A DNA stretch of 64,000 nucleotides from assembly GCA_965248445.1 (NCBI GenBank), contig CBDFJG010000004.1:32001-96000 (forward strand), written 5' to 3'. Origin of the DNA: Planctomycetota bacterium. Lineage in GTDB: Bacteria > Planctomycetota > JAJSAM01 > JAJVHW01. Within the stretch, counting starts at the first letter, position 1. The number at the start of each line of letters is the position of its first letter. The notes below the pieces were generated by a model. It searched no databases. It was given only the letters and a program-made list of their open reading frames with translations, and had not been told where the DNA came from. The position numbers and the translations under genes are program-made. Below, in pieces: positions 1-64,000 of this stretch.

Positions 1-1
1 G

Positions 2-581
2 GGCGACGACCGTGTCTGGGGCACGAACGACGATGCGGTTCACCTCCTGAGTCAGATCGGCACACTGAACATAGTCAGCAAGATCATAATCCGCGGGGGC
101 TCACTCCCATATTCCCCGGAGCGAACTTCTAGCTCCACCGCGGTCACGAGCACGACTGGGCTGGATGGAGTGTTCGGCACCGCCGACGACTGCGTCGCTG
201 TGCTGTCTGGTCTTGGTGCAACGAGCGCGGTGGAGTACCTGCCGGCACCTTTCATCCCCGAATCAGGCAGGTCGCGGCCGGTACCGCTGAGTTCGTCGTC
301 GTTCTTGGTCGCGAGCGACGGCCTCGACGGAATCGCGACAACGGCTGACGACGTCACGTACTTGTTCACGGACGTTGGTGGCGAATTCCAGCGGGTCGAC
401 CTGGCCACGCCGTTTCTATTCGATCGCGCTCCAGGTCGCGCAGTGGCTGCGTCGCGAACGCGGGCAATCGCATCGTCTGCAGCAGACGACGGCCTCCCCG
501 GGACATCGGACGATGAGATACTCCTCTTAGACAGCCTGGACGCGGTTCCGACAGTCACTCGGATCGGCGTGGAGTCACTAA
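2..581 (+). pseudogene. Partial repeat protein (~53-aa repeats, each with a GxDGxxGTxDD-type acidic loop); starts before the window and is cut by IS1380
   Basis: Frame open from position 2. Motifs GDDRVWGTNDD (2), GLDGVFGTADD (158), GLDGIATTADD (320), ADDGLPGTSDD (482). The frame runs into the IS end and stops at 616. Confidence 0.7.
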
Positions 582-2277
582 CCTGCATAATTCATCACGC
601 CACGCCCGGAACGTAGATTCGGGCGCACCGCGCATTGCATAAACTGTTGTTAGAGCAATAGTTACACAGATGCGAGAGGTACGCCCGAGTGACGAATTCT
701 ACCCCACACACTGTCCGGTTTCCCGATCTCTTCGGGAAGGTCACCACGGCCGTGTTCGACGGCGAAGCGCACACGTCCGAGGGAGGCGCGGGACTGCTGC
801 GCGCGGTGGACCGTCGAATGGGAGTGACCGCAGGTCTGGCTGCGCTGTTGGTGGATCGTCGTGACCCGACGCGGGTGCAGCACTCGTTGGAGGAGCTCTT
901 TCGGCAGCGCGTCTTCTCGATCGGCCTGGGCTACAGCGACCAGAACGACGCGGCTCGCGTGGGCACCGACCCGATGCTCAAGGGGGTCACGGGCCGCGCG
1001 CCGATCAAGGGCGCCGACCTGGCGTCTCAGGCGACGCTGTCGCGCTTCGAGAACGCGGTCACGGCGCACGAGCTCGTGGCCTTGTCGCGCAAGCTCGAGG
1101 AGGACGTGATCGAGCGTCTTTGCGCTCGCCACCGGGGGGCCCGGCGCATCACGATCGACATGGACCCGAGCTGTGACCCGACCCACGGTGCACAGCAGGG
1201 AGCGCTCTTCAACGGCTTCTACGACACGTGGTGCTACCTGCCGGTTTTCGGCTTCCTCACGGTCGACGGCGATCCGGAGCAGTACCTTTTCTGTGCGCGG
1301 CTGCGGCCGGGCAACGCGAAGGAGGGCCGCACGTCGCTGCGGACGATCCGCCGGATGGTGAAGCGACTTCGGCGTGCGTTTCCGCGCACGCAGATCCTCG
1401 TGCGCCTGGACAGCGGCTTCGCCGGCTCGCGGCTCTTCGACGCGCTGGACGAACTCGGCGTGAAGTACGTGGTCGGGATGCCCAAGAACAAGCGGCTCCT
1501 GGATCTGTGCGACGCCGAGATGACAGCGGCTGCGGTGCTGGCGGCGATGGAAGACAAGACGGCGCAGATCTACGGCGACTGCGAGTACCGGGCGAAGAGC
1601 TGGAGCAGGTCCCGCCGCGTGGTCTTCAAGGCGTAAGTGCTGGTCGCCACCGGGAAGGTGAACAAGGACAACGCGCGCTTCGTGGTCACCAACGTCTCGC
1701 GCAGCTACAAGCCCGAGACGACCTACTGCAAGACCTACTGCGGTCGCGGCGACGCCGAGAACCGCATCAAGGAACTCAAGGGTGGCCTGGCGGTGGATCG
1801 CACGAGCAACTCGAGCTTCCTGGCGAACCAGTTCCGCGTGCTGATGACCGCGGCGGCCTACGTACTCTTCCAGGAGTTACGCTACCAGTTGCGCGGCACC
1901 ACGGCCGCAGTCTGGCAGGTGCACACGATCCGCGAACGGCTGCTCAAGATCGGCGCCCGCGTCGTGGAATCGGTGCGCCGCGTCGTCGTGCATCTCGCGG
2001 CGGCCTGCCCATGGCGCGAGCTGTGGTGCCGCGTCGCGCGAAGGCTCGGCGCTGCGCCGGTCTGAGCGCAGCCGATGGCCAGAAGAACGACACGCTTCCG
2101 GCTACCGGTCCGTCCAGACCTCGTCCGCGCGGCGGCAAATGGACTTGAACGCCCCCTCGGAACGAAGATCCCGCCGTCCGAGACCCCGCCGACCTCGGTG
2201 AACGCCGCAAGTCGAGCGCCCGGGCGCTCGGACCGGCCGAGGGACGCCATCGCGAGCGTCGTCATGAATAGTGCGGG
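582..2277 (+). mobile_element. IS1380-family insertion sequence (type 1)
   Basis: Imperfect terminal IRs CCTGCATAATTCAT (582-595) and ATGAATAGTGCGGG (2264-2277). Preceded by CTAA; no matching duplication on the right. Confidence 0.85.
689..2065 (+). pseudogene. IS1380-family DDE transposase with an in-frame TAA at 1634-1636
   Basis: ORFs 689-1636 and 1637-2065 share a frame. Motifs TSEGG, DPTHGAQQG, DSGF, YCGRGDAENRIKE. VFKA*VL aligns with VAKAEHL in the other IS1380 of this window. Confidence 0.9.
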
Positions 2278-3373
2278 CAGGGGCTCCCCCCTTCGCTCAG
2301 GTTGAGCGTCCGATCGGGTGACTAACATCGCACTTACAAGGAGGTGCGATGACCGGTGCCATGATCCCCTTTGCGCGCGACGACTCGCTGCCGGGCACAC
2401 TCGCCGAGTTTGTCGTGAGGTTCTCCGACGAAGATCGGTGTGCAGCCCTGCTGCGCCGGTGGAAGTACGGCGAGGGCGGCTTCCGCTGTCCAGCGTGCGG
2501 CGGCGAGGAGGCGTGGTTCCTGCCGTCACGCCGGCTCGACGAGTGTTGTGCCTGCCACAAGCAGGTTTCGCTCACCGCCGGCACCGTCATGCACGGGTCT
2601 CGCAAGCCGCTACGGCTGTGGTTCCTGGCCATGTATCTGTTCGTGTCGAGCAAGCGAGGCATCTCCGCACTCGAGCTGCAGCGCGAGCTTGGACTGGCCA
2701 AGTACCAGACCGCTTGGACATGGCTGCACAAGTTGCGAAACGCCATCGCGATGCGATCCACCGCGCCGCTGCGCGGACACCTCGAGATCGACGAGACCTG
2801 GGAAGGCGGACTGCGACATGGCCGGCCGGGGCGTCCCAAGGTCGGCGACCGCAGCGCGCTGGTCATGGGAGCCGTCGAGATCTCACCGCGTCACGCCCTC
2901 ATCGGTCGCATCCGTCTCGAATCCATCGCCGATGGTTCGGCTGACACGGTCAAGGCGTTCCTCGAGCAGCACGTCGCCGCACGCTCAGTGCTGTTCACCG
3001 ACGACTGGCGTAGCTATCGAAAGCCGGCTGACGACTTGGAGCACGACCATCGACCGACCAACGTGTCGAAGTCCGACGACGAGGCACACGTTGTGCTACC
3101 TGCGATCCACCGCGTCTTCTCGCTGCTCCATCGCGTGCTCTTGGGCACGTTCCAGGGCGGCGTGCGACGCAAGTACCTCCCCAGCTACCTGGCGGAGTTC
3201 GAGTTCCGGTTCAACCGACGCACATCGAAGCGACGTGGACTGCTGTTCCAACGACTACTCGCCTGCGCCGTGCGGCGATGCCCTCCCTTCCACTGGGAGA
3301 TCGTTGGGCGAACCGATGCGCGCACGCCACTCGCCGCCGCAGCCTGACCTGAGTGAAGAGGGGATCCCCTGCC
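2276..3373 (+). mobile_element. IS1595-family insertion sequence
   Basis: IRs GGCAGGGGCTCCCCCCTTCGCTCAGG and (reverse complement of right end) GGCAGGGGATCCCCTCTTCACTCAGG. No 8-bp target duplication. Exact tips uncertain by 1-2 nt. Confidence 0.85.
2349..3347 (+). CDS. IS1595-family transposase
   Basis: Zn ribbon CPACG...CCAC, GISALELQRELG HTH, EIDET, TDDW..Y, YLAEFEFRFNRR. SD AGGAGG upstream. Confidence 0.93.
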   Translation: MTGAMIPFARDDSLPGTLAEFVVRFSDEDRCAALLRRWKYGEGGFRCPACGGEEAWFLPSRRLDECCACHKQVSLTAGTVMHGSRKPLRLWFLAMYLFVSSKRGISALELQRELGLAKYQTAWTWLHKLRNAIAMRSTAPLRGHLEIDETWEGGLRHGRPGRPKVGDRSALVMGAVEISPRHALIGRIRLESIADGSADTVKAFLEQHVAARSVLFTDDWRSYRKPADDLEHDHRPTNVSKSDDEAHVVLPAIHRVFSLLHRVLLGTFQGGVRRKYLPSYLAEFEFRFNRRTSKRRGLLFQRLLACAVRRCPPFHWEIVGRTDARTPLAAAA

Positions 3374-4783
3374 GGGGTTGGTCTGCGGCAGGTACGCCGG
3401 CAGTTCGACACCCTTGCAGTGCATCGCGTACCCGTCGTCACCGGTGACGGCCGCGAGCCGCGCCACCCCTTGGCCGAGCAGCGGGAGCAGACCGCGCGCG
3501 ATGCCTTCGATGGCGCGGAGGACGCCGTCCACGTCACCGAACGCGAGCCCGTCGGCGACGGGGTTCTCGGGATGTCGCTGGTTCCACTCCATCGCGTACG
3601 ACAGCGTCGCGCCGAGCGAGATCGAGTCCATGCAGAGCTCGTCCACCAGTTGCACCAGAGTGCAGGCGGCGTCTGCGTCGTAGATGCCGAGGTTCGACGA
3701 CAGGAGGTTCAGCGGCTCGTAGTCGAGCTTCGCGCGGAAGCGACCCCGTGTGCCGTCCTCCTGCTGATCGTGCACGTTCTTGTGGCACCGGATCCCGCAG
3801 CGATGGCAGGACTCCGCGACCACCTCGAACGGACCCTCCTCGACGGTCTCGCGGACCAGCGGGAGCGACGCGTCGTTCGCGACGGGTCCGAAGTTGCGCT
3901 CGGGCAGTGCGTTGATCTGCGGCAGCACGGCATAGTTCGCCCAGGTGCCGCCGCCGCTGCCGTCGTCCGCCTCGCGGAAGCGCGCGCTGCCGCGGCCACG
4001 TGCGATGCGCTTGTTGACGGCGGTCACGGTCTCGTTGCGCGGCGCGGGGTCGGGATCCGGCCCGTCGGCGGCGATCCCGAGCAGGTTCTTCGATCCGAAC
4101 ACACCGCCGAATCCGCCCCGGCCGCAGAACCCTGGTTTCGGATCACCGGAACGAAGCTGGTTCTCCGTCGAGAGAGCGAGGGCGGCGAACCGGCAGTAGC
4201 GCCAAGCCTCTCCGGCCGGACCGATCACGGCGAAGTGCGCACTTGCGTAGCGCCCGTGGAGTTGCTGGATGCGTGCGTTCACGCTGAGCCCGGCGAGGTC
4301 GCCCGCGTCCTCGAACGCGAACGCAACGCCTCCCGACGCGGTGTCACTGACTGACAGGTGCAACAGGACGGGGTGCGGCGAGCGGCCGGTGAAGATGATC
4401 TCGTCGATGGCGAGACCACGGAGCTTCGTGCCGAACTTGCCGCTTCCCGCGGACCACATGGCACCCGGTCTCCCCGCGCGCGAGACCTTCAGCGGGGAGT
4501 AGCCGTGCACGAAAGTGCGCAGCCCCGTCATGAGCGCCGTCCCCGATAGAGCGCCGAGGTTCACGATGAGCGGCGCGGCGGGGTCGTAGGCGTCCCCGAC
4601 ATCATGCTCGTCGAGCAGCCGCATGGCGCGGCCGATGCCGCCGAGTGCGTCGTCGAGGTCGCGGCAGCGCGGCTCCTCGAATTCGACGGACAGCGCGGTC
4701 AGGTCCACGCGGAACCGGCGGATCGTCAGATCCTCGGGCCGGCCGGCGGCCGGGACGGTCGCGGGGTCGACCTTCGCAGTCAC
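3374..4783 (-). pseudogene. Aldehyde:ferredoxin oxidoreductase family protein, C-terminally truncated by IS1595
   Basis: IGPAGE, GRGGFGGVFGSKNL, SCHRCGIRC, DYEP, MHCKGVELPAY motifs. The frame runs into the IS right end at 3373. Confidence 0.85.
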
Positions 4784-4792
4784 GGGCGGAGT

Positions 4793-6019
4793 CTACTTGC
4801 CGGCGAGGTGGACTTCTCTACGCGACAGCGCGTCCGCGCAGAGAGCGTCCAGGTCGTACTCCTGCTCGACGTGTTCAAGACGCTCGGCGGAGCAGGCCGT
4901 CTTGGGGTGCTTCGCCACCAGTAGTGAGCAGCAATCGACGCCCGGCTTCACCGACTCGTCGTAGGTCCCGATCTCCCGCGCGATCTTCACGATGTCAGCC
5001 TTGTTGGTGCCGCAGAGCGGTGAGAGCACGGGTGGCTCGGCAGCCGCGTACACCGCTGCGATGTTCTGCAGTGTCTGCGACGCGACCTGCCCGACGGCGT
5101 CGCCGACGACAGTGGCCAGAGCACCCTGCTGCTTCCGCACCATGTTCGCCACGCGCATCATCGCCCGGCGGTAGAGCAGCATCCGCATGTCCGCCGGAGC
5201 GTACGCGATGATCTCACGCTGCAATTCGTCGAACGGCACGAGTTCGAGACGCAGCGGGCCGTGATACCGAGCGAGGACCTCGGCCAGGCCGATCACCTTC
5301 TCGCGAACGCCCTCACCGGAGTACGCCCTGTTCCACAGGTGCACGCCGATCACATGGCATCCGCGCACCATCATGCGATACGCGGCGACGGGCGAGTCCA
5401 GTCCACCCGACAACAGTGTGACGACGGTGCCCGCCGGGCCGACCGGCAGTCCGCCGGGACCGTTGCGCCGCGCGTCGAGCACGTACGCGTACTTGTCGTC
5501 GGCTTCGATCCGGTACTCGTCGTCCGGGTGGTGCAGGTCCACAGGCCGGCCGGTTGCGGCCTGCACAGCCGCGCCGACGACGCGGTTCGCCTCCATGCTG
5601 TCGAACGGAAGCGACTTGACCGATCGACGCGCGTTGATCTTGAACGAGCCGCTGCCGCGCAGCGAGAGCGCGACGGCGGCTGCTTCGATCTTCGCCAGCA
5701 CCGGCTTGGTGCGGACGGCCGGCGACACCCACGCGACGCCGGGCTGCCGCGCAACGGCCGCGAGGAGATCCGGTAGATCGCCGGGCGCCGCGTTTTCGAG
5801 CGGGAACGTGAGACGACCGGTCTCCCGCCGCACGTTCACCTTGATCCAGGGACGGACGGCTCGGGACACGTTCCTGGCCAGGGCGTTCTCGAACATCCAG
5901 CGGTTGCCGGACTTCGTGCCGATCTCCGCGTAGTGGACCACGCAACGGGTGTAGTGCTGCCTGGCCCCGTCCGCGGGATTCGGGGTGGTCTGCTCGACGG
6001 GCTCTGCCGGGGTGCTCAT
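4793..6019 (-). CDS. thiI: tRNA 4-thiouridine synthase ThiI (THUMP + PP-loop, no rhodanese domain)
   Basis: HYAEIGTKSGNR, GPGGLPVG, LLSGGLDSPVA, GQVASQT, DCC. Start taken at MSTPAEP. Confidence 0.93.
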   Translation of the reverse strand: MSTPAEPVEQTTPNPADGARQHYTRCVVHYAEIGTKSGNRWMFENALARNVSRAVRPWIKVNVRRETGRLTFPLENAAPGDLPDLLAAVARQPGVAWVSPAVRTKPVLAKIEAAAVALSLRGSGSFKINARRSVKSLPFDSMEANRVVGAAVQAATGRPVDLHHPDDEYRIEADDKYAYVLDARRNGPGGLPVGPAGTVVTLLSGGLDSPVAAYRMMVRGCHVIGVHLWNRAYSGEGVREKVIGLAEVLARYHGPLRLELVPFDELQREIIAYAPADMRMLLYRRAMMRVANMVRKQQGALATVVGDAVGQVASQTLQNIAAVYAAAEPPVLSPLCGTNKADIVKIAREIGTYDESVKPGVDCCSLLVAKHPKTACSAERLEHVEQEYDLDALCADALSRREVHLAGK

Positions 6020-6046
6020 CCGTCTTCGTCTGCTACTCTCCCGCGC

Positions 6047-6694
6047 GTGCCGGGTCACCGATTCTCTTCGCTCTCGCGACTGCTGCGACCTGCTTGGGCC
6101 ATCGGGTTCCTGGCCGCCGGTCTCCTCGTCGTACAAGTCGCGGGCCCAGCCCACGTAAGCTCGGCCCAGGAGAGCACACGGATCGCCGTCGGCGAGATCC
6201 CTCCCGCCGAGATCCGACTGCGCCGGGTCGGGACCACCGATGACGCAGGCCTGGTGGCGGTTGGCGAGACCGGGCGCGAGAGGCCTCGGGTCCTCGTGTA
6301 CCGGTCGTCCCGCTGCCCAGTCTCCGAACGGTACGCGAAGACTCTCCTCGCTGCGGTCGAAGACCTGGGTACCGCAGCGGATCTGGTGCTTGTCGTCACC
6401 GATGGCGACGCTTCGGAAGCGGATCTGACGGAGACGCTCTCCCGCCAGGGGCTCGCGCTGCCGGTCCTCCGCGACACCGAGGGCGCCGCCAAGCGTCTCG
6501 GCGTCCGCGTCACACCCACGGTGCTGCTGCTGGCGGCCGACGGAACGCTGCGATACCGCGGTCCCATCGACAACGACCGCCGCGCGCGCGGCAAGGACAG
6601 CCGGGCGCTGCTCGTCCCTGCGGTCCGCGCCGTCGTGGCAGGCCGGGCCGTGGAGCCGGCGGAGGCGCGTCCATTCGGCTCTGCCCTGCGGTAA
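6047..6694 (+). CDS. Exported thioredoxin-fold (redoxin/AhpC-TSA-like) protein
   Basis: Hydrophobic N-terminus; RCPVS, VTPTVLLL, LRYRGPIDND, PFGSAL. Start uncertain. Confidence 0.75.
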   Translation: MPGHRFSSLSRLLRPAWAIGFLAAGLLVVQVAGPAHVSSAQESTRIAVGEIPPAEIRLRRVGTTDDAGLVAVGETGRERPRVLVYRSSRCPVSERYAKTLLAAVEDLGTAADLVLVVTDGDASEADLTETLSRQGLALPVLRDTEGAAKRLGVRVTPTVLLLAADGTLRYRGPIDNDRRARGKDSRALLVPAVRAVVAGRAVEPAEARPFGSALR

Positions 6695-6753
6695 TCGCCC
6701 GTTCAGGCGAGCGTGCCAAGGTAGCCTCGGCGTGAACCCCGGGAGCACCACAG

Positions 6754-7140
6754 ATGAGCAAGCCGCAGCTCGGCTACCTCCTCCTCTGCGACGGCCACGC
6801 CAAGGTCGGTGGCAAGGACTGCGTGCTCGGGATCTTCAATCGCATCTTCGCGAAGAAGTTCCCGACGACGCACGACCAGTGCTACCTCGCGTTCGAGCTC
6901 TGGGCCGATCCCGGTGAGCACGAACTGCGTGTGCGTATCCGCGACACAGACGAAGCCGACATCGTGCCGGCGCTCGGACCGCTCAACATGCAGATCGCCG
7001 AGTCCGGACAGGGCAGCGGAGCGATCCAGCTGCGCGGGCTGCCGCTCGCGAGGTCCGGCATCTACACGTTCGTCGTCGAGGTGGACGGCGAACCGGTGGG
7101 TGGCCGCGACCTCTTCGTCGAGCCGATGCCCAACCCATAA
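6754..7140 (+). CDS. DUF6941-like hypothetical protein
   Basis: LLCD...GK..VLGIFNRI N-terminus, beta-rich, GIYTFVVEVDG. SD GGAG. Confidence 0.7.
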   Translation: MSKPQLGYLLLCDGHAKVGGKDCVLGIFNRIFAKKFPTTHDQCYLAFELWADPGEHELRVRIRDTDEADIVPALGPLNMQIAESGQGSGAIQLRGLPLARSGIYTFVVEVDGEPVGGRDLFVEPMPNP

Positions 7141-7175
7141 ACGCGGGCCGAACCCACAACGGTGAGCCTGAGGCG

Positions 7176-7523
7176 TCACCGGCCAGGTGGCGGACGGGGC
7201 TCCGCAGCGACCATCACGCGTCCGGCGCTCACCTGCACGTCGTGCGACTGCACGGGCGGGATGCCGCTGACCAGCAGCGATTCCCCGCTGCGCACGTCGA
7301 ACTTCCACGCGTGCCACGAGCAGCTCAACTCGTGTTCCACCAGCGAGCCGTCGCTGAGGGGGGCCTCGGCGTGCGGGCACTGGTCGATGAGGGCGTAGAA
7401 ACGGCCGCCGGACCGGAACAGCGCGAGGTTCAGGTCGCCGGCGCTGACGCGGACGGCCTCGCCCTCGTCGAAGTCCTCCACCGCCCCGACGTCGACGTAG
7501 CCTCGCAGCAGTCGTTCCTCCAT
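7176..7523 (-). CDS. Rieske [2Fe-2S] ferredoxin
   Basis: CPH...CSWH..FDVRSGE Rieske motifs. Confidence 0.9.
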   Translation of the reverse strand: MEERLLRGYVDVGAVEDFDEGEAVRVSAGDLNLALFRSGGRFYALIDQCPHAEAPLSDGSLVEHELSCSWHAWKFDVRSGESLLVSGIPPVQSHDVQVSAGRVMVAAEPRPPPGR

Positions 7524-7708
7524 GGCGCGAGAGTGTCGCGTCGCGTGCATCGTCGGCCGATGAATCAACCGCCGGGAGACAGGCTCGCGGACGCCGGGCA
7601 CACGCTCACCGCGGGTGGCGCTGGGCTCGCCGGGTCGTCTCACGTTGACGTGCCCGACGCCAGGCCGGAGGATGAGGGCTGCTGCGCCGCAGATTCGCGA
7701 GGAGCGAC

Positions 7709-10700
7709 GTGACGGATAGGGGAGACGACGACCGCGACCGCGAGGAGGACGACGACTCCCTGCCGTCGCGTGATTCGGGGCCGTCGCGTGATTCCGGCGA
7801 GACGCTCGCCGACCCCGGCGCGGCCGAGGACGACCTCGAGACGGCGATGTACGAGCGCGGCGAACGGCCGCTGTCGCCTCCCGCCCCGCGCGCTGACGAC
7901 GACCCCGCTGAAGACGACCGCGACACCGTGGCGGGGGGCTTCGCCGGCACGGTGATGCCGGTCCGCCCCACCAGCGAGACAGTCGGGCCGAGCGGTGAGG
8001 AGCAGACCGTCTACGACGCGGGTCTGACGGAGCGCCTCAAGGACAAGTCCGCGACCCGCGAGGACCCTGCGGCGGGGACAATGCGCGAAGGCGGTGCGCG
8101 CACGTCGCCGGGCGCGCGGGCGGACCAGTCGGCGACGGCGCGCGACCTGGCGGCGGCGGACGGCTCGACCGCCGGGGGCGCACGCGGCGGCGGCGGCAGC
8201 ATTCGCCTGTTCGAGGGCGAACAACTCGCGGGCCGCTACGAACTCGTTTCGCGTCTCGGCAAGGGAGGCATGGGCGAGGTGTGGAAGGCCCGCCACATGC
8301 TCCTGCACGGCAACCGCGCCATCAAGGTCATCAAGGCGTCCATCTCACGGGATCCGTCGTTCCGCGCGCGGTTCCTCACCGAGGGACAGACGATGATGAA
8401 GGTCAAGCACCCCGGTGTCGTCGAGGTGACCGACCTCGACGAGACGCGCGTGGGGCGCGAGCTCTTCATGGTCATGGAGCATCTCGAGGGCCGCACGCTG
8501 TACGACGCGGTGCGCGACGGCGACAGTCCGATCTCTCTCGACGTGCGCGAGACCGTGCGCATCCACAAGGAGATCGCGGACGGGATGCAGCGCATCCACG
8601 ACGAGCGGATCGTCCACAAGGACCTGAAGTCCGACAACGTGCTACTCGTCCAGGGAGACGACGGTCGCGAGCACCCAAAAGTGATCGACTTCGGCCTCGC
8701 CAAGCGGATGGACGAGAATGATGACACCGACGTCGAGAAGGGTGCCGCAGCCATCTCGGGGACGTACGAGCCCGACCTGCGTACGACGCTCTCCGGAACG
8801 CTGGCGTACATGGCGCCCGAGCAGTTCCGCCAGCAGCCGAGTTCGTTCCAGAGCGACATCTACGCGTTCGGCGTGATGCTCTACGAGTCGTTCATGAACG
8901 GGAAGTACCCGATGCCCCGCGGCGGCCTCGCGCACTACCTGAAGCTGCACACCGACGGAGAGCTGCCCGCGCGCCTCGCCGCCGACAAGCCGGATCTCGA
9001 CCGGACGATCGCGGACATCGCGGACCGCTGCATGGCGCCCGAGAAGCCCGACCGTCCCGCGTCCTTCACCGAGGTCTCACACGAGCTCCAGTGGTGGCGG
9101 GATGCGCCCGAGCGTGCGCGCAAGCGGCGCAAGTTGGTGCTCATCAGCGGCGCGTTCGTCTTGATGGCCGGCGTGGCCGTGGCGGGCTTCCTGCTCACCG
9201 AGACCGCACCGTCCGTCGGTGTGCTGGACGTGGCGGCGGCCGGGCAGTCGATCGCCCCGGCCCCCGACCGCCGCTACCACCTGCGCGACCAGGCGCTGCG
9301 GGAGATGAGTTTCTCCGGCAGGGTGACCGGCGAGGCGGCCATCCCTGCGTTCCTGGTGGACGGCGAGGAGGTCGGCTCCACGATCACCACGGACGGTGAG
9401 GTCGTCACCGCGACCGCAGATCTGTCCGCGCTCGAGGACGGGCCGCACTCTGCCGAGTTGCGCGCGGCCGAGGGCGCCGAGGGCACGTCGGTCACGATCG
9501 TCGTCGACCGTGCGCCGCCTCCCATCAAGAGCGTGCGGGTCAGCGGCGCAACGTCGGGCTTCACCAACGCCGTGGCTCCCATCGTGTTGGTCGACGTCGA
9601 TGACGACTCGGTTGCGCGCGTCACGGCTACGCCGGACGGTGCCGAGCCCGCAGCCGGCGAACAGGTGAGCGAGGACGACCGTCGCGCGTGGCGCGTGCGC
9701 GGCACGGCCGAGGACGACGGCGATGTCGTGCTGAGCATCCGGGTCATCGACTTCGCCGGCAACGTGTCCCGGCAGGACTTCTCCTACTTTCGTGACACGG
9801 CTGCGGCGCGAATCGATGTGGCCGGTCTCGTCGAAGGTGTGCTGCAGGCACGCGACGGCGCAACGGCGATGCTCGAACTCTCGACGAGCGAGGCCGGAAC
9901 CTGCACCGTCGCGTTCGGCGCGGGTGCGCCCAAGACCATCGACGCAGCCGCCGCGGGTGTGCTCAAGTTCACGGTGCCCGTGATCCCCGAAGATGGTCTT
10001 CAGGCGCAGATCACGTTCGAGGATGTGGCCGGGAACGAGACGAAGCGGACCGTTCTGGTCAAGCAGGAGGACGACGTCGCGCTCATCCGTACCACCGACG
10101 GCAAGACGCGTCTCGTGACGCGTGGAGACGACGCGGTCACCCTGCAGTACGAACGCACATACCCACTCGACACCGACACGATGGGTGTCTACGCGCAGCG
10201 CGTGAACTCTGACGGGACCAACGACGGAGCGCCCTCGCACGTGCGATTTGTCTCTGGTCCCGGGACGGAGCGATCCGTGCCCGTCGAGGTCTCGCAGATC
10301 GCGCTGCAGGCGCTCGGTGCGGGCGTCTATCGGCTGACCGCGACCGGTCAGGGTCAGGCGGTCCCGCAGTCGATGGAGCTGACAATCGACCCGGCGAACC
10401 CGGTGATCGGCGAGATCGCGGTTCGCGATTCTGAGGCGAGAACTGTCGGCAGCGGCGAGTGGTCCCGCACGCGACTCGTGACGGTAGCTGTCGACGTGAC
10501 CGACCTGCGCCTGGCCGAAGTGAAGATCGCGGGCGACGGTGAGTCGCAACGGAGATTCTCCGAGATCGACCCGGCGGCCACGTCGTTCTTGTTCGACCTG
10601 ACACTGGCTGAGCAGGGTCGGAGCGCATTCACGGTGAGTGTGCGCGACACGGCGGGCAACACGGCCGAGCGTAATCTCACCATCAACGCCGACTGGGAGA

Positions 10701-11719
10701 GCCCCACGATCACGCTGACCGGTCCGGAGTCCGGCGGAATCTTCAACGACACCGCACCGGTCACGTTCCAGGGCACGTGCAGCGAGGAGAGTTACACACT
10801 TCTCGTCGAGAGTGCCGGCCTCGACGGCGGCACGAAGGAGAGCTCGCACGACGCGCTCGGCTTCTCCGTCGGGTACGTGTTCGAGGTCGGATCGCCGACG
10901 ATCACCCTGACGGCCGTGGATCGCGCCGGCCGCCGCTCCGCCCCGCGCACGATGAGCATCCGCGTCGAGAAGCTCCGCACCGAGATGCCGCCCGAGATCA
11001 CGTGGACAAAGGGCGTCACCGCCAAGATGGAGAAGGTGCTTCCCGGCGACGTCGTCATCTTCCCCCGGAAGGTACGTTCCGTCGGGCGCGTGTACGTGGA
11101 CCGCACCGAGGTCACGAACGCGCAGTACCGGCAGTTCCTGGCCGCCACGGGCGGGCGGCGCGGCGAGTGGAGCCACCCCGAGCAGCCGGAGGCGTGGGAT
11201 CACACCCCGCCGGCCGAGACGTGGGGCGACGCACGCTGGAACCAGGACGCATTCCCCGTCGTGAACGTCGCCTTCTGGGACGCGTGGGCGTTCGCGAAGT
11301 GGAGCGGCCGCCGTCTTCCGACCGAGGCCGAGTGGGTCAAGGCGGCGGTCAAGATGGAGGGTGAGGCGGAACTCCTCCGCTGGCCCACCGGCAATGAGGT
11401 CGAGGACAGCGCTCTGCTCGTGGCGCGCAAGACCTCCGACGACGTCGAGCCCGCGAATCCGGTCGCGGCGGGCGAGGGTCAGGACGTCAGCCCGATCGGC
11501 TGCCTGCACATGGGCGGCAACGTCTGCGAGTGGGTGGTGGTGATGCCGGACGACGAGGAGGCCCCTGCGGTCTCGGCCGTGCGTGGCGGCAGTTGGTTCT
11601 TCACCCGCGTCGCGGCCAACGTTCGCGACACGCCCGCCAAGGAGTACCCGCGGTCGCAACGCGCGCCGACGATCGGCTTCCGTTGCGCGGTCGACGAGGA
11701 GATGGTGGAACTGCCGTGA
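7709..11719 (+). CDS. Membrane Ser/Thr kinase with extracellular Ig-like repeats and a C-terminal FGE-sulfatase (SUMF1) domain
   Basis: LGKGGMGEV, HKDLKSDN, DFGLA, GTLAYMAPE; one TM; repeated DxAGN motifs; DRTEVTNAQY, RLPTEAEW, GNVCEW, RGGSW, IGFRC. Confidence 0.92.
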   Translation: MTDRGDDDRDREEDDDSLPSRDSGPSRDSGETLADPGAAEDDLETAMYERGERPLSPPAPRADDDPAEDDRDTVAGGFAGTVMPVRPTSETVGPSGEEQTVYDAGLTERLKDKSATREDPAAGTMREGGARTSPGARADQSATARDLAAADGSTAGGARGGGGSIRLFEGEQLAGRYELVSRLGKGGMGEVWKARHMLLHGNRAIKVIKASISRDPSFRARFLTEGQTMMKVKHPGVVEVTDLDETRVGRELFMVMEHLEGRTLYDAVRDGDSPISLDVRETVRIHKEIADGMQRIHDERIVHKDLKSDNVLLVQGDDGREHPKVIDFGLAKRMDENDDTDVEKGAAAISGTYEPDLRTTLSGTLAYMAPEQFRQQPSSFQSDIYAFGVMLYESFMNGKYPMPRGGLAHYLKLHTDGELPARLAADKPDLDRTIADIADRCMAPEKPDRPASFTEVSHELQWWRDAPERARKRRKLVLISGAFVLMAGVAVAGFLLTETAPSVGVLDVAAAGQSIAPAPDRRYHLRDQALREMSFSGRVTGEAAIPAFLVDGEEVGSTITTDGEVVTATADLSALEDGPHSAELRAAEGAEGTSVTIVVDRAPPPIKSVRVSGATSGFTNAVAPIVLVDVDDDSVARVTATPDGAEPAAGEQVSEDDRRAWRVRGTAEDDGDVVLSIRVIDFAGNVSRQDFSYFRDTAAARIDVAGLVEGVLQARDGATAMLELSTSEAGTCTVAFGAGAPKTIDAAAAGVLKFTVPVIPEDGLQAQITFEDVAGNETKRTVLVKQEDDVALIRTTDGKTRLVTRGDDAVTLQYERTYPLDTDTMGVYAQRVNSDGTNDGAPSHVRFVSGPGTERSVPVEVSQIALQALGAGVYRLTATGQGQAVPQSMELTIDPANPVIGEIAVRDSEARTVGSGEWSRTRLVTVAVDVTDLRLAEVKIAGDGESQRRFSEIDPAATSFLFDLTLAEQGRSAFTVSVRDTAGNTAERNLTINADWESPTITLTGPESGGIFNDTAPVTFQGTCSEESYTLLVESAGLDGGTKESSHDALGFSVGYVFEVGSPTITLTAVDRAGRRSAPRTMSIRVEKLRTEMPPEITWTKGVTAKMEKVLPGDVVIFPRKVRSVGRVYVDRTEVTNAQYRQFLAATGGRRGEWSHPEQPEAWDHTPPAETWGDARWNQDAFPVVNVAFWDAWAFAKWSGRRLPTEAEWVKAAVKMEGEAELLRWPTGNEVEDSALLVARKTSDDVEPANPVAAGEGQDVSPIGCLHMGGNVCEWVVVMPDDEEAPAVSAVRGGSWFFTRVAANVRDTPAKEYPRSQRAPTIGFRCAVDEEMVELP

Positions 11720-12771
11720 GCCGAATTGCCGCTCTGCTGCCGGTCCTCGCCGCACTCGTCGTCTCCACGGCGTGCGGCTCCACTCCGGACCCGATCGCGC
11801 CGCTCTCGCAGCCGTACCGGATCGTCCTCCTGCCGATTGAGGGCGTCGAGACCGCGCTCGCCGCACCGGTCCGCGAGGGCGAGGCGCAGGAGGGCGACGA
11901 GGTGCCGTTCGCACTCGAGCCGGACGTGTTCCGCAACCGCATCACAAACGCGATCGTGAACTCCGGCGTCTTCAGCAACGTGATCGTCGTCGGACGCGAG
12001 GAGCTGACGACCGACGAGTTCACCGACACCGTTATGGCGGCTGCCCCCCGCGCCAAGGCCGAGGCGGCGGACCTCATCATGCGTGTGCGCGTGAACTCCG
12101 CGCGCCTCCGCGACCTGGGCGCGAACTCGTCCAAGTTCTGGTCCACGTTCACCTGGTTCATGGTCCCTCTGCCGATCTGGTTCGTGGACGACCGCACGTA
12201 TGCGACGTCGCTCACCGTGCAGGCCGAGATGTACGACCCGGCTGACCCGATCAAGCCGACGGCCTCGGTGGTCGCAAGCTCCGGCGAGGAGGAGATGGAC
12301 CTCTGGGACCGCGGCGCGTTGCAGCCGACCGTCGTGGTCATCCCGCCGCCGTGGGTGGAGGGGAACCTCGAGAAGGTCAGCGAGACGCTCACCGAGCGCG
12401 CGGTCAATCACATGATGACCGAGCTCGTCGACGAACTGCGCACCCGTGAGATCCCGAGTCGCTTCGAACTGGACCTCGAGTGGGAGGGCAACGACCTCGT
12501 CGTCGTGGTGCGCACACGGCGTCCGTTGCGCGCGCTTACTGTTCTGGCCGGTGCTCAGGTTCTGCGCACCTGGGCAGAGGACGAGACGTCTGACCTGCTG
12601 GACACCTCTGGACCGAAGACGCGTCTCATCGCCTATCGCGCTCGTGTCGAGGACGGCGCCGGGCGCGCCGACTATCTCCGCGTGCTGGTGGAGGACGAGG
12701 GGGGCGGGCGCGAGGTGCGCACGATCCCGTCGCCGTCCACGTCCGCGAAGACCACGGAGGCTGAAGAGTGA
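11716..12771 (+). CDS. Hypothetical lipoprotein
   Basis: GTGA overlap with the kinase stop; lipobox-like VSTAC. Confidence 0.75.
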   Translation: MSRIAALLPVLAALVVSTACGSTPDPIAPLSQPYRIVLLPIEGVETALAAPVREGEAQEGDEVPFALEPDVFRNRITNAIVNSGVFSNVIVVGREELTTDEFTDTVMAAAPRAKAEAADLIMRVRVNSARLRDLGANSSKFWSTFTWFMVPLPIWFVDDRTYATSLTVQAEMYDPADPIKPTASVVASSGEEEMDLWDRGALQPTVVVIPPPWVEGNLEKVSETLTERAVNHMMTELVDELRTREIPSRFELDLEWEGNDLVVVVRTRRPLRALTVLAGAQVLRTWAEDETSDLLDTSGPKTRLIAYRARVEDGAGRADYLRVLVEDEGGGREVRTIPSPSTSAKTTEAEE

Positions 12772-14027
12772 GGCGCCGCACGACGATCGTCGCCGCGTGC
12801 ATCGCGTTCGCCTTGCTGGCTGCCGCCGGGGGCATTCCGGCGGATGCGAAGTCCGGCCGACGCGGCGGACTGATCCTCAAGTTCCCGTCCGAGATCGACG
12901 AGACCGGCTTCCGCCTGGCGCTGCAGAGTTCCAACCAGCCGACGACGATCATCGTCGGCAAGGGGCGCCACCTGCTCTCGTCGTCGGTGTTCGTGTTCGG
13001 TCGCAGCGCAGTCACAATCTGTGGTGCGACCGGCCGCGCGAGAGACTGCATACTCGAGAGCGAGGGCGCGGGCCCGGTGTTCCGGATCGAACAGTCCGAG
13101 GATATCCAGTTCCGCGATCTGACGATCCGGACCGAGGTGCCCGGCGGACAGGCCGTGCGGATGAATGCGGTGCTGGACAACAACTTCTCGAGCTTCGCGC
13201 GCAGCGTCTACGTGCGGGGATGCACGCTCGACGCCGATGCACCCGTCTTCGGGACGGCGGGAGCGGAGCAGCTCACCATCGACCGGTGCAAGATCAACGT
13301 GCGCCTCGAGGACTCCTTCGGCGTGCTCTGGAGCGACGGCGCCGGGTTGCAGATCTCGCGCACCCGGTTCTCGACCGAGGGCAGCACGGAGGCGTTCGCC
13401 GCCGTGTTCGTGGCGGGGGCGGGGGCGTTCTTCGCATCGGGCGAGCGTGTGCCCGACGTGATCCTCACGCGCAACAAGGTGCGAGGGCGATTCCTGCGCG
13501 GCTTCGACCTGGCCGACGTCGTCGGGGCTCGCGTGCACCGCAACAGCATGAAGCTGTCCGGCGAGTCGATCCGGCCGGTGGTCGGCAGCCGGGAAGAGAC
13601 GGGCCGCGTCGGCATCCTCGTCAGGAACGCCGACGCGACGACACTCGTCGAGGACACAGAGGTTTCGCGCAACCGCATTCGCAACGCACACTACGGCGTG
13701 TGGCTCCTCGCAGTGGGCGGCGGTGCCGTCGTGCGGAACGATCTGCGCGGGTGCGGCTCCTCTCGTAAGGACGCGTTCTTCAACGAGTACGGCGGCGCAC
13801 TCCGTCTGACGATCAACAGCGGATTGTGCAAGCTCGACATCCTGCGCAACGACTTCCGCACGCTCGGCTCGCCGACGAGCGACGGCGGCGCCGATGTTCC
13901 GGCGATCGGCGTCGTGCCCGACACTCTCGCCGCGTCGTGCTTCGACGACACCGCCGAGGCCGACAACGCGACGACGAACAAGCTGTCCGGAGGGCGGGCC
14001 CTCTATCTGGGAGCCGCGAAGCGATGA
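12768..14027 (+). CDS. Secreted right-handed beta-helix (pectin-lyase-like/NosD) protein
   Basis: Signal peptide; repeating xxxRNxxx strand pattern; overlaps both neighbours. Confidence 0.72.
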   Translation: MRRRTTIVAACIAFALLAAAGGIPADAKSGRRGGLILKFPSEIDETGFRLALQSSNQPTTIIVGKGRHLLSSSVFVFGRSAVTICGATGRARDCILESEGAGPVFRIEQSEDIQFRDLTIRTEVPGGQAVRMNAVLDNNFSSFARSVYVRGCTLDADAPVFGTAGAEQLTIDRCKINVRLEDSFGVLWSDGAGLQISRTRFSTEGSTEAFAAVFVAGAGAFFASGERVPDVILTRNKVRGRFLRGFDLADVVGARVHRNSMKLSGESIRPVVGSREETGRVGILVRNADATTLVEDTEVSRNRIRNAHYGVWLLAVGGGAVVRNDLRGCGSSRKDAFFNEYGGALRLTINSGLCKLDILRNDFRTLGSPTSDGGADVPAIGVVPDTLAASCFDDTAEADNATTNKLSGGRALYLGAAKR

Positions 14028-15849
14028 TACTCAGCCACTCTGTAGTACGCCGCGCTGCGCGCGTCGCTCTCTCGCTCTGCATCCTCGCGCTCGTACCGTC
14101 GTGCGGCGTCGGCGGCATCCTGGCCGGTTCGGCCGGCGGGGGCGGCGGTGGCGGTGGCGACACGCGGCCGCCGCGGCCCCCGCGCGTGACGCTCGTCCAG
14201 CCGACGACGGACCCGGCGAGCAACGCGATCTCGCTGTCCTACGACCTGAACGATCCGCAGGAGAAGGACGCCGGCCGCCGGGCACGCCGGACCCGCGCGT
14301 GCGGATCTTCGCCGAGTGGCGCTTTGCCGGCAGCGAGATCTGGCGCGACATGACCGAGTCCCGCATCACGGACTCGGACGGCACGCGCAACCTGACGCTC
14401 GCGTCGCACGTGTTCGTGTGGAACACGGTGATCGACCTCGGCGGGCTGATCGCACGCGTCCGTGTGCGTATCCGCGCGGAAGACGAACCGGCTGCTGGCA
14501 TCAACCGGCGCTTCCGCACCAAGGAGATCGAGTTCATCATCGACAACCGCCTGGCGTCGACGATCTTCGGTGACGATGTCGTCCCGCGCTCGGACGTCGA
14601 CACGTTCCCCGTCGACCTCGCCGTGACCGGCACTAGCCTGGTGGTCGCGTCGACCGGCGCCGGCATTGTGGAGATCATTGACGAACTCGGACGCGTGCGC
14701 CGCGTCGTGGGTGCGGGGTTGCCCGGCGATTCGGGTGACGGCGGAGATCCCGGTGTGGCGCGACTGGATTCCGTCGCCATCGGCTTCGGCGGCCTGGTGT
14801 TCGTGAACGTCGAAGACCGGATTCGCGTGACGAACCCGTTCCTCGTCCCCGCTTCGGTCGGCGCGCATGGCGTGCCTCCGCGGACGATCAACACGCTCGC
14901 CGCGTTCGGTGCGCTCTCCCGAGCCCGCGCCGTGCGCGTGCACACCAGTGGGGCGATCCTGGCGATCGACGATCGGTCGCGCCTGCTTGCGCTCAATCCT
15001 GCCGACCCGGGTGGCGTGGCACCTCCTGACATCACGCTCGCCGGAGTGCTCATCCCGCCCGGAGCGGTTGGACAGATCTGCGGAGGGGGAGCCGCTGACA
15101 CGGACGGACTCGCGGCGACGGCGACACTCATGACCGACGCTACGACGATCGCAGTCGGTCCTGACGGCGAGATCTATTACGGCGAACAGTCCCTCGGTCG
15201 CGTCCGCGTGATCAACCCGAACGTGCTTCCGCTCTCGCTCCCCGGCGGCGACGTGGATCCCGGGACGGTGCAGACGGTGGCGGGCGGCAACGACCTCGGC
15301 CTCTCCGGTGATGCCGGACCGGCGGTGCTGGCGCAGCTTAACAGGCAGGATGGACTGACCGTCACGCCGGCCCGCCAGCTCGTGATCGCCGACACGTTCA
15401 ACGTGCGCATCCGGCTCGTGAACCTCGGCGTCGCGGACATCACGTTTGTGGGTACGACTGTGAGCCCCGGCGACATCGACACGATCGTCGGTGGCGGTGA
15501 CGGCGGAGTCGGCAGCGCGGCCCGCGACGTTCGGCTGGATGCACCCAACGCCGTCGAACTGGGCGTCACCGACGCGCTTCTCATCGCCGACGGCAACACC
15601 GTCATCATGGTGAACGCCGGAGCCGCGACGATCACCGCGTACGGCCGGACCGTGCTGGGCGGCCGCACCCGCGAGATCTACGACGCGCGGGCGCGCAACG
15701 GCCAGCCCTTGCGCAGTCCGATCGCGATGCATGTGGAGCCCACGTCCGGCGCGCTCTTCTTCAGCGATGCGAGCACCGTGCGCGTGCTCAACCTCGGCGA
15801 CGCCTCCGACGTGTTCGGCGGAGCCGACGTCCAGTCCGGCGATGTCTAG
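14024..15849 (+). pseudogene. NHL-repeat lipoprotein with a 1-nt frameshift near 14278 and an apparent mid-repeat C-terminal stop
   Basis: ATGA overlap start and LVPSC lipobox in one frame. GDGGDPGVARL, GDAGPAVLAQL, IADTFNVRIRLV repeats lie in the -1 frame. Confidence 0.75.
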
Positions 15850-15882
15850 CCTGCCCGTACCCATGCGGAAGCGGCTCGACAC

Positions 15883-16656
15883 GTGATCGAACTCGACGGA
15901 TTCTCGAAGTCGTACGACGGGCGCGAGGCGGTCCGCGGTCTGTCGTTCAACGTGAATGCGGGGGAGATCGTCGGTCTCGTCGGCCCGAACGGCGCGGGCA
16001 AGACCACGACCCTGCGCGCGATCGCAGGGATCCTCAGGCCGAGTAGCGGTGTTGTGCGCGTCGCCGGGTTCGATGTCACGCAGGACCCGGTCGCCGCCAA
16101 GCGCCGCCTCGCGCTGGTTCCCGACGACCCGAGTCTGTTTCCGAGCCTCACCGTCTGGGAGCACCTCGAGTTCGCGTCGCTCGCGTACGACGTGCCGGAT
16201 TGGAAGCCGCGCGCGGACGCGTTGCTCGAGCGATTCGAGCTCTCGGACCGGCGGGACAGCCTGGCCGACGAGCTGTCCCGCGGCATGCGGCAGAAGACGG
16301 CGGTCGCCGCGGCACTGCTCCACTCGCCGAAGGGCATTCTGTTCGACGAGCCGCTGACCGGCCTCGATCCGCGGGCGATCCGCACGCTGTACTCGGCCAT
16401 TCGCGATGCCGCTGCCGAAGGAGCGGCTGTGCTGCTCTCTTCGCATCTCCTCTCGCAGATCGAGTCGTTGTGTACCGCGTTCGTGATCTTGCGGGAGGGG
16501 CAACTCGTTCTGTCGGGAACTCGTGACGAGATCCGTGCGCGCCTTCCGTCACTGCGTGCCGATGCGTCGCTCGAGGAGATCTTCTTCATCGCGACCGAGG
16601 GCGCACCTGACGTGGCGCCGGCGACGGACGACGGGAGCGAGGACCCGCCCGCGTGA
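15883..16656 (+). CDS. ABC transporter ATP-binding protein
   Basis: GPNGAGKTT, LSRGMRQK, FDEPLTGLDP, SSH. Confidence 0.95.
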   Translation: MIELDGFSKSYDGREAVRGLSFNVNAGEIVGLVGPNGAGKTTTLRAIAGILRPSSGVVRVAGFDVTQDPVAAKRRLALVPDDPSLFPSLTVWEHLEFASLAYDVPDWKPRADALLERFELSDRRDSLADELSRGMRQKTAVAAALLHSPKGILFDEPLTGLDPRAIRTLYSAIRDAAAEGAAVLLSSHLLSQIESLCTAFVILREGQLVLSGTRDEIRARLPSLRADASLEEIFFIATEGAPDVAPATDDGSEDPPA

Positions 16657-18305
16657 ACGCCGGACTGCGCTACCTGCTTCGCAAACGGCCGGCGATGGCG
16701 TGGCGCTCGAGCCGGCGCCGGTTCCGCGGCGTTCGCGGAGCAATCGCACTTGTGGCGATCCTCCTGTTCGTCGTCCTCCTGCTCGGACCGCAGCTGTTTC
16801 TCGTGCTCGCCGGGTCCGACGACGGTCGTGCCGGCGGCGAGGGCGTACGCCGCTTCGGGCCGTCGATCGTCCTCGCCTTCACGGTGCTCTCCATCGTGCT
16901 GTCCGGAGAAGCCCGCGGCGCTCTGTACTTCCGACCTGAGGAGATCGACAACCTGTTCCCCGCCCCCGTTCATCGCCGTGACCTGCTGATCTACCACTCC
17001 GCGTCGCGGATGCAGGTCCAGCTCCTCTCAGCCGTCTGGATGTCGATCTTCATTGCGCGCTACGCTCCCACGTTTCTCGGCTGTCTGCTGGGCTGCTTCC
17101 TGGCGCTCGCGATGCTGCAGATGGTCGTGCAGACGGTCCTGCTGATGACGGCGTACGTCGGCAAGCGTTTCGCGCGGGTGGCGCGCTGGGCGCTCGCCCT
17201 CGCCGTCGTCGGTGTCGTCCTCGCGGCGGCCTATCCTCTGCGTGACCAGTTCCGGGCAGACGGCGAGCCGGTGGCGGCGCTCGCGGCCATCGTCGAGTCT
17301 CCGCTCGTGAGAGCGCTCTCGCTGCCGTTCGTGCCGTTCGTCGAGACGTTTGCCGCGGCGTCGATCCCGATGGCCCTCGGCTGGGCCGGCGTGTCGGGCC
17401 TGTCGCTGTTCCTCGTGCTCTTCGTGATGACGCGACTGGACGCCGCCTACGAGGAGGTCGCGCTCGAGGCGAGCCGCAAGATGCAGAAGAAGCTCGGGCG
17501 CATGCGCTCCGGCGCGGGTGTGTGGGGCGCCTCCGGACCGCAGCACACGCGATTCTCCGTTCCGCGCTTTCCACGGCTCGAGGGCGCAGGCGCGATCGCC
17601 TGGCGACAGGCGATCGCCATGCTCCGCAATCGGCGCGGTATACTCGGCGTCGCGTTGTTCGTGACGCTGTGGCCCGCGCTCTTCGCCGTGATTGCGCTCA
17701 GCATGGATGACCCGGCGAAGAGCCGCGTCATCGTGCTCAGCATGATCCCAGTGGTCGTGGCGATCGGTGCGCTCTCCACACAGAACCTGCCATTCGACTT
17801 CCGGCGGGACGCGGCGCGACTCGAGACGCTGCGGTCGCTGCCACTACGCCCGTCGGCTGTCGCGGCGGGCGAGATCGCTCCGGCCGCCGTGTTCGTCGCG
17901 ATCTTGACGGGCGTCGTGGCAGGCGCGCTCGCGGTCATCGGCGGCGTGTTCGAGGTGTGGATGCTGCCGCTGCTGTGCATCTCCATCCTGCCGTTCACGT
18001 GGGCCGTCGTTGCGCTCGACAATGCCCTGTTTTTCGTCATGCCGCAGCGCTTCGAGCCCGATGAGGCTGCGAACCTCGGGTTCATGGGAACCACCATGTT
18101 CCTCGCGTTCGGGAAGGTGGTGGGGTTGCTCATTGTGCTCGGAGTCGCCGTCGTCGGTGGTGCCGCCGTGAATTTCGCAACCGGGTCGGCCCGTCTCGGG
18201 GTGCTGACGGGCGTCGGACTCATCGCCGGGATCGACGTTTTTCTGACGTGGCTCGTGGCGTGGCTGTTCGACCGCCACGATCCCGCCCGCGATCGTCCGG
18301 ACTAG
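16653..18305 (+). CDS. Putative ABC exporter permease
   Basis: Many TM segments; F..EEID.LF.AP motif; GTGA overlap with the ATPase gene. Confidence 0.85.
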   Translation: MNAGLRYLLRKRPAMAWRSSRRRFRGVRGAIALVAILLFVVLLLGPQLFLVLAGSDDGRAGGEGVRRFGPSIVLAFTVLSIVLSGEARGALYFRPEEIDNLFPAPVHRRDLLIYHSASRMQVQLLSAVWMSIFIARYAPTFLGCLLGCFLALAMLQMVVQTVLLMTAYVGKRFARVARWALALAVVGVVLAAAYPLRDQFRADGEPVAALAAIVESPLVRALSLPFVPFVETFAAASIPMALGWAGVSGLSLFLVLFVMTRLDAAYEEVALEASRKMQKKLGRMRSGAGVWGASGPQHTRFSVPRFPRLEGAGAIAWRQAIAMLRNRRGILGVALFVTLWPALFAVIALSMDDPAKSRVIVLSMIPVVVAIGALSTQNLPFDFRRDAARLETLRSLPLRPSAVAAGEIAPAAVFVAILTGVVAGALAVIGGVFEVWMLPLLCISILPFTWAVVALDNALFFVMPQRFEPDEAANLGFMGTTMFLAFGKVVGLLIVLGVAVVGGAAVNFATGSARLGVLTGVGLIAGIDVFLTWLVAWLFDRHDPARDRPD

Positions 18306-19177
18306 CTCCGCCAGTCGGCGAATGCGATGTCGTGGATCAGTTCGCCCCGCGCGACGTGTCCGTCGAGAGCGTCCGCTTGGATGCAGTACGTGTCGCGGTA
18401 GTAGCGGCGCAGTCCGTCCTCGCCACCGTCGCGGTAGACGGTCCACCATTCGGACTTGAAGCCCGCCACGAACGGCGGGAGGGGCGCGCCGAACAGCCGG
18501 CGCAGCTTGTGGTACCAGAGCTTGCTCTTCAGGCCCTTCCGCTCGCGCCACGACGTCAAGCGCCGGACCTTCATCACGAACTGGTCCTCGTCGCGAATCA
18601 TGTAGTGGTGCACCGTCGGAACCGCAGGCGACCAGTGCGGCAGCGGGGCCTCGCGGCAGAGATGCTCGCTCGAGATCACCTTGAGCCACGGCTCGCGATA
18701 GAAGCTCTTTCCCTCGCGGTAGCTCGTGTGGAGCGGACTGTCGGGTCCCGTCGTGCGGTAGTGCTGCCGCGTATAGACCGCGCCGTGATCGGAATCCACC
18801 GCCGTCGGCAGGAACAGCTTCTGGCGGCAGTTCACCGCGACGACGTCCTGCGGCGCCTCCGCCAGCAGATCGGGAAGCGTGGTGCCCGGTGCCCAGTGAA
18901 ACTCGTCGGTGTCGGAGACGCCGATCCACGTCAGGGACCGTCCGTGGCGGGAGCGCAGACCGTCGAGGAGCCGCGTGCGGACGCCCTGCCGCAGCGCGAA
19001 GTCGTGGAACACCGCCGTGCTGACAGCCTCGCCGAACTCCCGCAGGACGTCCTGCGTGCCGTCGGAGCTCTCGTTGTCGGCCACGGCGACGTGATCCACG
19101 CCCCACGACAGGTGGTGCGCGATGTTGAGGCGCAGGACTTCGGCCTCGTCCTTGGTGGCGAGGAGCAGAGCGATCAT
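18302..19177 (-). CDS. Glycosyltransferase family 2-like protein
   Basis: KDEA, DNESSDGT, DTDEF (DxD), HHY. Confidence 0.85.
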   Translation of the reverse strand: MIALLLATKDEAEVLRLNIAHHLSWGVDHVAVADNESSDGTQDVLREFGEAVSTAVFHDFALRQGVRTRLLDGLRSRHGRSLTWIGVSDTDEFHWAPGTTLPDLLAEAPQDVVAVNCRQKLFLPTAVDSDHGAVYTRQHYRTTGPDSPLHTSYREGKSFYREPWLKVISSEHLCREAPLPHWSPAVPTVHHYMIRDEDQFVMKVRRLTSWRERKGLKSKLWYHKLRRLFGAPLPPFVAGFKSEWWTVYRDGGEDGLRRYYRDTYCIQADALDGHVARGELIHDIAFADWRS

Positions 19178-19252
19178 GGCGGGGTGCCGTCCGGTCGCGT
19201 CTTTGCCGCCCGGGGGCTGCGGGCGAGGATACGGCTGATGCTTCTCTCACCG

Positions 19253-20014
19253 ATGGAGTTCGACCCCCTGTTCCTGGGCGGAGAGGGACGCAGCGGCACC
19301 ACGCTGCTGCGGGTGATGATCGACGCCCATCCCGCGATCTCCTGCGGCCCCGAGACGCACTTCCTCGTGGACGAGCGCCTCCGCAAGTACCACGACCACT
19401 TCCGTGGCACGTGGTGGCGGCGAGGGGAGGGCTACGGGTACACGCTCGACGACATGGACGATCTCGTCCGCGACTTCGCCCGCGGCTGGTTCGAGACCTA
19501 CATGCAGCGGCGGGGCAAGCGGCGGTGGGCGGACAAGACGCCGCAGACGATCCATGCGCTCGAGTACATGTGGCGGCTCTTCCCGACGGCGAAGTTCGTG
19601 CACGTCATCCGCGACGGTCGCGACGTCGCCTGTTCGATCATCCCGCAGAAGTGGGGTCCGAACGACGTGAAGTCCGCAGCCCGGCGCTGGGTGGACTGCA
19701 TCTGGAAGGGCGTCGCGCACCGCGCGAACACGGAGCGCTACCACGAAGTGCGCTACGAAGAGCTGGCGCCCGAGCCGGAGCCCGTCTTGCGCGAACTGAT
19801 GACGTGGATCGGTGAGGACTTCGACCCGGCGATGCTCGACTACCACCGCGCCGACGCAGACAACCCGACGAAGACCGAGTCGAGCGCCGAGCAGGTCGCG
19901 CAGCCGCTCTACACATCGTCGATCGGCCGCTGGCGCCGGGACCTCTCCGCCCGCGAGGTGAAGCAGTTCACGAAGATCGCGGGCGAGACGCTGGAGTTCC
20001 TCGGGTACGAGTGA
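19253..20014 (+). CDS. Sulfotransferase
   Basis: GRSGTTLL PAPS loop, WADKTP, IRDGRDVACS, RYEEL, SIGRWR. Alternative start at 19238. Confidence 0.92.
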   Translation: MEFDPLFLGGEGRSGTTLLRVMIDAHPAISCGPETHFLVDERLRKYHDHFRGTWWRRGEGYGYTLDDMDDLVRDFARGWFETYMQRRGKRRWADKTPQTIHALEYMWRLFPTAKFVHVIRDGRDVACSIIPQKWGPNDVKSAARRWVDCIWKGVAHRANTERYHEVRYEELAPEPEPVLRELMTWIGEDFDPAMLDYHRADADNPTKTESSAEQVAQPLYTSSIGRWRRDLSAREVKQFTKIAGETLEFLGYE

Positions 20015-20045
20015 GCTGCATCCGGCGGTCGATGAGGGCCGGCGG

Positions 20046-20768
20046 TCACTTGCTGCGGAGCAGTTCCCGTTCGCCGCGCGGCTGGAGGGCGCGGGCGTTG
20101 TCGCCCTGCTGTCCGCGTAGCGCATCGAGGTCCGACGGATTGACCTTCAGCGGACTCTGCATCACGTACCAGATCACGTTCTCCGTGCACGGCGGCGTCG
20201 TGAGCGAGCCGTGGTAGTGGAAGAACTGCTGGTGCGCCGGAACCAATCCACCGGGGTGGAACGTGAGTTCGCGCGTCTCCCCGTCTTGCAGTGGCAACAG
20301 GTCGCTGATCTCGCGAACGCGGCCGAGCTCACTCCCCGCCGATGCGTCGAGCATCACGCCGACCACGACCAGCCGCCCGTCGCCGCTGTCGTGGACGAGG
20401 TGCAGCTCGCCCGGGTACTTCTGGCCCGCGATCGCATGTTCGCCAGGTGTGTGGAAGTGGAACTGCAGCAGCGGGAAGAGCGCGTCGCCCACGCGGAGAC
20501 TCGAGCCGGAGCCGCAGTCCACATGCACGGCGGTGCCGCTGTCGCGCACGGTCACTTCGACGGGGTAGTACTCGAAGTGGACCGTAGAGAGGGCCACCGG
20601 CGTGGCATCCCGCAGATCGATGGGTGACTGCTTCACGCCGGTCGAGCATGCCACACCGGAGGAGTCGTACGGCCCGGAAGTCGAGGGTCCGCCGGCGCAC
20701 CCGGCCAGGAGACCGACGACTGCCGTCATCAGGATCGCCGGGGCGATCGCCTGGTGTCGCATGCGCAT
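20046..20768 (-). CDS. cah: Alpha-class carbonic anhydrase, lipoprotein
   Basis: LAGC lipobox; QSPIDL, QFHFH..EH, ELHLVH, YHGSLTTPPCTE. Confidence 0.92.
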   Translation of the reverse strand: MRMRHQAIAPAILMTAVVGLLAGCAGGPSTSGPYDSSGVACSTGVKQSPIDLRDATPVALSTVHFEYYPVEVTVRDSGTAVHVDCGSGSSLRVGDALFPLLQFHFHTPGEHAIAGQKYPGELHLVHDSGDGRLVVVGVMLDASAGSELGRVREISDLLPLQDGETRELTFHPGGLVPAHQQFFHYHGSLTTPPCTENVIWYVMQSPLKVNPSDLDALRGQQGDNARALQPRGERELLRSK

Positions 20769-20840
20769 GCCTTCCTCCCAGACGCCGGGACGGGGCGCGC
20801 AATGATCTGAATGGCGGACCCGGAAGACCCGGTTCCCGCC

Positions 20841-21041
20841 TCAGAAGTTGATGTCGTGAGTCGCCTCTCGCTTCACGAAGAACGACAGCTTGGGCGCATC
20901 GGGCTCGCCGCTCTTGTAGTCGCCGCGCATCACCGAATAGACCTCCCAGCCCGACCGGCCGAGGTCCCACAGGGCGTCCTCGCGCTCCTTCGTCGCCTTC
21001 ATGTCGACGACGATGATCTCGTACTTGTAGAGCGCGGCCAC
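20841..21041 (-). CDS. Small DUF4177-like protein
   Basis: YKYE...LGRSGWEV...FFVKR pattern. GTG start after GGAGG. Confidence 0.6.
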   Translation of the reverse strand: MAALYKYEIIVVDMKATKEREDALWDLGRSGWEVYSVMRGDYKSGEPDAPKLSFFVKREATHDINF

Positions 21042-21163
21042 ATGGCCCTCCCGATCGCGCAGAAGCTGACTCTTTCGCCCGGCGGGACGGCGACTGCCTG
21101 CCCTCCGAGCGACGCGGAAGTCTACTGTCCCCTCAGGGGCGCCTCCCGTGCTATGTTCCCGCC

Positions 21164-21847
21164 ATGCTGAGGAGGAAGCCCGTGGCACACCTTGGGGCGG
21201 TCGTCCCGACTCTCGCCATGCTCCTCGCCGGTGCCACTGTGACCGGCTGTGTCGAGCGGAAGATGGTGATCCGGTCCACACCCGCGGCATCGCGCGTCTT
21301 CGTCGACGGCCAAGAGGTCGAGGGCGCCCCGACAGCCGGAGGCGTCGAGGTCCCGTTCGACTGGGGCGGCACGCGCCAGGTCACGGTCATGGCGCCGGGC
21401 TACAAGGTTCTCGACCAGAACGTCGAAGTCGAGGACCCCTGGTACACGCGCTTCCCGTTCGACCTGGTCACCGACTTCGCGAACCCGTTCACGATCGAGG
21501 ACCGTCAGGAATTCGACCTGGCGCTCGAGCCGTATCACCCGATGAACCAGTCGTTCTCCGCCGCCCAGGAAGCGGAGATCGAGGAGCGGTTGCTCGGTCT
21601 GATGGCGCGCGCCGAGGCGCATCGCAAGGGCGGACTCGCCGGCCCCGATCAAGACGTGCTGCGGCGCGCTCGCGAGCGCGCGGTGCGTCCTGCGCCGGGC
21701 GCCCAGGCGGGCGTTCCGCCGCGCATGGACGGCAGTTCTGCGCCGCCGGTGCGAATGGAGGGCGACATCCCGCCTCCTGTTCGCTTCGGTACCGACGTCG
21801 AGGAGCCGCCGCCGCCGCCGCCCGCCCCGATTCGGGACAAGCGCTGA
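21164..21847 (+). CDS. PEGA-domain lipoprotein
   Basis: VTGC lipobox; IRSTPAASRVFVDG; Pro-rich tail. Confidence 0.8.
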   Translation: MLRRKPVAHLGAVVPTLAMLLAGATVTGCVERKMVIRSTPAASRVFVDGQEVEGAPTAGGVEVPFDWGGTRQVTVMAPGYKVLDQNVEVEDPWYTRFPFDLVTDFANPFTIEDRQEFDLALEPYHPMNQSFSAAQEAEIEERLLGLMARAEAHRKGGLAGPDQDVLRRARERAVRPAPGAQAGVPPRMDGSSAPPVRMEGDIPPPVRFGTDVEEPPPPPPAPIRDKR

Positions 21848-21854
21848 CGTTGCC

Positions 21855-23252
21855 GTGGTGAGACGAGTGGGCGCCGCTCGCCCGCGCGCAACTGTCATGG
21901 GCCTCGGTCTGTTCGGCGGCGGGGTCGCCGCCGCGCGTCATCTCGTCGCCGAGGGGTATGAGGTCACGGTGACCGACCTGCGCGGCGCTGATGTGCTCGC
22001 TCCGTCTGTCGCGGCGCTCGAGGGAATTGCCGTACGCTTCGTCCTGGGCCGTCACGAGATGCCGGACTTCAAAGAAGTCGGCCTCGTCGTCGTCAATCCG
22101 GCGGTTCCTCCGGGCAACGCGTTCGTCGAGGAGGCGCGGGCCGCGGGCGCGCGCCTCGACACCGAGATCGGGATGTTCGCGCGCTCCTGCCGCGGACGCG
22201 TCCTCGGCATCACGGGCACCGCAGGCAAGAGCACGACCGCCGCGTTGCTGCACTCCTGCCTCGTGGCCGCCCACGAGCGCGGGGGGCCGCGCCCGCACCT
22301 CGGCGGGAACATCGGACGGTCGCTTCTCGCGGACGTGTCGTCGATCGGCCCGGATGACCTGGTCGTGCTCGAGCTCTCGTCGTTCCAGTTGCACTGGCTG
22401 CGGCGGGATGGCTGGGCACCGGAGCTGGCCGTGGTCACCAACGTGAGCCCGAACCACCTGGATTGGCATGGCACGTTCGAGGCGTACCTCGACGACAAGG
22501 CGAGCATCCTCCCCGGCCCCGAGGGGCGCCTCGTCGCTTGCGCGGACGATGAAGGGGCACGCGAGCTGGCCTCTCGCGCCGGCTGCCCGGTCACCTGGAC
22601 GTCGCGCCACGAAGTGCCGGCAGACGGCGTCAGTGGCGTCGGCTTCCGCGGCGATCTCCTGGTCGCGCGCAGCGGAGGCGACGAGGAGATCTTGCTGACT
22701 CGCGGCGACGTGCGACTGCTCGGCGAGCACGCGCTGTGGAACGTCGCGGCGGCGGCGGCGGCGGCGCGACTCATCGGCACCCCGGCCCGCGCAATCCGCG
22801 ACGGCGTCCTCCAGTTCGACGGGCTGCCGCACCGGTTGCGTCCGATCGGGACGTACGCCGGAGCCCTCTGCGTGGACGACTCCAAGTCGACGACACCGAC
22901 CGCCACGGCCATGGCCCTCGGCGCATTCGACCGTCCCGTCTGGCTGCTCGCCGGCGGGTACGACAAGGGACTGGACCCGGCGCCCCTCGTGTCGGCCGCC
23001 GCTGCGGCGCGCGGCGTCGCCTGCTTCGGTGCGACGCGCGAGGCACTGGCCGAGGCACTCCGCGCGGCCGGCGTGAACACGATCGTCCACGAGACGCTCG
23101 ACGAGTGCATCGCGTCACTGGCGCGCGACGTCGACCCGGAGGACGTGGTGCTGCTCTCTCCCGGCCACGCTTCGTGGGACCAATTCCGGAACTACGAGGC
23201 CCGTGGTGTCGCGTTCGAACAGTCGGTGCGGCGTCATCTCGGCCGCGCCTGA
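21855..23252 (+). CDS. murD: UDP-N-acetylmuramoyl-L-alanine--D-glutamate ligase
   Basis: GLGLFGGG, ITGTAGKSTT, GGNIG, ELSSFQL, NHLDWH, DDSKST, LLSPG.ASWDQF.NYE.RG. Confidence 0.95.
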   Translation: MVRRVGAARPRATVMGLGLFGGGVAAARHLVAEGYEVTVTDLRGADVLAPSVAALEGIAVRFVLGRHEMPDFKEVGLVVVNPAVPPGNAFVEEARAAGARLDTEIGMFARSCRGRVLGITGTAGKSTTAALLHSCLVAAHERGGPRPHLGGNIGRSLLADVSSIGPDDLVVLELSSFQLHWLRRDGWAPELAVVTNVSPNHLDWHGTFEAYLDDKASILPGPEGRLVACADDEGARELASRAGCPVTWTSRHEVPADGVSGVGFRGDLLVARSGGDEEILLTRGDVRLLGEHALWNVAAAAAAARLIGTPARAIRDGVLQFDGLPHRLRPIGTYAGALCVDDSKSTTPTATAMALGAFDRPVWLLAGGYDKGLDPAPLVSAAAAARGVACFGATREALAEALRAAGVNTIVHETLDECIASLARDVDPEDVVLLSPGHASWDQFRNYEARGVAFEQSVRRHLGRA

Positions 23253-23261
23253 GGAGGCGCC

Positions 23262-23708
23262 CTGACGTTCGACGAGCTGGACCGCTCGATTGCAGCGTGG
23301 ATGCGGCGACACGGCGTGTTGCTCGTCCGCGTGGCACTCGCCGTGATCTTCATCTGGTTTGGGCTCCTGAAGCCGCTGGGGATCAGCCCGGCCGAGGACC
23401 TGATCCGGAACACCGTGTATTGGATCGATCCGGAGGTCTTCCTTCCCGTCCTCGGATGGTGGGAGGTGCTCATCGGTGTGTGCCTGCTCTACCGGCCGTG
23501 CATCCGTGTGGCGCTCTTCCTGCTCGCGCTCCAGATCCCGGGGACGTTCCTGCCGCTGGTCCTGCTGCCCGACGTGTGCTTCACCGAGTTCCCGCTGGGG
23601 CTGACGATGGAGGGTCAGTACATCGTCAAGAACCTGGTTTTGATCGGCGCGGCCATCGTGGTCGGCGGCACCGTGCGCGCCCGCCCGGCTGCCGACCGTC
23701 TCCTCTGA
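23262..23708 (+). CDS. DoxX-family membrane protein (start CTG at 23262 or ATG at 23301)
   Basis: LVRVALAVIFIWFGLLK, EGQYIVKNLVL. Confidence 0.8.
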   Translation: MTFDELDRSIAAWMRRHGVLLVRVALAVIFIWFGLLKPLGISPAEDLIRNTVYWIDPEVFLPVLGWWEVLIGVCLLYRPCIRVALFLLALQIPGTFLPLVLLPDVCFTEFPLGLTMEGQYIVKNLVLIGAAIVVGGTVRARPAADRLL

Positions 23709-23787
23709 GTCTCTGTGTCGTCTCTGGGGGGGCCGACGCCCTCCCCAGTTTCCGGACGCCTGTCGGGTCAAGCGGTAGACTCCTCGC

Positions 23788-24381
23788 GTGAAGTGTCAGC
23801 GGTGCAACGAACGCGAAGCAGAGGTGCACTTCACTGAGATTCTCGACGAGCAGGAGATGCGCGAACTGCACCTCTGCGAGGGGTGCGCGCAGGACGAGGA
23901 CGTGCCCTCGACCGGCAGCGTCCTGGGCATGCTATCGAGCGCGGTGTTGCCGGCGGGCGCCGGCGGAACCGCCGACGAGCCGGCCGGCCTGCGCTGCGAG
24001 GGCTGCGGCCTGGGCTATCGCGAGTTCCGCGCCCGCGGCCGCCTGGGATGTCCCGATTGCTACGAGACGTTCGGCGTCCCGCTCGAGCCGCTCCTCGAGA
24101 AGATCCACGGCGGCACCCGGCACGTCGGCAAGGCGCCGGATGCCTCGTCGGCGGGTGACCGGACTCGCGAGCGCCGGCTGGTCGCGCTGCGGCGCGAGTT
24201 GCAGACGGCGGTGCGCGACGAGCGGTACGAGAAGGCCGCCGAACTGCGCGATCACCTGGCGCACTTCGACGACGAGGCCCCTGCCACCTCTGCGGCGCCC
24301 GTTGCCGCATCGGACGACGCTGCGGAGGGCGCCGACGCCGCCGACGCCGCCGACGCTGGGGACTCCGATGCGGGTAGTTGA
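23788..24381 (+). CDS. mcsA: Protein-arginine kinase activator McsA
   Basis: Four CxxC motifs, GRLGCPDCYETF, HVGKAP, UVR motif ERYEKAAELRD. Confidence 0.92.
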   Translation: MKCQRCNEREAEVHFTEILDEQEMRELHLCEGCAQDEDVPSTGSVLGMLSSAVLPAGAGGTADEPAGLRCEGCGLGYREFRARGRLGCPDCYETFGVPLEPLLEKIHGGTRHVGKAPDASSAGDRTRERRLVALRRELQTAVRDERYEKAAELRDHLAHFDDEAPATSAAPVAASDDAAEGADAADAADAGDSDAGS

Positions 24382-25438
24382 GTCCTTCGAAGGCGACGGC
24401 GTCAGCGGTGGCGAGTGGCTCTCGACGCGGGGAGCCGATGCCGACATCGTGATCTCATCGCGTGTACGCCTCGCTCGGAACCTCGGCGAGAACCGCTTCA
24501 TCGTGAAGGCCACCCCCGAGGAGCGGGTCGCAGTCGAGGATGAGATTCGCGCCGCGCTGGGCGGCGTCGACTTCGGTGCGGAGATGATCTACGTGGACCT
24601 CACGAAGGCCACACGGCTGGATGCCGAAGTGCTCGTCGAGCGCCATCTCGTCTCGCGTGAGCTCGCCCGAGGCGAGGGTCCGCGCGCGGCGTGCTTCTCG
24701 CCCGATGAGCGCACGTCGATCATGGTCTGCGAGGAGGATCACCTGCGCCTGCAGGTGTTGCGCAGCGGGCTGGAACTCGATGATGCGTGGACGGCGGCCG
24801 ACGAACTCGACGACCGCATCTCGCGCAAGGTCGACTACGCGTACTCGAGCAAGTACGGGTACCTCACCTGCTGTCCGACGAACGTCGGCACGGGGCTGCG
24901 CGCGAGCGTGATGCTGCACCTGCCGGCGCTCGTCTACACCAAGCACATCGAGAAGGTGTTCCAGGCCGGCGCGAAGATGAACCTCGCGGTGCGCGGGCTC
25001 TACGGCGAGGGCACTCAGGCGCTCGGCGACTTCTACCAGATCAGCAATCAGGTGGCGCTCGGCAAGAGCGAACCCGACCTGCTGGACCACCTGAACCGCG
25101 TGGTGCCGCAGTTCATCGAGTATGAGCGTTCGATTCGCAAGGAGTTGCTCAAGTCTGACCGCGAGCGGCTCGAGGACCGCGTGTGGCGCGCCTACTCGAC
25201 GCTGCGCGCCGCCCGCGCGATCTCGAGCGAGGAGGCACTCGAGATGCTCTCCGCTGTCCGGCTGGGCGTGAATCTCGGACTGCTCCCCGCCGAGTTGACG
25301 ATCCGCCAGGTCAACGAGTTGTTCATCCTCTCCCAGCCCGCGCATCTGCAGCGCTGGTCCACCGGCCCGCTCGAGCCCCGCGAACGCGACGTGGCCCGAG
25401 CCACCCTGATCCGCAAGCAGCTCGGCGAGGTCGCGTAG
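24368..25438 (+). CDS. mcsB: Protein-arginine kinase McsB
   Basis: SSRVRLARN, EEDHLRLQ, LTCCPTNVGTGLRASVMLHLP, QISNQ, QPAHLQ. Confidence 0.94.
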   Translation: MRVVESFEGDGVSGGEWLSTRGADADIVISSRVRLARNLGENRFIVKATPEERVAVEDEIRAALGGVDFGAEMIYVDLTKATRLDAEVLVERHLVSRELARGEGPRAACFSPDERTSIMVCEEDHLRLQVLRSGLELDDAWTAADELDDRISRKVDYAYSSKYGYLTCCPTNVGTGLRASVMLHLPALVYTKHIEKVFQAGAKMNLAVRGLYGEGTQALGDFYQISNQVALGKSEPDLLDHLNRVVPQFIEYERSIRKELLKSDRERLEDRVWRAYSTLRAARAISSEEALEMLSAVRLGVNLGLLPAELTIRQVNELFILSQPAHLQRWSTGPLEPRERDVARATLIRKQLGEVA

Positions 25439-25442
25439 CGCC

Positions 25443-25466
25443 CGCCCGCGCCGAACGGCGCGGGCG
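25443..25466 (+). terminator. GC hairpin directly after mcsB
   Basis: CGCCCGCGCCG-AA-CGGCGCGGGCG; no U-tract. Confidence 0.45.
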
Positions 25467-25521
25467 CGTAGAGTGGGGGGCAGGCGGCGCTGCCGCGCTC
25501 GGCGGCTCCGGGGAGGATGCA

Positions 25522-27234
25522 ATGGTCGCTTCGCGCCGCGCGATCTTCGGATTGGTGATCGCGTTCGCGGCCGGAGTGCTGGTTGGTCTCTCGATGCGCG
25601 GCGACGGGTCCGCCGATCGGCACGACACTGCCAAACGGCGCGGGCCTGCGGAGCGGGAGGGGACGGCGCAGGCGGTCGCGCCGGATTCTCAACCGGACCG
25701 CAAGCGCGACCGCATCGACGTGACGGCCGCCCGAAACAGTGTGCAAGATGATGCGCCGACACCGGGAGACACGTCGGCCGGTGCCCCAGATGCTGGCGCG
25801 GCCACCGCGCCGACCGTATCGGATGCGCCGGCGGCGGCCTCCGCCGCGCCCACCGGTGCGTGGACGGACGCGCGCGCAGGACAAGTGAAGTTCCACTTCG
25901 AGCAGGCCGTCTCGCTCGAGACGGGGAAGGTCGTGGACGCGGACGCTGCCGATCTCATTCTCACGGGTACTGCCGGAGGTCTGTCCTCACTGACGTTCCG
26001 CGCGCCGCATGGAGCGATCACGCTGCATGATCTGCTCGGGCGCATCGACCGGCGGGAGCAGAGCGACGAAGACCCTCGACTGCTGTTTCACGCGCTCGGC
26101 GGCATCGATCCGAACCGGATCGGGATGCCGGAGGTGGCCGAGGTGGACTCCCGCAGCCCGCGCTCCGAGGTGCTGCTCGTCCGGACGCGCAACGGGGGCT
26201 TCGCCAAGGTTCTCGTGGCGGCGCGCGCCGAGGGACGAGATTGGCAGAAGCGCGAGGTGACACTCCAGTACGTGCACAACCCGAGTGCTCCCGCGTTCAA
26301 GGACCTCGGGGACGGTCACGACGAGCGTGTCGGCCTGCTCTTCCCCTCGTCGACCACTCTGCGCAACTTCGCCATCGCGGTGACCGCGCCGGCCCCGGGG
26401 CACCGTGCGGGCGAGGCCGTGGCGGAGGGCTGCATGCCCGATCCCCAGCGCGTGCAGGAGGTCCTGCACGCGCGTTCCGCTTTCAAGGACTACGAGAAGG
26501 CCACGTACAGCTTCGAGAAGCGTCTGCGGGACGATCCCGAGAAGATCACGCGCAACGACTGGGACCTGCAGTTCTCGGGCGATCTCTTCCGAGTCCGGAT
26601 GGTCACGGACGACACGTCGACCATCTCCGACCTCGGGTTGGCGACGTGGGATGAGATTGCGGCGCGCGCCGTGCTGGCGGAGCGGACTCACTCCGAGGTT
26701 CCTGCGCGTGGCTCGCACGTCTACCTCATCCGCACGCGCGACACAGAATCGGCCCACACGACCCTCATCCGCGTCACGGCGTTCCAACCGGGGCGGTTCG
26801 CGGCCATCGAGTGGCTCACGGCGAGGCGGGGCGAGATCACTGCGTCGCCGGAGTTCTCGGACCCGGGCGGGGTACGCGGCGCGTTGGAACGCATCCTGCT
26901 CGAGACGGACGGGGGCGGGCGCGCACCCCTGGCCGACGATCTGTCGGACAGGGCCGCGGGCGTGTACGTCGCCCTCGCGGCACATCGCGGCGCGTTCTAC
27001 GTGGACTACGACTGGACACTCCAGCGGCTGCTCGACCGGATGTCGGAGAGCGGCATCACAACCTCGATTGCCCCGACGCTCGGTGGCGAGACGTTGACGA
27101 CCACGCTCGATGCCGGGGGCACGGGGATCACACTCTCGGATCTCCTGGACATGGTGACCCGGCAACTGGGAGCAGCGTGGACGGTCGACAGCAACGGCGT
27201 CCTCCGCGTCGAGCCTGTGGCCGTTCGCCGCTGA
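25522..27234 (+). CDS. Hypothetical membrane-anchored exported protein
   Basis: SD GGAGG, N-terminal TM, Ala/Pro linker, two similar beta-rich modules, STN-like C-terminus. Confidence 0.75.
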   Translation: MVASRRAIFGLVIAFAAGVLVGLSMRGDGSADRHDTAKRRGPAEREGTAQAVAPDSQPDRKRDRIDVTAARNSVQDDAPTPGDTSAGAPDAGAATAPTVSDAPAAASAAPTGAWTDARAGQVKFHFEQAVSLETGKVVDADAADLILTGTAGGLSSLTFRAPHGAITLHDLLGRIDRREQSDEDPRLLFHALGGIDPNRIGMPEVAEVDSRSPRSEVLLVRTRNGGFAKVLVAARAEGRDWQKREVTLQYVHNPSAPAFKDLGDGHDERVGLLFPSSTTLRNFAIAVTAPAPGHRAGEAVAEGCMPDPQRVQEVLHARSAFKDYEKATYSFEKRLRDDPEKITRNDWDLQFSGDLFRVRMVTDDTSTISDLGLATWDEIAARAVLAERTHSEVPARGSHVYLIRTRDTESAHTTLIRVTAFQPGRFAAIEWLTARRGEITASPEFSDPGGVRGALERILLETDGGGRAPLADDLSDRAAGVYVALAAHRGAFYVDYDWTLQRLLDRMSESGITTSIAPTLGGETLTTTLDAGGTGITLSDLLDMVTRQLGAAWTVDSNGVLRVEPVAVRR

Positions 27235-27353
27235 GCCTCGGAGGACGCCTCGCGGCGGCTTCCATTGACCGGAGATGAAGCGGTGACCAGGGGGCGGCAG
27301 TCTGCGACGATCCCCGCTCACTGAGATCCGCACCCCTTCGGAGGACCGACTCG

Positions 27354-27863
27354 ATGAGGCACCCGTTCCTGCCCCGTCTGCGCCAGCTGGCGCTCCTGGC
27401 ACTCTGTCTGCTCGTGGTGACCGCCTGCGGCGTCACCCGGAGCGCCCGATCTGACGCGCCGCTGCCCGCGGCGGTGTACGACCTACTCCCGGCCGCCGAG
27501 GCGGGTACGGTCGGCGTCGGGTCGCTCGCGACGGTCGCCAACGCGGAGGACGTCGACCCCCACGCGCCGGGCGTCCTCGACTACCTCTCGACGGTGCCGG
27601 AGAACGCCATCTGGTGGCCGTGGAAGATCGTGGGCGGAACGGTGAAGGGCTTCGTGGACGGGATCGCCGGCGGCTTCACACCCGACCGATTGCCCATCCT
27701 CGGATTGCTGTTCTCACCGGTGAACGCGGCCGTGGGCACGCTGACGGGGTTCACAATCGGGACGCTGTCAGCGCCCGGCTTGATCGGGCCCCGCGACAAC
27801 TTCAGCAAGACGATGAGCGTCCCGATGGCTCGACCGACCCCGATCTGGTGGCTCCCGAACTGA
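27354..27863 (+). CDS. Hypothetical lipoprotein
   Basis: SD GGAGG; VTAC lipobox. Confidence 0.7.
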   Translation: MRHPFLPRLRQLALLALCLLVVTACGVTRSARSDAPLPAAVYDLLPAAEAGTVGVGSLATVANAEDVDPHAPGVLDYLSTVPENAIWWPWKIVGGTVKGFVDGIAGGFTPDRLPILGLLFSPVNAAVGTLTGFTIGTLSAPGLIGPRDNFSKTMSVPMARPTPIWWLPN

Positions 27864-27886
27864 TACGGGTGCGCACGACGATGGTC

Positions 27887-27983
27887 GCGGGCGGGGGTGG
27901 AACCCCGCACCTACAGCAGCGGGAGCAGCCATGTCGTTCGAACAGGCGAGCCAGACGTAGGGGCGGGGTTCCATCCCCGCCGC
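27887..27983. repeat. Inverted pair of GTAG-type REP palindromes
   Basis: GTAGGTGCGGGGTTCCACCCCCGCCCGC (minus, 27887-27914) and GTAGGGGCGGGGTTCCATCCCCGCCGC (plus, 27957-27983). Confidence 0.75.
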
Positions 27984-28148
27984 GTGGAGGGGGCTCGCGC
28001 TCGTTGCGTGAATAGCGAGGGCGCGCGGGTTGCGGAGCAAGCCGCGTGACCGAAGCCCTTCCGCAGCGTCCGGAGGACGATGCGGAAGGGAAACGCATCT
28101 GACGCGAACGGCACCCGGATCGCCTCGCGAGCCGGATGCCGTTCGCAG

Positions 28149-28634
28149 TCAGATCCCGGCGACTTCGAAGTAGCTGTCTTCGAGGAGGTCGAGGATCTCC
28201 TCGCCGGAGATGTCCACACGAGCGGGGATCTCGACGTAGCGCCACTCGGCGTCCGCCTTGATCCCGTCGTCGTCGTGCGCCATGCTCGACCAGTCGCTGC
28301 GGTTGATCCCGGCCTCGCTCAGCTTCAGGTAGAGCCGCACGTCGTCCGGCTCGAGCTTGTCCGACTTGCGGTCCCAGCCGTCGCCGTTGGGCCGGAGCAA
28401 GACGCCCGCGAAGAGGACAGGCGTCTTACGGCCCTCCTTCTTGCGCCCGAACGTCAGGTCGTACTGCGCGCCGTTCTGGCCGGCCTTGGCGCCCTGGTGG
28501 AGGACCACTCCGTCCAGATCCATGGCGATGCGGGTGACGCGCTCGAGCACCTCGTGCTCCCTCGTGGAGCGGCCTTCTGCGATGTCCTTGCGACCGTGCT
28601 CGCGCATCCAGGTGCGCGCCTTCTCGAGACTCAT
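28149..28634 (-). CDS. Hypothetical protein
   Basis: SD GGAG, GC-rich third positions, protein-like composition. Confidence 0.7.
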   Translation of the reverse strand: MSLEKARTWMREHGRKDIAEGRSTREHEVLERVTRIAMDLDGVVLHQGAKAGQNGAQYDLTFGRKKEGRKTPVLFAGVLLRPNGDGWDRKSDKLEPDDVRLYLKLSEAGINRSDWSSMAHDDDGIKADAEWRYVEIPARVDISGEEILDLLEDSYFEVAGI

Positions 28635-28870
28635 CTGCCACTCCCTCCAGCAGCGCCCCGAGCCTGCGTCGACGGCGTAGGACTCCTACGCACGAGGACC
28701 ATTGCAGGCAGCGGGACGCGAACCCTCGACCGGACGCGGCTGACGCCGCGGTCCCGTCTTCTCGCCGGGAGCCTACGGTACCGGAGTCGTCTGCCGAGGG
28801 GGAAAGAGGCCCCGGACGAGCCTGGAGCCGGTCCGCCAGCCTGCCCGGGGCGACATCGGGAGGCCGGGAC

Positions 28871-30013
28871 TCAGCGAACCAGCCCGACCGGCGCGTAGGC
28901 GTGTTCCGGGAAGACGGCCGATTGCTCGGTGGCCCCGAAGCGGGCCGCCAGCAGTTCCCACAGGAGGTCCCGGAAGTCCGTGGTGACCGTCAGGTCGCCG
29001 GGTCCCTCCGTGTCGTCCTCGGCGATGCCGGGCCAGTCGTTCGCGATGACCCGCCCCCGACAGACCTTCGTGTCGAGCACGAAGCCGCACGACGCCCGGC
29101 CGTGATCGGTGCCGAGCGACGCGTTCTCGTACACGCGGCGTCCGAACTCGGTCAGGCAGACCACGCTGACGTCGTCCCGCTGGGACCCGAGATCCACATC
29201 GAAGGCCGCCAGCGCGTCCGCGAGCTCCTTCAAGCGGCCCTCGAGCAGTGCGCCTTGACCGAAGTGCGTGTCGAATCCGCCGTGGTCGACCGCCGCGATC
29301 CGGAGGCCGACCCCGCCGCGGATGACCTGCGCCACCTGGGCGAGCGTGCGGCCGAGCCGCGTGTCGGGATAGCGGTTCGCCACCTCGTCGCCGGACTGGA
29401 CGTCCTCGATGCGCTGCAAGAGCGCGAGCGCGTCGCGACCGGAGCGGCGCAACAGCGCGTTCCCGTTGTCGAGACTCGGCAGGGGTTCCGCGTACAACGC
29501 GCCGAGCGCCTCGGCGAATGCGGCGTCGTGGCCCTTGCGCGTGCGCAGCCGGATGTCCGCGAGCGTCTCGACCGCAGTGACGGAGGGTGCGCCGCGGAGC
29601 GACTCGGGAACCGAGCGGCCGAACGCCAGTGCGGATAGCGCGCCGGGACGCGCGAGTGTGCGCAGCCAGCGCGCGGCCCAACCGCTGCCGAGCGGCGACT
29701 TGACGCTCGCGCCGTGCTCCATCTGGTCCTGCGCTTCGAAGTGTGAACGCGTGTCGTCGTCGGAGCCGAGCGCGTGCACGAAGTCGAGGCGTCCTTCGCG
29801 GAACGCGGGCAAGAGTGCTTCGAGACCCGGGTTCATGGCGAAGCGGTCGTCGAGCGGGATCGCACCGTCGGTCGTCTGCCCGGGCTTGCGCCGCGACAGC
29901 GCGATCGACGGGCGCCTCTTCATGTACGCGTCCTCGAACGTCGGGACGACGGCGTTCAAGCCGTCGAGTCCGCCGCGCAGGAAGACGACGACGAGTGTTC
30001 GTTGGTCGCTCAT
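28871..30013 (-). CDS. DUF1501-domain protein
   Basis: VVVFLRGGLDGLN, TRSHFEAQ, GGFDTH, TEFGRR..EN...GTDHG, DFRD. Confidence 0.9.
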   Translation of the reverse strand: MSDQRTLVVVFLRGGLDGLNAVVPTFEDAYMKRRPSIALSRRKPGQTTDGAIPLDDRFAMNPGLEALLPAFREGRLDFVHALGSDDDTRSHFEAQDQMEHGASVKSPLGSGWAARWLRTLARPGALSALAFGRSVPESLRGAPSVTAVETLADIRLRTRKGHDAAFAEALGALYAEPLPSLDNGNALLRRSGRDALALLQRIEDVQSGDEVANRYPDTRLGRTLAQVAQVIRGGVGLRIAAVDHGGFDTHFGQGALLEGRLKELADALAAFDVDLGSQRDDVSVVCLTEFGRRVYENASLGTDHGRASCGFVLDTKVCRGRVIANDWPGIAEDDTEGPGDLTVTTDFRDLLWELLAARFGATEQSAVFPEHAYAPVGLVR

Positions 30014-30021
30014 GCCGTCTC

Positions 30022-31602
30022 CTAGTGCATCTGGAACGCCGGGCCCGCGATCAGCAGGGCCAGCGCTTCCGAACGTGCGGCGCCGCGTCCCTTCGCGGAC
30101 GCCTTCGCCACGTAGTCGTCAACTATCGTGCGTTCGTCGCGCGTCGCCTGCCGTCCGAGCATGAGCGGCGCGGCGTCGGCGGGCGACACGTTCTCTGGGT
30201 CGAGTCCCGCGCTCTTCGCGAGTGCCGGAAGATCCACGGCCGTGTTTCCGAGAGCGTTCGAGGTCAGGCGCAGCGCGAAGTTCCAGCGCCAGAGCAGCGT
30301 GCCCATGTACGGCTCCGCCTCGTCCGGGTATCCGTCCGGTGTGGGGTAGTGGTGGGGCACGTGGCCCAGCCGCTCGAGTGACGCGATCTCTTGCCTGTCT
30401 GCGACCGATTGTGCGCCGACAGCACGAAGCGCGGACGCCACGAACCGGAACGGCCGCTTCACGCGGACTCCGACGCTCGATGCAAACGCGTCGCTGGTCA
30501 GGATGTGCCGCACCACGGCGCGGATGTCGCCGTCAGTGCGCGTGAACATGTCGGTTGCCGAAGCGACGAGGTCCTCCGGCGGGTGATCCGCGACGAAGCG
30601 CCGGCAGAGCTTCCATGCGACGTACTTCGCGGTGCTCGGGTGCTTCGTGACGATCTCGATCAGGTCGTCGATGTCCGTTGCGCCGCCGCCGGCGGCGATG
30701 CGCGTGCCGAGCACGTTCTTCTCGCCGTCGTCGTGCCACTCCTTCCTGAACTCCGGCACGAACGCGCGCCGGATCTTGCGCTCCTCACCGTCGATGAACG
30801 CGATGCCGGTGATGTAGGCCCAGACCGCGCCGACGTCGTCGTTCTCACGCATGGTCCAGCCGGTGAGGCAGCGGGCCGCCTCCATGACGTCGTCCTGCGT
30901 GTAGCCGCCGTGCACGCCGAGCGTGTGCAGCTCCAGCAGTTCGCGCGCGTAGTTCTCGTTCGGCTGCTCGTCCTCCGACGCCTTGCGGTTCTTCTGACCG
31001 TCGAGGTAGATCAGCATCGCGGGGGAGAGCGCCGACGCGCGCACGAGGTCCCGGAACTTGCCGAGTGCGTGTGCGCGGATCACTGTTCGGTCGTCGAGCG
31101 GCTTCGTCTCGAGGCAACGACGCTTGCCGACGTCGATGGAGAAGTGATCGGTCCAGAAGTGGACCATCACCTCATGGAGCTGCCGGTTCGTGTGCACGGC
31201 CCGCATTAGCGTGGCCCGGTCGAGGTCGCGCCGAATCTGTGCGTTGCGGACGCTGAGCAGGTCGTGCGGTTCGTCGTGGATGCTCTCGAACAGAGAGAGC
31301 AGGCGGCCATCGAGTGCCTTGTCGCCGATGCGCTCGGGGTGCAGTTGCTCCCCGAGCCAGGCGTTCACGCCCTTCTCGCGGACTCGCGCGACGTCGCCCG
31401 GCCGGGGCCCGAACGCGGCGCGCGAGAGCATGTGGAACTCCGGGCCGATGGACTCGCCTGCCGTCAGGTCGAGTGCCTCAGGCAGAGGGTCGAGTTCGCC
31501 GGCGAGGAACGACGTAGCGCCGTCGCAGCCCGGCAGCGTCGAGAGCGCCGCTGCCGCCGCTGTCCAGCGCAGCAGTTCGCGCCGTGTGGTGCCATCGTTC
31601 AC
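30022..31602 (-). CDS. DUF1800-domain protein with Tat/lipoprotein signal
   Basis: TRRELL...LPGC; FWTDHFSI, SPAMLIYLD, PNENYARELLELHTLGV, EAARCLTGW. Confidence 0.9.
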   Translation of the reverse strand: MNDGTTRRELLRWTAAAAALSTLPGCDGATSFLAGELDPLPEALDLTAGESIGPEFHMLSRAAFGPRPGDVARVREKGVNAWLGEQLHPERIGDKALDGRLLSLFESIHDEPHDLLSVRNAQIRRDLDRATLMRAVHTNRQLHEVMVHFWTDHFSIDVGKRRCLETKPLDDRTVIRAHALGKFRDLVRASALSPAMLIYLDGQKNRKASEDEQPNENYARELLELHTLGVHGGYTQDDVMEAARCLTGWTMRENDDVGAVWAYITGIAFIDGEERKIRRAFVPEFRKEWHDDGEKNVLGTRIAAGGGATDIDDLIEIVTKHPSTAKYVAWKLCRRFVADHPPEDLVASATDMFTRTDGDIRAVVRHILTSDAFASSVGVRVKRPFRFVASALRAVGAQSVADRQEIASLERLGHVPHHYPTPDGYPDEAEPYMGTLLWRWNFALRLTSNALGNTAVDLPALAKSAGLDPENVSPADAAPLMLGRQATRDERTIVDDYVAKASAKGRGAARSEALALLIAGPAFQMH

Positions 31603-32147
31603 GCTGCGGCCACCGCTTCGGTGTGCGGCATGACGCGCAATTCGCGGACGGCCTCGCGGCGCTTGTCGGCCTGGAAGATCGCCATCACCGCCGCACCTGA
31701 ACCCATGATCAGCGCGAGCGGCAGCAAGAAGAACCAGCCGAGCACCGGCACGACGTACGCGAGTTCGGACGCCACGGCGCCGCGCAGCAAACGGCGTGAC
31801 GGCGCCTTCGCGTCGAGGGACGACCCGAGCCCGGTCCCGACTGTGTGGGAGACCGCCGCGAGACCGGCCGCCAGCAGCATCGCCACGGCGAGCAGCGGGA
31901 ACAGCGCGATGATCTTCGCTCCGCCGGGGAGCGCGCCCGTCGCGACCCCCAGCAGGGCGGTGAACACCACGGCGCCGAGACCGATGCCGCACGCGGCGAG
32001 CAACCGGCTCTTCTCGCGCCGCAGGTTGCGCGAAGCCTGCCCGACCACGCCGGGGAACGCCCCGGCCACGAAGAGTTGCAGTCCACCGAGAGCGAGAAGG
32101 GCTCCCAGGATGATGAGGGTGATGCCCCAGACGGTTCCAGTCGTCAT
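31599..32147 (-). CDS. Hypothetical integral membrane protein
   Basis: Hydrophobic helices, VPVLGW motif; overlaps the DUF1800 start. Confidence 0.7.
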   Translation of the reverse strand: MTTGTVWGITLIILGALLALGGLQLFVAGAFPGVVGQASRNLRREKSRLLAACGIGLGAVVFTALLGVATGALPGGAKIIALFPLLAVAMLLAAGLAAVSHTVGTGLGSSLDAKAPSRRLLRGAVASELAYVVPVLGWFFLLPLALIMGSGAAVMAIFQADKRREAVRELRVMPHTEAVAAA

Positions 32148-32231
32148 CGCAAACGCCTCCCAGGGGCGTCCGCGACCATCCGCCGGCCCCACTCGTGAAT
32201 GGGACCTCCGTCCTTCGGTTTGGACGAACGA

Positions 32232-33071
32232 CTAACGGAGGAGCGGAATGAGAAAGTCCGCGGTGGTCTCGACGAAGCGGTCGAAGGCCGGCGTCCGGCC
32301 GTGCCACGGATGCCGGCAGTTCAGCACGTGGTCGCAGTCCTCGAACTGCGCGTAGACCCCACCGGGCGCAGCCTCGGCCAGTTTGCGTCCTTCGTTGCAC
32401 GGCACCGATGTGTCGTTCGCACCGTGCACGACCAACAGCGGGCTGGTCAGACGCGACGCATGCGACGCGGCGATGTCCTGGACGTCGTCTCGGTCGCGCA
32501 TCTCCAGGATCGCCTCCCGGCCGAAGCGTAGGATCTCGCCGGTCCGCGTGTTCTTGATCGGAACGAAACCGTCGGCGAGCCCCTGCGCGACGACCTCGTC
32601 GGGGAAGCGCCTCCCCGTTGCGATCGGCGCGAGGGCCACGACGGCGCGCACGGCCGGGTCGTCAGCAGCGTGGACGATCACGAGCGCTCCGCCCCGGCTG
32701 TGGCCGAGGAGCGCGAGACGGTCCGCGTGCAGGCGCTCCTTGCCGGGCAGAGCGCCGTTGCGCAGCGCGCCGAGCACCGCCACGAGGTCCGCCTGTTCCC
32801 GCACGAGCGTGTTCTTCTCGAACAGGTGCTTCTCGTCGAAGACGAGGCCCTCGGCACCGACGCCGTTGTGCGAGCCGTCGTACCGGACGACGCCGAAACC
32901 GCGCTCCGCGAACGCCTTGGCGAAGCGCGGCCAGAAACCCCAGCGGCGGAAGCCCTTGAAGCCGTGCGCTCCGACGATCACAGGGACCACTCGATTGCCA
33001 TCCGGCAGATCCACGTCGCCGCGCACGGGCAGCCCATCGCTGCCGGTGATCTCGAAGGGAAGTCGTGCCAT
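32232..33071 (-). CDS. Alpha/beta-fold hydrolase
   Basis: HGFKGF, GHSRGG nucleophile elbow, HGANDTSV, DH. Confidence 0.88.
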   Translation of the reverse strand: MARLPFEITGSDGLPVRGDVDLPDGNRVVPVIVGAHGFKGFRRWGFWPRFAKAFAERGFGVVRYDGSHNGVGAEGLVFDEKHLFEKNTLVREQADLVAVLGALRNGALPGKERLHADRLALLGHSRGGALVIVHAADDPAVRAVVALAPIATGRRFPDEVVAQGLADGFVPIKNTRTGEILRFGREAILEMRDRDDVQDIAASHASRLTSPLLVVHGANDTSVPCNEGRKLAEAAPGGVYAQFEDCDHVLNCRHPWHGRTPAFDRFVETTADFLIPLLR

Positions 33072-33128
33072 GCCGCGCACGCTACCAGCGGGCCGAAGAC
33101 CGCGTGCGCGGTCTCGGAGGACGCAGAC

Positions 33129-33154
33129 GGGCGGGCGCGGCGGCCCGCCCCTAC
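33129..33154 (-). repeat. Single GTAG-type REP
   Basis: GTAG-GGGCGGGC-CGCCGC-GCCCGCCC on the minus strand, just after the MFS stop. Confidence 0.6.
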
Positions 33155-33157
33155 GAA

Positions 33158-34372
33158 TCACGCCGCGCGGCGGAACGTCGGGTGGGTCGTGTGGATGGTC
33201 GCGATGAGCACGAGTGAGATCACAGCCGCGACCGTCGTGGTCCTCGGCGCACCGAAGCGCTCGGCCGCGAGACCTCCCAGCAGGCCGCCCAGCGGGAAGC
33301 ACGTCAGGACGCACATCGTGAACAGCGACGAGATGCGGCCGCGCAGCTGATCCGGCGCATGACTCTGGACCATCGAGCTCGCGCCCGCGTGACACTGGAT
33401 CAGGAGGAATCCGAGCGTGACCACAAGCAACGAGCCCGGCAACACCCCGCCCGCGTGCGCGAATGCGATCAGCAGGGGAACGATCAGCAGTCCGCAGATC
33501 AGCAGCAGCCGGCCGCGCTGCACCACGCGGCTTCGCGCTGCGAGGAAGATGCCCCCGGCGAACGCACCGACGGCCATCGCGCCGCGCAGCCACGCAAAGT
33601 CGTCGGCCGTGCCGTGCCACTCCGACTTGGCGTAGACGACGAGCAGCTGACTGACCATGAATCCGAACATCGCCGTAGTGACCGCGGTCATCAGCGCGGC
33701 GCGGATGATGGGCGTGCGCAGCGCGTGACGCACGCCGTCGAGCATGCGCCCCCGCTCGTGGCGTGGTGCCGGTGGCGCCGTCTCGCGCACGAAGAACAGA
33801 CTGATCAACACGAAGAAGAACGAGACGACGTTCAACGCGAGACATCCGCCTTCACCGAGGTCGGTCGTGGCCATCAGTACCCCGAACAGCGCCGCGCCCC
33901 CGACGTGCGCTACCTGGTACGCAACCGCGTTCAGCGCGAACGCGTTCGTGATCTCCTCGCGGCCGACCAGTCGCACGATGAAGGCGTGACGGGCCGGCGC
34001 GTCCACAGTGAACACCGCGCTCGCGTAGACCGCGTACGCGACTACGTGCCACGCTTCGACTCTCTCGGTGAGCGTGAGCCAGGCGATCACCGCCGCCCCG
34101 AGCAGCATCCCTGTCTGCGTGGCGAACAGGAGACTGCGGATGCGGACGCGGTCCACCACGATGCCCGCAGGCAATGAGAGCAGCAGCGCCGGGATGAGGG
34201 GGGCGCCCATGGCGAGGCCGAGCCAGGTCTCGGAGTCGTCCGTCAGTCGGTAGATCAGCCAGGCCAGCGCGGCGCGCTCCATCCACGTGCCGATGCCGGA
34301 GAGGACGAATCCGGCGTAAAAGATCGCGAAGTTGCGTTCGCGGAGGGCTGAGAAGGCTCTCGGCAGGGGCAT
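33158..34372 (-). CDS. MFS transporter
   Basis: NFAIFYAG..LSGIGTWM, GIVVDR..R, DAPARHA, LRGRISS; about 12 TMs. Confidence 0.9.
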   Translation of the reverse strand: MPLPRAFSALRERNFAIFYAGFVLSGIGTWMERAALAWLIYRLTDDSETWLGLAMGAPLIPALLLSLPAGIVVDRVRIRSLLFATQTGMLLGAAVIAWLTLTERVEAWHVVAYAVYASAVFTVDAPARHAFIVRLVGREEITNAFALNAVAYQVAHVGGAALFGVLMATTDLGEGGCLALNVVSFFFVLISLFFVRETAPPAPRHERGRMLDGVRHALRTPIIRAALMTAVTTAMFGFMVSQLLVVYAKSEWHGTADDFAWLRGAMAVGAFAGGIFLAARSRVVQRGRLLLICGLLIVPLLIAFAHAGGVLPGSLLVVTLGFLLIQCHAGASSMVQSHAPDQLRGRISSLFTMCVLTCFPLGGLLGGLAAERFGAPRTTTVAAVISLVLIATIHTTHPTFRRAA

Positions 34373-34543
34373 CCCACGGGGACCTTGCCGGTGGGGGCTC
34401 GGAACCCCAAAATCCCCGCAGCCCAAATCCGACCCTGGCGGGCGACGACCGAAACATGGCGCCGAGCAGGCGTGTTCAGGGGGCGACCCGAGGCCGAGAG
34501 CCTCCCAGGTTCGACCACAGCCAATCCAGCAGGAGACTCCACG

Positions 34544-35308
34544 ATGTCCACGAAGCTCTTCCCCCTCGTGCTCGCGGCGGCCTTGGCCGTCCCGGCCCTC
34601 GCGGCGTGCTCGGCCGGTGACACCGGAAGTGGCGACGACATCGCTGCTCTCAAGTCCGCCATCACCGAGCTCGAGCGCACGAACGAGCGCCAGACGGCCA
34701 AGATCGAGAAGCTCGAGCGCCGCGTCTCCGGTAACGGTGAGGACATCGACCGCCTCGCAGCGGCGGCGCTCCAGCCGGGCCGCATCACACCCGCGGTCGC
34801 CGATGCCGGTGACGGAGAGGACAACGCCGGTATGGCGAACGCCGAGACCGTCCTCGCAGAGGGCGGTGCCGCGCTGGCAAAGCTGCTCGAGACGGACAAG
34901 GGCCAGGAGCTCGTCGGCAAGGCGATGGAAGCGGCCGATGAGCGCCGCCGCAGCGCGCGCATGCAGGACTGGGCCACATCGATGGTCGACCGTTTCGCCG
35001 AGCGCGCGGAGCTGACCCCCGACCAGCGCACGAAGATGCTCGATATCTCCACGCGTTCGATGACCAAGATCCGCGACGTCTGGAGCTCGATGCGCGACGC
35101 CCGCAACATGTCGCCCGAGGAGCGCGCCGACCTGATGACCGACAACCGCGCGAAGATGGAGGGCATCCGCGAGGACGCAAACGAGGAAGCCAAGGGCGTG
35201 CTGAACTCCGCTCAGTACCTCATCTACGAGGAAGAGGTCGCGAACATGAGCCGCGGCTTCGGCGGTCGTGCCCGCGGCGGGAACGACGGCGGCAACCGCG
35301 GACGCTGA
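34544..35308 (+). CDS. Helical lipoprotein (Spy/CpxP-like LTPDQ motif)
   Basis: SD AGGAG; LAAC lipobox; coiled coil; LTPDQ and LNSAQ motifs. Confidence 0.75.
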   Translation: MSTKLFPLVLAAALAVPALAACSAGDTGSGDDIAALKSAITELERTNERQTAKIEKLERRVSGNGEDIDRLAAAALQPGRITPAVADAGDGEDNAGMANAETVLAEGGAALAKLLETDKGQELVGKAMEAADERRRSARMQDWATSMVDRFAERAELTPDQRTKMLDISTRSMTKIRDVWSSMRDARNMSPEERADLMTDNRAKMEGIREDANEEAKGVLNSAQYLIYEEEVANMSRGFGGRARGGNDGGNRGR

Positions 35309-35324
35309 TCGGCGGATCGCGACG

Positions 35325-35357
35325 GAGCGGGCGTGCGGCGATGCCGCACGCCCGCTC
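35325..35357 (+). terminator. 15-bp perfect hairpin after the lipoprotein gene
   Basis: GAGCGGGCGTGCGGC-GAT-GCCGCACGCCCGCTC. Confidence 0.6.
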
Positions 35358-35457
35358 TCGATTCCGGCCCGCGCATTGCTTCACGGGGGAGAGCACCGCG
35401 TTCTCGCGAGCCGAATCGGCCTCGACACGCGGCGGCCCGAGGCCACGAACCCCCAAC

Positions 35458-35880
35458 ATGTCCAACCAGATCGACGCCCTGCCGCCGCCGACGGGGGACT
35501 CCACGGCCGCTGTGGGGACCGCCACGCGCGAGTGCCCGGACGCCCGTTTCGAGGCCGGAGTCGCAGACTTCCTGCGGCACCTGGCCCAGGCGGGATGGGG
35601 CCTGTCTGCTCCTCTGGCGACGGCGCCGCCGGAGGTCACTGTTTGCCTGGTGGCGCGCCCCCCGCAACCCCGCGCCGGCACGCCGGGACCGCATCTCCTC
35701 TACGTGTACGGCCGTGAGACCGATCTGTGCGTGGACGACCTCTGGCGGATCGCGACCGATGCGCGCACGTCGGGCTGTGAGCACGCCGTCATGCTGTTGG
35801 CGCCCGACGCCGTGATCTCGGTGCCGCTGCGTGGCGCCGCCGCGCGCCTGCGCGTGCGCGTACTCCGCCTCAACGCCTAG
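35458..35880 (+). CDS. Hypothetical protein whose TAG stop lies in the IS1380 target CTAG
   Basis: ATG at 35458; ends ...LNA-TAG at the IS boundary. Confidence 0.5.
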   Translation: MSNQIDALPPPTGDSTAAVGTATRECPDARFEAGVADFLRHLAQAGWGLSAPLATAPPEVTVCLVARPPQPRAGTPGPHLLYVYGRETDLCVDDLWRIATDARTSGCEHAVMLLAPDAVISVPLRGAAARLRVRVLRLNA

Positions 35881-37549
35881 CCGCATCTGTTCACGAGACG
35901 TCGCGATGACGGTGCTTTCGGAGTCCACAGGGTCAGATCTTGGCCAGGCGAGGGCGGATGCTGTCGTCGTTGCCACAAGGGCAACGCGAGTGAGCGGCCG
36001 AAACGGCGCGGATTCTGCGGTGTGGGCAGACCGTAGGCCGGGCGGTGGTGTGGCGGACGGCGCGGCGGGACGTCAGGTCGGCTTCGGGGATGCCAGCAGT
36101 CGTTGCGCGCAGCGCTCGAAGACGTGCTGCCAGGGCCACGACGAGGACATCGAGACCCAGATCCGGCGCGTCGTGATCCGCACGAGCGCGCCGATCTTGA
36201 GCAGCCGCAGGCGGATCGTGCCGGCTTGCGCACGCGCCATCTCGGTGCCGGCGAGACCGATGCGTCGCAGCGCACAGGTCAGGACGTAGGCCATGGCCGA
36301 CATGGCCATCCGCACGGCGTTGCCCTGCATCGTGTGCACCGACAGACGGGTGCCGAAGAGCTCGAGCTGCTGCTCCTTGATGCGATTCTCCGCCTCGCCC
36401 CGGGCGCAGTAGAGCTGCTCGTAGAGACGCTTGCTGCTCCAGCTACGAGGCGGCAGATTGGTCACCACGAAGCGGGGATTGCGCTTGCCGCCCGGCAGGT
36501 GCTCGGCCTTGGCGACCACGCGACGCCTCTGGCTCCAGCTCCCCAGCGTGGTCCAGGCAAAGTCGCGAAAGACCCGGGCTGCTCGGCCGGTCTGCACGGC
36601 ACGGGCTGCGGCCTCATCGAGCGCGTCTTCGACGTGTCGCTCAAGGCGCTCATTGCGCGCCATGCCCAGCAGGTAGAAGTGGCCGGCGGCCTCGCACCAG
36701 GCCATCAGCTCCTCGCGGCAAAAGCCCGAGTCTGCGCGCACGAGCACCTTGGCCCGGGGCCAGCGGCGCCGCAGACGTAAGACCAGCGCACGGAGCTCGT
36801 CCACGACTCCGCGCGCGGGATCTCTGTCAGCGGTCTGGAGCCGAGCGAGCAAGAGGTGCTCGCCGCAGAAGACGTACAGCGGCAGGTAGCAGTAGTGCCC
36901 GTAGTAGCCGTGGAAGAAGCGGCCCTCCTGCCGGCCGTGCAGCCGCACGTCGGAGTGGTCCAGGTCCAGCACGAGCAGGCCCGGATCCTCCGGCCCCATG
37001 GCCTCGCAGAAGACGTCGCTGAGCACGCTGTCCACGCGCTCCTGGTCCATCTCGATCTTGGCGTAGCGCGTCTGTGCCGTGGCGCCGAGCTGCGTGGTCT
37101 CGAGCCGCGAGAGCGTCGGGTGCGTGGCCAGAGCACCCTCGCGCTTGCCGCACGCCGCGGCAAACAGCGGGTCCTTGCCGACATGGTCGTGGTCCACCAG
37201 ATCCTCGTAGCCCGCGCACAGCCCGAAGACCCGCTGACGCAGCATCTGGCCGACCGTGTGCTCGACCCGACGCGGGTCCCGGTGGTCCCCGAAGCAGCGC
37301 GCAAACCGCGAGAGCAGATCGATGCGACGATCGGTCCGCTCGAGCAGCAGCACGCCCCCGTCGCTCGTCACGGTACCGGCGTCGAAGCGCGTCACCGCGG
37401 TGCGTCCACAGATGCCCGCGAAGAGGGTCCCCTGCGGGCTACAGTCTGTCGTCATCGGGCCGGCGCTCCTGTCGGTGCAAGTACTAGCGAGTACGAGCAC
37501 TTAGACAGACGACGGCCCGCTCAGATTCCCGGCTGGTGAACGATTCGGG
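35881..37549 (-). mobile_element. IS1380-family element (type 2, copy A, 1669 bp)
   Basis: IRs CCCGAATCGTTCAC / CCGCATCTGTTCAC; CTAG on both sides (35877-80, 37550-53). Confidence 0.95.
36073..37455 (-). CDS. IS1380-family transposase
   Basis: TSDGG, LDLD, HGRQEG.FFHGYY, RADSGF, YCARGEAENRIKE. Confidence 0.95.
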   Translation of the reverse strand: MTTDCSPQGTLFAGICGRTAVTRFDAGTVTSDGGVLLLERTDRRIDLLSRFARCFGDHRDPRRVEHTVGQMLRQRVFGLCAGYEDLVDHDHVGKDPLFAAACGKREGALATHPTLSRLETTQLGATAQTRYAKIEMDQERVDSVLSDVFCEAMGPEDPGLLVLDLDHSDVRLHGRQEGRFFHGYYGHYCYLPLYVFCGEHLLLARLQTADRDPARGVVDELRALVLRLRRRWPRAKVLVRADSGFCREELMAWCEAAGHFYLLGMARNERLERHVEDALDEAAARAVQTGRAARVFRDFAWTTLGSWSQRRRVVAKAEHLPGGKRNPRFVVTNLPPRSWSSKRLYEQLYCARGEAENRIKEQQLELFGTRLSVHTMQGNAVRMAMSAMAYVLTCALRRIGLAGTEMARAQAGTIRLRLLKIGALVRITTRRIWVSMSSSWPWQHVFERCAQRLLASPKPT

Positions 37550-37584
37550 CTAGCAACCACCGACGCATGCAATCCGCTGTCCGG

Positions 37585-38639
37585 TCAGTCTCTCGCGGCG
37601 AGGCGGGCGCGCTCGAGCATCTCGTAGAGCTCGGCCACGCCGTCTGCTCCCTCGTGCACGTAGTGCCGCCGATAGGAGCCGGCCGACCGAAGCGTGACGC
37701 ACCTGCGGACGCGTGCTTCCGGCGTTCCGGAGCTCGATCCGGCGAGATTGTGCGAGGTGATCCACTCCCAGATCGCGTGGTAGTCGTCGCCCGACATCTT
37801 GCCCTCTGTGATGTCCCACCCCACGACGTTGATCGCGCGATCGTCGCGCACGATCCACGTGACGCCGGACTCGGTACCGAACTCGACGGAGCGTCCGGGA
37901 GACTCGACGCCCTGTCCAAGACGCTCCGCGAACCACCCGTCACCCTCGGTCGGCACGAGTCCCGGGTCGTCAGATGTACGGCCGCTGTGCGAATCGATGA
38001 AGCCGCCGAGTGGCTCGAGGACGAGCAGATCCACCGGCGAGTTCCCGCTGAGAGTGGAGCCCTCGATCGTGGTCCCGGTCGCGGCGTTGAGCAGTCCACC
38101 CCTGGCCGCGCCGTGAATGCCGGTGCCGCCGACATGGCCCGCGTCCGAGCCGGGTTCGAAGCAGATCCCGAAACGACCGGCGCCGCGGATTATCGTGTTG
38201 CGCACGTCGACGTTCTCAGCGTACACGACGATGCCGTCGATTCCGGTGCCGGTGACCGTCGTGTCTTCGACGCAGTGTTCGCCGCCGATGAGCGCGATCC
38301 CGTGTCCGCTCGCGTCGCGGATGTCATTGCCGCTGAGTTGACCGCCGACGCCCTCGACGACGACGCCGTGCGAGCGCGTGCCGTAGATCGAGTTGTCGGA
38401 CACGTGGGCGTCGTCACCCAGGATGTCGATGCCGTGCCCTTCGAACGGCGTGTGCGTGTGCCCGTGCTGCACGATGTCGTTCGACGCCACCGTGACGTCG
38501 TTGCCGACCACGCGGACCGACGTCGAGCTGTGCCGGCCGCCGAACAGATTGCGTTCGATGACCGCGGAATCGGCCGAGACGACGACTCCGCTGCCTTCGC
38601 GCTGCACGACCGTGTTGTCGCAGATCCACGTGCCGTCAC
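37585..38639 (-). pseudogene. 3' part of a right-handed beta-helix protein gene (5' end missing)
   Basis: Repeated N.I....HGI.I.G coils; no credible start; the frame begins at the junction with a REC fragment. Confidence 0.7.
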
Positions 38640-38897
38640 CAGATGCCCGTGATGGACGGCCTGCACGCAACGCGTCAGCTCCGGGAATCCGGGTACGTTG
38701 GACCGATCTTCGCTCTGACGGCGAACGCGTCCACCGAGTCGGCCGACGCGTGTCGCGACGCAGGCATGGATCACTTTGTTACCAAGCCTGTCAGCCTCGA
38801 GCGAGTACGCGAGGCGCTGTTACTGGCTCGCCCCGTTCTTGAATCCACCTCGAGTGAGAGTCGGTCCCATCGATCCGCTGGGCATCGGCACGCGTAG
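38640..38897 (+). pseudogene. C-terminal half of a response-regulator receiver domain
   Basis: QMPVMDGLHATRQLR..PIFALTANA....C..AGMD.FVTKPV; the phosphoacceptor Asp and everything upstream are absent. Confidence 0.85.
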
Positions 38898-39070
38898 CGA
38901 GTCGCCGGCCTCGCTACGGTGTTCTCGATGGCACCACCACCCCCGCGACGTGGTCTGCGCACAACCCACTCTCGCTGCCGAGAACCGACAGCACGCGAAA
39001 GTCGAAAGAACGCGTGCGGCACGGTTTCTCGCGGTCTTTCGAGATGACTGAGACGACCCCGCGAATCGAG

Positions 39071-39103
39071 ACGCCCCGCGGAGTGGATCACTCCGCGGGG
39101 CGT
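39071..39103. terminator. 15-bp perfect hairpin, probably the DUF4332 gene terminator displaced by the IS
   Basis: ACGCCCCGCGGAGTG-GAT-CACTCCGCGGGGCGT. Confidence 0.65.
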
Positions 39104-39129
39104 TCTGTGTTGTTGGGCTGCGCGACTAG

Positions 39130-40798
39130 CCCGAATCGTTCACCAGCCGGGAATCTGAGCGGGCCGTCGTCTGTCTAAGTGCTCGTACTCGCTAGTACTT
39201 GCACCGACAGGAGCGCCGGCCCGATGACGACAGACTGTAGCCCGCAGGGGACCCTCTTCGCGGGCATCTGTGGACGCACCGCGGTGACGCGCTTCGACGC
39301 CGGTACCGTGACGAGCGACGGGGGCGTGCTGCTGCTCGAGCGGGTCGATCGTCGCATCGATCTGCTCTCGCGGTTTGCGCGCTGCTTCGGGGACCACCGG
39401 GACCCGCGTCGGGTCGAGCACACGGTCGGCCAGATGCTGCGTCAGCGGGTCTTCGGGCTGTGCGCGGGCTACGAGGATCTGGTGGACCACGACCATGTCG
39501 GCAAGGACCCGCTGTTTGCCGCGGCGTGCGGCAAGCGCGAGGGTGCTCTGGCCACGCACCCGACGCTCTCGCGGCTCGAGACCACGCAGCTCGGCGCCAC
39601 GGCACAGACGCGCTACGCCAAGATCGAGATGGACCAGGAGCGCGTGGACAGCGTGCTCAGCGACGTCTTCTGCGAGGCCATGGGGCCGGAGGATCCGGGC
39701 CTGCTCGTGCTGGACCTGGACCACTCCGACGTGCGGCTGCACGGCCGGCAGGAGGGCCGCTTCTTCCACGGCTACTACGGGCACTACTGCTACCTGCCGC
39801 TGTACGTCTTCTGCGGCGAGCACCTCTTGCTCGCTCGGCTCCAGACCGCTGACAGAGATCCCGCGCGCGGAGTCGTGGACGAGCTCCGTGCGCTGGTCTT
39901 ACGTCTGCGGCGCCGCTGGCCCCGGGCCAAGGTGCTCGTGCGCGCAGACTCGGGCTTTTGCCGCGAGGAGCTGATGGCCTGGTGCGAGGCTGCCGGCCAC
40001 TTCTACCTGCTGGGCATGGCGCGCAATGAGCGCCTTGAGCGACACGTCGAAGACGCGCTCGATGAGGCCGCAGCCCGTGCCGTGCAGACCGGCCGAGCAG
40101 CCCGGGTCTTTCGCGACTTTGCCTGGACCACGCTGGGGAGCTGGAGCCAGAGGCGTCGCGTGGTCGCCAAGGCCGAGCACCTGCCGGGCGGCAAGCGCAA
40201 TCCCCGCTTCGTGGTGACCAATCTGCCGCCTCGTAGCTGGAGCAGCAAGCGTCTCTACGAGCAGCTCTACTGCGCCCGGGGCGAGGCGGAGAATCGCATC
40301 AAGGAGCAGCAGCTCGAGCTCTTCGGCACCCGTCTGTCGGTGCACACGATGCAGGGCAACGCCGTGCGGATGGCCATGTCGGCCATGGCCTACGTCCTGA
40401 CCTGTGCGCTGCGACGCATCGGTCTCGCCGGCACCGAGATGGCGCGTGCGCAAGCCGGCACGATCCGCCTGCGGCTGCTCAAGATCGGCGCGCTCGTGCG
40501 GATCACGACGCGCCGGATCTGGGTCTCGATGTCCTCGTCGTGGCCCTGGCAGCACGTCTTCGAGCGCTGCGCGCAACGACTGCTGGCATCCCCGAAGCCG
40601 ACCTGACGTCCCGCCGCGCCGTCCGCCACACCACCGCCCGGCCTACGGTCTGCCCACACCGCAGAATCCGCGCCGTTTCGGCCGCTCACTCGCGTTGCCC
40701 TTGTGGCAACGACGACAGCATCCGCCCTCGCCTGGCCAAGATCTGACCCTGTGGACTCCGAAAGCACCGTCATCGCGACGTCTCGTGAACAGATGCGG
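39130..40798 (+). mobile_element. IS1380-family element (type 2, copy B, 1669 bp)
   Basis: Near-identical inverted copy of 35881-37549; CTAG at 39126-29 and 40799-802. Confidence 0.95.
39224..40606 (+). CDS. IS1380-family transposase
   Basis: Same protein as copy A except one T/V change; SD AGGAG. Confidence 0.95.
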   Translation: MTTDCSPQGTLFAGICGRTAVTRFDAGTVTSDGGVLLLERVDRRIDLLSRFARCFGDHRDPRRVEHTVGQMLRQRVFGLCAGYEDLVDHDHVGKDPLFAAACGKREGALATHPTLSRLETTQLGATAQTRYAKIEMDQERVDSVLSDVFCEAMGPEDPGLLVLDLDHSDVRLHGRQEGRFFHGYYGHYCYLPLYVFCGEHLLLARLQTADRDPARGVVDELRALVLRLRRRWPRAKVLVRADSGFCREELMAWCEAAGHFYLLGMARNERLERHVEDALDEAAARAVQTGRAARVFRDFAWTTLGSWSQRRRVVAKAEHLPGGKRNPRFVVTNLPPRSWSSKRLYEQLYCARGEAENRIKEQQLELFGTRLSVHTMQGNAVRMAMSAMAYVLTCALRRIGLAGTEMARAQAGTIRLRLLKIGALVRITTRRIWVSMSSSWPWQHVFERCAQRLLASPKPT

Positions 40799-41200
40799 CT
40801 AGTGGGTGATGAGGCCTTCCATGCCCTTGGCCTGATCGACCCAGCCCTCGACCTTCTTCGTGTCGGGTGCGACGCGCGCCAGCTTCTTCTCGGTGTTGAC
40901 CTCCAGCATCTTCGCGGCCAGGTTCTCGGCCTTGCGGTGCTTGAGCTCCTTCACCGTGTCGACGCCGGCGGCCTCGAGCAGCTCGGAGAACTGCGGGCCC
41001 ACGCCGTTGATGCGCATCAGGTCGGCCTTGTTCGTCCAGTTCAGGACGAGCTTCTCGCTGATGCCCGTGCTCTCGGCGATGGACGAGCGGCCCTGCTTGT
41101 TGCAGCACATCTCGAGCAGCTTGTCGGTCGTCGTGATGCCCGCCGTCTGCAGCTTCTCGCGGAAGCTCGGTCCGATGCCTTCGACTTCGTCGGTATTGTG
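40799..41200 (-). CDS. DUF4332-domain (HhH-like) protein; native start apparently lost
   Basis: EVEGIGP, W.NKADLMRINGVG.QFSELLEAAGVDTVKEL..R. No start codon just before EVEGIG. Confidence 0.85.
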   Translation of the reverse strand, partial: HNTDEVEGIGPSFREKLQTAGITTTDKLLEMCCNKQGRSSIAESTGISEKLVLNWTNKADLMRINGVGPQFSELLEAAGVDTVKELKHRKAENLAAKMLEVNTEKKLARVAPDTKKVEGWVDQAKGMEGLITH

Positions 41201-41310
41201 CCCAGGCTCAAATCGGAGCGATGGGGCCGATAAAGAGTCCGATGGGTCCACCGATCGAGTACATTCTGGCGCCGGCGAACCGTGTGAACGCCGCCCCCAG
41301 AGGAGCCGTC

Positions 41311-42540
41311 ATGGCGAAGCGCCTCCCGCCGGAAATCCGGGCCTGGCAGGTCCTGCATCCCGGGTGGACGATCCGGCCGCGCGTCCTGCCTTCGGGCATC
41401 AGGCGCTACTACCTGCGGGCGCGCCCTCCCGGCGGCGGCCGTGTCAACCGAGCGCTCGCGGAGGACGTGGCTAGCACCATACGTCTGGCGAACGAGATCC
41501 ATGACGCGGTCCTCGCCGAGGACGAGGCGTGCCTTGAGGCGTGCCTCGAGGCGCGCGTCGCGCAGCGCGTGACTCTCGCCGAGTTCCTGCCCCGGGCGGT
41601 TGAGTTGCTCACCGGGCAGAACCGCGCCGAGAAGACGGTCATCGCCACCCGGACCGCCGTGCACAAGATCGCGCCGTTCCTGCCTCAGATGATGGACACC
41701 GTGACGGTCCGGGACGCGGCCCAGGTGGTCGCCCACCTGGCCGGCCGCGAGGGCCTCTCCCCCGAGACCATCCGAGGCTACGTGTCGCGGCTCGCCGGCG
41801 TCTGGCGACTCGCCGAGGCCGAGGGGCACGTGCGCGAGGACGCGAACCCGTGGGAGCGTCGGCGCAAGCTCGGGATCCCCGCGCCCAGGGCGAAGGGGCC
41901 GCCCCGGACGTTCACGCCGGCGCAGATCGAGACCTTCCTTCGGTGCGCGCCGACGCCCGAGGCCCGCGACATCCTGCTCACCTACTACGAGACCGGCCTG
42001 CGGCGCTCGGAGCTCTTCGACCTGCGGTGGTATGACGTGGCCCTCGACCGCCCCGACACGGACCACGGCGTGGTCGTGGTGCGCCCCGAGACCAGCAAGG
42101 GCGGCTATAGCGGCCGGGTGGTCGTGCTCACGGCACGCGTCGCCGACGTGCTGCGCCGGTGGCGCCAGTCGCGGCCCACCCCGGCGGCGGACGGCGCGGA
42201 CTTCGTGTTTCTGCGCGACGACCGCCGGAGCCCCCCGGCGGGCCGATTCTCCGCCGAGCGCATGAGCATCATCGTGCGGCAGACCCGCGAGCGGGCCGGG
42301 AAGATCGACCCCGCCCTCGGGGGCCTGCGCGTGAAGGACCTGCGCAGCTCCTTCGCCACGCACCTGTTCGACCGTTCGGGCAACCTGGCCGTCACGCAGG
42401 ACGCTCTTGGCCACCGCTCCCCGAGCACGACGAACCGCTACCTGGGCGTCAAGGACATCCGGCACCGCGTCGCAGCGATGCGGGAGGCGTTCGTGGGGGA
42501 CGGCCGCGGCGGCGCTCACCGAGCTGCCTCCGGCGACTGA
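41311..42540 (+). CDS. int: Tyrosine recombinase/integrase
   Basis: TGLRRSEL, SKGG, KDLRSSFAT, LGHRS..TT.RY; SD AGGAG. Confidence 0.92.
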   Translation: MAKRLPPEIRAWQVLHPGWTIRPRVLPSGIRRYYLRARPPGGGRVNRALAEDVASTIRLANEIHDAVLAEDEACLEACLEARVAQRVTLAEFLPRAVELLTGQNRAEKTVIATRTAVHKIAPFLPQMMDTVTVRDAAQVVAHLAGREGLSPETIRGYVSRLAGVWRLAEAEGHVREDANPWERRRKLGIPAPRAKGPPRTFTPAQIETFLRCAPTPEARDILLTYYETGLRRSELFDLRWYDVALDRPDTDHGVVVVRPETSKGGYSGRVVVLTARVADVLRRWRQSRPTPAADGADFVFLRDDRRSPPAGRFSAERMSIIVRQTRERAGKIDPALGGLRVKDLRSSFATHLFDRSGNLAVTQDALGHRSPSTTNRYLGVKDIRHRVAAMREAFVGDGRGGAHRAASGD

Positions 42541-42891
42541 CGCCGCCCTATCCGGCGCCTGCGCACCCTCGGCCGCGGGGGCTCCGCCGGCTGTGGCCTC
42601 TCGGGCACCTCGGCGGTCCCGGCCCGCTCCCACGCCGCGTCCACATCTTCGCGCCGCACGCGCAGGCCCTTCACGGCACCGGGCCGACTCGGGAGGAGCG
42701 GCACGTCCCACGCCCGGCACCAGTGCGTCGCCTGCTCTCCGGTCAGGCCCAGCAGGACGCCCAAGGTCAGCCATCGACAGGTACGGCGCCACGGATGCGC
42801 GCAGGAGCGCCACGATGGCGTTCTGCCCCTCCTCGGGCAGCGCAGCGACGATGGCGGCCGTCGCGGGGCTGGGGTCCTGGGAGCCGCTCAC
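42516..42891 (-). pseudogene. Excisionase-like HTH protein with a 1-nt frameshift at about 42763
   Basis: Joining two frames gives YLSMADL/GVLLGLTGEQATHWCRAWDVP...RVRREDVDA. It is adjacent to the integrase and has a GTGA overlap start. Confidence 0.55.
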
Positions 42892-43565
42892 GAAGTCGCC
42901 CTCCCCTTCAACTGCTGACGGACCTGTTCCGCCGCCCACTGCACGCGGTCCCACTCCGACCGCTCGCCGCCCTTGTCCGGGTGCGCCTCCTTCAGGCACG
43001 CCCGGATCTCCGCCTCGATGGCCTCTGCCGGCCACTCCGGGTCGCACCCGAGGAAGTGCCACGGGTCGATGCCGTGGGTCTCCCCCGGCGCCGGCAGCGC
43101 CTTGAAGCCCGTGAAGACGGCGCGGACCATGGACTCGCCGACCCACCGCTCCTGCCCGCGCGTGGCTTCGATCCACTTCGCCAGGGCGACGAGGTTGTCG
43201 GCCACGCGGTCCCACCTGTCGCACGCGAGGCAGAGGTCGTCGCCGTTCAGTGTGAAGTAGACGGCGACGCCGGGGTCCTCTGGCGCACGGCGGTTCGAGT
43301 AGGGCAACCCGTCCAGGCGAAGCTCGACGTTGGTCGAGAGGACCTGGTCACGCGCGCCGAGGCGGCTCAGTTCCTCAAGGATCTGCCCTGTGGCGTGGTT
43401 GAGGCTCACCTCCTGGAGGCGGCCATCGCGCTTCCACCCGTCCGTCTTCGCGCGCCTCCCGAACCGAGCGCGCGTGCGCTGGTACGTTGGCGTCCTCTGG
43501 CGGCCGAGAGGCCACGCCAGGGGGTAAGCAGTCACCGCGGGGCCGGAGACGTTGGAGACCAACAC
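42888..43565 (-). CDS. Phage J-domain (DnaJ-like) protein
   Basis: AYPLAWP.G..RTP, LSTNVELRLDGLP, DPGVAVYF, CDRW...DN; C-terminal HPDKGG. Confidence 0.88.
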   Translation of the reverse strand: MLVSNVSGPAVTAYPLAWPLGRQRTPTYQRTRARFGRRAKTDGWKRDGRLQEVSLNHATGQILEELSRLGARDQVLSTNVELRLDGLPYSNRRAPEDPGVAVYFTLNGDDLCLACDRWDRVADNLVALAKWIEATRGQERWVGESMVRAVFTGFKALPAPGETHGIDPWHFLGCDPEWPAEAIEAEIRACLKEAHPDKGGERSEWDRVQWAAEQVRQQLKGRATS

Positions 43566-44035
43566 TAGGCCACCTCCAGCGCAGCGGCCACGGCTTCCAC
43601 CGGTTCCAGTGTCGCCGTTAGCCCGGGCAACTCGTCCTGCGCACCGGTGAGTTTCGAGGCGTGGAGTTCCACTACCTGGCGATCGTCCTTCCACAGCACC
43701 CCGTTGGCCGCGTCCATGAAGGCCTTCGCAACGTTGTCGATGTCCTTCGCGTTGAGCGACGGCTCGCGGCCGCGCGGCTTCGTCTTGCGATACGTCGACT
43801 TGGGCCGCGAGAAGATGGCCACGATGGTGAGTTTGACTGCCAACAGGCACGGTTCGCGGCCCGCGAGCGCCACGCGCATGTGCACCTGCGCCGCGCCCTT
43901 CCACGAACGGAGAGCAGGCCTGGTGAACCGCTGCGCGCGCGCCTTGCCAGTGCCGTCGATGTACCCGCGGGCGCCGGAGCGGGACCACGACACTGGCTCG
44001 CCGGGGATGTGGATCACCAGAGGCTCCAACGTCAC
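43565..44035 (-). CDS. rusA: RusA-family Holliday junction resolvase
   Basis: IPGEPV, DIDNVAKAFMDAANGVLWKDDRQVV. Confidence 0.92.
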   Translation of the reverse strand: MTLEPLVIHIPGEPVSWSRSGARGYIDGTGKARAQRFTRPALRSWKGAAQVHMRVALAGREPCLLAVKLTIVAIFSRPKSTYRKTKPRGREPSLNAKDIDNVAKAFMDAANGVLWKDDRQVVELHASKLTGAQDELPGLTATLEPVEAVAAALEVA

Positions 44036-44325
44036 GACCCGCCTCCATCGAACAGCGTCCCCTGCTGCTCGCGCTTCCTTTTCTTCCGCGTCCTGGCCGC
44101 GATCGTCCGTTGCAGTCGCTGCTCGGGCTCCGCGTCCTCTTCGCCCCACGACGCGCTGTCGGCGCCGTCGAGCATCTCCGCCATCGAGTCCGACCTCGAT
44201 CCCCGCACGAGCATCGGGCAGTCGTCGCGGTGCGTGAGCACCGATCCGAAGCCGTCGGAGCAGGGGCCCGACTTCGCGCCGCAGTGCGGGCACGTCACGT
44301 CGTGGGGGTCGGTGTCTGTCGTCAT
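44032..44325 (-). CDS. Small phage protein with a putative Zn site
   Basis: CPHCG....PC...H..DC; fits the operon overlaps. Confidence 0.6.
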   Translation of the reverse strand: MTTDTDPHDVTCPHCGAKSGPCSDGFGSVLTHRDDCPMLVRGSRSDSMAEMLDGADSASWGEEDAEPEQRLQRTIAARTRKKRKREQQGTLFDGGGS

Positions 44326-44329
44326 GGCA

Positions 44330-44602
44330 CTAGCCGTAGACGGGGATCTCCGTGCCGACTTCGCCGCCGACCCAGTCCCGGACGCGCTTGATCGCGTCGA
44401 GCTTCCAGCGGCCGCCGTCGGCCTCGAACAGCGCGCACGTCGGGAGCTTCCCGTCGCCGCCTCCGCGCAGACGGAGCACGAACGGTGACGCGACCTGCTC
44501 GGTCTCGGAGAAGGAGCGATAGGGCGTCAGGATGACCGGGCTCGGCACGTCCACGTTGGCGACCGTGGCCACGCCCTGGCGAGCGGTGGCCTGTTGGGAG
44601 AG
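44330..44602 (-). pseudogene. C-terminal fragment of a conserved phage hypothetical protein
   Basis: SQQATARQGVA...VPSPVILTPYRSFSETEQ..SPFVLR...CALFEADGGRWK. Upstream sequence is structured and not protein-like. Confidence 0.6.
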
Positions 44603-44729
44603 GGGCGCCGGGCCTTTCGAAGGATCGGTGGCTAGGTGTCGGGCTCCTCTCGTTGAGGTGCCCCACCCGGAAAGCCCCGACGCAGCCACCGACCGGTGGT
44701 GGTTACTCACCCATGAGAGTGGGCGCTCC
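44602..44729. ncRNA. Candidate multi-stem structured RNA/DNA element
   Basis: Pairings 44602-09/44722-29, 44622-33/44684-94, 44638-45/44673-81, 44646-49/44655-58, 44705-08/44717-20. Confidence 0.4.
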
Positions 44730-44751
44730 CGTCGGGGCAGGACGGGCATGG

Positions 44752-44994
44752 TTAGTTCGCGGCCTCGGTCGTGGCCGCGGCCTTGCGCTTGCGCGGCAGC
44801 ATCCGCGTGAAGGTCCGCCGCTCGACCTTGAGGTCCCGGATGCTCTGCTCGTCCGCCGTGATGTCCTCCCGGATGTCGGCGATCTTGCGGTCGATGTCCG
44901 CGATGGCGTCGCGGACCCCTGCCTCCATCTCCGCCGCGGTCTGGGGCTTCGTCGCAGGGCCTGCCACCTTCGCCCCGTCGTTTGTCTCTGCCAT
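44752..44994 (-). CDS. Small coiled-coil phage protein
   Basis: SD AGGAG; heptad pattern. Confidence 0.7.
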   Translation of the reverse strand: MAETNDGAKVAGPATKPQTAAEMEAGVRDAIADIDRKIADIREDITADEQSIRDLKVERRTFTRMLPRKRKAAATTEAAN

Positions 44995-45010
44995 CGGTCT
45001 CGGTCTCCTC

Positions 45011-47464
45011 TCAGGCCACTACCGTGAGCTGGCCGTCCTTCACTTCGATTCGCGCGTCTGCCAGAGCCCAGAGCTCCGGCGAGTGGGTCACGAACAGCAC
45101 GCGGTCCGCGCCGATCAGGTCAGCAGCGCGCCGCAGCATGGCCACGTACGCGGGCCCGGCGTCGGGGTCGAGAGCCGCGCCCGTCTCGTCGCGCACCAAC
45201 GTCACCCCGGACAGCCCGGCGCGCCGGCACGACACCGTCGTCAGCGCCAGTCGGATCGCCTCGCCGACGAGCACGCGCTCGCCGCCCGAGAGCCGGTCCG
45301 CATCGCCGTCGGTGCCCTGCTCGGTGTCGACGACGTTGACGTAGCACTCCTCGAGCTCCCGCTTGCCGGTGGCGTCGAGCCGCGTCGTCTCGATCGAGAC
45401 CGTGAACCGCGGGCCGTACGATCTGTGCAGGAGGTCGGTCGCGAGCTCGGAGAGCTCCGGGCCCGCGGCGTCGATCTCCAGCGCCTGCAGCCCGTCCTTC
45501 CCGAGGTCCAGCGCCAGCCGGGCGTAGTCCTGGAGCTCCGCGTGGTGCGCCTGAACCTGTCCGGTGATCTCTGCGATACGCTCCGCCTCTCGGCGGGCCT
45601 CGGCGAGACGGTCGTCCCGGACAGCCACCGCCTTCGCGGCGTCGACGTGGCGCTCCTTCGCCTCGCGGACCGCCGCCTCTTCGACCGACAGGTCGGGAAG
45701 CGGTTCGGCATCCGGTGGGAGCGGAGCGGCATCGAGTTCCTCGAGCACGGCCGCCAGGTCGCCCCGCGCCGTCTCGGCCTGCGTGCGGAGATCACCGAGC
45801 AGCGTCTCGGCACTCTCCAGGCGCTTGAGCTGTTCCGCGGCGGTGCTTAGGCCGGATCGCTGATCTTCCAGTTCGGCGCGACGCCGCTGCTCGTGCTGCT
45901 GGTCGCTGTGGGCTTTCGTGGCCGCGCTCTCGGCAGCCTCCGAGTCAGCCTTGGTCGTCTGGAGTCGAGCCACCAGGTCGCTCGCTTCTCCGAGCGCTAC
46001 CTCGAGGTCGGCCTCCGCCGCCTCGATCGCGGGCAGCCGGTCGACCAGGCCCTGGAGCCGAAAGACGTCGTCGCGCTCACTCGCCTCGGTGACTCGCGCC
46101 TGGCGGTGCCGATGGTCGGCATTCGGGATCTCGGTGACGGCTGACGCGGCCTCGGCCGCGGCGCTGTCGTCGGTCGTGAGCACTCTGCCCGCATAGGCGT
46201 CGAACTCCTCGACGAGGACGTTCTCCGACAGCTCGCGCAGGCCGTGCCGCAGACCCTCGATCCGCGACTCGGTGGACTTGGCGACCAGGTCGCGCAGGTC
46301 TATCGCGACCTGCTCCGCCGCCGTGATGGCCTCCCGGGCAGCGTCGCGTGCCTCTCGCGCGCCCGGCAGGTCCTCGACCGCCTTGCGGACGACGGCCGCG
46401 TCCGTTGCCCGAGAGCGTGCCAGGCTGACCCGTCCCTCGGCGGCCTTGTGGGACCGCGCGAGGTCGCGGTGCGCGGCATGCGCACGGTCCGCAGCCCCGC
46501 GGGCCCGACCCACCTCTCCCGCCGCGGTCGCGAGCTGGGCTGATGCACGCTCGATCTGCGTCTCGATGCGGGCGAGCTCGCCCGCCTTCTGGCGGATCCG
46601 CTCAGCGTCAGCGACGAGCTGCTCGTTCAGTTCGATGCGCTTGGCGAGGTTGCCGGCGCGGTTGCGCAGGTCGGTCTCGCGCGAGACGATCGCTGCACGC
46701 TTCGCCAGCGCGCGGTCCCGGTTGCGCTGCGCGTCGAGGAGGCCTGCGTGGCGGTCCTGCGCAGCCTTGAGCCGGGCCTCGGCCGTGGCAACCATCTCGG
46801 CAGCGCGGGCAGCCGCCGTGCGCGTGGACTCCAACTCGCGCTGGATCTCCTCAGGGTCGCCGGCGGCGTCGGACAGCTCGTCGCGCCGCGCCTCCAGCCG
46901 GCGGATCGCCTCCGAGGTCTCGCGCTCGTGACGCCGGGCGATCTCGGCCAGGGCCTCGTACCGCTCGATCCCCAGGTAGCGCAGCAGCGTGGCCTTGCGG
47001 TCGCCGCGCGAGAGGTCGAGGAAGTTCGGGCTCTTGGCGCCCTGGCGCGCGAAGAGGCTGGTGAAGAAGACGCCGGGGTCCGGGAGGTGGATCTTCGCCC
47101 ACTCATCGAACGTCGTCACCTTGGCGTCGAGCAGGACGGGCTTGCCGTCGCCGTTCAGCACGAGCGCCTCGGCCTTTCCGCTCACGTGGTCGTACGTCTG
47201 GCGGATCGTGTACGGCGTCCCGTCGGCCGTGACGATGCCCGCCTCCCGGTAGGAGTCGCGGGCCTGGGAGAGTGTGGCGAGGCGGCCCTGGTCGAACGTG
47301 CCGCGGTACATGGCGCCCGGCCAGCACTTGAGTGCCGTGGACTTGCCCGCACCGTTGGCTCCGATGAGGGCGACGACTCGGGCGGTGCCGAGGTCGGCCA
47401 TGTCGAGGCGGACCTCTCCGGGGAAAGGAACGAGGCCGCGGGCGGCGATGTGGGTGAGCTTCAT
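45011..47464 (-). CDS. SbcC/Rad50-like SMC ATPase
   Basis: GANGAGKST, long coiled coil, LSGGE, LVRDE...LD, FVTH. Confidence 0.92.
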   Translation of the reverse strand: MKLTHIAARGLVPFPGEVRLDMADLGTARVVALIGANGAGKSTALKCWPGAMYRGTFDQGRLATLSQARDSYREAGIVTADGTPYTIRQTYDHVSGKAEALVLNGDGKPVLLDAKVTTFDEWAKIHLPDPGVFFTSLFARQGAKSPNFLDLSRGDRKATLLRYLGIERYEALAEIARRHERETSEAIRRLEARRDELSDAAGDPEEIQRELESTRTAAARAAEMVATAEARLKAAQDRHAGLLDAQRNRDRALAKRAAIVSRETDLRNRAGNLAKRIELNEQLVADAERIRQKAGELARIETQIERASAQLATAAGEVGRARGAADRAHAAHRDLARSHKAAEGRVSLARSRATDAAVVRKAVEDLPGAREARDAAREAITAAEQVAIDLRDLVAKSTESRIEGLRHGLRELSENVLVEEFDAYAGRVLTTDDSAAAEAASAVTEIPNADHRHRQARVTEASERDDVFRLQGLVDRLPAIEAAEADLEVALGEASDLVARLQTTKADSEAAESAATKAHSDQQHEQRRRAELEDQRSGLSTAAEQLKRLESAETLLGDLRTQAETARGDLAAVLEELDAAPLPPDAEPLPDLSVEEAAVREAKERHVDAAKAVAVRDDRLAEARREAERIAEITGQVQAHHAELQDYARLALDLGKDGLQALEIDAAGPELSELATDLLHRSYGPRFTVSIETTRLDATGKRELEECYVNVVDTEQGTDGDADRLSGGERVLVGEAIRLALTTVSCRRAGLSGVTLVRDETGAALDPDAGPAYVAMLRRAADLIGADRVLFVTHSPELWALADARIEVKDGQLTVVA

Positions 47465-47682
47465 CCGTCGCTCCCAGGGAGAAAGAGCACCGGCTCGCCG
47501 TAGGACGTCACGCACAGCCCGACCTTCGTGTGTTCGACCGCGGCCTCGCAGACCCGGCGCGCTGCGGTCTCGGCCGATCGGCGTGCCTGCGTCCGGACTT
47601 GACCGAGGGAGCATTCGTCGCCCCACGAGCCAGACTCGAACACCATCTCGAACGACACCCGGACCTTCGCCCGCGTGCTCAC
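47461..47682 (-). CDS. Small hypothetical phage protein
   Basis: 4-nt overlaps with both neighbours. Confidence 0.6.
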   Translation of the reverse strand: MSTRAKVRVSFEMVFESGSWGDECSLGQVRTQARRSAETAARRVCEAAVEHTKVGLCVTSYGEPVLFLPGSDG

Positions 47683-48095
47683 GGGGTCACCGCTTCAGCA
47701 AGGCCCGGCCGGGCGAGGTCCGCGAGCGCATCGACGGCGCGGGCGCCGAACCCGCACTGGCTCTCCTGGACGTTCACGAAGTCCGCGAACGTGGCGCACC
47801 ACTGGTCGCCGTCGCGGAACAGCCGGAAGACCGGCTCGCCCTTGGACGTCGCCTGCTTGACGAACTCCAGGGCGTCGTCGTCGGTCAGGCCCCACTTCGC
47901 GATGAGCGCCTCGGTGCGCGACTTCCGGGCACCGAGAGCCATCGCCTCGATGATGATCAGCCAGGCGTTCCCGCGGTCGCTGGTGTCGAGCTTCCAGACC
48001 TTCCGGACGAACCCGCCGGCCTCCACCTCGGGCCGGAACCGCTTCCAGATCAGGTCGCCGTTCGTGTGCAGGTAGTACCAACCGTGTTCGTTCAC
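47679..48095 (-). CDS. Hypothetical phage protein
   Basis: GWYYLHTNGDLI...DGDQWCAT..DFVNVQES..GFG; GGAGG and GTGA overlap. Confidence 0.75.
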   Translation of the reverse strand: MNEHGWYYLHTNGDLIWKRFRPEVEAGGFVRKVWKLDTSDRGNAWLIIIEAMALGARKSRTEALIAKWGLTDDDALEFVKQATSKGEPVFRLFRDGDQWCATFADFVNVQESQCGFGARAVDALADLARPGLAEAVTP

Positions 48096-49270
48096 GAAAC
48101 CACCTCCATCTCGATCGCGTCGAGCCGCGACAGCACTGACGCCTCGCGCTCGGGCGTCATCTCGATCTCGCGGTGCTTCCACAGGCCGCGGAGCTTGTCC
48201 GGCAGGCCGCGGACGGCGGCGATCTCGGGCGCGCGGGCTGTGGTCGTCTGGCGGACGACCTCCTCGACCTTCACCACGGCGGCGCCGAGGCTCAGGGCGT
48301 GGGCTTGCCAGAGCTTCGCAGCGGCGGCGGCCGCCTCGCGCTGATCCGACTCCACGCGATAACGGAGTCTGATCTCTGCGCCTTGCGTCTGCGCTGCGCT
48401 CGGCAGGTGGCTGCCGCCCGTGACGACCATCTCCCCAGCCGCCCACTCGTACTCGACGAGGTGCATCGGAGTCGCCGGAGTCGGGACGCGCTGCCACGCG
48501 ACCGGCATCTGGCCGTCAGCGCCGCGCTCGCCGAACTCGATGACGACGTAGCCCTTCGGCTCCAGCTCGCCCTTCGCGTAGGCGGTGCGCCTCGGGCTTC
48601 CGCTGTAGATCACCGGAACCCCGATCGCGTCCTCCCACTCCTGCGGCTTGTGGATGTGGCCCAAGCACACGACATCGCTCCCCGCGAGAGCTAGGTCGGC
48701 CAGCGACAGGTCCATGTCCTTGCCGACCAGCGGCGGCTGGTCCGGGCCCACCGAGGAGCCGCTCACCGTGCAGTGGCCGAGCAGGATGCGCGGGCCGTCG
48801 AAGGCCTCCAGTTCCCTGCGGAAGCCCCGCAGGACGTCCCTGAGGGCCTCTCTCGCGAGGTCGTCGCTCTCCTCGTGTCCCAGGGCCTCGTCGGCGCCAG
48901 CGAGCAGCCAGGATTTCCGTGGGTACGGCAGCGCCACGATCGCGCAGCCGGCCAGGTACTCGTCGCACGCGCCCTCGACCGCGTAGATGTTGCGATCGAC
49001 GTCGTGCAGCTCGGCGACCTCCCCCGGGTCCTCGTGGTTGCCGGAGATGATGAACACGGGCATGAACTGCGCCACCAAGCGGCACCAGTCGCGGATCCGC
49101 TGGCGCTCCTGCGCGGTGGATCGGCGCTCGTAGATATCCCCGCCAACCAACATGAGGTCGCACCAACGCTCGATCGCGTCGTGGGCCACGAAGTCCATCA
49201 CGCGATCATGCTCTTTCAGCCGAGACCGCTCGTCGATCTGGTTGTCGGCGAGGAACGCAACGCGGATCAT
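48092..49270 (-). CDS. SbcD/Mre11-like metallophosphoesterase nuclease
   Basis: ADNQ, GGDIYE, GNHE, GH, LGHIHKPQ, YSGSP. Confidence 0.9.
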   Translation of the reverse strand: MIRVAFLADNQIDERSRLKEHDRVMDFVAHDAIERWCDLMLVGGDIYERRSTAQERQRIRDWCRLVAQFMPVFIISGNHEDPGEVAELHDVDRNIYAVEGACDEYLAGCAIVALPYPRKSWLLAGADEALGHEESDDLAREALRDVLRGFRRELEAFDGPRILLGHCTVSGSSVGPDQPPLVGKDMDLSLADLALAGSDVVCLGHIHKPQEWEDAIGVPVIYSGSPRRTAYAKGELEPKGYVVIEFGERGADGQMPVAWQRVPTPATPMHLVEYEWAAGEMVVTGGSHLPSAAQTQGAEIRLRYRVESDQREAAAAAAKLWQAHALSLGAAVVKVEEVVRQTTTARAPEIAAVRGLPDKLRGLWKHREIEMTPEREASVLSRLDAIEMEVVS

Positions 49271-50191
49271 CAGATCGGGCTCCCGGCCGTCGCAGCCTCG
49301 CGCGCGTCCTCTGCGTTCTGCAGCCGCGTACACACGCGTCTCGTCGCTGATGTCGGTGTCAGACGACGCCAGCCACGGGCCGAGCTTGGCGATCAGCGTG
49401 TCCACGGTCCCCTTCGACGCCGCTGCGATGGGCCTGCCCGCGTCCTCGCCGTACGCCTCGTTGTCCGGCACGAGGGCCGGGTCCGGGCCACCGCCGGCGT
49501 CCCTGACGTCGGCCTGCTCGGTGACGTTTCGGGTGACCTCGCCCGTGTCGGTGTCCAGCGTCTCGTCGGGGCCGTAGAGTCTCTTCGCGGCACCCTCCGC
49601 ATCCACGGGGTCGGCGCGGAAGACCTGGGCCATGAAGACGGGGCGGCCGATGGCGTCCTTGCTCTGCGTCCGAGAGATGCCCGACTCGGCGATGCACCGC
49701 GACTTCGCGTAGGTCGTCGTCAGCTCCTGGATCTTCTTGCGCATCCGCTTGAGTTCCTTGCCGCTCTTGCCGTGCGCCTCGACCGCCTCGTCGCGCAGGT
49801 CGAGCTGCGCGTCCCCAGTGATGGCCCTCCATTGGCCGGTGTAGTCCCGGTAACGGCCCTTCACCTCCACCGAGCACACGAACGGGTGGACGTAGCCGTC
49901 CAGCCGCTTCATCCCCACCCACTCGATACCGATCCCGGCGGCGAGTAGCTTGAGGAACGTCGCTTTGAAGCATCGCTTCTTGCTCGACTCCTCGACGTAG
50001 ATGTCCCCTTCGTTCGGGGTGATCGACGTCACGTTGACCTTGTGGCCCTCGGCGATTCCCAGGCACTCGACCGTGCCGCCGGGCGCGTACACCGGCCCCT
50101 CCTGGGAAAGGGCGACGAGCGCGTGCGTGATGGAAGTCGGCTCGTCCTTCATGCCGAGGAAGGCACCGAGAGGGTTGGCTTGGTCGGTCAT
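49270..50191 (-). CDS. Uncharacterised phage protein upstream of the sbcD-like gene; read as fused to it through a probable 1-nt insertion at about 49324
   Basis: An alternative frame gives ...LQNAEDAREAATAGSPI-TGA overlapping the nuclease ATG (TGATG). Confidence 0.7.
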
Positions 50192-50240
50192 GTCCGGTCT
50201 CCGTTGGTGGTGGCGGGGTGGTCCGTGGCGAGGGCGGCGG

Positions 50241-50408
50241 TCACGAGAGAATCCGCCTGACCAGCTCCGGCGAGAGCGCCGCCGCCAGCCAGGCCACCGA
50301 TCCGATGGCCACGACGGTCAGGATGATCGCCACCGTCTGAGAGGTCTCGGCCTGGTGCTGGGACCGGCCCTGGCCGGGGGCGACGAGGGGCTCGCGGTCG
50401 GCGGTCAT
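50241..50408 (-). CDS. Small single-TM phage protein
   Basis: ATGA overlap; one hydrophobic helix. Confidence 0.5.
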   Translation of the reverse strand: MTADREPLVAPGQGRSQHQAETSQTVAIILTVVAIGSVAWLAAALSPELVRRILS

Positions 50409-50944
50409 GCCTTCGCTCCATGCACGCGCAGCGGCTTCATGGCGGCTTCCCCGCGACGCTGGCGCTGCTTGGCGTGGCCTTGGCAGTAGCGGCTCTTGCG
50501 CGTGCGCCCACAGCCCGGGAAGTCGCACGGTCGGGGGTCTTTCACGCGCCGGACGATCACCCGGATGAACTGCGGGGGTGCGCCCAGGCTCCAGACCGAG
50601 GTGTGTCCGTTGACGCAGTGCAGGTACCGCTCGTCTCGCCGGTTGCCGCCCTTGTGAGCCGCCCACAACTCCTCGTCGCAGTCCGGGCAGTCAGCACGGA
50701 TACGCAAGCCGCGAAACCACGGCACGGACAAGCCATCAGGGGCGTCCAAGGCCACGCCTCTCCGCTGGCGCGCCAGATGGGTGTTGCACAATCCGCGAGA
50801 CCAGATCGGTCGAGGGCAGCCGTCTATCGGGCAGGAGTTGACGCCCCTGGCAGCGCCCACGCTCGAGTTCTTCCCGCTCACGACTGCCCCTCGGGCTGGC
50901 CGGCGTAGTGGCGGCGGGCGGCCGGTGGCGGTAGGTTCGGACAC
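50405..50944 (-). CDS. Cys/His-rich phage protein
   Basis: CPIDGC......GLCNTH, CPDC...CVNGH, CDFPGC....YCQGH. Confidence 0.7.
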   Translation of the reverse strand: MSEPTATGRPPPLRRPARGAVVSGKNSSVGAARGVNSCPIDGCPRPIWSRGLCNTHLARQRRGVALDAPDGLSVPWFRGLRIRADCPDCDEELWAAHKGGNRRDERYLHCVNGHTSVWSLGAPPQFIRVIVRRVKDPRPCDFPGCGRTRKSRYCQGHAKQRQRRGEAAMKPLRVHGAKA

Positions 50945-51299
50945 ATCGGACCCTCCGTGGGTTCGTCAGGGCTGGGGGGACTCGTCGGCAAACTGGACCC
51001 CCCCGGCCCGCCTCTGTTCTGTCAGCTCATGCGGCCTGGTGCGCCGCCCCCCGGTGGGTGCCCGCGGGCAGATCCACGCGCGGAGCGCGAACCCGACTCA
51101 CCCCGGTGGCCGGTGCGCGGATTCCGCCGCTGGCGCCCTCGACGAGGACGGATCGAGCGTTTTCCGCGATTGCCCGAAACGAAACGCGGGCTCGCTGCAT
51201 CAGGGAGATATGGGGTCCCGGTTCGCTGGGCCGCGCGTTCGCCGGAGATGACGCAGGAATCGCAACTTCCTTGTAATCTCGCTTCGAGGGTCCTTCAGG

Positions 51300-52342
51300 C
51301 ATGCATATCCGGTTAATGACCGCGCCCACTACATCTTGTGCTAGAAGGGCAGCGGGCTTGCAGGCTCGTCGGCGTAGACCTGTTCGTACGTGCGCGGCGG
51401 CGTCTTCGCCGCGATGCCGAGGACCGTCTGGAACGCTGCCTGCGGCGTGCGTCTCCTGTTGAACCGGAACGTGAACTCGTCGAGATACCGCTGCAGGTGC
51501 TTCTTCGAGACCCGGCCGTGGTGCGTGCCTACGAGCCAGGTCTTGAGGTTGGAGAAGACCAGGTGCAGGTGCCTCAGGACGTCCGCCTGCGCCGCGCCCA
51601 TCATCGTGGACTCGATCCCGTGCTCGTAGCCGAGTTTCTCGACTGCGTCGTAGGTCTCGTGGCCGTCGGTCACGACGAGCGCCCCACGCTCGATGCTGTC
51701 CTTGACGAACGCCAGCAGGTGCGGCTTCGATGAGGCCGGCACGTGGCGCAGCCGGATGCGTCCGGGCTGTGTGCCTCTCTTCGTCGGACGCACCTCGACC
51801 GCGCCGACCACGACGGCCTTGTCTGCCGCGGTGCGCTCCTCTCGGCCTCGAAACGGCGCTCCGATCAGCGCCTCGTCGACCTCGACGACGCCGAACAACT
51901 GCGCGCGCTCCGGCGCGACCATCGCAGATCGCAGTTTCTGGAGCATCTGGTACGCGGTCTCGTAGCGGGTCAGACCGAGCTGTCGCTGGAGTGCGAGCGC
52001 AGAGACGCCCCGCTTGTCCGTCGTCATCAAGTACGCGGCCCACATCCAGGACTTCAGCGGCAGCCGGCTGCGATGCAGCACTGTGCCCGCGGTGACCGAC
52101 GTGATCAGGTCGCAGCCCACGCACCGCATCGCTCTTCGATCTGGACGGGGCCAGTACTTCTTGCCGCCGCACCGGCGGCAGCGGAACCCGTCGGGCCAAC
52201 GACACTGCACGAGGTACTCGAGGCACTGCTCTTCCGTCGCGAACTGCTCCGTGAACTCCACGATGTTGCGAGGGTAGCCCGGCTTCGGCATGCGTCCGAG
52301 ACACTACCCCTTGGGGTCACGGTCGTCAACCGGATATGCATG
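51300..52342 (-). mobile_element. IS1595 family, ISSod11 group, copy A (1043 bp)
   Basis: IRs CATGCATATCCGGTT(A/G)A(T/C)GACC. Flanks CCTTCAGG and GTTTGGAC do not match. Confidence 0.93.
51341..52291 (-). CDS. IS1595-family transposase
   Basis: Zn ribbon, GVSALALQRQLG, EVDE, TDG...Y, YLDEFTFRFNRR. Confidence 0.95.
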   Translation of the reverse strand: MPKPGYPRNIVEFTEQFATEEQCLEYLVQCRWPDGFRCRRCGGKKYWPRPDRRAMRCVGCDLITSVTAGTVLHRSRLPLKSWMWAAYLMTTDKRGVSALALQRQLGLTRYETAYQMLQKLRSAMVAPERAQLFGVVEVDEALIGAPFRGREERTAADKAVVVGAVEVRPTKRGTQPGRIRLRHVPASSKPHLLAFVKDSIERGALVVTDGHETYDAVEKLGYEHGIESTMMGAAQADVLRHLHLVFSNLKTWLVGTHHGRVSKKHLQRYLDEFTFRFNRRRTPQAAFQTVLGIAAKTPPRTYEQVYADEPASPLPF

Positions 52343-53672
52343 GTTTGGACCCGGTGCACGTTGAGGCATCCGCTCGAGGACGACGCTGCCATCAGTTACG
52401 CGGCCTCAGCTTGCGCTGGGCCCGTTCAGCCACCGCAGTCGCCGCACCTTCGAGTTGGGAGATGGGCATCGCCCGCGTAGGCGCGTTGCTCGGTCGATCA
52501 GGCTCCCGTGTTGTTCGTGGTGTTCAGTCGGTCATCACGCCGCTCGAGCGAGCGGCTCGTACGCGCGGTCCTTCGTCCAGAGCGCGTGGAAGAGTACGGC
52601 GAGCTTGCGGGCCACCGCGACGGTCGCCCGCTTCTTCGCGTTCTTCCCGCCGCGCTCCGCCAGTGCCAATCCCCAGCGTCTCACGTCGCTGTCGGGCCCA
52701 TGCGGCCCGAGCACGTAGTGCGCGCACTGCACGAGCAGGCGGCGGAGCATTCGATCGCCACACTTCGTGATCCTCAGCTGTCGGTCGATCTTGCCCGACT
52801 GGTCCTGACGCGGCACCACGCCGATGTACGCTCCCACGTCGCGACTGCGGGAGAAACGCCCCGGGTCGTGGATGACGAGCACGTAGGCCAGCGCGGTCAG
52901 CGGCCCCACACCGGCGACCTGGCGCAGACGCTTCGTCATCGGATAGACCTCCTGGCAGAGTCGCGCGACGTGCTCGTCGTAGCGATCGATCGTCTTCGTG
53001 AGAGACTCGATCGCGTCCAGCAGTGGAGTCAGCGCGTCCCGCAGGACCTCGGGCACGGACTCGCGCACCCGCCGGTGGAAGCTCCTCGCAGAGCACGACG
53101 GCAGTCGATGCCCCAGCGACTTGACGGCGCCGCGTGCGGCATTCACGAGTTTCGTGCGCGCAGAGACCACGCGCTCCCGCGCGCGCAGCAGCGCCATGTC
53201 GGCCTGCATGGACTCGCCCCGGTGGACCACCGGATGCAGCAGGCCGGGATGCCCCGCACCGAGCTGCGCCAGCACCAGTGCGTCGCGCCGATCCGTCTTC
53301 TTCGGCGAGTCCCAGATCGCTCGCAGCCGTCGCGCGTCCGCCACGATCACGTCGTGGCCGTGGGACGCGACCAGCCGGCTGATCCACGGAGAGTGCGTCC
53401 CGCTCTCCATCACCACCTTGGACCGCTCCGTCTGCTCGAAGAACTTGCCGAGCGCCTTGCGTGTCGCCCCGACCCGTCCCTCCCCGACGACCTCCCCCGT
53501 CTTGCGGTCGAGCATGCAGACATGCACCACGCGATCACCCAGGTCCATCCCGATCACGAAACGTGTAGCCTTTGCCATAGCCGGTTCCTCCTCGGGCTCG
53601 CAAGCCCGTCAGCGCCTCTGGAAACCGCTACGGGTTACACCGAGGCAGGGACCGGCCTTCTTGTATGACGTC
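52343..53672 (-). mobile_element. IS110-family element of IS1111 type (short 5' end, long 3' non-coding region cut by IS1595 copy A)
   Basis: About 95 nt upstream and at least 190 nt of structured sequence downstream of the recombinase gene. Left boundary approximate. Confidence 0.75.
52535..53578 (-). CDS. IS110-family recombinase/transposase
   Basis: IGMDL, VMES, KTDRRDA, GVGPLTA, GVVPRQDQSG, ITKCGD, VAVARKL. Confidence 0.95.
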   Translation of the reverse strand: MAKATRFVIGMDLGDRVVHVCMLDRKTGEVVGEGRVGATRKALGKFFEQTERSKVVMESGTHSPWISRLVASHGHDVIVADARRLRAIWDSPKKTDRRDALVLAQLGAGHPGLLHPVVHRGESMQADMALLRARERVVSARTKLVNAARGAVKSLGHRLPSCSARSFHRRVRESVPEVLRDALTPLLDAIESLTKTIDRYDEHVARLCQEVYPMTKRLRQVAGVGPLTALAYVLVIHDPGRFSRSRDVGAYIGVVPRQDQSGKIDRQLRITKCGDRMLRRLLVQCAHYVLGPHGPDSDVRRWGLALAERGGKNAKKRATVAVARKLAVLFHALWTKDRAYEPLARAA

Positions 53673-53676
53673 CACT

Positions 53677-53880
53677 CATGCCCGCGACCTACGGTGGACA
53701 GAGATCGACGAGAGCCGGGAGAGGGTCGCCGCGGCCTTCACGAGGCGCAGTCCTCGGAGATGAGATTGGCGCCCTCGACCGGCGACCCACGCTCGGACGG
53801 GATCCTGAGGCGCGCAGACGCGCGTCCTCGCATGAACAAGGATGAGTACGGTCGCCGGCTCCGAGGCTCCCGGTCCTCCT
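53677..53880 (+). ncRNA. Bridge RNA (target- and donor-binding loops)
   Basis: Guides GGCCTTCAC 53733-41, GAGATGAG 53757-64, GACGGGATC 53796-804, GCATGA 53830-35, each pair flanking an internal hairpin. Transcript ends uncertain. Confidence 0.8.
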
Positions 53881-54924
53881 CGTCGCATGACAGGAGGTGC
53901 ACGATGCGCTACGCGGGGATAGACATCGCTTCGAAGAAGCACGTCGTGGCGGTGATGGACGAGGACGAAGAGATCCTGGTGCGGCCCACCGCCTTCGGTG
54001 AGGACGCACAGGGCTACGAGGAGCTCTTCGAGTTGCTCGGCGTCCCTCGAGACGTGCTCGTGGCCTTGGAGGCGACCGGGCACTACTGGCGCAACTTGGC
54101 GGCGGAGCTTCTCTCGCGCGGTTTCGCCATGGTGCTGATCAATCCGCTGCGGACCCACCGCTTCGCCGGCGAGGACCTGCAGCGGACCAAGACCGATGCC
54201 ATCGACGCCCTCGGGCTCGCCCGGTTCGCTCGCCAGAAACGCCCGGAGCCCACGCGGCTGCCCGACTCCGGCACCGAGGAACTGCGCGAGCTCGTCAGAC
54301 TCAGGGATCGCGTGGTCCAGGACTTTGGAGACCGGGTCCGCCGGCTTCACCGCTTGGTGGACCTGGGTTTCCCGGAGTTCACACGCCACGTCCGCACCCT
54401 CGACAGCGAACTCGCCACGGCGCTGCTCAACCGCCATCCCACCGCGCAGGCCTTTGTGGGTGTCTCGGTCAAGCGACTCGCCGCGCTCCATTACGACGGA
54501 CGTCACCGAGTCGGGCGGCAGCTTGCCCAAGACCTGGTCCGTGCAGCCAAGTCGTCCGTGGGCCGCCACCACGCCGAGGCCTATCGCACTCAGGTCCGGT
54601 ACGCCTGCGAGGATCTGGACTTGCTGCGCCGGCGCCTTCGCGACTTGGAGAAGCTGATCGGGGGAACCCTGGAGCACCACGAGGTCGGCAAGCTCCTCAC
54701 GACCATCGACGGCATCGGGCCACAGACCGCCGCGCGGCTCGTCGCGGAGCTGGGCGACATCACTCGTTTCCGCGACGCCAAGGCGCTGGCGTCATACATC
54801 GGGGTCGTCCCGGCACTCAAGCAGTCCGGACGCAACCAGGGCCAACGCGCCGCCATCACCCGCATCGGGCACGCCCGGCTGCGCAGGGCCCTGTGGATGC
54901 CCGTCCTGACCGCGGTGCGCAGGA

Positions 54925-55967
54925 CATGCATATCCGGTTGACGACCGTGACCCCAAGGGGTAGTGTCTCGGACGCATGCCGAAGCCGGGCTACCCTCGCA
55001 ACATCGTGGAGTTCACGGAGCAGTTCGCGACGGAAGAGCAGTGCCTCGAGTACCTCGTGCAGTGTCGTTGGCCCGACGGGTTCCGCTGCCGCCGGTGCGG
55101 CGGCAAGAAGTACTGGCCCCGTCCAGATCGAAGAGCGATGCGGTGCGTGGGCTGCGACCTGATCACGTCGGTCACCGCGGGCACAGTGCTGCATCGCAGC
55201 CGGCTGCCGCTGAAGTCCTGGATGTGGGCCGCGTACTTGATGACGACGGACAAGCGGGGCGTCTCTGCGCTCGCACTCCAGCGACAGCTCGGTCTGACCC
55301 GCTACGAGACCGCGTACCAGATGCTCCAGAAACTGCGATCTGCGATGGTCGCGCCGGAGCGCGCGCAGTTGTTCGGCGTCGTCGAGGTCGACGAGGCGCT
55401 GATCGGAGCGCCGTTTCGAGGCCGAGAGGAGCGCACCGCGGCAGACAAGGCCGTCGTGGTCGGCGCGGTCGAGGTGCGTCCGACGAAGAGAGGCACACAG
55501 CCCGGACGCATCCGGCTGCGCCACGTGCCGGCCTCATCGAAGCCGCACCTGCTGGCGTTCGTCAAGGACAGCATCGAGCGTGGGGCGCTCGTCGTGACCG
55601 ACGGCCACGAGACCTACGACGCAGTCGAGAAACTCGGCTACGAGCACGGGATCGAGTCCACGATGATGGGCGCGGCGCAGGCGGACGTCCTGAGGCACCT
55701 GCACCTGGTCTTCTCCAACCTCAAGACCTGGCTCGTAGGCACGCACCACGGCCGGGTCTCGAAGAAGCACCTGCAGCGGTATCTCGACGAGTTCACGTTC
55801 CGGTTCAACAGGAGACGCACGCCGCAGGCAGCGTTCCAGACGGTCCTCGGCATCGCGGCGAAGACGCCGCCGCGCACGTACGAACAGGTCTACGCCGACG
55901 AGCCTGCAAGCCCGCTGCCCTTCTAGCACAAGATGTAGTGGGCGCGGTCATTAACCGGATATGCATG
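54925..55967 (+). mobile_element. IS1595 family, ISSod11 group, copy B (1043 bp) with 8-bp target duplication
   Basis: GCGCAGGA at 54917-24 and 55968-75; inverted twin of copy A. Confidence 0.97.
54976..55926 (+). CDS. IS1595-family transposase
   Basis: Protein identical to 51341-52291. Confidence 0.95.
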   Translation: MPKPGYPRNIVEFTEQFATEEQCLEYLVQCRWPDGFRCRRCGGKKYWPRPDRRAMRCVGCDLITSVTAGTVLHRSRLPLKSWMWAAYLMTTDKRGVSALALQRQLGLTRYETAYQMLQKLRSAMVAPERAQLFGVVEVDEALIGAPFRGREERTAADKAVVVGAVEVRPTKRGTQPGRIRLRHVPASSKPHLLAFVKDSIERGALVVTDGHETYDAVEKLGYEHGIESTMMGAAQADVLRHLHLVFSNLKTWLVGTHHGRVSKKHLQRYLDEFTFRFNRRRTPQAAFQTVLGIAAKTPPRTYEQVYADEPASPLPF

Positions 55968-56407
55968 GCGCAGGAACCCCTGGCTGCGCGCCTTCTACGA
56001 ACGGCTTCGGTCCCAGGGCAAGCTCCCGAAGGTCGCCCTCGTCGCGTCCATGCGAAAGCTCCTGGTCGCCGTCCACTGGGTGGCTCGAAACAAACAGCCC
56101 TTCGTCCCCCGGCCCACACCCGTGGCCACGTCGGCCACGCAGGTGCCCGCATGAGCCACGAGTCTTCCGAGCGAACTCGCGCGCGCTCCGCCGCCCCGGA
56201 TTCATGCCCGAGCCGACAGGCGAAGGCGTCGCACCACCCAACCTGTCCTCGCGGCCCGCCGAGCGCGGTCCCCGCGCGCAGGCGAGGCGGGCAGCGCCAA
56301 CAACGCTCTAAGAACCTTGGTCGAGAAGACGGGATCTCATCTCATCAGGTACTCCTCAAGATCGTCGAGCGAAAGCTCTTCGGGTAGGCGAGACGGTAGA
56401 CCCAGGT

Positions 56408-57064
56408 TCACTCGTCCGCGCCGCGGTGGCGCGTCGCCTCCTCGTCCACCCAGTCCTCCTCCTCGTAAGTCATGCCGCGACGACCGGGGACGCTTCGTGT
56501 GGGTCCCGCTCGATAGATCGGGCACGCGAGCGGTCCGTAGCAGAAGGTCTCGCGCCGGTGCCGCTTCCGGTCGCGGTTCCACTGGTCGATGATGATCTCT
56601 ACGGGCATCTCGCAGCCCCATACGCAGCTCGCGCAGCGCGCCGCGTAGGTACGAGCGGCGAGTCGTCGATGACCGCGTCGGCGGTACTCAGTGAGCGACG
56701 GCGCAAGGCCGTGCCAGGGCGGATCGTCGCCCTCGGTCATGCGCTCTCCGGGCGCGTGCTTCAGCGCGCTCACGCGGTAGAACTCCGCTGTCTCAGTCCG
56801 CGGATCGGCGACCGACACCGCCTTGCCCGACAGAGCGTCGCCAATGCGGAAATCGTGCTTCACGTGCTGCGACTTGCTGACGGCAACGGCGAACTCGTGG
56901 GGGTCACCATCGACCTCGCCGTCAAGCCGCAGGACGTATCCCAGGTAGGAGTGCGTGCGCTCGTCGAACGAGCGTGTGAGCCGGATGCGGGGCTGGACCG
57001 AAACGATGCGGCCCGACCACGAACGCTTCGGTCCAAGAGTCCGTCGCCGACGTCGCAGCGGCAC
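56408..57064 (-). CDS. Hypothetical protein with a Cys-rich C-terminal part
   Basis: VQPRIRLTRSFDER..SYLGY; CASCVWGC...FCYGPLAC. Confidence 0.75.
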   Translation of the reverse strand: MPLRRRRRTLGPKRSWSGRIVSVQPRIRLTRSFDERTHSYLGYVLRLDGEVDGDPHEFAVAVSKSQHVKHDFRIGDALSGKAVSVADPRTETAEFYRVSALKHAPGERMTEGDDPPWHGLAPSLTEYRRRGHRRLAARTYAARCASCVWGCEMPVEIIIDQWNRDRKRHRRETFCYGPLACPIYRAGPTRSVPGRRGMTYEEEDWVDEEATRHRGADE

Positions 57065-57130
57065 AAGACTAGCGGCGACCCGTTTCTGGATCCAGCCTCA
57101 GATCAACCTCGAATCGGGGCTCCTGGCCCC

Positions 57131-57143
57131 CGTGAACGGTTAC
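57131..57143. repeat. Orphan IS66-type right terminal IR
   Basis: CGTGAACGGTTAC (reverse complement GTAACCGTTCACG), 12/13 identical to the IR at 57292. Confidence 0.55.
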
Positions 57144-57291
57144 CCGCACCCGCCCCCAAGTGCATCCCCAAGTCGGAATGGAGGCGCGTCGCGAATTCCG
57201 CGAATACCGGCGAATGGACGATGGTAGCAAGTCGTTGAGGCACGTCCGGCTTCCCTGACTCAGAGCATTATGGGCGTTTCCCTCCCCCATC

Positions 57292-58054
57292 GTACCCGTT
57301 CACGCCTTCGTCCTGAGCCCGGATCCAGCCATCGGCGCTGGCGGTCGATCAAGAGGGTGTGGGCGAAGATCTTCCCAGCGATGTGGCGGAGCTGCGCGAG
57401 CTCGTCGGTCGCCTGCTGCGTCGCATCGCCGAGCTCGAGGGTCGAGAGCGCCAGCACTTGCGGCGCATCGGGCGCATCGAGCAGCTGGAGTCGCGCCTCA
57501 GGCGCGACTCCAGCACGTCCTCACGCCCTCCGTCGAGTGACGCTCCGTGGTCCAAGCGCCGCGGCCATCGCCGTCCGCCGTCTGGCAAGAAGCAGGGCGC
57601 TCAGCCCGGCCATCCGGGCAAGACGCGCAACCTCGTCGATCCAGGCGACGTCGATGAGATCGTCAACCACGAGCCGAGCGCGTGCCGCACATGGGGACAC
57701 GACGAGCTCGTGGACAGCGATCTTGCGCCTCGCCGCCACCAGGTGACCGAGATCTCGCCGCTCTTGGCGACGATCACCGAGCACCGCCTACACGGGCGGC
57801 TCTGCCGGCACTGCGGCGACGAGGTCTTCGCCGATCTGCCCGAAGGCGTGTCCCCCAGCGCCTTCGGGCCGCGGCTGCAGGCTCTGGTCGTCACCCTCGT
57901 GGCCGCCTACCAGCTGAGCCGTTCCGAGGCGGCACGTCTGCTCTCCGAGGCCTTCGACGTGAAGATCTCGGTCGGCAGCGTCAGCAACATCGAGCGGCGG
58001 ATGTCCCGGGCGCTCGAGGCCGCGTTCGAGCGGACGCTTGAGCCGTTGCGCGGG
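57292..58054 (+). mobile_element. IS66-family remnant: left IR plus the N-terminal half of the transposase (from 57359)
   Basis: GTACCCGTTCACG; DSSTSSRPPSSD, GAQPGHPG, RRHQVTEI, CRHCG, FGPRLQA. No DDE region. Confidence 0.85.
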
Positions 58055-58055
58055 A

Positions 58056-58308
58056 CCGCTGCACTATCGCTGCACAACGTCCGCCCGCTCCTGCGGCTTG
58101 TGCGGCTTGTGCAGCGAGGGGCACGCGTAAGTCCTTGCTGGACAACGATCTCTCGTTGCTTCGGGAGCAAGAGGCCGGAGGTTCAAATCCTCTCGCCCCG
58201 ACCACTTGTAACCATTGCCGCACGAGCGAGTTACGGCGACTTCGCGCGCCCCATTCGGACCCCGCGTTTCAGGCCGATTCCGGCTACCGCTGCACTACCG
58301 CTGCAGAT
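58056..58308. repeat. Arm-type repeats (YCGCTGCACWA) on both sides of the tRNA fragment
   Basis: 58056-66, 58067-77, inverted 58107-17, 58287-97, 58298-308. Confidence 0.75.
58156..58204 (+). other. 3' fragment of tRNA-Pro(CGG), an att core
   Basis: Anticodon loop TTCGGGA, T-arm GGAGGTTCAAATCCTCT, CGCCCCGACCA end. No D-arm or 5' acceptor strand upstream. Confidence 0.9.
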
Positions 58309-58398
58309 CGTCACGCGACCGACGGGAGCGATCGACGCTGTGAGGTGGCGCTCTCCGTCGTCGGCGTCGCACAGGGGGCGCCCGTTACGATGGGGGGC

Positions 58399-58526
58399 AT
58401 GGCGACGCATCCCTTCTCGATCGGCGAACTGGCCCGAGCCGTGGGCGTCCCGACGTCCACGCTGCGCTACTCCGAGCGCGCGGGCATCCTGCGGCCTACG
58501 GGTCGGACCGGGGCGAACTACCGCCA
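58399..58526 (+). pseudogene. MerR-family regulator, HTH only
   Basis: FSIGELARAVGVPTSTLRYSERAGILRP..RT.ANYR, then similarity stops. Confidence 0.85.
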
Positions 58527-58550
58527 GAGAACACCAGGAACCCGACTGCC

Positions 58551-58868
58551 ATGCTGAACCTCCCCCCAATGGGCCGTGCTCACGACCCTGCTCCTGGCTT
58601 CGGTCGCTGCCACCGTTGGACTCGCCTTCACCTCAGGCGAGGTGTCGGCCAACGCAACGGACACCGTCATCTGCCCGCAGACCGGCGAAGAGATCTCCCA
58701 GGACGACTGCCCGCTCGTCGATGCGACTCGCCCGGACTGCCCTGGGAAGATCGAGTGCCCTGTGACCGGCGAACTCGTCTGCCGTGACCGCTGGACCGCT
58801 GCCCGCTGGAGGCCGAGGCTCAGGCAGCAGGGGCCGACGACGTCCCTGCGTGCTGCAAGCAGAAGTGA
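58551..58868 (+). pseudogene. Small secreted Cys-rich protein with two frameshifts
   Basis: Extra C in the C6 run at 58562-67 and an 8-bp tandem duplication at 58786-801. Repair gives MLNLPQWAV...CPQTGE..CP..CPG...CPVTGE..CRDRCP...CCKQK. Confidence 0.65.
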
Positions 58869-58883
58869 TCCGACGAGGGGCGC

Positions 58884-60104
58884 TCAGCTCACCGGCGGGG
58901 TTTCCGCGAAGTCGAGCGCCATGACGGCCGCCCTGCGCCGTTTCGAGAGCGCGCTCGCGTAGACCTGGGTCGTCGCGAGCTCGGCGTGGCCGAGCTGCTG
59001 CTGGAGGTCGGTGACCGCGCCGCCGTTCTGGAGGAAGTGGGTCGCGAAACTGTGGCGCAGCGAGTGGGGCGTCAGCCCCTTGCGGCCACCCAGCCCGGCG
59101 GCCTTCAGCGCCAGTTCCCACGACCGGCGGATCTCAACGAAGGGCGTCCCGCGGGTCGAGAGGAACACATGGTCGTCCGGCGAGACGTTCGGTCGCTCGT
59201 CCCGCAGTCGCTCCAGTTCCCCGGCCACCGCGCCGTGCAGGTCGAGCAGGTCGGCGGTCCCGGTCTTCGGCCGGTAGAGCGAGATCTTCGCGTCGGTGAA
59301 GTCGATGTCCGACCAGCGAAGTGCCGTGAGCTCACCCTTGCGCGCACCCGTGTAGATGGCGGTCAGGAGGAAGGGCCGGAAGTGCTCGGGGCAGTTGGTG
59401 ATGAGCGCGCCGAGTTCCTTCTTCGTCAGGTAGCGCCGCGGACGGCGCGTCTCGCGCAGCTTCTTGATGCCGGCGAGCGGGTTGGCGTCGAGGTGCCCGT
59501 CGAGCACGGCCTCGTTCAGGATGCGGATGACGCTCTGCTGGTCGGCGTTCAGCGTCCGTGGGCTGACGGTCGTCTTCTTCCCGTAGGACGAGTTCCGGGT
59601 CGTCGCGCGCCAGGCCCGGTAGTCCAGCCAGCGGGCAGGCGTGATCTCATCCAGCCGCACGGCCCGCTGGCCGTCACGCTCCCCGAAGTACTCGGTCCAA
59701 GCCCGAAGTGCCGCGCGGTAGACACCCATGGTCCCCTTGGCCAGGACCGGCTCGAAGCGGCGCTCGATCACGTCCTTGGCGTAGCCGACCAGCGTGGGGA
59801 CGTCGCGTGGGGCGCTCTCGACGCTGGCCTGGACGGCGCGCTCCTGCGCCTCCGAGAGGGTAGGCGGGACCTCGTAGGCCTCGGCGAGGATGCGCTTCTC
59901 CACCTCGTCGAGGAAGTCCTTGGCCTCCTTCTCCGTGTCGAAGGCCCGGGTCAGCCAGCGCCGCTCAGTCCGGCAGAACCACTTGGCCGACCAGGTCCGG
60001 CGGCCCGACCCCCACTTGCGCGAGTAGATGCTGCCGAAGCGGCGCTTGCGCTTGCCGCGCCGGCGGTTCGCCGGGGGCTCCTTCGTTCTCGTTTCTGCTT
60101 CCAC
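58884..60104 (-). CDS. int: Tyrosine recombinase/integrase with an N-terminal arm-binding region
   Basis: FGSIY..W, TGARKGEL, KTG, HSLRHSFAT, LGH....TQVY. Confidence 0.94.
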   Translation of the reverse strand: MEAETRTKEPPANRRRGKRKRRFGSIYSRKWGSGRRTWSAKWFCRTERRWLTRAFDTEKEAKDFLDEVEKRILAEAYEVPPTLSEAQERAVQASVESAPRDVPTLVGYAKDVIERRFEPVLAKGTMGVYRAALRAWTEYFGERDGQRAVRLDEITPARWLDYRAWRATTRNSSYGKKTTVSPRTLNADQQSVIRILNEAVLDGHLDANPLAGIKKLRETRRPRRYLTKKELGALITNCPEHFRPFLLTAIYTGARKGELTALRWSDIDFTDAKISLYRPKTGTADLLDLHGAVAGELERLRDERPNVSPDDHVFLSTRGTPFVEIRRSWELALKAAGLGGRKGLTPHSLRHSFATHFLQNGGAVTDLQQQLGHAELATTQVYASALSKRRRAAVMALDFAETPPVS

Positions 60105-60201
60105 GTCGTGCTCTCCGGGGCTCGTGCCCCGCAGCAGGCGGAGCACGTGTGGTCCCGATGCACGCTCTTGCGTCCCTGAACATCCAGTACCTTCGACCGG
60201 C

Positions 60202-60471
60202 CTACGCACGGGTATCTCCGAGCAGTCGCGTGACCCGTCCGGGGAGGCCTGCCTTCCGGGTCCTGCGGTCGAGGAATGTGCGGACGTCGTCCGGGCGGAA
60301 GCGCAGGACACGAGGCGCGACGTCGATCGCGGGGAGGGCCGCCTTCTTCGCCAAGCGGTAGACTGTCGTCGTGTCTACAGAGAGGTAGGCGGCCACCGTG
60401 GCGGCATCGACGAGCGGCTCGCCGAACGGCGAGACGGGCGTCGCAGCAGGCAGGCGCATCCGGTCCGTCAC
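60202..60471 (-). CDS. Excisionase-like HTH protein
   Basis: LVDAATVAAYLSV...TVYRL.....LPAI.....LRF. Confidence 0.85.
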   Translation of the reverse strand: MTDRMRLPAATPVSPFGEPLVDAATVAAYLSVDTTTVYRLAKKAALPAIDVAPRVLRFRPDDVRTFLDRRTRKAGLPGRVTRLLGDTRA

Positions 60472-63173
60472 ATCGTCCCCGCGAGGCTTGGGAAGAGATC
60501 GTCGAGGCCGTCGCCAAACCCGCGCGTGACGGCGGGCGCTTCGTCAGTGGGCGCGGACTGCCCGGCATCGTCGGCAACGAGCCGGTACTGTGCCGCCTTG
60601 GTGTTCGAGTTGCGGCCGGCCACGATCCGGTGCTCTCCGAAGTGACGATCGCGCGCGGCTGAGAGCGCGCGGCCCAGCCGGATGAGCTGCGAGCGCTCGG
60701 ACTTGTCTCCGATCACCTGGCCGAGGAGATCCTGCTCTGTGGTGATCTGCAGCAGATCGCGCGAAGCGACCCACGCGCCGCCGTGCTGCTCCCACCACGC
60801 GGTGACGAGCTGCCGCCACTCTTGTCCTTCGGTGTCGGCGTGCTCGTAGAGGTCCTCGGCGTCGCCGAGGAACCCCTCGATCCCGGCATGGGCGAGCACA
60901 CCCCCGACGACCTCGGCCCAGCTCTCGAAGGAGCCGAGCGTCGCGCCGCACGCCGGACGCTCCGCGGCGATCCACGACTGCACGAGCACGAGGACCGCGT
61001 GGACGAGCGTCGCGCGGTTCTGACGCGCCCAATCCCTGAGGGGCGCGTGCTTGAAGCCCGTGCGCTCCCACGGGCGGTCGCGCTTTGCATCGAGCCGCAC
61101 GCGCACGCAGCGCCGCGCGATCTCCAGGGAGAGCCGCGGGTTGTTCGCGGTGACGAGCCACGTGGCTCGGTTCGGGAGGTCGATCATCTTCGTCTGGCCG
61201 AGCATCCGGTCGGACCAGGTCTCGGCCGTGAGCGCCGCCGCGAGCTGCGCCGAGTCGAGCCCGTGGCGGATGTTGTCGATGAGGATCAGCGGCTGCGCCC
61301 GGGCGAGGATCGAGGTGATCTTCTTGCGCGCCTCGTCCTCGTCCCGCGTGATCGTCGTCGGGTCGCACGGGCGGCCCAGTGCGACGATCGCGACGATGTC
61401 GGCGAGGAGGCCCTTGCCGCTCCCGGGTGTCGGGGCCTCGATGAGGTGGATCGGCGTGCAGCCACTGACCATCCGCCGGACGAACGGCAAGATGAGCGTC
61501 GCCACCGCGTGCGCGCGGTCCGAGGCCGCCGCGAACGGGAAGTCGACGAAGAGCTCGTCGAGGATGAGTTCGCGGGCAGCGCGCACGTCGTTGTCGGCCG
61601 GCTGCTTGGGCACCTCCGCGACATCGAGGTCCGGCGCACGGTGGAGCCAGAGCCGCGCTTCCCTGTGGTAGCCGGGCGTGGAGACGAGGCGCCCCTCCGA
61701 GTCGAAGACCGGCGTCGCGACGATTGCTTCGAGGGGCGGGAGATCTTCGGCGGGATTGACGAGCATGTCGCGCGCGACGTCCTTGGGTGGCGGGGTGTCG
61801 AGGACTGCGTCCTGCGTGACGCGGACCCAGTTGGCGACGCGGAACAGGTGCCCGAACATCGCCGCCTCCTCGACGGTCTCGATGCGCAGCCCCGCCTCGG
61901 CCGTGCCGAGCCGTACCACGATGCCCGAGCGGACGAAGAGCGCGGGGCGCTTGTTCGTCGCGTGGACGACCCGCCAGGCGTCGGCGAGGACGTCGCGGAG
62001 TTGGCGGTTGTTCACGCGGATGCGGGGCCGGGAGGCGTTGCGTGGAGCGGGAGGCGGCTTCGGCAACGCGACGCCCGAGTATCGGGCGACGAGCGCCATC
62101 GCCCCGCGGAAGTCGGTCGCCGTCCCGTGCTCGACCAGGAAGTCGAAAACCGAGCTCGTCTTCCCTGAGATGAACGAGTGGAACACGCCACGCTCGGCAT
62201 CCCCCGTGCCGTCCGCGACGCCTGCCGAGGGGTTCGTATCGCCGGAGGGGGACGAGGGATCCCGGCACTCCATCCACGCGGGACCCGACGACCTGCCCGT
62301 GAGCCAGGCGCTGTAGACGGACTCCAGGGGAAGCGCGTCGAGCGCTTGGCGCCGCCAGCCCGCCCACGTTGCGCCGTGTTCGGACGATGTGTTCGCATCG
62401 ACGCCCGGGGCCACCGCGGCCTCCAGCGCGGCGACGTCGGCCAACACGCGCGCGACGTCGGCCGTGTCCGCGACGTCGAGGTCCTCGGGCGTGAAGGGGG
62501 CGAGGTGGCCGGCGTCTCCCGGGCGGTAGAAGAGGTTGGCGCCCTCGGGAGCCCCGTCCCACCACGGGAGCCACACGAGGTTCCCGTAGCCGTTCTTCCT
62601 GATCTTGGCCTGCTTTGGGAACACCTCGATCCCGCGTGCGGATCGCGGGTCCGCCACACCGCCGTTGGCGAGAGGGGCGTCCGTCGGTGCGAGCGCGCGC
62701 CCCAGGGCCTGCGCCTTCGCGGCCGGGATCGGTGGGTCGAAGAAGCACCACAGGTGCCAGCCGTTCCCGCCGCCCGATCGCTCGAGGTACGCCGGGAGGC
62801 CCGCTGCAGCGAACCGGTCGTAGGCCGTGCGCGCGACGGCCGCCGGATCCGCCAGCGCCTCGGCGTGGCCGGCGCCGTCGAAGTCGAGGCAGAGCCAGCG
62901 GGTGCTGTTGTCCGGCGCGGGGCAGTAGCTTCCGATGCGGAAACGGCCGGACATCGCGCCGGCGCCGCGGCTGCTGCGGAAGCGGACCTTGGCGATGGGC
63001 GCGGCGTCACCGAGCAGGTGTCCGCGCAACAGCCCGTCCAGCGTGCCGTTGGCATCCACCGGACGAGGCGTGCCGCGGTCGGTCCGGACGGCCACGCAGT
63101 CCGTGCGGTTGAGAAACCGTCGCTGGAAGAGGTCGATCGCAGCGTCAGCGGCGGGGCGAGCGCACGTCGTCAT
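60468..63173 (-). CDS. Primase-helicase fusion (AEP of TOTE type, degenerate Zn-finger-like linker, P-loop helicase)
   Basis: LCLDFD, ERSGGGNGWHLW.FF, IEVFPKQ, GNLVWLPW; APTPGSGKGLL, LIDNI, TANN. Confidence 0.85.
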   Translation of the reverse strand: MTTCARPAADAAIDLFQRRFLNRTDCVAVRTDRGTPRPVDANGTLDGLLRGHLLGDAAPIAKVRFRSSRGAGAMSGRFRIGSYCPAPDNSTRWLCLDFDGAGHAEALADPAAVARTAYDRFAAAGLPAYLERSGGGNGWHLWCFFDPPIPAAKAQALGRALAPTDAPLANGGVADPRSARGIEVFPKQAKIRKNGYGNLVWLPWWDGAPEGANLFYRPGDAGHLAPFTPEDLDVADTADVARVLADVAALEAAVAPGVDANTSSEHGATWAGWRRQALDALPLESVYSAWLTGRSSGPAWMECRDPSSPSGDTNPSAGVADGTGDAERGVFHSFISGKTSSVFDFLVEHGTATDFRGAMALVARYSGVALPKPPPAPRNASRPRIRVNNRQLRDVLADAWRVVHATNKRPALFVRSGIVVRLGTAEAGLRIETVEEAAMFGHLFRVANWVRVTQDAVLDTPPPKDVARDMLVNPAEDLPPLEAIVATPVFDSEGRLVSTPGYHREARLWLHRAPDLDVAEVPKQPADNDVRAARELILDELFVDFPFAAASDRAHAVATLILPFVRRMVSGCTPIHLIEAPTPGSGKGLLADIVAIVALGRPCDPTTITRDEDEARKKITSILARAQPLILIDNIRHGLDSAQLAAALTAETWSDRMLGQTKMIDLPNRATWLVTANNPRLSLEIARRCVRVRLDAKRDRPWERTGFKHAPLRDWARQNRATLVHAVLVLVQSWIAAERPACGATLGSFESWAEVVGGVLAHAGIEGFLGDAEDLYEHADTEGQEWRQLVTAWWEQHGGAWVASRDLLQITTEQDLLGQVIGDKSERSQLIRLGRALSAARDRHFGEHRIVAGRNSNTKAAQYRLVADDAGQSAPTDEAPAVTRGFGDGLDDLFPSLAGTM

Positions 63174-64000
63174 CCACGGCCCCCGGAGGAGTCCGCAGGG
63201 AAGTCCAGGACGGAGAGGAACGTCTTGCGCTTCTCGACCTGCTCCTTCTCAGCGCAGTTGCGCATGCCCCACGAGTCACCGACCAGGATCGCGACATCGC
63301 GTGCTCGCGTGACGCCGGTGTAGAGGAGGTTGCGGTGGTGCATGAAGGAGTGCGCCTTGTGAACGATGATCACGGCGCACGGATACTCGCTCCCCTGGCT
63401 CTTGTGGATCGTCAGCGCGTAGGCGAGCGCGAGGTCGCGCGTTCCCTCGTTCTCGGGCGTGTAGGCGACGTCCGCGTGGTCGAAGCGCACGGTGAGCTCG
63501 CCGCGGCGCGGACCGATTTCGGTCACGATCCCAATCGCGCCGTTCATCACGCCGAGGTCGTAGCTGTTCCGCGTCTGGATGACGCGGTCGCGGAGCAGGA
63601 GTCTGGGCCTGCGTCCCGGCGCCGGTGGCGGGACCGTGACGCCGTGGAGCTTGCGCTGCACGAGGCGTTGCAGGAGCACGTTCAGTGCCTCTGTCCCGAG
63701 CGGGCCCTTGCGAGTCGGGGTCAGGAGTTGCACGTCGGCGAGAACGTCGAAGCGAAGCCGCTCGACGAGGGCGGACTCGAAGAGCTCCAGAACGCAGTGC
63801 TGGACGTCGAGGATGTTGGACCGGTGGTTCAGCGCGACCCAGGGCGGGCGTCCGTCCGGCCCGTCAGGAGCTGTTGCGCGTACGTCGCCCGCGAGGATCG
63901 CGAGCGAGTTCTCCTTGAGCACGCCCGCTTGGCGGACGACTTGGTCGAGGACGACGGTCGGACACGGCCGTCGCTCGATCAGATCGCGCAGCAGGTTCCC
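63170..64000 (-). CDS. RecD2-like SF1 helicase, C-terminal part (continues beyond the window)
   Basis: VVRQA, VQLLTP, RVIQTRN.Y...VMNG..G, LAYALTIHKSQGSEY, RNLLYTGVTRAR. Confidence 0.92.
   Translation of the reverse strand, partial: GNLLRDLIERRPCPTVVLDQVVRQAGVLKENSLAILAGDVRATAPDGPDGRPPWVALNHRSNILDVQHCVLELFESALVERLRFDVLADVQLLTPTRKGPLGTEALNVLLQRLVQRKLHGVTVPPPAPGRRPRLLLRDRVIQTRNSYDLGVMNGAIGIVTEIGPRRGELTVRFDHADVAYTPENEGTRDLALAYALTIHKSQGSEYPCAVIIVHKAHSFMHHRNLLYTGVTRARDVAILVGDSWGMRNCAEKEQVEKRKTFLSVLDFPADSSGGRG

Follow-up and report, generated by a model that had tools for sequence, protein, structure and literature searches.

Sequence evidence for an IS110-group element with an IS621-type bridge RNA that probably homes to the left end of an IS1111-type element

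The closest described systems, IS621 of E. coli and ISCro4/IS622 (PMC11208160; PMC11208158; bioRxiv 10.1101/2025.05.14.653916; PDB 8wt6, 9t56), combine, as far as the available text of these sources goes, a left-end bridge RNA of two loops with a CT core, a discontinuous right donor guide and handshake bases, all of which recur in the element described here. The DEDD plus serine catalytic set is also held in common (E 4e-37 and 3e-40). The present element differs from these systems, as given in the same portions of text, in the length of its recombinase (399 aa, against 328-341), in its donor, ACGGGAT-CT-TGTAT, and in a natural right target match that covers the full 7 nt. IS621 and ISCro4/IS622 are there described as targeting REP repeats, whereas the element here appears to target an IS1111-type end. 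ISEc21 (IS110 group; PMC11187229) has, in the available part of that source, an upstream non-coding guide RNA and a natural target inside other insertion sequences, as here, but its target comprises catalytic-domain codons of IS3-family transposases rather than a sub-terminal repeat.

In this study, we examine one element in a 64,000-nt stretch of DNA (the window, meaning that whole stretch) from a 5.4-Mb genome of about 69% G+C. Very probably, it is an IS110-group element with a left-end IS621-type bridge RNA and a DEDD/serine recombinase that homes to the left sub-terminal repeat of an IS1111-type element, here called the host; its ends, guides, two-loop structure and insertion site are established at the level of sequence comparison. 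IS4321 and IS5075 reportedly home to other mobile elements. The locus shares with a known IS110-superfamily element the homing to an end repeat of another mobile element. In contrast to that case, the invader here belongs to the IS110 group and has its bridge RNA in the left end, and the host, of IS1111 type, is also guided by an RNA. The mechanism is thus known, as is the targeting of mobile elements, while the choice of an IS1111-type end as target appears to be undescribed. An IS110 element aimed at IS1111 ends was not found in the papers and available supplements searched, and the target string is absent from the available parts of the Durrant target/donor file and of six Siddiquee supplements. 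With the right-junction pattern, 16 metagenome hits and 2 viral ones were obtained, and no IS110 transposase lay in any of these loci. The left-junction pattern occurred in none of 16 other genomes of the class and in 20 of 400 genomes of the phylum; in none of these 20 did an IS110 transposase lie within about 1.5 kb. Among 29 homolog loci, L031 was the only one with a second IS110 gene close by, arranged in tandem rather than placed at the repeat. The element offers a natural bridge system decoded in full, with the correct donor, a perfect target of 14 bp and an intact recombinase of 399 aa whose identity to the solved ones is, by eye, about 30% or lower; because the natural target is another RNA-guided element, IS110/IS1111 competition or hitch-hiking becomes directly testable.

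Ends and anatomy of the IS110 element

The element is 1,625 bp long, and the window copy measures 2,676 bp including a nested IS1595 element and its duplication (Table 1). The IS110 gene and the IS110-family gene of the host lie head to head. Four copies are present in the genome: the window copy, intact copies at C4:1972655 and C3:480096, and a copy at C1:584679 with two nested insertions. PF01548 gave 8 hits in the genome, 4 per element type, and every IS110 copy abuts a host left end; at the C3 copy, another element interrupts the leader of the host.

Table 1. Coordinates of the IS110 element, its nested insertion and the adjoining host (positions in the window)
Feature	Positions	Strand	Remarks
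Target-binding loop in host 3' non-coding RNA	52390..52433	-	two guides spell IS66 terminal repeat
Host transposase, IS110 family, IS1111-type layout, 347 aa	52535..53578	-	right end missing here, beside second IS1595
Host-side flank, inner part of host IS1111-type left end	53579..53659	-	left target CGGCCTT (on +) at 53653-59
Left CT core of IS110 element	53660..53661	+	
IS110 left non-coding end	53662..53903	+	right donor TGTAT 53662-66; bridge RNA
Candidate -10 box TATGAC	53664-69	+	within IS110 left non-coding end
Target-binding loop of bridge RNA	53721..53776	+	left guide 53732-39, hairpin 53742-55, right guide 53758-64
Target-binding loop handshake bases AT	53765-66	+	53757 also able to pair beside right target guide
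Donor-binding loop	53779..53858	+	left guide 53797-804, hairpin from 53807
Donor-binding loop right guide AT[GA]ACAAG	53832-40	+	handshake bases GA 53841-42
IS110 recombinase, 5' part	53904..54924	+	intact form 399 aa
Nested IS1595-family element	54925..55967	+	1043 bp, 28-bp inverted repeats
IS110 recombinase, 3' part	55976..56154	+	identical to intact G000:C4 copy
IS110 right non-coding end	56155..56335	+	left donor ACGGGAT 56329-35; weak -35 box TTGGTC
Right CT core of IS110 element	56336..56337	+	
Host IS1111-type left end, outermost 10 bases, split off by insertion	56338..56347	-	right target 56338-42

The original prediction, made from the window alone, had placed the left end at 53675, and the sequence upstream of that position is common to all four copies, which at first sight gives it the look of a conserved target. 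A left core at 53660-61, followed by TGT, is instead supported by 4 of 4 genomic copies, by the empty allele G000:C4:1674409 and by 22 of 24 homologs. The empty allele has the right flank of the filled C1 copy and lacks the 15 disputed bases; the dinucleotide core, which stands at both ends of the IS110 element, occurs in it once. Empty relatives of the host likewise read through continuously at the left CT. Since the empty C4 site, the empty host relatives and the homologs that begin CT-TGT agree, the left core was set at 53660-61, and the 15 bases outside the earlier boundary are, by this comparison, part of the IS110 element. Alignment of the flanks of the other copies, proposed at the outset as a check, thus gave a shared core at 53660-61 in all four and not the end first named.

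The corrected donor is ACGGGAT-CT-TGTAT and the corrected target CGGCCTT-CT-CATCT. Because the boundary had been drawn 15 nt inside the element, the donor ending CT-CATGC and the target GGCCTTCA-CT- had both been wrongly read, and the junction PCR and reprogramming design built on them rested on wrong substrates; the earlier junction and target strings have no exact match in the genome. The decoding of guides from one copy may look convincing yet misplace an end by 15 bases.

The predicted circle junction would set a -10-like box at a distance of 16-18 bases from the -35-like box of the right end. By match to consensus, which is not a measure of function, the corrected junction scored higher in all 24 elements than one placed 15 nt further in (means of 8.2 and 6.5 of 12), and the window element's own corrected junction, at 7 of 12, was weak. 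A promoter and terminator scan of 53500-53950 returned none. Neither a circle junction nor an excision joint occurred in the contigs of four public runs, and contigs drop rare forms. No long end repeats are listed for the IS110 element and its guide RNA lies upstream of the gene, which sets it outside the IS1111 group.

In the recombinase, D7, E56, D98, D101 and S308 align with the catalytic residues of IS621, and the profiles PF01548, PF02371 and NF033542 match above cut-off; the protein is predicted to contain a DEDD RuvC-like domain along with a C-terminal domain bearing the catalytic serine. The nested IS1595 reported earlier is real and is bordered by the 8-bp duplication GCGCAGGA (54917-24 and 55968-75), and the IS1595-free joint, from 54916 to 55968, is present in public-run contigs. 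Removal of the IS1595 and one 8-bp duplication restores the reading frame, as had been claimed, yet the rebuilt gene is not exact: measured against the intact C4 copy, the two pieces of the window copy carry a single difference, at 54490 (A for G), where both intact genomic copies and all four public runs have G. The A of the window represents either a private change or an assembly error. With two intact copies in the genome, repair of the recombinase is unnecessary. The intact protein falls in a 90% cluster of only 4 members, and its best plasmid relative is 58% identical.

Guides and structure of the bridge RNA

An alignment of 26 RNAs contains two stem-closed loops with a central hairpin in each, and the conserved stem is GAGGG-CGCC with GGCG-CCCTC. 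Overall, 96.5% of 1013 cells were paired and 13 of 39 pairs had two-sided change, a level reached by 0 of 500 shuffles, and slid controls gave 38-52% pairing. The tested structure was written from the alignment; RNAalifold on its own recovered most of the helices. These data argue for a structured two-loop RNA in the left non-coding end. Both of the internal GAGG/CCTC hairpins first described are present, while the stem proposed to close loop 1, GGGTCGCC/GGCGACCC, is unconserved: 76.9% of its cells were paired, a level that 446 of 500 shuffles equalled or exceeded. The suggested fold of 53677-53880 was unremarkable as a single sequence (z = -1.67), and the suggested comparison with covariance models in Rfam yielded two matches, with E of 1.8 and 3.8, far below the gathering score.

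Every motif quoted in the original prediction lies where it had been placed, among them GAGATGAG at 53757-64, the exact reverse complement of 56336-43, and GACGGGATC at 53796-804, identical to 56328-36. Of the guides derived from them, the right target and left donor ones were correct, matching those respective positions at 8 of 8 and 9 of 9 bases. The remaining two were replaced. The left target guide, given as 53733-41, is CGGCCTTC at 53732-39, its register shifted two bases upstream, and matches 53653-60 at 8 of 8 bases; the right donor guide is not GCATGA but AT[GA]ACAAG at 53832-40, which pairs with the core plus TGTAT at 7 of 7 positions around a 2-nt bulge. By these matches only two of the four guides first assigned are right, and the corrected guides and the homolog structure support a two-loop bridge RNA of the IS621 type with a CT core. 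The spacing of the guides at the locus, including the discontinuous donor guide, is that given for IS621 in the available text of PMC11208158, and a discontinuous, 9-nt/7-bp donor guide is described for IS621 in the available text of PMC11208160.

Homologous elements in other genomes (54-73% protein identity to the IS110 recombinase) were used for a test of guide register in which the ends were placed without use of the target guides. From the 29 loci, 24 were counted; three were unparsed (L038 and L043, with no RNA in the locus, and L041), one had no left flank (L033) and one duplicated another (L040, the same element as L039). The left target guide matched the left flank at 95 of 168 bases in 24 elements (shuffled mean 63.5) and the right target guide matched the right flank at 104 of 115 bases in 23 elements (shuffled mean 64.5), each with 0 of 20,000 shuffles as high, values that are not strict probabilities because the homologs are related and not independent. 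Matching of the left guide is loose, at 57%. The target guides thus appear to covary with the insertion-site flanks across homologs. The left donor guide matched at 174 of 175 bases in 25 elements, and the right donor guide at 7 of 7 in 21 of 24, a count that is partly circular because this guide was used for placing the end. With L033 and L040 included, the first handshake base of the donor loop pairs with position 7 of the target in 24 of 26 elements, and in 23 of 25 the two handshake bases of the target loop pair with the donor; in both counts the predicted handshake bases follow the post-exchange pattern.

In the available part of one Durrant supplement file there are 507 occurrences of the donor class ACGGTAT-CT-TGTA, and that of another has a single donor with the G variant found at this locus. 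Three proteobacterial homologs (L023, L024 and L028) lie in one REP-like repeat, which the left guides match in two.

The IS1111-type left end as target

The host has a short left end, 11-bp sub-terminal inverted repeats and a long 3' non-coding end with guides; the 11-bp repeat is present at both ends in its relatives and also at the C1 right end. By the features of the IS1111 group described in the available text of PMC11208160 and PMC11187229, the host sequence is assigned to that group. In this element, CGGCCTT-CT-CATCT forms the left sub-terminal inverted repeat, so the target is the end of a neighbouring IS1111-type element, a point missed earlier. Among 27 host-family loci in 22 other genomes, 19 left ends were within 2 mismatches of the 14-mer, as against 4 of 27 right ends. 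The genome contains 0 perfect empty targets, 2 sites with one mismatch and 41 with two, and one host-family end with a single mismatch is still empty.

If the element behaves as IS621 does in the available descriptions, it would excise as a circle with the junction ACGGGAT-CT-TGTAT, and this junction would build a promoter. The bridge RNA would pair with both the circle and the target, recombination would take place at CT, and handshake pairing would favour insertion. The target loop appears to be set to the conserved left sub-terminal repeat of the IS1111-type family, and homing into the left end would follow from that setting. The insertion lies in the orientation opposite to the host, 10 bases from its left tip. 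It shortens the host inverted repeat from 11 to 6 bp (5 of 11 bases lost), retains the outer ten bases and the core, and leaves the host gene 1.6 kb from its own junction promoter. Given the shortened repeat and the distance to the promoter, the insertion probably impairs the host, as judged from anatomy only; with its outer ten bases kept, the host might still be able to move with the IS110 element as a passenger.

The IS110 copies are 99.8-100% identical, while their hosts are of two types, 77-81% identical. At the C1 right junction, the IS110 element meets an IS1111 end of a different type precisely at CT, and the empty allele of that end survives. The near-identity of the element in two host types and the different end type in C1 favour at least two separate site-specific insertion events, which are likely on these comparisons. 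On the other side, the four copies agree in every base over about 50 nt of host flank and the window host is a mosaic, so that one insertion could also have spread by recombination, and either recombination or carriage by the host may have increased the number of copies. As for the C1 copy, a hybrid of two flanks, it could reflect a rearrangement or mis-assembly, or could derive from half-match recombination, as set out in the available text of bioRxiv 10.64898/2026.08.31.748434.

It is conceivable, though unlikely, that the guides match but only one or two insertions took place, after which the element spread as IS1111-type cargo or by recombination among host copies. The identical flank, the mosaic host, the fact that the host keeps its core, its outermost 10 bases and 6 of the 11 bases of its repeat, and the outer flanks that vary among copies, as host moves would give, are all consistent with such a history. 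Set against it are the divergence of the hosts around near-identical IS110 elements and the C1 junction with its surviving empty allele; moreover, this history leaves the targeting untouched and changes only the number of events.

An improbable explanation is that the four-fold pairing is in part an artefact of a repeat-rich genome assembly with collapsed or chimeric copies. The genome does contain many near-identical insertion sequences, no public-run contig crosses the whole stretch, and base 54490 is read differently in the public runs. Public-run contigs nevertheless contain both the left and the right junction of the window element, and guide-to-target matching is independent of copy number. 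The left junction is also spanned by contigs of two other studies, in which the coding region has diverged (53607-53953, 6 differences, all from 53900 on; 53605-54140, 22 differences), at low depths of 3.2 and 7.2. Finally, a left core at 53675-76, with a donor ending CATGC and a target beginning GGCCTTCA, is almost certainly wrong, for although GCATGA is the reverse complement of 53676-81 and the left target register first proposed pairs by eye at 6 of 9 bases plus two wobbles, that register matched at 46 of 144 bases in 18 homologs (mean 42.9; 3,358 of 20,000 shuffles as high), and the 15 extra bases contain the -10 box, begin CT-TGT in most homologs and are absent from the empty allele and the empty host relatives.

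An IS66 tier and neighbouring sequences

The host's own guides point to a further level of targeting. In 13 relatives, the 3' guide tracks the left flank at 54 of 78 bases (mean 23.7; 0 of 20,000 shuffles), and in the register of these relatives the guides of the host itself spell GTAAC-(C/T)G-TTCAGCC. The genome has 144 sites within 1 mismatch of this sequence, all of six types resembling IS66-family ends, and about 200 IS66-like end motifs (207 pattern matches). The C1 host (G000:C1:586092-587640) has its right end on an IS66 whose left repeat is without its first five bases, and the outer flank of the window host is GTACC. Since two other host copies stand at a different repeat with a partial match only, the IS66 tier amounts to one clear and one consistent case. 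That the host guides spell an IS66 repeat suggests a three-tier nest. We tentatively propose, at slightly less than even chances, a programmed three-tier parasitism, in which the IS110 RNA would address the IS1111 end and the IS1111 RNA would address IS66, with the top element filling every middle copy and, by silencing or riding it, controlling its spread.

Several further sequences adjoin these elements. A second, identical IS1595 occupies 51300-52342 (minus strand) of the window, at the expected place of the host right end. Orphan host right ends occur at G000:C2:855576 and C3:295664, and an IS66-like end cuts both short. Two copies of a 1375-bp segment, 99.6% identical, lie at G000:C4:1674420-1675794 and C1:579090-580461; at one edge the site is empty in C4 and joined to the IS110 right end in C1, and at the other edge lies a partial IS1595. 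A short repeat with the core ATGCACCAACGC is found at 16 genomic sites (for example C4:1674183 and C3:439518-451849), often clustered, and borders an orphan left end of IS1111 type as well as two copies of the host; the ATGCACCAACGC repeat may be attC-like. To the right of the window element lie a decayed IS66-like remnant (DUF6444; 57359-58765, plus strand) and a tyrosine integrase gene (58884-60311, minus strand).
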